Notes under the pieces: generated by a model | The model's input: the letters and a program-made list of their open reading frames with translations, nothing else | Told to the model about the DNA's origin: nothing | Database searches by the model: none | NCBI RefSeq assembly: GCF_008630635.1 | Contig: NZ_CP043869.1 | Location: 2,207,160-2,231,159 of the forward strand | Direction of reading: 5' to 3' | Length of the DNA: 24,000 nt | Source of the DNA: Neptunomonas concharum | GTDB lineage: Bacteria; Pseudomonadota; Gammaproteobacteria; Pseudomonadales; Balneatricaceae | Translations under genes and position numbers: made by a program | Shown here: positions 1 through 24,000 of the stretch, in pieces | Layout: every line of letters begins with the position of its first letter | Position numbering within the stretch: position 1 is the first letter of the stretch

Positions 1-132
1 TTCAAAAATGTTCAGAGGCACACCACTGCTGTTACAAAGCTCGCAGTGCGCGCCACAGCGCCTGACCAAGTCCTTCCCATAGAGCGACAACCCATGATGC
101 CGCTCTTGATGCTTATCACGCCCTTTTGACAT
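1..132 (-). CDS. N-terminal 44 codons of a small Cys-rich protein running off the left edge (possibly a PhnA-like zinc-ribbon family, from memory only)
   Basis: Minus-strand ATG at 132..130 with a GGAG 4 nt upstream, 11 nt downstream of the mtnD stop. Translation is MSKGRDKHQERHHGLSLYGKDLVRRCGAHCELCNSSGVPLNIFE, open to the window edge, with a C-x4-C-x2-C cluster. Too short to appear in the ORF track. Confidence 0.4.
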   Translation of the reverse strand, partial: MSKGRDKHQERHHGLSLYGKDLVRRCGAHCELCNSSGVPLNIFE

Positions 133-143
133 ATTGCTCCAGC

Positions 144-689
144 CTATTCATCGAATAAAGGAAAACGCTTAGCGATATCATCACCAGTGAAATCAGCAAC
201 CCAGCCTTGCGGATTGTTGAAAAAACGGATCGCCGTAAAATGCGGCTCAGGCCCCATATCAAACCAATGTTTTGTTTGATCTGGTACCGAGAGAAGATCA
301 TCTTTGCAGCAATGGATCATATAAACTTTATCTTCTATGTGAAGATAGAACATCCCTTCGCCGGCCACAAAGAAGCGAACCTCATCTTCAGAGTGCGTAT
401 GCTCCTGAAGGAATTTTTGTCGAAACTCATCCTTTTGCGGGTTATCTGGTGTGATCGCTGCGATATCAACGGTTTGATACCCCTCTTCTGATATCAGCTT
501 GTTAATCTCCTGATCGTACGCTTGGAGGACCTCTTCGTGGGTCATCTCTAGTGTAATCGGGCAGTCAATCATCCAGCGCTCAAAACGTATACCTACCTCA
601 CCTAGAACCCTGCTGATTTCATCGCCGTCCATACTATGGAATAAAACAGCAGAAGGGTCATTTTCTTGAAAAACCGTAATTGCGCTCAT
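144..689 (-). CDS. mtnD: Acireductone dioxygenase (1,2-dihydroxy-3-keto-5-methylthiopentene dioxygenase, ARD cupin)
   Basis: The 181-182 aa translation (MSAITVFQEND...HTHSEDEVRFFVAGEGMFYLH...) looks like the ARD/MtnD family and lies in an mtnB-mtnC-mtnD cluster. The ORF track starts at GTG 692. ATG 689 has better GGAG spacing (5 nt) and overlaps the mtnC stop by 1 nt (TGATG). Confidence 0.9.
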   Translation of the reverse strand: MSAITVFQENDPSAVLFHSMDGDEISRVLGEVGIRFERWMIDCPITLEMTHEEVLQAYDQEINKLISEEGYQTVDIAAITPDNPQKDEFRQKFLQEHTHSEDEVRFFVAGEGMFYLHIEDKVYMIHCCKDDLLSVPDQTKHWFDMGPEPHFTAIRFFNNPQGWVADFTGDDIAKRFPLFDE

Positions 690-1390
690 CACTTCTCCCC
701 CGTAGTCGGGTATAAAATGGCTACCTCATCAAAAGAGCGGGCCATAGGGTGTTCTTTTGGATCAAGCAACTGATCCCTAGCTAATAGACACGTTTGCATA
801 CCCGCAGATTTTGCCGCATCCAACTCTTCGATAATATCCGACAAAAAGAGAATATTTTCAGGGGGATACTGCATCGCCGACGCAATTTTTTGATACGACA
901 CACCTTCTCGCTTATGGCCGGTAGTTGTATCAAAGTAACCTGAAAACACAGGGGTCAAATCACCGTAGTCGCTGTAGCCAAACAACAGTTTTTGCGCTTT
1001 AACAGAACCGGATGAGAAGATATATAACGCAACCTTCTGTTGATCCCACAGCATCAAATGTTGATACGCATCGGGGTAAAGATGCCCGGTAAAATCACCC
1101 TTTTCGTAACCTTCTACCCAGATAAGCCCCTGCAAACTTTTTAGCGCTGTCACTTTTTTATCTTCATCAATCCAGCCTAAAAATGCCTGCACCAGCGTAT
1201 CTTTATCTGCATCAGGTTGTGAGATTTCAGCACGAGCCTGACTCATAATTTCTTGTACCATAGCGTCATCCCAATGATCACTCACGTACTCAGGTAACGC
1301 TTGGCGGGCATAAGGAAACAATACATCGTGGACAAAACGAATATCCGTTGTCGTTCCTTCAATATCAGTAAGAATAGCTTTTATCGTCAT
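689..1390 (-). CDS. mtnC: Enolase-phosphatase E1 (HAD superfamily) of the methionine salvage pathway
   Basis: 233 aa. The N-terminal HAD motif I is ILTDIEGTTT, and the overall similarity is MtnC-like. The gene sits between mtnB and mtnD with 1-nt stop/start overlaps on both sides. Confidence 0.9.
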   Translation of the reverse strand: MTIKAILTDIEGTTTDIRFVHDVLFPYARQALPEYVSDHWDDAMVQEIMSQARAEISQPDADKDTLVQAFLGWIDEDKKVTALKSLQGLIWVEGYEKGDFTGHLYPDAYQHLMLWDQQKVALYIFSSGSVKAQKLLFGYSDYGDLTPVFSGYFDTTTGHKREGVSYQKIASAMQYPPENILFLSDIIEELDAAKSAGMQTCLLARDQLLDPKEHPMARSFDEVAILYPTTGEK

Positions 1391-2013
1391 TATCGTTGTC
1401 CCAACTTGATCATCTCTAACTCACAGGCAAACAGAAACTCCAACCCCTCTAGGTGGCGACGCGCCTCTGCCATATCACGTCCCCAAGCGTATAAACCATG
1501 CCCCCTTACTAAAAACCCCCACTGTAAAGGGCGTTGCAGCCAACGTTGGTGTAGCTGCGCGGCCAATTCAGGCATATCTTGCGTGTTGTCAAAAACATGA
1601 ATAGCGGCTTCAGCATCGTGAGTGGTGTTTCCCGACAGGGATTTCTGCATTTCATAGCCACGCAATGTGAGTACATCCCCGTCCACAAGACGCGACAATA
1701 CTGTCGATGAAACGGAGTGAGTATGCAGTACAGCGCCAATATCAGCATCTAGTCCATAAAGAGCCATATGTAATAAAGTTTCTGCAGATGGCCGCTTCTC
1801 TGAGCCAATCACCACACCCTTGAGATCTACCTGTAGTAGATCCTCTGGCGTCAAAGCACCTTTATGCTTACCTGACGCCGTAACCCAAGCGTGCTTTGCA
1901 TCTATACGAACAGAGAAGTTTCCACCGGTTGCTGGGCACCAACCTTGCTGATCAATCCACTTCCCCGCATCAATAACGGATTGTTTAAGAGTATCTGGCA
2001 TTTGAACATTCAC
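1390..2013 (-). CDS. mtnB: Methylthioribulose-1-phosphate dehydratase (class II aldolase/adducin fold)
   Basis: 207 aa. GWCPATGGNFSVR and the HTHS metal-site motifs are typical of MtnB. The ORF-track start is GTG 2013; an in-frame ATG at 2001 is an alternative. Neither has a clear SD. Confidence 0.88.
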   Translation of the reverse strand: MNVQMPDTLKQSVIDAGKWIDQQGWCPATGGNFSVRIDAKHAWVTASGKHKGALTPEDLLQVDLKGVVIGSEKRPSAETLLHMALYGLDADIGAVLHTHSVSSTVLSRLVDGDVLTLRGYEMQKSLSGNTTHDAEAAIHVFDNTQDMPELAAQLHQRWLQRPLQWGFLVRGHGLYAWGRDMAEARRHLEGLEFLFACELEMIKLGQR

Positions 2014-2085
2014 GAAGTAACAAAATTGATAGTTTACGAGAAGTTTTCAATCAGACGAAGGGAAAGCAGAATTATTTTAAAGACA

Positions 2086-2108
2086 GGGGCGGCCATTTCG
2101 ACCGCCCC
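2086..2108. repeat. GC-rich inverted repeat GGGGCGG-N9-CCGCCCC in the mtnB/purT divergent intergenic region
   Basis: Perfect 7-bp GC stem read directly from the sequence. There is no T-run on the plus strand and only a weak T-rich tract on the minus strand. Confidence 0.3.
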
Positions 2109-2114
2109 ATCATT

Positions 2115-2133
2115 AACCGAAATGATTTCGGTT
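2115..2133. promoter_or_regulatory. Perfect 19-bp palindrome AACCGAAAT-G-ATTTCGGTT, a candidate operator
   Basis: 9+9 perfect inverted repeat with a 1-nt centre, which is too tight for an RNA hairpin loop and typical of a dimeric regulator site. It lies between the divergent mtnB and purT genes. Confidence 0.3.
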
Positions 2134-2266
2134 GAAGTGCCCGAAGGCAAAGGAGACATATGAAAAAACTAACCAACGCTTTCGCAATGCGTACTACCTA
2201 AATTCACATGATTCAGTATAGCTAATAAGTAACAAAGTCCAATGTCTGATTTTTCTTCTGATCACG

Positions 2267-2272
2267 TATAAT
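2267..2272 (+). promoter_or_regulatory. Candidate purT -10 hexamer (perfect TATAAT)
   Basis: TATAAT lies 34 nt upstream of the purT ATG. No convincing -35 is present (GTCTGA at 17-bp spacing). Confidence 0.3.
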
Positions 2273-2305
2273 GACTGAATTATTTTCATTGAAGGATAAA
2301 AACTC

Positions 2306-3487
2306 ATGGCAACAATTGGCACCCCTCTTGCTGCAAACGCAACCCGTGTGTTGATGTGTGGTGGTGGAGAACTAGGCAAAGAAGTCGTCATCGAACTACA
2401 AAGATTAGGGGTAGAGGTGATTGTGGTTGACCGCTACGCGAACGCGCCGGCCATGCAAGTTGCCCACAGAAGCCATGTTATCTCGATGCTGGATGGCGAA
2501 GCATTGCGAGAAGTCATTCAAGCCGAGAAACCAGACTTAATCGTCCCAGAGATAGAAGCCATTGCCACGGACACATTGATCGAGCTTGAAGCTGAAGGGT
2601 TTACTGTCATTCCAACCGCCAATGCAACTCGTTTAACCATGAACCGTGAAGGAATTCGTCGTTTAGCCAGCGAAACTCTTGGTTTAAAGACATCTCCCTT
2701 CAAGTTTGCTGAAACCCGTGAAGAGTATCTCGCGGCCATTCAGGACATTGGGCTCCCCTGTGTTGTAAAACCGATCATGAGTTCTTCAGGCAAAGGCCAA
2801 AGTACGGTGAAAACTGAAGATCAGATAGAGAGCGCTTGGCAATACGCCCAAGAGGGAGGCCGAGCAGGTCAAGGTAAGGTGATTATAGAAGGCTTCGTCG
2901 ATTTCGACTACGAGATAACTTTGCTCACTGTTCGACATACCAATGGCACCGCTTTTTGTGAGCCCATCGGCCACGTTCAAGTGGATGGGGACTATCGCCA
3001 ATCCTGGCAGCCACAAGCGATGTCCTCAGCAGCACTAAGCGCAGCCAAAGATGCAGCATTGAAGGTTACCGAAGCTTTAGGCGGCCGAGGGTTATTTGGT
3101 GTTGAACTTTTTATCAAAGGCGATGAAGTACTCTTTAGTGAAGTGTCACCAAGACCCCATGATACCGGTATGGTTACCATGATATCTCAAGATTTATCGG
3201 AATTTGCACTGCACGCCCGCGCTATATTAGGGTTGCCTATTCCAAACATTCATTTTCATGGCCCTAGTGCCTCCAGTGTTATTTTAGTTGAGGGCAACTC
3301 TAATAAGGCACAGTTTGCTGGTTTAGACGCTGTACTGGCGATGCCAGATACTCAGCTACGCCTATTCGGTAAGCCCGAAGTGGCCGGACAACGGCGCATG
3401 GGTGTTGTACTTGCCCGCGATAATACGGTGGAATCAGCAATCTCTAAAGCCAGTAAAGCTTCCTCTAACATCACGGTTACCCTTTAA
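2306..3487 (+). CDS. purT: Formate-dependent phosphoribosylglycinamide formyltransferase (GAR transformylase 2, ATP-grasp)
   Basis: 393 aa. The N-terminus [23 protein letters not shown] and full-length similarity match PurT. AAGGA lies 9 nt upstream of the ATG. Confidence 0.95.
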
Positions 3488-4214
3488 CATCCGCCGATTC
3501 AGGCTGAACCAGCGCATACCAAAGCTGGTTCAGCTCGGACCGTAGCGCGATTGCGGTTTTCAAAGCGCTTTGAAAGTCTGCTGTATTAAGGTGTTCAAAT
3601 AGCGGCAACTTCGCCAGTGCCGCCTCCTCGCAGCCAAACTCTTCACTCAATGCCGCGACATCAAGCCAAGGAGAGCCTAAGCCTGCATACTCCCAGTCGA
3701 GTACAACAAGCTGCTGCTTGTTCTGCAAAAGATTCCCTATGTGTAAATCGTGGTGCGCTAGGCAATATGGAATCTTAGGCAATGCACCAAATAACCGCCT
3801 TGTCCGATCCAGATTTTCTTGAAGGGAAGCCCGTTGTTCGGATGCTGATATGGCATCTATCTTTTCTTGGTAACCTTTCCAGATTAAATCGTACTTCTGT
3901 TCAGGCACATCAGATATTGATTGCCACTGCGCCACAATAGCCAACAGATCAGCTTGCGCTGGCATATTGCTAAGTTCCTGATACTCGCACAGGATCAACT
4001 GATCTACCGAAGACTCTAAAACATCAGGAGCCCAACTAAACCCTGCTATACGCGCCAATACTTGCTGCTCTCTTTGCCGATTAATACCCGGAATATCACT
4101 GCGACAATTTATCCTAAGGACGGCAGGCTGATTTTTATAAGTACCAACAAATAGTGTATTCGTCGTACCTGAATGGCCTTCAAGAGGCCGCCACCCCGCT
4201 AAGGTCAACGCCAT
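3477..4214 (-). CDS. Choline/ethanolamine/thiamine-kinase-family phosphotransferase; thiamine kinase is likely from context
   Basis: 245 aa with the Brenner-type catalytic loop [10 protein letters not shown] and the downstream VVLDWEYAG motif. It is transcribed divergently from the riboswitch-controlled thiBPQ operon. Its 3' end overlaps the purT 3' end by 11 nt. Confidence 0.6.
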
Positions 4215-4284
4215 TTTAGTATGCCCTTAAGCATTGATTATCATCCTTCACCACTACTCACTGTTGATCACACTTATGGTACTA

Positions 4285-4372
4285 TAGCGCCCTCTTATCG
4301 GGGTGTCTGTATCGGTGCAGACTGAGATTTTACCCGTCGAACCTGATCCGGGTTATACCGGCGTAGGGAATA
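4285..4372 (+). promoter_or_regulatory. TPP (THI-box) riboswitch
   Basis: Conserved core read directly: GGGGTG...CTGAGA...ACCC...ACCTGATCCGGGTTATACCGGCGTAGGGAA. It lies immediately 5' of thiB. Confidence 0.9.
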
Positions 4373-4378
4373 AAGGAC

Positions 4379-5353
4379 ATGATGAAAAAACTTTTTACAG
4401 GCTTATTACTCTCTAGCGCAACAACTCTACACGCGGCAGATCTGACCATCTATACCTATGATTCATTTGTATCAGAATGGGGCCCCGGACCTAAGCTGGA
4501 AACTGCCTTCGAACAAGAATGCCAATGTGATATTGAATTTATCGCGGTAGAAGATGGCGTCAGCATTTTAAACCGTGCTCGCATTGAACAAGCACGCACG
4601 AAGGCTGACGTTCTGCTTGGGCTGGATAACTCCCTTACCGAGATTACCCGTGAAGCGAAACTGACACAACCTCATAATATTTCACTCGATCCAATTAGTG
4701 CACATCTTAATGGGCAGGACGATACCTTCGTACCTTTTGACTATGGGTATTTCTCGTTCATTTATGACAGTGAGAAAATTCAACAACCTGCTACCTCACT
4801 AAAAGCCCTGATTGAGTCAGAAGCCTCCGTTATCTATCAGGACCCGCGCACCAGTACACCAGGACAAGGATTGATGCTATGGGTTAAGGCCGTTTATGGT
4901 GATGAAGCACCCTCTGCCTGGAAACAACTTGCAAGCCACACTGTCACCGTCACTAAAGGCTGGTGGGAAGCGTATAGCATGTTCCTAAAGGGTGACGCCG
5001 ATTATGTTCTCAGCTACAACACATCCCCTGCCTACCATCAGGTTGCTGAACAAAAGAATCAATATAAAGCAGCGCGTTTTTCCGAAGGACACATTGTACA
5101 AACAGAGGTTGCTGCCATTTCAGCTTATGCGCAAAACCCAGCTCTGGCTCAGCAGTTCCTGACGTTTCTTATCTCCCCAAAAGCGCAGTCCATTATCCCT
5201 GTCACGAACTGGATGTTACCGGTCATCGACGATGTTACACTGCCCGAAGCATTTGATAGTCTGATCAAGCCTAAAACCATCGGCTTTACAGCTGAGCAGA
5301 TTGCCAAGCAGCGTCAACAATGGATTAGAGAGTGGCGCGCTTCTGCCAATTAG
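4379..5353 (+). CDS. thiB: Thiamine/TPP ABC transporter periplasmic binding protein
   Basis: 324 aa. It has a signal peptide (MMKKLFTGLLLSSATTLHA/AD) and ThiB/TbpA-like sequence, and it is followed by thiP and thiQ downstream of a TPP riboswitch. Confidence 0.9.
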   Translation: MMKKLFTGLLLSSATTLHAADLTIYTYDSFVSEWGPGPKLETAFEQECQCDIEFIAVEDGVSILNRARIEQARTKADVLLGLDNSLTEITREAKLTQPHNISLDPISAHLNGQDDTFVPFDYGYFSFIYDSEKIQQPATSLKALIESEASVIYQDPRTSTPGQGLMLWVKAVYGDEAPSAWKQLASHTVTVTKGWWEAYSMFLKGDADYVLSYNTSPAYHQVAEQKNQYKAARFSEGHIVQTEVAAISAYAQNPALAQQFLTFLISPKAQSIIPVTNWMLPVIDDVTLPEAFDSLIKPKTIGFTAEQIAKQRQQWIREWRASAN

Positions 5354-5355
5354 CC

Positions 5356-6930
5356 ATGAGTCATTGGCTTAGTTATGGTCTGGTGCTGTCTTTTACCTGT
5401 CTTTCCTTTTATGGACTGATTAGTTTTGGGAGCGCCTCACCTGACATTAACCTACTAAGCGATAGCTACTTCTATGAACTGTTAGGCTTTACCCTAAAAC
5501 AGTCATTGCTTAGTGCATTACTCTCTGTTGCGCTCGCTATTCCGGTTGCCAGAGCGCTATTTTACTGCCCGACACTTCCCGCAAAGCGCTGGTTTCTCGC
5601 TTTCTGTTTACTCTGTTTTGTAACACCAACGCTGATCGTCATTACTGGCATGGTTGCGCTGCTGGGGCGTTCAGGGCTTTTAACACCATTACTCAACCAA
5701 CTGACAGAGAACGGCTGGAACCTCTATGGGTTGTCAGGCATCTTACTGGCCCATATTTTTTTGAATACACCATTAGCGATTCGGTCGATCTGGTTACAAC
5801 TGAGCGCTATCCCTGAAACCAGTTGGCGCTTGGCTGCACAGCTTAAACTCTCCCCTTGGCAACGCTTTAAAACGGTGGAATGGCCTGTACTGAGGCAATC
5901 ATCCGCTGTGATCAGCGGCTTTATTTTTGTATTATGCTTCAATAGCTTTGCAGTGGTTCTAGCACTTGGGGGCGGCCCGAGTTCAACCACATTAGAAGTA
6001 GCTATTTATCAAGCGCTCAAATATGACTTTAATATAGCCGAAGCACTCACTCTGGCATGGTCACAACTGCTGATTGCAGGCACTCTATACGCCGTCATGA
6101 CACGTTTCGGCACGCTCTCATGGCAGTCAGTGGATAATGGAAGCCCGCACTCCCCACCCCAACCCTCCCGACAAAAAGCCAATATTTTTAAGCTGATCTA
6201 TCTACTGAGCTGGATACTGTTGTTGCTCCCTTATATTGCGTTGCTACCGGGATTACTAGATTACACACCCCGATGGCAGGACCTGAGTATGATTACCCGC
6301 CCCGCTGCCATCAGTCTAGGCTTGGCTTTTGTAGCAGCGATGATGGCCATGGGTATCGCCTACCTTCTGCTGCAGCCGATTCGCACTGCAGCGCTGCAAC
6401 AAAAAGAGCAACAACAGTTCTGGCTTGAGACTGTCGCTACACACACGCTGATCACACCGGCTATGGTGTTATCGGTAGGCTTGTTTGTCTTTCTGCTACC
6501 TAAGGTTGATCTGGATCGCTATGGCATCATTGCCGTAGTCATACTTAACACACTGTTGCTGGTACCCTTTGCCATACAAAAGCTAAAGCCACGAGTACTC
6601 CAATTTGATCAACAATATGATCGTTTAGTCCGGTCATTAAAACTCAATAACCGACATCGCTGGCGACTACTTTGGCCATTTATTAAACCGGTATGGCTTT
6701 CTACATTCGGGCTTGTTTTTGTACTGGGCTTGGGTGATGTGGCGATATTCTCCATTTTTGGCAATGCCGAATGGACCACGTTACCTTGGCTAATTTATGG
6801 GTTTGCCGGTAGCTATCAGTTGGCGGAAGCCAGTGCCGCTTCTTTTTTGCTGTTATTTATCTGTGCGTTGATCCTTTTCCTACTAGAACGCACACAAACG
6901 AGGAATACCGTCCGTGTTGAACATTCTTGA
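5356..6930 (+). CDS. thiP: Thiamine ABC transporter permease (duplicated MetI-like domains)
   Basis: About 525-532 aa polytopic membrane protein with two permease halves. The ORF track starts at GTG 5332, inside thiB. ATG 5356, 3 nt after the thiB stop, is more plausible. Confidence 0.88.
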   Translation: MSHWLSYGLVLSFTCLSFYGLISFGSASPDINLLSDSYFYELLGFTLKQSLLSALLSVALAIPVARALFYCPTLPAKRWFLAFCLLCFVTPTLIVITGMVALLGRSGLLTPLLNQLTENGWNLYGLSGILLAHIFLNTPLAIRSIWLQLSAIPETSWRLAAQLKLSPWQRFKTVEWPVLRQSSAVISGFIFVLCFNSFAVVLALGGGPSSTTLEVAIYQALKYDFNIAEALTLAWSQLLIAGTLYAVMTRFGTLSWQSVDNGSPHSPPQPSRQKANIFKLIYLLSWILLLLPYIALLPGLLDYTPRWQDLSMITRPAAISLGLAFVAAMMAMGIAYLLLQPIRTAALQQKEQQQFWLETVATHTLITPAMVLSVGLFVFLLPKVDLDRYGIIAVVILNTLLLVPFAIQKLKPRVLQFDQQYDRLVRSLKLNNRHRWRLLWPFIKPVWLSTFGLVFVLGLGDVAIFSIFGNAEWTTLPWLIYGFAGSYQLAEASAASFLLLFICALILFLLERTQTRNTVRVEHS

Positions 6931-7510
6931 CCTTAGCGTTGTATTGGATGGTTATACGCTACATTACGATTTAAACGTAATTAAAGGAGAGTGCGTTGCC
7001 ATTCAAGGCGCAAGCGGAGTGGGCAAAACAACCTTACTGAATATGATAGCGGGTTTTCTCAAACCCGAATCCGGAGCGATTTTCTGGGATGGTATGGACA
7101 TCTGCCAGCTAACGACTGAGCAACGACCAGTGAGCATGCTCTTTCAAGACCATAATCTCTTTGAGCACCTATCCGTTATTAACAATTTGCAGCTAGGTTT
7201 TGAAAAAGCGCCCCCCCAGCAACAGATTCTGCAAGCGTGCCAAGCGCTCGGGATTACCGACCAGCTGGAAAAAATGCCGCCACAACTTTCAGGTGGGCAA
7301 CGCCAGCGCGTCGCGCTGATCAGAACGCTTTTACGCCCAGAACCCATTGTTTTATTGGATGAACCGTTTGCAGAATTGGATCCTGAAAGCCGCCGAGCCG
7401 CTGCGCTTTGGACAAGGGAGGAAGCTAAAAGAGCAGGTAAAACATTGCTATTAGTCACTCATCAGGATGAGGATGTCAGCCTTGTTGCTGACCGAGCCAT
7501 TCGACTCTAG
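6914..7510 (+). CDS. thiQ: Thiamine ABC transporter ATP-binding protein
   Basis: 198 aa with Walker A GASGVGKTT, signature LSGGQRQR, Walker B IVLLDEP and H-loop VTHQ. The GTG start has GAGGA 9 nt upstream and overlaps the thiP end by 17 nt. Confidence 0.9.
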   Translation: MLNILDLSVVLDGYTLHYDLNVIKGECVAIQGASGVGKTTLLNMIAGFLKPESGAIFWDGMDICQLTTEQRPVSMLFQDHNLFEHLSVINNLQLGFEKAPPQQQILQACQALGITDQLEKMPPQLSGGQRQRVALIRTLLRPEPIVLLDEPFAELDPESRRAAALWTREEAKRAGKTLLLVTHQDEDVSLVADRAIRL

Positions 7511-7542
7511 TCAGCACATTTAGGCATGGTGTCGCACCAACC

Positions 7543-8580
7543 TTAAGCTGTCTTAACTTTCCAGTGAACCGTTTGGCCAGCAAAGAAAGGCACAATAGGT
7601 TTACCGTTAGGTAGGATAATCTCTTCAGGAATAACCCAGTCTTCTCTCACCAATGTAATGGTCCCCTCGTTACGAGGTAAACCATAAAAATCTGCACCGT
7701 GATGACTAGCAAAACCTTCTAGCTTATCCAGCGCATCTAACTCTTCAAAGACATGGGTATAAAGCTCGATAGCGCTCCAAGCACTGTAACACCCTGCACA
7801 GCCACATGCATTTTCCTTTGCTTCCTTTGCATGAGGCGCTGAATCGGTACCTAAGAAAAACTTGGCCGACCCAGTTTGCACCACTTTACGGAGCGCTTCC
7901 TGATGAGTACTACGCTTCAAAACAGGCAAGCAGAAGTTATGTGGGCGTACGCCCCCTACTAATAAATCATTACGGTTTAGTAACAGATGCTGAGGTGTAA
8001 TAGTTGCAGCCACATTCGTTGATGCCTCCGATACAAACTGCGCAGCATCCGCCGTTGTAATGTGCTCAAACACCACTTTTAAACCAGGAAACTGCTTAAC
8101 AATGTGGGCTAATTTTTGATCGATAAATACTTTTTCACGATCAAAAATATCAATATGGCTATCGGTGACCTCGCCATGAACCAGTAAAAGCATACCTTGC
8201 TCTTGCATGGTTTCAAAAACAGGATAAAGCGCTTCTAACTGACTGACCGCTGCAGCAGAGTTAGTCGTCGCTCCTGCTGGGTACATTTTAGCAGCAACAA
8301 TCCCAGCCGATTTGGCTTCAATAATCTGTTCGCGGGTCGTTTGGTTGGTTAAAAACAATGTCATTAGCGGCTCAAACGTTGAATCCTCCGGTCTTGCTGC
8401 AAGAATACGCGCTTTGTAAGCCAGCACCATCGTCGCATCGGTTACCGGCGGTACCAAATTAGGCATAACGATTCCGCGCTGAAAACATCGAGCGGTCGCG
8501 GCGACGGTCTCTGTGAGCATATCGCCATCTCGAAAATGTAAGTGCCAATCATCTGGCGTCTGAATCGTTAGCGTTGTCAT
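7543..8580 (-). CDS. pyrC: Dihydroorotase (E. coli-type, class II)
   Basis: 345 aa. The N-terminus [14 protein letters not shown] carries the HxH metal site, and similarity to PyrC runs the full length. Confidence 0.95.
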
Positions 8581-8582
8581 AA

Positions 8583-8618
8583 CCTATCCTTATCAATCTC
8601 ATTTAGGATGGAATTATA
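8583..8618 (-). promoter_or_regulatory. Candidate pyrC promoter (-10 TATAAT) and leader inverted repeat overlapping the SD
   Basis: The minus strand reads TATAAT-TCCATCC-N16-GGATAGG-TT-ATG. The right arm contains the AGGA Shine-Dalgarno. The arms pair as CCATCC/GGAT(a)GG. Confidence 0.35.
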
Positions 8619-8764
8619 CACGATGCCTGTGCTATTTCCCTCCACACGATAGTACCCAAATAGAGACAAATAAATGAAAAAAAAAGAAAATTCATGTACT
8701 ATTAAGCATCATTACTGCTGCCTCGAATGGTACGCTGTTCGAGCATCACAGAAGGGACTCTTAA

Positions 8765-9883
8765 ATGAAAACCATACAGATATTTAGCCAGAATGAGGTT
8801 TTAACCAACGCTCTGCAAGAAATACTGGCCAGCTACCGTATTGCTTCAGACAGCATGCACCCACTACAACGCCTGCTGCCAGAGTCCTCCTTAGTACTGA
8901 TTGATGCACAAGACCTAAAACATACCCACAATGTGGTTTTAGAATGCAGACACAGGCAAGTCCCCTGTTTTTTATTTTGGTCTAATGAATCACAAGATTT
9001 ACGTAATCAGGCGTTTGAATCTGGCTTTTCAGACTTTTTAATGCCGCCATTCTTTCCTTCTGTTGTGGCATCTAAAGTAAAAACACATATTAATATTGCT
9101 GAGATGGTACGCTCCTACACCAGTAAAGTAGCAGCTCCCAACCACTGTAATGACTCATTAGACCATGAGTTATTAGCCGTGCAAGATGCAGCTATTCTTT
9201 GCTTAGCAGCGGTTGCCAGAGTCCGTGATCATTCAACCGGAAACCATATTTTAAGAACCCAGCACTACGTCAAGGCGCTGGCTGAACACCTTCGCTTTCA
9301 TCCTGATTACCGAACGGAACTGGATGATGATGAAACTATTGAGCTTTTCTATAAGACCGCATCCTTACATGATATCGGCAAAGTAGGTATCCCAGATGCT
9401 ATTTTACAAAAGCCTGGAAAGCTTGATGCACAAGAGTATGAAGAGATGAAAAAGCATACCATTTATGGGTATCAAGCGATTCACTCTGCAGAGTTACTTT
9501 TGGAGAGAGAAACGAAAGGGAAAGCCTCCAAATTTTTGAAGATTGCTCAAGAAGTTACCTTGAGTCACCATGAGCGTTGGGATGGCCAGGGTTATCCGCA
9601 AGGTCTCAAAGGAGATGAAATTCCTGTCGTTGCACGCTTAATGTCGGTGGCAGATGTATATGATGCGGTTATCTCTCGTCGACCATATAAAGACGCAATT
9701 GAGCACACAAGCGCCTGCGACATTATACTGCAAGGCAGAGGCACCCTGTTTGATCCAGCTGTGGTAGATGCGTTTGAGGACTTACAAGAGACCTTTGATA
9801 AGATCTCCTATATTCTGGAAGACTACTTTCCTTCTCAGTCAGACCTCACCTTACATGGCTTGGATGACTTGATCTATAAATAG
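8765..9883 (+). CDS. HD-GYP domain c-di-GMP phosphodiesterase with an N-terminal degenerate receiver-like domain (RpfG-like architecture)
   Basis: 372 aa with the HD motif LHDIGKVGIP and the GYP motif HHERWDGQGYPQGL. The N-terminal ~115 aa have a CheY-like beta/alpha pattern but lack the acidic pair and the conserved Lys. Confidence 0.85.
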   Translation: MKTIQIFSQNEVLTNALQEILASYRIASDSMHPLQRLLPESSLVLIDAQDLKHTHNVVLECRHRQVPCFLFWSNESQDLRNQAFESGFSDFLMPPFFPSVVASKVKTHINIAEMVRSYTSKVAAPNHCNDSLDHELLAVQDAAILCLAAVARVRDHSTGNHILRTQHYVKALAEHLRFHPDYRTELDDDETIELFYKTASLHDIGKVGIPDAILQKPGKLDAQEYEEMKKHTIYGYQAIHSAELLLERETKGKASKFLKIAQEVTLSHHERWDGQGYPQGLKGDEIPVVARLMSVADVYDAVISRRPYKDAIEHTSACDIILQGRGTLFDPAVVDAFEDLQETFDKISYILEDYFPSQSDLTLHGLDDLIYK

Positions 9884-9937
9884 TTACTTAGCGAGAAAAA
9901 CCGCTCAAACGAACGGCTTTTCCCACCTACCAATGCA

Positions 9938-11530
9938 TTAGCCTGCAACACCTTGGCTTCTTAAATAATCTTCATAGGTACCACGGAAATCTACGATACC
10001 TGTTGGCGTTAACTCGATGATGCGCGTTGCCAATGAAGACACGAACTCCCGGTCATGACTGACAAAAATCAACGTACCTGGATAGTTTTCTAACGCCAGA
10101 TTTAAGGACTCAATAGACTCCATATCCAAATGGTTGGTTGGCTCATCCAGTAACATAACGTTTGGCTTTTGAAGAATCAGTTTACCAAACAACATACGTC
10201 CTTGCTCACCACCTGATATCACCTTAACCGACTTATCGATCTCTTTTTGCGAGAACAACAAACGGCCTAATGTGCCGCGAATAACCTGTTCATCATCCCC
10301 TTCTTTGCCCCAGTCCCCCATCCATGCCAAGAGGGTTTTATCTGTCTCAAAGTCTTTCGCATGATCCTGAGCATAGTAGCCAAGCTCTGCATTTTCAGAC
10401 CACTTAACCTCACCCGAGGTGGGCTCCAAATCACCAACTAGACATTTTAGCAAGGTACTTTTACCAATACCGTTAGGGCCGATGACCGCGATACGCTCTC
10501 CGACCTCAACCATCAAATTGAAGCCAGAGAAAAGCGGCTCATCAAAGGATTTGCTCAAGCCTTCCACTTCAAGGGCCAAACGATGTAGCTTTTTGTCTTG
10601 CTCAAAGCGAATAAAAGGGTTCTGACGGCTGGAAGGCTTAACCTCTTCCAGCTGAATTTTATCAATCTGTTTTGCACGGGAGGTGGCTTGTCTGGATTTT
10701 GAAGCATTAGCCGAGAAGCGGCTAACAAATGCTTTTAGATCTGAAATCTGGGCTTTCTTTTTAGCGTTTTCAGAAAGCAGACGCTCACGAGCCTGAGTCG
10801 ATGCGGTCATATACTCATCATAAGAACCGGGATAAACCCTAAGCTCACCATAATCCAGATCGGCCATGTGGGTGCACACACTATTTAGAAAGTGGCGATC
10901 ATGGGAAATAATGATCATGGTGCAGTTACGCTCGTTTAAAACACCTTCCAGCCAACGAATCGTATTGATATCCAAGTTGTTGGTAGGCTCATCCAATAGC
11001 ATGATATCTGGATCAGCAAACAGAACCTGCGCCAACAGGACACGAAGCTTCCAGCCCGGTGCGATTTCACTCATTGGGCCATAATGCTGCTCTAGTGGAA
11101 TACCAACCCCTAGCAACAATTCACCTGCGCGGGATTCGGCGGTATAGCCATCCATCTCGGCAAACTCACCTTCAAGCTCACCGGCGCGAATACCATCCTC
11201 TTCACTCATATCCGGGTTTGCATAGATGGCATCGCGTTCCTCTTTAACTTTCCACAGCTCTTCATAGCCCATGATAACCGTATCAATCACGCGATACTCT
11301 TCATAAGCGAATTGATCCTGCTTTAGTTTACCGATGCGCTCGTTCGGATCTTTTGAGACATTGCCACTGCTTGGCTCTAGGTCGCCACCTAGAATCTTCA
11401 TAAAGGTGGATTTACCACATCCATTAGCGCCAATTAGGCCGTAGCGGTTCCCGTCACCAAATTTAACGGATACATTTTCAAAGAGCGGCTTAGCGCCGAA
11501 CTGCATGGTGATATTCGCGGTTGTAAGCAA
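9938..11530 (-). CDS. ybiT: ABC-F family ATPase (YbiT-type, two ABC domains, no permease)
   Basis: 530 aa. The N-terminus [53 protein letters not shown] is close to my recollection of E. coli YbiT. Two Walker A, signature and Walker B sets are present. The start codon is TTG. Confidence 0.9.
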
Positions 11531-11688
11531 TGTTCTATCCCAGTTTTTCTATGATTATCCAAACCAACTCAGCGGCTTGGATGCCAACAATAAAGCCGCC
11601 CATTATGCCATAAAACAAATTGATTCTGGCGAATGTTTTGTTCACAGAGCTAATTGTATATATTGATCTCCCAAGCAGGAGGAGACCG

Positions 11689-12366
11689 ATGAGAATACTC
11701 ATCATAGAAGACGAACAAAGTATTGCAGACACACTTGTATACGCCCTCAAACAAGAGGGTTTTAGCGTTGATCATCAACTATTAGGGCTGTTAGGGGCTG
11801 AAGCCCATAAACAGAACCCCTACGACCTACTAATTTTAGATGTCGGTCTTCCTGATTTAAGCGGATTTGAGCTGTGTAAAAAAATACGTACCTTTAGCGA
11901 TGCCCCCATCATCTTTTTAACGGCACGGGATCAAGAGATTGATCGCGTGGTTGGGCTAGAAATTGGCGCGGATGACTATGTAACGAAGCCCTTTAGCCCC
12001 AGAGAGCTGGTCGCCCGCGTAAAAGTCATTCTGCGACGAATCAAACCCTTAACTGCCACCTCTGAGCTATTCGAGCACCTGCCATCGCAGCACCTAATTC
12101 GTTATAGCGGCCACAGACTGGAGTTGACCCGATATGAGTATGGTTTGTTAGCAACACTTCTGACCCGCCCCGAACAAGTTTTCTCAAGAGATCAGTTAAT
12201 GCAACACGTCTGGCCTGACAACAGCGGTAGTTTTGATCGTGTGATTGATACTCACATAAAAGGGCTAAGGGCCAAACTTCGCAAGATAACCCCCGAACGC
12301 GACCCTATACAGACACATCGCGGGCTAGGCTATAGCATCAGCTTAGGTAACACAGATGCAAACTAA
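11689..12366 (+). CDS. creB: OmpR-family response regulator CreB
   Basis: MRILIIEDEQSIADTL... gives a receiver plus winged-helix protein of 225 aa from ATG 11689, which is preceded by AGGAGG. The ORF-track start at 11620 looks over-extended. The gene is followed by creC and creD. Confidence 0.85.
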   Translation: MRILIIEDEQSIADTLVYALKQEGFSVDHQLLGLLGAEAHKQNPYDLLILDVGLPDLSGFELCKKIRTFSDAPIIFLTARDQEIDRVVGLEIGADDYVTKPFSPRELVARVKVILRRIKPLTATSELFEHLPSQHLIRYSGHRLELTRYEYGLLATLLTRPEQVFSRDQLMQHVWPDNSGSFDRVIDTHIKGLRAKLRKITPERDPIQTHRGLGYSISLGNTDAN

Positions 12367-13810
12367 GGCTTTTCGCCTCCCTAAAACACGATTCAGCCTT
12401 AGGCTATTTTTCTTTTTCTTTCTTCTGATTGGGGCAGGTTTATACCTGCTGATGAATGCGCTACTGGGCGAATTAAAACCTGGATTTCGCCAAGCGACTG
12501 AAGACACCTTAGTAGATAGCGCAAACCTGCTCGCCGAACTTGCAGCCCCAGAGCTGCTAGACAACAGGCTCGCTAACGGCCTGTTCAAACAGGCACTAAA
12601 TCGCTATCAAGAGCGAGAACTCAATGCCACTATTTGGTCGATCACAAAAACAACGACACAATTGCGGCTCTATATAACCGACGCACAGGGCATCGTGAAA
12701 TTTCATACCGACCCTTCTCAAATCGGTGAAGATTACTCAACCTGGAACGATGTCTACAAAACCCTTCGAGGAGAATATGGCGCTCGCAGCACCATCCTCA
12801 ATCCCAAAGACCTCACTTCAACTGAAATGTACGTTGCAGCCCCTATCCTATCGGAAGGTGACATCATTGGTGCTTTAACACTCATTAAACCCAATTTATC
12901 ACTCCAGCCTTTTCTGGATAGTTCACAAAACCGCATGAAGCAGTTTGGTATCTGGCTTATTTTGATCACGCTCGCATTAGGCCTGACCCTCAGCTATTGG
13001 CTAAGCCGCTCAATTCGCAAACTCAGCCGCTATGCCCAAGAGGTTAGCCAAGGCAGCAGTAACGCTAAACTGCCTGAACTCAATGATCTAGAACTACACC
13101 AACTGGCCCAAGCGATGGCGAAGATGAAATCCCAGCTAGAAGGTAAAGACTACGTCGAAAACTATATCCATAGCCTCACTCACGAAATGAAAAGCCCGGT
13201 TGCCGCCATTAAAAGCGCAGCTGAACTACTCGAAACCGGGCTACCCGCCACCGATCAGCAACATTTTATCAAGCTGGTACATCAAGAAAGCCTGCGGATG
13301 GAGCGCCTCATCTCTGAACTCTTAAGTTTAGCCGCATTGGAAAACCAGCAATCCCTCAATAACATCGAGAAGGTCAACCTGAAAACGATAGTAGAGTCGC
13401 TCAAGAATGCGCTTCAGATGCGCTTAGACGATAAGTCACTGGCACTCACAATCCAGGGTGAGGTCAGCATCAATGGTGATCATTTTTTATTAAAGCAAGC
13501 GATAGAAAACCTTATCCAAAACGCAATCGACTTTAGCCCCGCACATGCAGAAATCAGCGTCGCTATGCGCACAAGCACGGCGGGCGTATCCATCAGCGTA
13601 ACCGACCAAGGATCAGGCATTCCCGAGTATGCAATAAACAAAGTATTTGATCGGTTTTACTCTCTGCCTCGCTTAGACACGGGTAAAAAAAGCTCAGGAC
13701 TAGGCCTCAGCTTTGTACAGCAAATTTGCCATCTACACCAAGCCTCTTGCGTGTTAAACCCTTTGCCACAAGGCACCGAAGCAATCATCCACTTTCCCGC
13801 CAAAAAATAA
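12356..13810 (+). CDS. creC: Sensor histidine kinase CreC
   Basis: 484 aa with two TM segments. The periplasmic region starts ELKPGFRQATEDTLVDSANLLAELAAPELL, which is CreC-like. The H-box is SLTHEMKSP, and the N and G boxes are DQGSGIP and GLGLSF. It overlaps creB by 11 nt. Confidence 0.85.
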   Translation: MQTKAFRLPKTRFSLRLFFFFFLLIGAGLYLLMNALLGELKPGFRQATEDTLVDSANLLAELAAPELLDNRLANGLFKQALNRYQERELNATIWSITKTTTQLRLYITDAQGIVKFHTDPSQIGEDYSTWNDVYKTLRGEYGARSTILNPKDLTSTEMYVAAPILSEGDIIGALTLIKPNLSLQPFLDSSQNRMKQFGIWLILITLALGLTLSYWLSRSIRKLSRYAQEVSQGSSNAKLPELNDLELHQLAQAMAKMKSQLEGKDYVENYIHSLTHEMKSPVAAIKSAAELLETGLPATDQQHFIKLVHQESLRMERLISELLSLAALENQQSLNNIEKVNLKTIVESLKNALQMRLDDKSLALTIQGEVSINGDHFLLKQAIENLIQNAIDFSPAHAEISVAMRTSTAGVSISVTDQGSGIPEYAINKVFDRFYSLPRLDTGKKSSGLGLSFVQQICHLHQASCVLNPLPQGTEAIIHFPAKK

Positions 13811-13824
13811 CATTGCATAGATAA

Positions 13825-13869
13825 ATCACACAAAAACCACATACTTGTCACACACCCGATTTCTATGAT
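13825..13869 (+). promoter_or_regulatory. Candidate CreB-dependent creD promoter: three nTCAC/nCCAC repeats at 11-bp phasing plus a TATGAT -10
   Basis: ATCAC (13825), ACCAC (13836) and GTCAC (13847) are spaced exactly 11 bp apart, resembling the E. coli cre-tag TTCAC-N6-TTCAC. TATGAT lies at 13864..13869, and GGGAG lies 8 nt before the creD ATG. Confidence 0.4.
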
Positions 13870-13902
13870 TGCGCCATACCTTTTAAATCGGGAGCGTGAA
13901 GC

Positions 13903-15252
13903 ATGTTTTCTCTTTTGAGTAAAAAAATTCTCTTTCTTATACTCAGCTGTGTCGTCGCTATTATTGCGCTGACATTGATTGAGAACCTCATTTATGACCG
14001 CATGAGCTATCAGGATGAAGCTCGGAAAAGCGTAGCCAACAGCTGGAGTGGCGAACAACAACTGCTTGGCCCCCTGTTAGTGATCCCCTATAAATATACA
14101 GAAACCAAAAAAAGAACGGATGAAAAGTCGGGTAATGTACTTGAAGAGTTGGTCACCCGATCCAGCAAACTTTATCTCGTACCAGAACAGTTAAACGTTC
14201 AAAGTGAGCTAACAACCCAATCCCGCTACCGCGGTATTTTTTCCTTTCCGGTCTATTCAACCCAATTCGACATTGATGGCTCCTTTAACACTACACCGAT
14301 CAAGCAGCTTCGCCAGCGTAGCGATGTCATCTGGACAGGCTCGCCCTATCTTGCCGTGTCTGTTAGCGACATGAGAGGCATCATCAGCCAACCTGAAATA
14401 CAATGGAATAACGAGCCACTGAGCTTCTTGTCTGGTAGCCGTTTAAGCTTTAACAACCAAGGCGTTCACGCACTGATAAAAGAAAATAGCGGCTCATCCG
14501 CACACTTTACAGTTAAGATCGGCTTGCGGGGCATGGATAATCTCTGGTTCTCACCAACAGGAAAGAACACCCAAATCGCCATTGCAGCGAACTGGCCTCA
14601 CCCTAACTTTATCGGAAAGTTTCTACCGGATGAACGACATATAGAGCAGAGTGGGTTTTCCGCAATCTGGCATGTTTCTGAATTCAGCAGCAACCTACTG
14701 CAAGACGTGAACAGCTGCCAACAAGGGGATTGTAACCCGCTAATCAACAACCGTTTTGGTTTCGCACTTAATGAACCTGTTAATATTTACCGCCAATCTA
14801 TCCGGGCAGCTAAATACGGCCTACTTTTTGTAGGGCTCACTTTTATGAGTGTTTTTATTTTTGAAACCCTCAAACGGCTACAAATTCATCCGGTGCAATA
14901 CACCCTTGTCGGATTATCCATCAGCCTTTTTTATCTACTATTGATAGCACTCTCTGAACATATCGGTTTTGTCTACGCTTACCTATCTGCTACGAGCGCG
15001 TGCTGCTTATTACTCTCCGTCTATATCAGTGCCATGATAAGAAACCGTGTATGGGGGATTGGCTTTGGCGCAATGATTACGCTGTTGTACGGTATGCTCT
15101 ACATCATCATCAGTTCAGAAGATCACGCACTCTTGCTTGGGTCGATACTGGTATTCCTTGCCCTAGCTGGCGTCATGCTGCTCACGAAAAACTTCGACTG
15201 GCATCAAGTCAGTCAGGATGCAAAAAAACCTGTAGATTTTTTACAAAAATAG
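13903..15252 (+). CDS. creD: Inner-membrane cell-envelope integrity protein CreD
   Basis: 449 aa. It has an N-terminal TM, a large periplasmic domain and a C-terminal cluster of TM helices. Its position after creBC and its size are typical of CreD. Confidence 0.85.
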   Translation: MFSLLSKKILFLILSCVVAIIALTLIENLIYDRMSYQDEARKSVANSWSGEQQLLGPLLVIPYKYTETKKRTDEKSGNVLEELVTRSSKLYLVPEQLNVQSELTTQSRYRGIFSFPVYSTQFDIDGSFNTTPIKQLRQRSDVIWTGSPYLAVSVSDMRGIISQPEIQWNNEPLSFLSGSRLSFNNQGVHALIKENSGSSAHFTVKIGLRGMDNLWFSPTGKNTQIAIAANWPHPNFIGKFLPDERHIEQSGFSAIWHVSEFSSNLLQDVNSCQQGDCNPLINNRFGFALNEPVNIYRQSIRAAKYGLLFVGLTFMSVFIFETLKRLQIHPVQYTLVGLSISLFYLLLIALSEHIGFVYAYLSATSACCLLLSVYISAMIRNRVWGIGFGAMITLLYGMLYIIISSEDHALLLGSILVFLALAGVMLLTKNFDWHQVSQDAKKPVDFLQK

Positions 15253-15308
15253 GGTCGTATTATCCTTAAGTGCATAGGCCAGACGTATAACCAAGCTTAC
15301 TCTTCCGG

Positions 15309-15314
15309 TATAAT
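15309..15314 (+). promoter_or_regulatory. Candidate icd -10 hexamer (perfect TATAAT)
   Basis: GGTATAATC lies 110 nt upstream of the icd ATG. The -35 is weak. Confidence 0.3.
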
Positions 15315-15423
15315 CTTGACCGCAAAACATACTGAAATGGCTTGATATCGTGGAGATCAGTGGCCACAAGTTACTGAAAATCAAGCCTTTGGCGACTAAG
15401 CTAAGAATATTCGGGGATGAAAA

Positions 15424-17655
15424 ATGACTACAAATAAACATACAATTTATTACACCCTAACAGATGAAGCACCGTCTCTGGCGACCTGCTCGCTGTTACC
15501 TATTGTCCGTGCTTTTACATCGGCAGCAGGTATTGACGTTAAAATCACTGATATCTCATTGGCCGGGCGCGTATTAGCCGCTTTCCCCGAGAACCTGACA
15601 GACGAGCAGAAGGTTGAAGACGGCTTGGCTTTCTTGGGTGACCTCACGCAAGATCCTGATGCAAACATCGTTAAACTACCTAACATCAGTGCATCTATTC
15701 CACAGCTGAAAGGCTGTATCTCTGAGCTGCAATCTCAGGGCTATAACATCCCGAACTTCCCAGAAGCGCCATCAACGGACGAAGATAAAGAGATCCGTGC
15801 GCGCTACTCTAAAATCCTTGGCAGTGCCGTAAACCCTGTTCTGCGTGAAGGTAACTCAGACCGTCGTGCGCCGGCTGCAGTAAAAGCCTTCGCTCGTAAG
15901 TTCCCTCACTCTATGGGCGCATGGAGCAAGGCATCTCGTACTCACGCAGACTATATGCGTAACGGTGATTTCTTCTCCAGTGAACAGTCTATTACCATGC
16001 CTGAAGCTGGCGACGTGCGTATCGAATTCGTCTCTAAAGATGGTCAAGTAGAAGTTAAAAAAGAACTTTCACTGGAAAAAGGTGAAATTCTGGACAGCAT
16101 GCGCATGAGCTGCAAAGCGTTGCGCGACTTCTTCGAAGAGTCTTTACAAGACGCTAAAGAAACAGGCGTTATGTGGTCGCTTCACGTTAAAGCAACCATG
16201 ATGAAGGTGTCTCACCCTATCGTATTTGGTCACGCGGTAACCGTATTCTACAAAGAGCTGTTCGATAAGTACGGCGACCTGTTCAAAGAGTTAGGCGTTA
16301 ACCCGAACAATGGTATCGGTAGCGTATATGACAAAATTGCAGATCTGCCTCGCTCTAAGCGCGAAGAGATCGAAGAAGCGATTCACGCATGCCATGAGCA
16401 CCGTCCAGAACTAGCGATGGTTGACTCGGTTAAAGGTATCACGAACCTGCACGTACCTTCAGACGTTATCGTCGATGCATCTATGCCAGCGATGATTCGT
16501 AACTCTGGTAAAATGTGGGGCCCTGATGGACGTCCAAAAGATACTAAAGCCGTTATGCCAGAGAGCACTTACGCGCGTATCTACCAAGACATGATCAACT
16601 TCTGTAAAACAAACGGCGCATTCGACCCTACAACCATGGGCTCTGTTCCTAACGTAGGCCTGATGGCTAAAAAAGCAGAAGAATACGGCTCGCATGATAA
16701 AACCTTCGAAACAGAAGAAGGCACAATGCGCGTGGTAGCTGCCGACGGTACAGTACTGATGCAGCATGAAGTAGAAGCTGGCGACATCTGGCGTGCTTGC
16801 CAAACGAAAGATGAGCCTGTACGCGACTGGGTTAAACTGGCTGTAAACCGCGCTCGCCAATCAAACACTCCTGCTGTTTTCTGGTTAGACCAAGAACGTG
16901 CTCACGATCTGGAACTGACTAAGAAAGTTAAAGAGTACCTGAAAGAACACGACACCGAAGGCCTAGACATCACTATTAAGTCGTACAGCCAAGCTATCCG
17001 TTTCTCGATGGATCGCATGATTCGTGGCAAAGACACTATCTCTGTTACCGGTAACGTACTACGTGACTATCTGACTGACCTGTTCCCAATCATGGAACTA
17101 GGTACTTCAGCGAAAATGCTGTCGATCGTCCCCATGCTGAAAGGCGGTGGAATGTACGAAACAGGCGCAGGCGGATCTGCACCGAAACACGTACAACAGG
17201 TAGAAGAAGAAAACCATCTACGTTGGGACTCACTGGGCGAATTCCTTGCATTGGCCGTATCTTTAGAAGATATGGGTATCAAGCAAGGCAACAAGCGCGC
17301 TGCAATTTTGGCTAAAACGCTAGATGCAGCAACCGGCAAACTGTTGGAAAACAACAAGTCACCTTCACGTAAAACAGGTGAGCTGGACAACCGCGGAAGC
17401 CACTTCTACCTAGGTATGTACTGGGCGCAAGAAACCGCAGCACAGACCGAAGATCCAGAACTGGCCGCACATTTCGCAGGCCTTGCAAAAACACTGACCG
17501 AGAACGAAGAAAAGATCATTGGCGAGTTGGCTGCCTGCCAAGGCAAACCTGCAGACCTAGATGGTTACTACCACGCTAAGCGTGAAACAGTAAAACGCGT
17601 CATGCGCCCAAGCGCAACGCTAAACGCTGCCTTAGCTGCCGTTAACCCATCATAA
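15424..17655 (+). CDS. icd: Monomeric NADP-dependent isocitrate dehydrogenase (about 80 kDa type)
   Basis: 743 aa. The N-terminus [21 protein letters not shown] and the length are characteristic of monomeric IDH. GGGGA lies 6 nt before the ATG. Confidence 0.95.
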
Positions 17656-17703
17656 GATCGACCAACATAGCGAAGTAATTCGCTAATGTTAAAAGTTAAA
17701 AAA

Positions 17704-17725
17704 CCCTGCTTTGGCAGGGTTTTTT
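17704..17725. terminator. Bidirectional rho-independent terminator shared by icd (+) and the 1504-aa gene (-)
   Basis: CCCTGC-TTTG-GCAGGG stem-loop flanked by an A-run upstream (AAAAAA) and a T-run downstream (TTTTTT), so it reads as a terminator on both strands. Confidence 0.8.
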
Positions 17726-17773
17726 CGTTTAGATGGTCGGGAAGTAGTTATCGCAGTGACCTCTCTGTCATAA

Positions 17774-17793
17774 TGAGTCAACTAAAACTCTTT
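17774..17793. repeat. Left copy of an imperfect 20-bp direct repeat flanking the 1504-aa gene
   Basis: TGAGTCAACTAAAACTCTTT matches TGAGTTAACAAAAAATCTTT at 22424..22443 at 17 of 20 positions. It lies 13 nt beyond the ORF stop. Confidence 0.4.
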
Positions 17794-17806
17794 ATTCTCT
17801 TTTTCC

Positions 17807-20800
17807 TTAATAACCTTCTTGAATTTCCTGAATATCACCCACTCCCAAGCCTATGAACTTATCCTGCAACGATAAAATACGATCAATCAACTCAATATCG
17901 TCACTCATATCAGCTTCTTGCAACATAACCTTTAAAGCAACAACAAGGTCATCTGAGCGATAGAAATGAACAGGCTCATCTGCTTGAGAGAGCCTATCTA
18001 ATAAAACTTCAAATATCTCAAGAACACCTAAAAAGTCATACATAACATAGATACTTGCCCAGACCAGTAAACCATCAAAGTCTCTATAATTATTCACCGG
18101 ACAGTGTCTGACAAACTTGGTTGCCAGAGAAATTGGCACCACTTTTGATATATCTCTCTTGGACATTTCTAAATCAAGATTAGTATAAATCTCAGCTACA
18201 TCACTGTTATCAAATAACCGTAAAAGACCTTTAATACACTTACCTTTTTGCTTGGTAGAAATAAGGTTGTGTGAGAAAACCTGCCCAATACCTACCCAAC
18301 AACCGTTTGTAGAAGCAGAAGCAGCTTTTTCAAACAGCTCATCTTCTGTTAAATGTCCGGCAAAATAACTTAGAGCAGCTAATCTACCCCAAGCTTCATG
18401 GCAATCTTCACTATTAGAAGTAAGGTATTGATTAAGGTAAGGATCAACTTTCTCAAAGCTTTGCGAGTATTGGTAATACAGACTCTGCTCAAGTTCTTTC
18501 CACAGTAACGAATCACTACCGCTAAACAAATTGTCTAACAGCTCCCAACCCAAACCAGGAACCCGTGAATGAAAGTAAGGAAACCTGCGCGCGAAACCAG
18601 CCCTAACAGGCATAGCTGCATCTTTTGAGTAGCGAGCCAATAAATCTATCAGCTCTTGTGGCAGGTTCTTTTCTTGATCTATAAGTCGGTTACTTATAAC
18701 CAACACTGATTCAGCAGCTATACCCCTAACGGAGTTAATCGCTGCTCCCATCAGTCCCATACTAGATACGTCTTTATCTACCTCAAGACTACTTGACGTC
18801 GATAAAACCCAAAGCTGGAAGCACAGTCTATCAATTTCGTTGTCAGTCTCAAGAATAAAGCTACAGGCTTGAACAGCATGGGTTAGACAATATCCTCTTT
18901 TATCTAATCCACCATACTTTTCAATCAACCCAAGAAGATTAAGTGCTAACGCATATCCGTCAGGGAGAGGATCTATTTTTCGCCAATCTTGATGTGAAGA
19001 ATTACCAAAGCGGGAGTTTAAATGATCTGATATACCTTCCAGTATCGATACAATGTATTTTCTGGAAAGACCTTCCTGAACGATACGTTCGATCAGCGGT
19101 AGAAACCGTATAGGCTCCAGAGTTGCTGCAGTCTTTAACGATTGAGTGATACTCTCCATATCTCCGAGGAGACGTGCACCCACCCGATCAGCAAAAGAAT
19201 AATAACCATCATAATGCCGAAGGACCTTAATCATCCACTCACTACTAAACTCTCTCAACGTGTCAGAAGATACAGGTGGAGAGACAACTCCCCCTATCGA
19301 ACTTTTATCTGGCTCCGCTCTTAAAACACCAAACCATGGAGAGTGTTTATCTATGATCTGAACAGCCTTTGTATTTCGGAAAATAGAAGGGATACAGACC
19401 AATAGCTCATATTTTTTTTCATCAATCCAATTCTCTTCACCATCATCGGAGTGCATTTCAAGCACGATTCTTTGGTATTGATCTTGTATTTCATCGGTTA
19501 AGTAAGGAAAAGAACAGCTTACTAATTCTGAAATCTCGTACCCAAACGAACCAAACTTTAGCAAGTCGGGATCTGTCAGTTGTCTAGAAATGCCATCGAG
19601 GTTATCAAGTACATTAAGCTTATATAGTTCTAGAAGAAGATAGCGAAGACCAAACTCAGGACTAGAACGAATCCTCTGCTGGAAATCATGCCACAACGCA
19701 TCACCACCAGCCTCTACCCTCACTCTCAAAGCCTTCTCAACAGAGGTCATAAGCTCACAGAACGAGTCATGACTGTGCATTCCAGGGCCACAATGCCTCC
19801 GAGCCCAAGAAGTGTCATATAAGAGATCCACACCATACTTATATAGCCCCTCCTTACCAAACCGCTCCAGGTACGATAACGCTAATTGAAGCAACTCATC
19901 GGAGTTCTGAAGTCTTCTAGTGAGAAACTCTTCGTCTATAAACGTATGGCGATCACAATTGAGTTGTATTTCTCGCCCACGCAGTACTTCTTCAGGCGAT
20001 TTGCACCCTTTAGTGATGTATTCCCACAGTAATAGATCCCCACTATTAGTACTTTCGACATACTGGCTAATTACCTTTCCCAGACTACCTCTTTCATCAC
20101 CAGCCATATCTAAGAGGCGCTTAAGAAGGCGATAAAACTCAGGTTCGTTCCAATGCCCAAAGTCCTCAATGCCATGCCCCACAGACCATAGCAGTTGACG
20201 ATTATGCATCCACTCATCATCAATAGCTTGATGCCAAATTGTTAACAGTTCCATCGGATAAGATTTCATAAACTTGGATGCATAAAAAAAGAACTTCGTT
20301 AACAACCCCCCATCTGCATCAACATTCATCCTTGGTAACCATAAGCTTTCAAGAAGTTCAAACCACTCATTTCCCTTCGCGGTATCCAGAAACCGATTGA
20401 ACATTAAAGGCTGACTGCGTGATATCTTCATCAAGACCATGGCATCAGACTCTCTAGGTGTACTTTCAGCAAGAGTCTCTATTACTAAACGCTTGAGATG
20501 GGCTGCAACTTCATCAGAATTGATAAAACGTAAAAGTTGCTTGATATATTGCCTCTCATCACTCCTAAGCTGCTGAGCATATGTGCGAACAGACGGTCTA
20601 ACAAAAGGAAGTTGGGCTTGGGAAAGAACAAAATCTGTGAGGTCATTACCAGACTTAATAACCAGTCTAACGCGCATAGCATCAGCTAAGGTTTGGTGAC
20701 TAAACATCAACTGGTTTGAGGTTACACGAGTAAGGACATCAGAACTCAACAACCGCTGAATCACTGTATTTGAAAGCGATAAAATAGAATCAGAAAATTG

Positions 20801-22321
20801 ATAACTTCGATCATCGAGTAGCCTCTGAGCCAAAACCTCTAACGCAGAAACTACATCATTACCTAATAGCGGGTCTTCAGCGACAATCGTCTGGATATAA
20901 TTATCGTGCAATTCATCAGCCTGGATTACTCCAGGGGACTGCCCACGTTCAATTAAGGTATAAAACAGTTTCAAATTCTGCGGGATAATCAATAGAGTCT
21001 GAAGCTCCTTACTCAGACCATCTGGGTCTACCCCAAGTTTGATCAAGAAAGGTGCCACATCGGCATTGTAATCAAGTGATGTCAGCCGGACCTTGCTAGC
21101 CCACTGTTTCTCACGCAGCAAAGGATCATATTTCGCATCAAAGCTTCTGCATGAAGCAATCACTGTTACATTCGGAAGATTTTCTAATTCGGCTATTAAC
21201 CCTAGAAATATCGCCAAAGAATGATGACTTCTGCCTAAAGCTAAGACATCCAAGGAATCAACAATAACCGTGAACTTATGACGTGAAGAGTACCTAGAAA
21301 CCTGCGCTACCAAATCTGTGGGCAGTCCATGTTCACTCAGTTGTTCTAGACTAGTTATAGAGGCGAATAAATCCCCCCGAATAAACAAAAAATCCTTATT
21401 CGTTGAAGACTCTAAATGATCAACAACATCTAACAGCACGCAAGTTTTACCACCACCAGCGACATCTTCAAGGAGGACGGAAGATACCCCATCCTCTATG
21501 GCTTGAATTAAATCAGCACATTCTTGGCGCGCTATTTTCTCTCCCCCAATACTCCTAGACCATTGCCGTCCAATAGATGAAAACGAATGAACACCGTTTA
21601 AAAAGCTTTCCTCATTAAAGTCACAGGATAAATAAACCCCCTTAGATTCCAGACTTTTTAAAACACTTTCCCTATCAATTAGGTATTGTGGTTCACCTAG
21701 TTTGCTGTGTTGGTGGTCTATATAACTCCAAAGCAACTCATATGTAAGCGTAGGATTGGAACAGATAGGCTCTAACAACTGTATACATATTTCCCCCCAG
21801 CTATTCACTGCATTGTGTTCGCCAATCTTTATTCGCCTACACAAGAGAAAAGCTTCATTTTCATCAACAGACCAAAAATCTGACAATTTAGCTAATACGG
21901 TTTTAACATTTTTAGCGGCAACTCTCTTAAACTCAGCAACCCCCGAATAAAGACAAGCTTCTTCAATAAATCGTTGAAAAACACCAAAAGGTGTACGGGA
22001 ATAGAAATAAAAGAGGCAGTTAGGGTCCACTGTTAACTGTTTCTTGGCTGATAATAGTTCTTCTTTTAAGACACTGTCCGATAGTCTCCAAAAGTGATGA
22101 TCTGCCTGATTCACTTTGGCCTGAATATAAGTTCTATTCCTATCTTTACTGATAAGAACAATATCATCGCCATAAACAAGCTCTGTCTCTTCTGGCAAGC
22201 CTACTGAATCAACCTGAACTGAAATTATTTCATCCTTCGTCAGCATCTTAACGATCCAGTAAACAGCTACAGACCGTTGATATGCATCTCCTCTATTTGA
22301 TCGGATACCAGCAAGACTCAT
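17807..22321 (-). CDS. Large tripartite protein: N-terminal Cap4/DUF4297-like PD-(D/E)xK nuclease motif, central NACHT/STAND-like P-loop NTPase, and an uncharacterised C-terminal region of about 1100 aa. Candidate single-gene NLR/Avs-like antiphage defence protein.
   Basis: Uninterrupted 1504-codon ORF. Residues 11-70 read GDAYQ...VQVDS...GDDIVL...YIQAKV. Walker A is DVAGGGKT (K292), Walker B is TVIVDSLDV (D355), and an IASCRS motif carries R392. The remainder is Leu/Trp-rich and looks helical. The DNA is AT-rich and lies next to a tRNA. Confidence 0.85.
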   Translation of the reverse strand: MSLAGIRSNRGDAYQRSVAVYWIVKMLTKDEIISVQVDSVGLPEETELVYGDDIVLISKDRNRTYIQAKVNQADHHFWRLSDSVLKEELLSAKKQLTVDPNCLFYFYSRTPFGVFQRFIEEACLYSGVAEFKRVAAKNVKTVLAKLSDFWSVDENEAFLLCRRIKIGEHNAVNSWGEICIQLLEPICSNPTLTYELLWSYIDHQHSKLGEPQYLIDRESVLKSLESKGVYLSCDFNEESFLNGVHSFSSIGRQWSRSIGGEKIARQECADLIQAIEDGVSSVLLEDVAGGGKTCVLLDVVDHLESSTNKDFLFIRGDLFASITSLEQLSEHGLPTDLVAQVSRYSSRHKFTVIVDSLDVLALGRSHHSLAIFLGLIAELENLPNVTVIASCRSFDAKYDPLLREKQWASKVRLTSLDYNADVAPFLIKLGVDPDGLSKELQTLLIIPQNLKLFYTLIERGQSPGVIQADELHDNYIQTIVAEDPLLGNDVVSALEVLAQRLLDDRSYQFSDSILSLSNTVIQRLLSSDVLTRVTSNQLMFSHQTLADAMRVRLVIKSGNDLTDFVLSQAQLPFVRPSVRTYAQQLRSDERQYIKQLLRFINSDEVAAHLKRLVIETLAESTPRESDAMVLMKISRSQPLMFNRFLDTAKGNEWFELLESLWLPRMNVDADGGLLTKFFFYASKFMKSYPMELLTIWHQAIDDEWMHNRQLLWSVGHGIEDFGHWNEPEFYRLLKRLLDMAGDERGSLGKVISQYVESTNSGDLLLWEYITKGCKSPEEVLRGREIQLNCDRHTFIDEEFLTRRLQNSDELLQLALSYLERFGKEGLYKYGVDLLYDTSWARRHCGPGMHSHDSFCELMTSVEKALRVRVEAGGDALWHDFQQRIRSSPEFGLRYLLLELYKLNVLDNLDGISRQLTDPDLLKFGSFGYEISELVSCSFPYLTDEIQDQYQRIVLEMHSDDGEENWIDEKKYELLVCIPSIFRNTKAVQIIDKHSPWFGVLRAEPDKSSIGGVVSPPVSSDTLREFSSEWMIKVLRHYDGYYSFADRVGARLLGDMESITQSLKTAATLEPIRFLPLIERIVQEGLSRKYIVSILEGISDHLNSRFGNSSHQDWRKIDPLPDGYALALNLLGLIEKYGGLDKRGYCLTHAVQACSFILETDNEIDRLCFQLWVLSTSSSLEVDKDVSSMGLMGAAINSVRGIAAESVLVISNRLIDQEKNLPQELIDLLARYSKDAAMPVRAGFARRFPYFHSRVPGLGWELLDNLFSGSDSLLWKELEQSLYYQYSQSFEKVDPYLNQYLTSNSEDCHEAWGRLAALSYFAGHLTEDELFEKAASASTNGCWVGIGQVFSHNLISTKQKGKCIKGLLRLFDNSDVAEIYTNLDLEMSKRDISKVVPISLATKFVRHCPVNNYRDFDGLLVWASIYVMYDFLGVLEIFEVLLDRLSQADEPVHFYRSDDLVVALKVMLQEADMSDDIELIDRILSLQDKFIGLGVGDIQEIQEGY

Positions 22322-22423
22322 GATTCAATATTTTCCGCCAAAGGCATAAACACTTATTGGGCGACATCATATCACTGATACTTCCCTGTAAAAAATCTCA
22401 CCAGCTAAGAGGGCCTTATCTTC

Positions 22424-22443
22424 TGAGTTAACAAAAAATCTTT
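22424..22443. repeat. Right copy of the imperfect 20-bp direct repeat flanking the 1504-aa gene
   Basis: TGAGTTAACAAAAAATCTTT lies 102 nt upstream of the ORF start codon and 98 nt from the tRNA 3' end. Confidence 0.4.
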
Positions 22444-22541
22444 CGCAAATGCCCTAAATGGTTTTTCCTTAAACTTTAGGCTTTAACACAACTACTGTGA
22501 AAAATAAATCGCATAGAAAAATCGTAGGATGTGGAAACATA

Positions 22542-22617
22542 TGGTGGAGCCTAGCGGGATCGAACCGCTGACCTGTTCGCTGCCAGCGAACCGCTCTCCC
22601 AGCTGAGCTAAGGCCCC
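22542..22617 (-). tRNA. tRNA-Ala (anticodon GGC)
   Basis: The reverse complement is GGGGCCTTAGCTCAGCTGGGAGAGCGGTTCGCTGGCAGCGAACAGGTCAGCGGTTCGATCCCGCTAGGCTCCACCA. It folds as a 76-nt cloverleaf with a G3:U70 Ala identity pair, anticodon loop CT-GGC-AG, T-loop TTCGATC and an encoded CCA. Confidence 0.95.
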
Positions 22618-22662
22618 ATATAGAAAGATACACACGAGCGGTGTATCTTGTAATCGGCGCTA

Positions 22663-22691
22663 ATCATCTACATTTTTAGCGGTTGTGTCAA
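22663..22691 (-). promoter_or_regulatory. Candidate sigma70 promoter for tRNA-Ala
   Basis: The minus strand reads TTGACA, a 17-nt spacer, GATGAT, then a GC-rich discriminator TAGCGCC, as seen in stringently controlled stable-RNA promoters. It lies about 45 nt upstream of the mature tRNA 5' end. Confidence 0.45.
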
Positions 22692-22728
22692 TAGATTTTC
22701 TATTTTTGGTATAGTTTTCAAGGTGTTG

Positions 22729-24000
22729 TTATTCGTGTTTGATGCGGTTGCGCCCTTCAGCTTTTGCCGAGAACAACAGTTGATCAACCGTTGCCAGTAG
22801 TTGGGCGTAGTCTTTCTCTCCACTGGAGATGGTAACGCCCATACTCAGGGTTAGCCCTGCATGGTTTTCGTTTTTTTGCTGTTGCTCTACCAAGCTTCGT
22901 GTTTTTTCTGCCCATTTAAGTGCGCCATCTAAGCCGGTTTCTGGTAGCAGTACAACAAACTCATCTCCACCCCAGCGTGCAAACACGTCAACGTCTCTGA
23001 TTTGTGACTGTACTTGCTTAACCACGGAGAGTAATACGGTATCACCGTAGGTATGCCCAAACTGGTCATTTACTCTTTTGAATTTATCTAGGTCAAACAT
23101 CACAATGGCCATTGTGTGATCAAAACGTATGCAACGGGCGCTTTCTGCTTCGAGTTGCTTTTCAAAGCTTCTACGATTGTTGATACCTGTTAGCGGGTCT
23201 GTGGCGGCGGCTGCACGAAGCTCTTCAATTAGGCGTGCGCGCTCAGAAATATCCCGTAGTACCGCCGTCATTTCGGTGGTTTGCCCTACTCTGATTTTTG
23301 AGATGGTGACTTCTAATGGAAATTCTGTCCCATCTTGGCGCAGCCCCATTACGGATGCTCGGGTATGCATGGGGCGTGACATGACAGGTGATTCATTAAA
23401 GCCTGCAACATAGTCGTTATGCTTATGCCTAAAACGCCCCGGTAATAAGTTGACCAAAGGCATGCCAACGGCATCCTGATGCGCTATATCAAACATTTCG
23501 CCTGCGGCCTGATTAAACATTTTGATATTTTGGTCATTATCAATGGTGATGATGCCGTCGTAAGCGGAGTTAATCACCGCTTCAAAGCGTTTCATGCTGG
23601 TTTCAAGGCTTTTTTCCAGCTCTTTTTTCTCGGTGATTTCAATGCTGGTACTCAGGACGCGCACCACCTCCCCATTTCGGCTAACCAGAGGTGAGTAGTT
23701 AAAGCGCCACCAACGAGGTCGGCCATGCCGCTCTATGACGATTTCATTTTCGATAGATTTCTGGTCTTTTACACAGGTAATCAGTGCTTCTTTCACATCT
23801 TTAACGATATACCGTGGTATGACTGCATTAACGTCATGCCCAATAAGAGAGGAGACCTCGCTATCAACAATTTGCTGAAAGAGTGTATTGCCGCTGACAA
23901 AGTTGAATTTGCCGTTTTTCGCTCTCTCCCAAATAGACACCGGTGTGCCTATCGCTTCTATTTGGCTTGCCAGCTCAGAATGTGTACCACTAAGAAACAT
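22729..24000 (-). CDS. PAS-PAS-GGDEF diguanylate cyclase (5' end may lie beyond the window edge)
   Basis: At least 423 aa. It has two PAS-like segments followed by a GGDEF domain with an intact active site (RWGGDEFVVLL) and an RxxD I-site (RDVD) 5 residues upstream. The ORF reaches the window end at an ATG, so the true start is uncertain. Confidence 0.9.
   Translation of the reverse strand: MFLSGTHSELASQIEAIGTPVSIWERAKNGKFNFVSGNTLFQQIVDSEVSSLIGHDVNAVIPRYIVKDVKEALITCVKDQKSIENEIVIERHGRPRWWRFNYSPLVSRNGEVVRVLSTSIEITEKKELEKSLETSMKRFEAVINSAYDGIITIDNDQNIKMFNQAAGEMFDIAHQDAVGMPLVNLLPGRFRHKHNDYVAGFNESPVMSRPMHTRASVMGLRQDGTEFPLEVTISKIRVGQTTEMTAVLRDISERARLIEELRAAAATDPLTGINNRRSFEKQLEAESARCIRFDHTMAIVMFDLDKFKRVNDQFGHTYGDTVLLSVVKQVQSQIRDVDVFARWGGDEFVVLLPETGLDGALKWAEKTRSLVEQQQKNENHAGLTLSMGVTISSGEKDYAQLLATVDQLLFSAKAEGRNRIKHE

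What the first reader, a model, noticed from the sequence alone, without database searches (positions are those of the whole stretch)
17726..22541. AT-rich single-gene islet inserted at the 3' side of tRNA-Ala(GGC), with no mobility gene
I hand-counted G+C in five 60-nt lines inside the big ORF (starting at 17821, 18001, 19381, 20281, 21301). They gave 24, 18, 20, 24 and 28 of 60, roughly 30-47%. Four lines in flanking genes (3001, 5401, 12001, 16801) gave 33, 26, 32 and 33 of 60, roughly 43-55%. The segment lies between the icd terminator and the 3' end of a tRNA, a classic integration hotspot. Even so, it contains no integrase, transposase or recombinase ORF, and I could find no convincing copy of the tRNA 3' end at the distal border. 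It looks like an old or trans-mobilised acquisition, or a variable hotspot cargo.
Basis: partly seen in the sequence, partly recalled or inferred. Interest (0 to 1): 0.6.

Follow-up and report, generated by a model that had tools for sequence, protein, structure and literature searches.

The report
Lone Avs7 antiphage gene beside tRNA-Ala
The AT-rich stretch is real and holds one horizontally acquired gene, a 1504-residue Avs7-type antiviral sensor with a nuclease domain, sitting just past a tRNA gene that carries integrase-borne defence islands in two sister species; this is an ordinary defence-hotspot pattern.

Summary
Window 17726-22541 has 40.7% G+C against a genome mean of 46.4% (1.4th percentile of same-size windows). 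Tetranucleotide distance is in the top 2%, and GC3 of the ORF is 35.5% against 44.8%.

The only gene (17807-22321, minus strand) matches SeAvs7 (PDB 9N00) over its full length (E 5e-159). It has a Cap4 nuclease, a STAND NTPase and an alpha-solenoid sensor, with the catalytic and ATP-binding residues conserved.

It was not found in 40 relatives, 11 of them congeners. Copies 86-88% identical in DNA lie in unrelated contexts, one beside an IS6-family transposase, and only the ORF is shared.

In two congeners the same tRNA-Ala(GGC) carries a P4-type integrase island on its 3' side. One has a full Gabija system and one has tRNA-end att repeats.

Here there is no integrase and no tRNA-end repeat. 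There is only a 17/20 direct repeat bracketing the gene (2 of 1000 shuffles reach it).

No empty site could be shown, because icd and this tRNA are 40-260 kb apart in all congeners.

Verdict: a new member of a known family in a known kind of hotspot; the route of arrival is unresolved. First-stage notes of this scan had already flagged the same ORF on this window as Avs-like.

The parts
17698..17725 (.). Perfect 12-bp inverted repeat (AAAAAACCCTGC / GCAGGGTTTTTT). It is an intrinsic terminator readable on both strands, 43 nt after the icd stop and 82 nt after the avs7 stop.
   Evidence: the repeat finder pair I22 and the sequence. All congeners also have a hairpin terminator after icd.
17774..17793 (+). 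Left copy of an imperfect 20-bp direct repeat (TGAGTCAACTAAAACTCTTT), 14 nt beyond the avs7 stop codon.
   Evidence: It matches its partner at 17 of 20 positions. Only 2 of 1000 dinucleotide shuffles of the two spacers reach this. Only one other match with up to 3 mismatches exists in the whole genome. Six other Avs7 loci give best matches of only 12-15 of 20.
17807..22321 (-). avs7-like gene, 1504 aa and intact (stop codon 17807-17809).
   Evidence: Full-length phmmer match to SeAvs7 (PDB 9N00): E 5.3e-159, residues 1-1498 against 1-1514. A family profile scores 1752.8 bits against the same chain.
21557..22321 (-). Residues 1-255: Cap4-type PD-(D/E)xK dsDNA nuclease effector, with D52, D53, Q67 and K69.
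   Evidence: These four residues are invariant in 26 and in 31 homologues. PADLOC gives LmuA at 4.6e-6 and a HamA match. Pfam Cap4_nuclease is hit in 3 family members. The AF2 model's best fold match is Avs3 8DGC, E 1e-16.
20402..21556 (-). Residues 256-640: STAND (NACHT-like) NTPase. Walker A is G289-G-G-K292-T293, Walker B is D355/D358, and the sensor-1 arginine is R392.
   Evidence: These residues are invariant in the family. They align to SeAvs7 K291/T292, D358 and R395, which coordinate ATP-Mg in the structure (paper). Fold matches are Avs3, Avs4, NLRP3, NLRP9, NLRC4 and NOD2.
17810..20401 (-). Residues 641-1504: all-alpha TPR/solenoid sensor homologous to the capsid-binding sensor of SeAvs7.
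   Evidence: phmmer of residues 900-1504 against 9N00 gives E 1.7e-55, aligned to SeAvs7 918-1514. The AF2 model has pLDDT 85 and is entirely helical.
22322..22541 (-). 220-nt spacer between the tRNA 3' end and the avs7 start codon. It holds a weak sigma-70-like site (22501-22473) and no terminator after the tRNA.
   Evidence: It has no homologue in any fetched locus or elsewhere in the genome. tRNA 3' flanks diverge right after CCA in all congeners.
22424..22443 (+). Right copy of the imperfect 20-bp direct repeat (TGAGTTAACAAAAAATCTTT), 99 nt from the tRNA 3' end.
22542..22617 (-). tRNA-Ala(GGC), intact with encoded CCA. It is 100% identical in nine congeners.
   Evidence: ARAGORN, Rfam tRNA at 60 bits and the genus search.

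Best explanation
The segment is a horizontally acquired single-gene anti-phage locus. Its only gene encodes an Avs7-family antiviral STAND NTPase with three parts: an N-terminal Cap4-type PD-(D/E)xK nuclease, a NACHT-like ATPase, and a C-terminal alpha-solenoid sensor of about 860 residues.

The mechanism is inferred by homology with Salmonella SeAvs7. The sensor would wrap the HK97-fold major capsid protein of an infecting tailed phage. ATP-dependent oligomerisation through the NTPase and Cap4 domains would then assemble an active nuclease that degrades dsDNA and aborts the infection. Host EF-Tu might act as an enhancer.

The gene sits on the 3' side of tRNA-Ala(GGC). In this genus that site is an integration and variable-cargo hotspot, occupied in two congeners by P4-type-integrase islands, one of which carries Gabija. 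In this genome no integrase or tRNA-derived att repeat remains.

Shown here: the composition, the domain homology, the conserved catalytic residues, the failure to find the gene in relatives, and the hotspot behaviour of the tRNA in congeners. Inferred: the capsid trigger, the abortive nuclease outcome, and the route of acquisition.
For: Identity of the gene:
- Full-length match to SeAvs7 (9N00/9N01/9YIX), E 5.3e-159. The family profile scores 1752.8 bits.
- Each third of the protein matches on its own.
- Cap4 D52/D53/Q67/K69, Walker A K292/T293, Walker B D355/D358 and R392 are invariant. They align to SeAvs7 K291/T292, D358 and R395.
- The N-terminal model (pLDDT 87.5) best matches Avs3 and Avs4, then animal NLRs.
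- Sensor residues N1196 and Y1282 align to the SeAvs7 capsid-contact residues N1204 and Y1289 and are invariant.

Function of the family: bioRxiv 10.64898/2026.01.04.697583.

Horizontal acquisition:
- G+C, GC3 and tetranucleotide deviation.
- Not found in 40 relatives.
- Copies 86-88% identical in DNA occur in unrelated flanks, one with an IS6-family transposase, and similarity is confined to the ORF.
- The family is scattered over many phyla, and this protein is closer to cyanobacterial copies (33-35%) than to enterobacterial ones (27-28%).
- Family genes average 5.2 G+C points below their flanks.

Hotspot:
- Integrases lie next to tRNA-Ala(GGC) in G004 and G006.
- GajA and GajB are in the G006 island.
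- tRNA-end repeats lie 51.6 and 58.1 kb away in G004.
- In 5 of 80 family loci a tRNA or tmRNA lies within 500 bp, always with the gene on its 3' side.
Against: - Identity to the characterised SeAvs7 is only about 27-28%, as read from enterobacterial homologues, so the trigger specificity is not established for this clade.
- Two of five EF-Tu contact residues (SeAvs7 Q999 and D1059) and one capsid contact (N1361) are not conserved. The paper says the EF-Tu interface is confined to one Avs7 clade.
- No empty site, att repeat or integrase ties the gene's arrival to the tRNA. The icd-tRNA adjacency is itself a rearrangement unique to this genome.
- Foldseek on the sensor model returned only generic solenoids. 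The structure library used appears not to hold 9N00.
Confidence: 0.8

Rival explanations
1. Route A: the gene is the remnant of a larger integrase-borne tRNA-Ala(GGC) island. The integrase, distal att site and other cargo would have been lost in the deletion or rearrangement that brought icd next to the tRNA.
For: Congeners carry P4-type integrase islands exactly at this tRNA, with defence cargo. The icd-tRNA junction is a synteny breakpoint unique to this genome. The gene occupies the position where the integrase sits in G004 and G006. A Methylophilaceae locus has integrase, an HTH gene, avs7 and tRNA-Arg as a mini-island.
Against: No integrase fragment fits in the 151-nt and 220-nt spacers. 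No tRNA-end repeat is present anywhere. The spacers share nothing with the congeners' islands.
Confidence: 0.35
2. Route B: integrase-free acquisition. One option is replacement of hotspot cargo by homologous recombination in conserved flanks after transfer from a close relative. The other is short-homology or illegitimate insertion of a 4.65-kb cassette, marked by the 17/20 direct repeat.
For: The 17/20 direct repeat brackets the ORF and its upstream region, and only 2 of 1000 shuffles reach it. Other Avs7 loci next to tRNAs (L082, L122) also lack integrases. Published defence hotspots often show no detectable mobile element (PMC10121019).
Against: The longest identical run in the repeat is 5 nt, and the repeat length was chosen after the fact. 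The repeats lie outside the region shared with the 88%-identical copies. Bracketing repeats are not seen in six other loci. No close relatives are available to show flank-mediated exchange.
Confidence: 0.35
3. Route C: delivery by an IS6/IS26-type composite transposon or another transposable unit, followed by loss of the IS copies.
For: The closest homologue (89% aa) lies 370 nt downstream of an IS240/IS6-family transposase gene.
Against: There is no IS, inverted repeat or 8-bp target duplication at the borders in this genome. DNA similarity to that contig stops 11 nt upstream of the start codon.
Confidence: 0.1
4. The gene is vertically inherited, and its low G+C reflects only the amino-acid make-up of a long helical-repeat protein.
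For: Avs7-family genes are generally lower in G+C than their surroundings, which could partly be a composition effect of the protein.
Against: GC3 is also low, at the 2.5th percentile. The gene was not found in 11 congeners or in 29 further relatives. Near-identical copies occur in unrelated contexts.
Confidence: 0.03

Closest known systems
SeAvs7 (Salmonella enterica Avs7; PDB 9N00, 9N01, 9YIX; Lee et al., bioRxiv 10.64898/2026.01.04.697583)
   Same: Same length class (1504 against 1523 aa). Same order of Cap4 nuclease, STAND NTPase and TPR sensor, alignable end to end. The nuclease and ATP-binding residues are the same. Capsid-contact residues N1204 and Y1289 and EF-Tu-contact residues D1003, K1044 and H1048 are conserved.
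   Different: It belongs to a distant clade, about 27-28% identical to enterobacterial members and 40-45% to marine gammaproteobacterial ones. The residues aligned with SeAvs7 Q999, D1059 and N1361 differ, so use of EF-Tu and the phage range are unknown. The host is a marine-type gammaproteobacterium with 46% G+C.
Avs3 and Avs4 (PDB 8DGC, 8DGF; they sense terminase and portal)
   Same: Cap4-type or related nuclease followed by a STAND NTPase. They are the best fold matches for the N-terminal 640 residues, E 1e-16 and 7e-14. The logic is the same: a phage protein triggers oligomerisation, which activates the nuclease.
   Different: There is no sequence-level match. The sensors are different and recognise different phage proteins.
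tRNA-linked defence hotspots (E. coli hotspots, PMC10121019; P. aeruginosa core defence hotspots, PMC10250203)
   Same: Variable anti-phage cargo lies next to a tRNA or between core genes, often without any detectable mobile element. P4-type integrases are present in some occupants (for this genus).
   Different: Only one genome per species was available here. Hotspot behaviour is therefore shown between species of a genus, not within a pan-genome, and the other boundary (icd) is not a conserved flank.
Dsr1 (defence-associated sirtuin 1)
   Same: According to the paper it shares the Avs7-type capsid-sensing domain.
   Different: Dsr1 has a SIR2 effector and no STAND NTPase. That architecture is not present here.

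Membership tests
Avs7 (antiviral STAND family 7) | Sensor domain homologous to the SeAvs7 bilobed TPR sensor | tested here: met
   Residues 900-1504 alone match SeAvs7 918-1514 at E 1.7e-55. The full-length match is E 5.3e-159. The AF2 model is all-helical with pLDDT 85. The bilobed shape itself was not verified, and Foldseek gave only generic solenoids.
Avs7 (antiviral STAND family 7) | STAND NTPase with intact Walker A, Walker B and sensor-1 arginine | tested here: met
   G289xGK292T293, D355/D358 and R392 are invariant in 26 and 31 homologues. They align to SeAvs7 K291/T292, D358 and R395. Fold matches are Avs3, Avs4 and NLR NACHT modules.
Avs7 (antiviral STAND family 7) | N-terminal effector (Cap4 PD-(D/E)xK nuclease in SeAvs7; the family has at least 20 effector types) | tested here: met
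   D52, D53, Q67 and K69 are invariant. PADLOC LmuA and HamA and Pfam Cap4_nuclease match in family members. Residues 1-255 align to the SeAvs7 Cap4 domain.
Avs7 (antiviral STAND family 7) | Activation by the phage major capsid protein, and anti-phage protection | not testable with these tools
   Shown for SeAvs7 and EcDsr1 only (paper). Here it is inferred from homology.
Avs7 (antiviral STAND family 7) | EF-Tu incorporation (a feature of one Avs7 clade) | tested here: inconclusive
   Three of five contact residues are conserved (D991, K1032, H1036). Two are not (V987 aligns with Q999, and Ala aligns with D1059). The paper restricts this interface to one clade.
Integrase-mediated tRNA genomic island | Tyrosine integrase gene within the island | tested here: not met
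   The segment has a single ORF of 100 aa or more, the spacers are 151 and 220 nt, and no integrase is present. Congeners G004 and G006 do have one at this tRNA.
Integrase-mediated tRNA genomic island | Direct repeat of the tRNA 3' end at the distal border (attR) | tested here: not met
   There is no match with up to 3 of 23 mismatches in the window and no partial copy in the genome. G004 shows such repeats.
Integrase-mediated tRNA genomic island | Empty site in relatives (the tRNA flanked directly by the distal core gene) | tested here: not met
   icd and tRNA-Ala(GGC) are 40-260 kb apart in all congeners where both were placed. Downstream neighbours of icd and 3' neighbours of the tRNA differ between species.
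Defence hotspot (variable cargo at a conserved site) | Different cargo, including defence systems, at the same anchor in related genomes | tested here: met
   The 3' flank of the identical tRNA holds different cargo in each species. In G006 it is an integrase plus Gabija. In G004 it is an integrase plus an island of about 58 kb. In G001, G002, G003 and G005 it is metabolic genes. In this genome it is Avs7.

The most novel reading that the evidence does not exclude
The 17/20 direct repeat (17774-17793 and 22424-22443) could mark the ends of a 4.65-kb, integrase-free single-gene defence cassette. It would have been inserted about 100 nt downstream of the tRNA by a recombinase acting in trans or by a short-homology mechanism. 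That would be a way for lone giant defence genes to move into tRNA-proximal sites that has not been described. The gene might also be transcribed by read-through from the tRNA promoter, since no terminator follows the tRNA.
Probability: 0.08. Interest if true: 0.55.

Novelty: new member of a known kind. Interest (0 to 1): 0.3.

Why it matters
The segment gets a specific, testable function: a capsid-sensing Avs7 nuclease from a marine-type gammaproteobacterium, in a clade far from the only characterised member. That makes it useful for asking how far capsid recognition and EF-Tu co-option extend in the family. It also adds a between-species example of a tRNA-linked defence hotspot in which the occupant has no mobility gene. 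It does not reveal a new kind of system.

Tried and rejected
- Pfam and NCBIfam on the protein alone gave no hits. Identity came from the solved-structure sequence search instead.
- The search for a copy of the tRNA 3' end at the distal border or elsewhere found none. None was found in five other tRNA-adjacent Avs7 loci either.
- The empty-site comparison across 11 congeners failed, because synteny around both icd and the tRNA is broken at this divergence (81-87% IDH identity).
- A metagenome scan for close relatives of the protein found none.
- The flanks of the 86-89% homologues have no similarity to this genome.
- Foldseek on the sensor model returned only importin/HEAT-like solenoids with TM 0.2-0.35. 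This is uninformative, and 9N00 is apparently not in that library.
- Bracketing direct repeats were sought in six other Avs7 loci and none was significant.
- Rfam on the segment found only the tRNA, plus sub-threshold hits on the terminator hairpin.
- The spacers have no homologue in any fetched locus.
Full report
**1. Observation**

The window is positions 2207160-2231159 of a single-contig genome of 3.56 Mb with 46.4% G+C.

- The segment 17726-22541 has 40.7% G+C. Among all same-size windows this is z = -2.7, and 1.36% of windows are as low or lower.
- Its tetranucleotide distance from the genome is 0.273 against 0.160 +/- 0.045, with 2% of windows as far or farther.
- The sliding profile falls at about 17700 and recovers at about 22500.
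- GC3 of the ORF is 0.355 against 0.448 +/- 0.045 for 1589 long ORFs, while icd, creD, the ABC-F gene and the GGDEF gene have 0.467-0.489. The deviation is therefore real and is not only a consequence of amino-acid content.

ARAGORN places tRNA-Ala(GGC) at 22542-22617 on the minus strand, with its 3' end towards the ORF. The segment holds one ORF of 100 aa or more, at 17807-22321 on the minus strand, 1504 aa.

The flanks are creB, creC, creD and a monomeric NADP isocitrate dehydrogenase on one side, and a PAS-GGDEF diguanylate cyclase on the other.

**2. What the gene is**

Pfam and NCBIfam give nothing for the protein alone. PADLOC gives weak LmuA and HamA nuclease matches at the N-terminus.

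A search of about 5.8 billion proteins found 44 homologues of about 1500 aa. They are named, where named at all, 'hypothetical' or 'AAA family ATPase', and some have AAA, NACHT or AAA_16 Pfam hits. An exhaustive HMMER search with residues 1-700 found 184 cluster representatives at E <= 1e-30 and 1415 at E <= 1e-10.

A profile of 26 homologues matches one solved structure over its whole length: 9N00/9N01/9YIX, 1523 aa, 1752.8 bits. The protein alone matches it at E 5.3e-159 over residues 1-1498.

These entries are apo SeAvs7 and its complexes with a phage major capsid protein and EF-Tu (Lee et al., bioRxiv 10.64898/2026.01.04.697583). The paper reports the following:

- SeAvs7 protects E. coli against Drexlerviridae phages.
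- It is triggered by the major capsid protein, which its bilobed TPR sensor envelops.
- With ATP-Mg it assembles into an asymmetric tetramer whose Cap4 domains form an active dsDNA nuclease.
- EF-Tu is incorporated and enhances assembly.

**3. Residue-level check**

| Feature | This protein | SeAvs7 | Conserved? |
|---|---|---|---|
| Cap4 nuclease motif | D52, D53, Q67, K69 | aligned Cap4 domain | invariant in 26 and 31 homologues |
| Walker A | G289, G291, K292, T293 | K291, T292 | invariant |
| Walker B | D355, D358 | D358 (aligned to D355) | invariant |
| Sensor-1 arginine | R392 | R395 | invariant |
| Capsid contact | N1196 | N1204 | yes, invariant |
| Capsid contact | Y1282 | Y1289 | yes, invariant |
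| Capsid contact | Ile | N1361 | no |
| EF-Tu contact | V987 | Q999 | no |
| EF-Tu contact | D991 | D1003 | yes |
| EF-Tu contact | K1032 | K1044 | yes |
| EF-Tu contact | H1036 | H1048 | yes |
| EF-Tu contact | Ala | D1059 | no |

The SeAvs7 residues K291/T292, D358 and R395 correspond to the ATP-Mg ligands named in the paper. The paper's text swaps the numbers of the first two.

An AlphaFold2 model of residues 1-640 (pLDDT 87.5) best matches Avs3 (8DGC, E 1e-16) and Avs4 (8DGF), followed by the NACHT modules of NLRP9, NLRP3, NLRC4 and NOD2.

The model of residues 641-1504 (pLDDT 85) is entirely helical. In the structure library it matches only generic solenoids, and that library evidently lacks 9N00.

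I conclude that the gene is an intact member of the Avs7 family from a clade distant from SeAvs7.

**4. Horizontal origin**

- The protein was not found in 40 related genomes, including 11 of the same genus.
- Its nearest relatives (89% and 86% aa, 88% and 86% DNA) are on short contigs whose flanks have no similarity to this genome.
- DNA similarity to those contigs runs only from 11 nt before the start codon to the stop codon.
- One of these contigs has an IS240/IS6-family transposase just upstream.
- The next relatives (40-45%) are in Marinomonas, Zhongshania, Endobugula, Methylococcales and Microbulbifer. After them come cyanobacteria (33-35%), and only then enterobacteria (27-28%). This order does not follow organismal relationships.
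- A few relatives lie on predicted viral or proviral contigs.
- In 76 family loci with enough flank, the gene has lower G+C than its surroundings in 64, by 5.2 points on average. The 5.4-point deficit here is therefore typical of the family.

**5. The site**

*The tRNA in congeners.* The tRNA is 100% identical in nine congeners. Sequence on its 3' side diverges immediately after CCA in every species.

- In G004 and G006 the first gene there is a P4-type tyrosine integrase, with Arm-DNA-bind_3, Phage_int_M and Phage_integrase domains.
- The G006 island carries a complete Gabija system: GajA at E 1e-265 and GajB at E 9e-209.
- G004 has two further copies of the last 23 nt of the tRNA, 51.6 and 58.1 kb away. 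This is the signature of tandem integrated elements.
- In G001, G002, G003 and G005 the flank holds unrelated metabolic genes.

The 3' flank of this tRNA is thus a variable site and an integration target in the genus.

*This genome.* There is no integrase, and no tRNA-end repeat in the window or the genome. A P4-type integrase 47-56% identical to those of G004 and G006 does exist in this genome, but it lies next to tRNA-Pro(GGG), 258 kb away.

*Other family loci.* Among 80 family loci elsewhere, five have a tRNA or tmRNA within 500 bp, and in all five the gene is on the tRNA's 3' side. One of them (Methylophilaceae) is an integrase, HTH gene, avs7 and tRNA-Arg mini-island. Two others lack an integrase, as here. 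None has a tRNA-end repeat within reach.

**6. No empty site**

In all congeners where both genes could be placed, tRNA-Ala(GGC) lies 40-260 kb upstream of icd and in a different relative order. The genes downstream of icd also differ between species. The icd-tRNA adjacency is therefore a rearrangement junction peculiar to this genome, and the avs7 gene lies exactly at it.

This fits loss of the rest of an island during a rearrangement, but it does not prove it.

**7. Direct repeat**

Following a first-stage note, I tested the 20-mers at 17774-17793 and 22424-22443.

- They match at 17 of 20 positions.
- Only 2 of 1000 dinucleotide shuffles of the two spacers reach that.
- The whole genome has just one further match with up to 3 mismatches, which is about the chance expectation.
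- Six other Avs7 loci reach only 12-15 of 20.

The repeat is therefore unlikely to be chance (roughly p 0.002-0.01 after allowing for the post-hoc choice of length). However, its longest identical run is 5 nt, and it lies outside the DNA shared with the close homologues. Its meaning is open: a decayed target duplication, short-homology insertion, or coincidence.

**8. Expression signals**

- A perfect 12-bp hairpin flanked by A and T runs (17698-17725) can terminate both icd and avs7.
- The 220-nt spacer upstream of avs7 has only a weak promoter-like site (22501-22473) and no terminator after the tRNA. Read-through from the tRNA promoter is therefore possible but untested.
- Rfam finds nothing but the tRNA.

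**9. Comparison with what is known**

tRNA loci account for 18 of the 41 defence hotspots in E. coli. In the richest hotspot, 68% of occupied cases show no detectable mobile element. P. aeruginosa core hotspots likewise sometimes show 'no identifiable modes of mobilization' (PMC10121019).

A lone defence gene next to a tRNA without a mobility gene is therefore a known pattern.

**10. Verdict**

The cargo is a new member of the recently characterised Avs7 family. The site behaves as a hotspot in the genus. The route of arrival (remnant of an integrase island, integrase-free insertion or exchange, or a transposon) is unresolved. Interest is modest.

Noticed in passing
L057 (G006:C12:320200-340199), 1497-4903 minus strand, and integrase at 18470-19666 minus strand: A congener carries a complete Gabija system (GajA, GajB) in a low-G+C island. 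The island is headed by a P4-type integrase immediately 3' of the identical tRNA-Ala(GGC).
   Followed up: yes
L052/L053 (G004:C11:683000-743999): In G004, two extra copies of the last 23 nt of tRNA-Ala(GGC) lie 51.6 and 58.1 kb from the tRNA. They delimit tandem integrated elements that include an 1800-aa polyvalent protein (LPD3/LPD38 domains).
   Followed up: partly
L145 (G000:C1:2478000-2496000), 9759-11265: This genome has a classic tRNA-Pro(GGG) plus P4-type integrase arrangement 258 kb from the window. It probably heads another genomic island, whose cargo was not examined.
   Followed up: no
window 15424-22617 compared with congeners: Gene order around icd and tRNA-Ala(GGC) is heavily rearranged within the genus. 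The tRNA lies 40-260 kb upstream of icd in all congeners but 4.9 kb downstream here. The downstream neighbours of icd differ in nearly every species.
   Followed up: partly
window 22729-24000 (runs beyond the window end): The PAS-GGDEF gene on the 5' side of the tRNA is also variable. A 53%-identical counterpart sits there only in G004, while the next gene (G000 2231300-2232636) is the conserved 5' neighbour in the other congeners.
   Followed up: partly
L048 71-766: The closest Avs7 homologue (89% aa, from public sequencing-run assemblies) lies just downstream of an IS240/IS6-family transposase gene and a 71-aa ORF.
   Followed up: partly
L085 10001-14518: An Avs7 homologue next to a tmRNA gene in a Candidatus Electrothrix genome is split into two ORFs (275 and 1207 aa). 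It may be a frameshifted pseudogene.
   Followed up: no
window 19757-19795 (residues 843-855): Of the His/Cys cluster HCGPGMHSHDSFC noted by the first stage, only H843 is nearly invariant in the family alignment. A conserved metal site is therefore unlikely.
   Followed up: partly

Follow-up and report, generated by a model that had tools for sequence, protein, structure and literature searches.

One gene in a 24,000-nucleotide stretch of Neptunomonas concharum DNA (hereafter the window) raises the question of what it encodes and how it came to lie where it does. Its neighbors are methionine salvage genes, PurT, a thiamine transporter, CreBCD, a monomeric IDH and a PAS-GGDEF protein, and its product (RefSeq WP_150036810.1) is annotated as a "hypothetical protein". 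From the initial annotation came the suggestion of a single-gene defense system with an Avs/NLR-like architecture, its clade left undecided between Avs1–5, the bNACHT clades and a new one. With a probability of roughly 0.87, we conclude that its product is an Avs7-family receptor that acts against phages as a single protein, with a mechanism like that of Salmonella enterica Avs7 (SeAvs7), and that the gene is carried on a horizontally acquired islet. The gene and its three predicted domains are:

17807..22321, minus strand: Avs7-family gene, 1504 codons plus stop, ATG start (ORF scan and translation)
21632..22321, minus strand: Cap4-type PD-(D/E)xK dsDNA nuclease effector domain, approximately residues 1–230 (D52, D53, Q67, K69)
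20522..21559, minus strand: STAND NTPase (NBD, HD1, WHD), approximately residues 255–600 (Walker A, G289–T293; Walker B, D355/D358)
17810..20521, minus strand: TPR-like alpha-solenoid sensor, residues 601–1504, ending in a short C-terminal helix (AlphaFold and SeAvs7 alignment)

The ORF scan confirmed the single 1504-residue frame described in the initial annotation. Its ATG is the earliest possible start downstream of the preceding in-frame stop, and no opposite-strand ORF of at least 80 residues was found within 17807..22321. In the GenBank version of the protein (P0001, GCA_006148955), translation begins at M26 and yields 1479 residues. Since S2, A4, G5, S8, G11, D12, Q15 and A19, all upstream of M26, are nearly invariant across the family, we take M1 at 22321 to be the correct start. 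The motifs listed initially occur exactly where they had been placed in the translation: GDAYQ (11–15), GDDIVL (51–56), IQAKV (66–70), GGGKT (289–293), IVDSLDV (352–358) and ASCRS (389–393). Homologs numbered 369 at E<=1e-3, the best 120 of them all at E<=6e-167. An alignment of 46 full-length homologs (27–89% identity) shows no substitution at D52, D53, Q67, K69, G289, G291, K292, D355, D358, R392 or H542, which marks the motifs as conserved functional sites instead of chance strings.

To which family does the protein belong? Residues 1–1498 align to residues 1–1514 of SeAvs7 (PDB 9N00) at E=5e-159 in a single-sequence phmmer search, and the family profile matches the same structure over its full length with 1770 bits. 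The C-terminal half of the sensor alone (907–1498 against SeAvs7 918–1514) aligns at E=1.7e-55. No other PDB chain, including those of Avs3 and Avs4, was matched by sequence at E<=0.01, and the PADLOC 2.0 models for Avs1–5 gave no match to the protein at E<=1; the Avs2 model matched just one of 32 relatives, and weakly. We accordingly rejected membership of Avs1–5. The clade that had been left undecided is thus Avs7, neither Avs1–5 nor a new family, and judging by sequence the product is a previously uncharacterized member of it. This is a known kind of system; the Avs7 family was characterized structurally and functionally in 2026. SeAvs7 consists of a Cap4 nuclease, a STAND NTPase and a TPR-like sensor; in tailed phages, its binding partner is the HK97-fold major capsid protein (Lee et al., Nature 2026;657:735 / bioRxiv 10.64898/2026.01.04.697583). 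It recruits EF-Tu, tetramerizes, cuts dsDNA and provides defense from a single gene (Lee et al., Nature 2026); the single-gene reading is supported in that this end-to-end homolog works in such a way. Identity to SeAvs7 is about 26–28%, and the protein sits in a separate sub-clade of marine γ-proteobacteria (37–45% mutual identity), outside the group that shares 41–64% identity with SeAvs7.

The N-terminal domain had been read as a Cap4-type PD-(D/E)xK nuclease. Although neither Pfam nor NCBIfam matched the protein at E<=1, PADLOC models did so for LmuA (E=4.6e-6, residues 11–230) and HamA (8e-4, residues 5–82). Among 32 relatives, LmuA was matched in 22 and Pfam Cap4_nuclease, below threshold, in four. 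Together with direct homology to the SeAvs7 Cap4 domain, which was active in experiments (where the ΔCap4 construct is Δ2–225; Lee et al., Nature 2026), these matches uphold the nuclease call. D52/D53/Q67/K69 correspond to SeAvs7 D45/D46/Q60/K62, and AlphaFold predicts an alpha/beta core with a pLDDT of ~90. Two relatives on cyanobacterial conjugative plasmids, P0045 and P0048, bear a caspase domain at the N-terminus instead of the nuclease. Effector swapping is typical of defense STANDs and therefore supports a defense role; more than 20 alternative N-terminal effectors besides Cap4 are described for the Avs7 family (Lee et al., Nature 2026).

For the central P-loop region, called NACHT-like at the outset, family matches came from the relatives, which hit NACHT, nSTAND_NTPase5, AAA_16 and AAA (P0097 reached 31.2 bits for NACHT against a cut-off of 26.7). 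The AlphaFold model of residues 1–640 (pLDDT 88.9, pTM 0.80) contains confident nuclease and NTPase folds. Its top Foldseek matches in the PDB were Avs3 (3.6e-18) and Avs4 (7e-13), followed by NLRP14, NOD2, NLRP3 and NLRC4, with a probability of 1.00 for Avs3, Avs4, NOD2, NLRP3, NLRC4 and Apaf-1; the library is older than the release of 9N00, so SeAvs7 is absent from the structural matches on that account. Residues K292/T293, D355/D358, R392 and H542 correspond to SeAvs7 K291/T292, D358/D361, R395 and H545. By this equivalence, R392 would touch the ATP gamma-phosphate and H542 would provide the WHD contact to ADP (Lee et al., Nature 2026). R364, whose SeAvs7 counterpart R367 is partly conserved, is an arginine in 43 of the 46 homologs. 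With its predicted NBD-HD1-WHD fold, Walker A and B motifs and WHD histidine, the modeled protein belongs to the STAND/NLR-like NTPase superfamily.

The long C-terminus, in which the initial annotation had found no catalytic motif and which it had read as a sensor, is indeed a non-catalytic alpha-solenoid in the predicted structure: the model of residues 560–1504 is all-helical (pLDDT 85.8, pTM 0.59), and its Foldseek matches in the same PDB library were generic solenoids only. The alignment to SeAvs7 spans the whole sensor, with tryptophan, proline and glycine landmarks kept. N1196 and Y1282, the counterparts of the capsid contacts N1204 and Y1289 in SeAvs7, are retained in the protein and in all 26 sequences compared, across both sub-clades. 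One of the three tested capsid hydrogen-bond residues of SeAvs7 is altered (N1361, here I1354). Three of the five EF-Tu-interface residues that were mutated in SeAvs7 are kept (D991, K1032, H1036), and the other two are replaced (Q999 by V987, D1059 by A1049).

By homology with SeAvs7, we infer the following mechanism. At rest, the protein would be an ADP-bound, autoinhibited monomer, its Cap4 nuclease pinned to the NTPase and to the sensor's C-terminal lobe. In an infected cell, both lobes of the sensor would close on a freshly synthesized phage protein, which is most likely the HK97-fold major capsid protein. This clamping would move the C-terminal helix off the nucleotide-binding domain, leading to ADP-to-ATP exchange at K292/T293, D355/D358, R392 and H542. 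The ATP-bound protein would then tetramerize, its Cap4 domains (D52/D53/Q67/K69) would form an active dsDNA nuclease, and destruction of DNA by the assembled nuclease would abort the infection. The initial annotation had the N-terminal effector released upon oligomerization; judging from SeAvs7, activation instead builds the nuclease domains into the tetramer. Given the low identity to SeAvs7 and the separate sub-clade, we treat the capsid trigger and any use of EF-Tu as expectations from homology.

Those same features raise the possibility, unlikely in our estimate, that the divergent marine sub-clade has retained the Avs7 scaffold and nuclease output and senses a non-capsid phage protein, or senses capsid without EF-Tu or with another host cofactor. 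The limited identity and the replaced EF-Tu and capsid residues would fit such retargeting. So would the restriction of confident EF-Tu association to one clade (192 of 1757 homologs) and the room that Lee et al. themselves leave for alternative Avs7 activators (Lee et al., Nature 2026 / bioRxiv 10.64898/2026.01.04.697583). Sequence comparison with an 86%-identical allele adds a further point: residues 826–1000, which lie just upstream of, and overlap the start of, the SeAvs7 EF-Tu-contacting region, are the most divergent segment between these otherwise close alleles (69% amino acid identity), as expected of an arms-race surface. Synonymous divergence is a mosaic, with dS ~0.15 over residues 276–700 and saturation over 826–1000, a pattern that would fit recombination between sensor alleles. 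The sub-clade could conceivably represent an Avs7 lineage that is retargeted or independent of EF-Tu and whose sensor was diversified in this way, a tentative idea; if true, its members would show, as a natural experiment, how the cofactor or target specificity of an NLR-like receptor can shift. Against retargeting, the sensor aligns to SeAvs7 throughout and keeps its landmarks as well as N1196 and Y1282, a capsid protein still triggers the far more distant Dsr1 sensor, and capsid recognition is reported to follow overall shape and not individual residues (Lee et al., Nature 2026).

How did the gene arrive at this locus? The relevant features are:

17740..22538: variable 4799-bp islet with the Avs7 gene as sole cargo (blastn against L088; 95 bp there in close relatives)
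22542..22617, minus strand: tRNA-Ala(GGC), whose 3' end is the islet's upstream boundary (ARAGORN; Rfam RF00005, 60 bits)
22473..22501, minus strand: weak sigma-70-like promoter candidate, TTCACA-17-TAAAGT (consensus scan, 9/12 matches), inside the islet and upstream of the start codon
17698..17725: A-run/GC hairpin/T-run, AAAAAACCCTGC-TTTG-GCAGGGTTTTTT, between the convergent IDH and Avs7 genes (read from sequence)

Two contigs from close relatives, L088 and L089, have matching flanks around an empty site of 95 bp. They encode the GGDEF protein (96%), IDH (99%) and CreBCD (92–94%), and no Avs7; in L088, positions 10001–11462 correspond to window 24000–22539 and positions 11558–15000 to window 17739–14297 (blastn). 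The islet holds no ORF besides the Avs7 gene and has a GC content of 0.407, against 0.466 in the rest of the window (GC3 0.355 against 0.41–0.51). It begins 3 nt past the tRNA-Ala(GGC), which is also present at the empty site of L088 and L089. The gene had been described as the only non-housekeeping gene in the window; this holds for proteins, but the tRNA gene, 220 bp upstream, went unmentioned. The hairpin, probably a bidirectional terminator, is conserved at the L088 empty site, which assigns it to the flank rather than the islet. The promoter is a mere candidate because such sites are no more numerous than expected from shuffled sequence. At six homolog loci, the contexts were all different, and four had defense or mobile genes, the neighbors including Wadjet-like genes, type I R-M, AbiE, TIR proteins and integrases; one copy is carried inside a lambdoid prophage. 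Homologs therefore sit in unrelated, often defense-rich surroundings rather than in syntenic housekeeping ones. The initial annotation had named a conserved housekeeping context as grounds for rejecting its reading, and this check thus favors it. We propose that horizontal transfer brought the gene in on a 4.8-kb single-gene islet, which lies against the 3' end of tRNA-Ala(GGC).

An acquired gene might also be a decaying or domesticated relic with no defense function, or a cellular regulator like non-immune STAND proteins. Its solitary position among housekeeping genes, with no second defense gene in 24 kb, the lack of a strong promoter match and scores under every Pfam threshold would agree with this. 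We nevertheless consider it very improbable: the 4.5-kb frame is intact, the catalytic residues are all invariant, some other homologs likewise stand singly, and a gene fixed in a housekeeping role would be expected in close relatives, which lack it. Moreover, comparison with the 86%-identical allele gives a dN/dS of 0.14 for the whole gene, with no computable segment above 0.20, showing that all three domains are under purifying selection. Least credible is that the protein works with partners encoded elsewhere as part of a multi-gene system (the PADLOC candidate PDC-M54, Lamassu, Hachiman or CBASS, all with Cap4/DUF1837-like nucleases), as the weak LmuA and HamA matches and a PDC-M54A match at residues ~435–650 in 17 of 32 relatives, this protein not among them, might hint, since homolog neighbors are never alike, SeAvs7 protects as a single gene, the protein has no SMC/LmuB, helicase/HamB, SAVED or cyclase domain, and Lamassu, Hachiman and CBASS membership was rejected on matches confined to the nuclease domain (residues 5–230) with no partner ORF in the islet or window.

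The single-protein Avs7 receptor can be set beside known systems at increasing depth. Likeness to Cap4 (CBASS), LmuA (Lamassu) and HamA (Hachiman) is confined to the N-terminal PD-(D/E)xK domain; the protein lacks SAVED, LmuB/SMC and HamB. With the eukaryotic NLRs NOD2, NLRP3, NLRC4 and NLRP14 it shares the NBD-HD1-WHD fold (TM-score ~0.4, normalized by query length) and, presumably, a logic in which a WHD histidine contacts ADP and ligand induces oligomerization. Unlike them, it has an alpha-solenoid sensor instead of LRRs, fuses the nuclease directly with no adaptor domain, and would form a tetramer. Dsr1 (defense-associated sirtuin 1) is reported to have an Avs7-type bilobed sensor and a capsid-protein trigger (Lee et al., Nature 2026), but it differs in lacking a STAND NTPase and in using a SIR2 NADase as effector; our analysis did not reproduce the relationship, as the PADLOC Dsr1 models gave no match at E<=1. 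Avs3 and Avs4 (SeAvs3, PDB 8DGC; EcAvs4, PDB 8DGF; Gao et al. 2022) are the closest structural matches for residues 1–640, and Avs3 is likewise a tetrameric Cap4-STAND-TPR protein. Identity to them is only 14%, however, with no sequence-level match, and their sensors, which recognize terminase or portal, are unrelated in sequence to the one described here; the Cap4 tetramer geometry also differs (Lee et al., Nature 2026). SeAvs7 itself (9N00, apo; 9N01, monomeric complex; 9YIX, tetramer) has, by contrast, the same collinear three-part architecture (1504 versus 1523 residues). The N. concharum protein differs from it by a 7-residue Cap4 insertion (~residues 43–49), a shorter loop where SeAvs7 has its regulatory loop 199–215, and a C-terminus 3–4 residues shorter than in two aligned complete SeAvs7-clade sequences. 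The Cap4, Walker A/B, arginine and WHD histidine residues are identical, a C-terminal helix is predicted, and, like Avs7 generally, this is a single-gene, horizontally mobile system of a kind often found in defense islands.

The Avs7 gene (17807..22321, reverse strand) is a single uninterrupted open reading frame of 1504 codons whose ATG is the first start available past the upstream stop; our ORF scan found no frame of at least 80 aa on the opposite strand of this interval. The nuclease and NTPase motifs listed in the initial annotation are all present in the translation at the residues it gave. The product has the same sequence as WP_150036810.1 / QEQ97102.1, annotated in Neptunomonas concharum as a "hypothetical protein". 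Its start codon is annotated in two ways: at M1 in RefSeq (1504 aa) and at M26 in GenBank assembly GCA_006148955 (1479 aa), the difference being residues 1-25 (22246-22321, reverse strand). Because residues 2-19 are near-invariant in the family (S2, A4, G5, S8, G11, D12, Q15 and A19), M1 is the correct start, and the M26 annotation removes the first helix of the Cap4 domain.

The search for related proteins gave 369 homologues. Most are ~1500 aa long, with alignments that take in 100% of the query and identities of 27-45%. Residues D52, D53, Q67, K69, G289, G291, K292, D355, D358, R392 and H542 are invariant in an alignment of 46 sequences, as are about 35 more positions distributed from end to end, the C-terminal 900 residues included. 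The query itself had no match to Pfam or NCBIfam at E<=1, and its PADLOC matches were weak and confined to the nuclease domain (LmuA, 4.6e-6, residues 11-230; HamA/DUF1837, 8e-4). Its classification therefore rests on its homologues, PADLOC, the PDB and structure. Matches to nuclease and NTPase models come chiefly from relatives: among 32 family members, Pfam found AAA in 15, nSTAND_NTPase5 in nine, NACHT in eight and Cap4_nuclease in four, and the PADLOC LmuA model matched 22.

The decisive match came from the PDB. A profile of the family aligned over its full length, with 1770 bits, to 9N00_A (1523 residues, "AAA family ATPase"; also 9N01 and 9YIX), the Avs7 protein of Salmonella enterica (SeAvs7; Lee et al., Nature 2026 / bioRxiv 10.64898/2026.01.04.697583). 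The query alone matched this chain at E=5e-159 (residues 1-1498 against 1-1514), and its last 600 residues alone at E=1.7e-55. Beyond the SeAvs7 chains, the PDB sequence search gave nothing at E<=0.01, Avs3 and Avs4 included. The clade, which had been left open between a named Avs or bacterial NACHT group and a new one, is thus resolved as Avs7.

Other assignments were considered. PDC-M54, a candidate multi-gene system, was dropped since the match is confined to the HD1-WHD region of relatives and partner genes are absent. The query has no match to its PDC-M54A models (PDLC04700 / PDLC04702), but 17 of the 32 family members do, at residues about 435-650 (HD1-WHD), and this suggests that PDC-M54 is a related STAND lineage. 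Lamassu, Hachiman and CBASS were set aside because the match is confined to the nuclease domain and their partner genes are likewise absent. Avs1-5 was dropped because the PADLOC models for these types do not match.

SeAvs7 consists of a Cap4 nuclease, a STAND NTPase and a bilobed TPR-like sensor, and it protects E. coli from Drexlerviridae phages (Lee et al.). Its trigger is the HK97-fold major capsid protein, and host EF-Tu is bound as an enhancer, an involvement confined to one Avs7 clade, with 192 members in a tree of 1,757 sequences (Lee et al.). On activation, an ADP-bound autoinhibited monomer becomes an ATP-bound asymmetric tetramer, whose assembled Cap4 domains cut dsDNA (Lee et al.). 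To compare residues, we rebuilt SeAvs7 residues 1-1514 from the printed alignments; the resulting numbering agrees with the R367, R395, H545, Q999, D1003, K1044, H1048, D1059, N1204, Y1289 and N1361 of the paper.

Functional residues of SeAvs7 and their equivalents in the query
Cap4 active site: SeAvs7 D45, D46, Q60, K62; query D52, D53, Q67, K69
Walker A: SeAvs7 K291, T292; query K292, T293
Walker B: SeAvs7 D358, D361; query D355, D358
Autoinhibitory contact, partly conserved: SeAvs7 R367; query R364
ATP gamma-phosphate contact: SeAvs7 R395; query R392
ADP contact in the WHD: SeAvs7 H545; query H542

No variation occurs in the active-site and nucleotide-binding residues throughout the 46-sequence alignment, and the R367/R364 position is arginine in 43 of the 46. 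In sequence tests, the query shares with Avs7 full-length homology, the NTPase residues, the effector and mobility. The ATP ligands are given as "Thr291, Lys292" in Lee et al.; the rebuilt sequence has K291 and T292 in Walker A, so the paper seems to have exchanged the two numbers.

Structure prediction with AlphaFold2 and the family alignment, followed by Foldseek, bore out the proposed division into effector, NTPase and sensor. Residues 1-640 were modelled confidently (pLDDT 88.9, pTM 0.80) as an alpha/beta N-terminal domain, a P-loop alpha/beta domain, a helical domain and a winged helix, in that order. The best PDB match of this model was Avs3 with terminase (8DGC, E=3.6e-18); Avs4 with portal (8DGF) matched at E=7e-13, and NLRP14, NLRP7, NOD2, NLRP3, NLRC4 and Apaf-1 were also among the best. 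Residues 560-1504 were predicted as an all-helical solenoid (pLDDT 85.8), and a pTM of 0.59 fits two lobes whose relative position is uncertain in the model. The low-confidence loop 1042-1050 is the counterpart of the flexible EF-Tu-contacting region of SeAvs7. The sensor model matched only generic HEAT/karyopherin solenoids with low TM, because the Foldseek PDB library is older than the release of 9N00.

By analogy with SeAvs7, the sensor would clamp a phage protein, nucleotide exchange would follow, the protein would then tetramerise, and the Cap4 domains of the tetramer would cleave dsDNA. We consider this Avs7 class of mechanism very likely (probability about 0.87). Judged by homology, the trigger is probably the major capsid protein, and the case is strengthened because capsid protein also triggers even the much more distant Dsr1 sensor. 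Two capsid-contact equivalents are conserved in both sub-clades examined (N1204→N1196 and Y1289→Y1282) and one is changed (N1361→I1354). Lee et al. mutated five residues of the EF-Tu interface; the query retains three of them (D1003→D991, K1044→K1032, H1048→H1036) and differs at two (Q999→V987, D1059→A1049). Involvement of EF-Tu is uncertain here, because the paper confines it to one clade and the query lies outside the group 41-64% identical to SeAvs7. The divergent marine Avs7 sub-clade identified here is a place to test the generality of both capsid sensing and EF-Tu co-option.

The gene lies between a convergent monomeric isocitrate dehydrogenase (IDH) gene and a PAS-GGDEF gene, with two features at its borders:

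22542-22617, reverse strand (same as the Avs7 gene): tRNA-Ala(GGC), 220 bp upstream of the start codon
17698-17725, between the convergent IDH and Avs7 genes: hairpin with an A-run on one side and a T-run on the other, also conserved where the islet is absent

The empty site was found by a metagenome scan with the GGDEF neighbour as query, which recovered two contigs of close relatives (L088 and L089; identity to the window 96% for GGDEF, 99% for IDH and 92-94% for CreBCD). Both carry GGDEF, tRNA-Ala and a 95-bp spacer (the last two at 11384-11557), the putative terminator hairpin and IDH, in this order and with no Avs7 gene. Nucleotide homology with this site stops at window position 22539, 3 nt past the tRNA, and restarts at 17739, so the variable segment is 17740..22538 (4799 bp). 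The Avs7 gene is its sole ORF and the tRNA forms its upstream edge. GC content is 0.407 in this islet and 0.466 in the rest of the window (0.453-0.478 in equal-sized windows elsewhere), and GC3 is 0.355 in the Avs7 gene against 0.41-0.51 in its neighbours. Conservation of the hairpin at the empty site suggests that the inserted gene makes use of the IDH terminator, read from the opposite side. No att-like copy of the tRNA 3' end recurs in the window, even with 3 mismatches allowed, and the islet has neither a bracketing direct repeat nor an integrase. A genome scan with IDH yielded, among the best 80 of 593 confirmed relatives, no Neptunomonas and no synteny beyond IDH, and is therefore uninformative on insertion. 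The locus, with its empty counterpart in close relatives, cleanly exemplifies a tRNA-adjacent defence islet that holds one gene.

The remainder of the window encodes housekeeping functions, as had been noted. It includes a TPP riboswitch (4289-4386, forward strand; Rfam RF00059, 72 bits) directly 5' of an operon for a solute-binding protein, permease and ATPase (4379-7510), presumably a thiamine transporter, and a divergent phosphotransferase gene of the APH/choline-kinase family (3477-4214).

Homologues sit in unrelated places, and not in the conserved housekeeping synteny that would have argued against a defence role. An 86%-identical allele (contig L086) adjoins Wadjet-like JetC/MksB and MksE genes and a DUF3800 gene; other homologues are found with integrases, transposases and AAA_15/AAA_21 ATPases, with TIR-FGE and TIR proteins, or with type I R-M, AbiE, PIN, RES-Xre and Fic genes, and two homologues have ordinary-gene contexts. 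Four IMG/VR contigs carry homologues, and isolated phage genomes in INPHARED carry none at E<=1e-20. In one of the four (L168, IMG/VR UViG_2878579171_000002; 10001-14572), the Avs7 homologue, 1523 aa long, is carried as a moron by a lambdoid prophage. It lies between two gene groups: a Q-like antiterminator, DnaC-like and O-like replication genes and CII/CI form one, and endolysin, TerS, TerL, portal and head protease genes the other. This prophage would thus encode a capsid-sensing receptor alongside its own HK97-type head module. The Avs7 gene behaves as mobile defence cargo.

It is also kept by purifying selection: Nei-Gojobori dN/dS against the 86%-identical allele is 0.14 overall (Cap4 0.14, NTPase 0.16, sensor 0.125). 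In a block-wise comparison (window 17810-22321, reverse strand, against L086 6745-11256), dN/dS is <=0.2 wherever computable. The value of dS is about 0.12-0.15 over residues 1-25 and 276-700, 0.38 over 1101-1325, saturated over 826-1000 and 0.77-0.95 in other blocks. This uneven synonymous divergence suggests recombination between divergent Avs7 alleles. The most divergent block (826-1000, 69% amino acid identity) is a sensor segment that immediately precedes the region contacting EF-Tu in SeAvs7.

Some relatives carry a different effector. In the relatives P0045 and P0048, and in homologues on cyanobacterial conjugative plasmids, a caspase domain replaces Cap4; such an exchange of effectors is typical of STAND defence proteins. 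The plasmid versions (matches H2-H6, e.g. NZ_CP064880.1 128959-133221) keep the NTPase and sensor, align with residues 117-1500 at about 32-33% identity and come from large plasmids in Nostoc, Tolypothrix and Microchaete. Seven plasmid records had a match, and five of these are typed as conjugative. The label "pentapeptide repeat-containing protein" given to some of the proteins seems to be an annotation error.

The reading made before any database search had recovered a real immune receptor, and WP_150036810.1 gains a functional name and a testable mechanism. Lee et al. catalogued 3,272 Avs7 sequences; their main text mentions neither this accession nor the genus Neptunomonas. The protein is an uncharacterised new member of Avs7, and so not a new kind of system but one of a kind already known and recently characterised.
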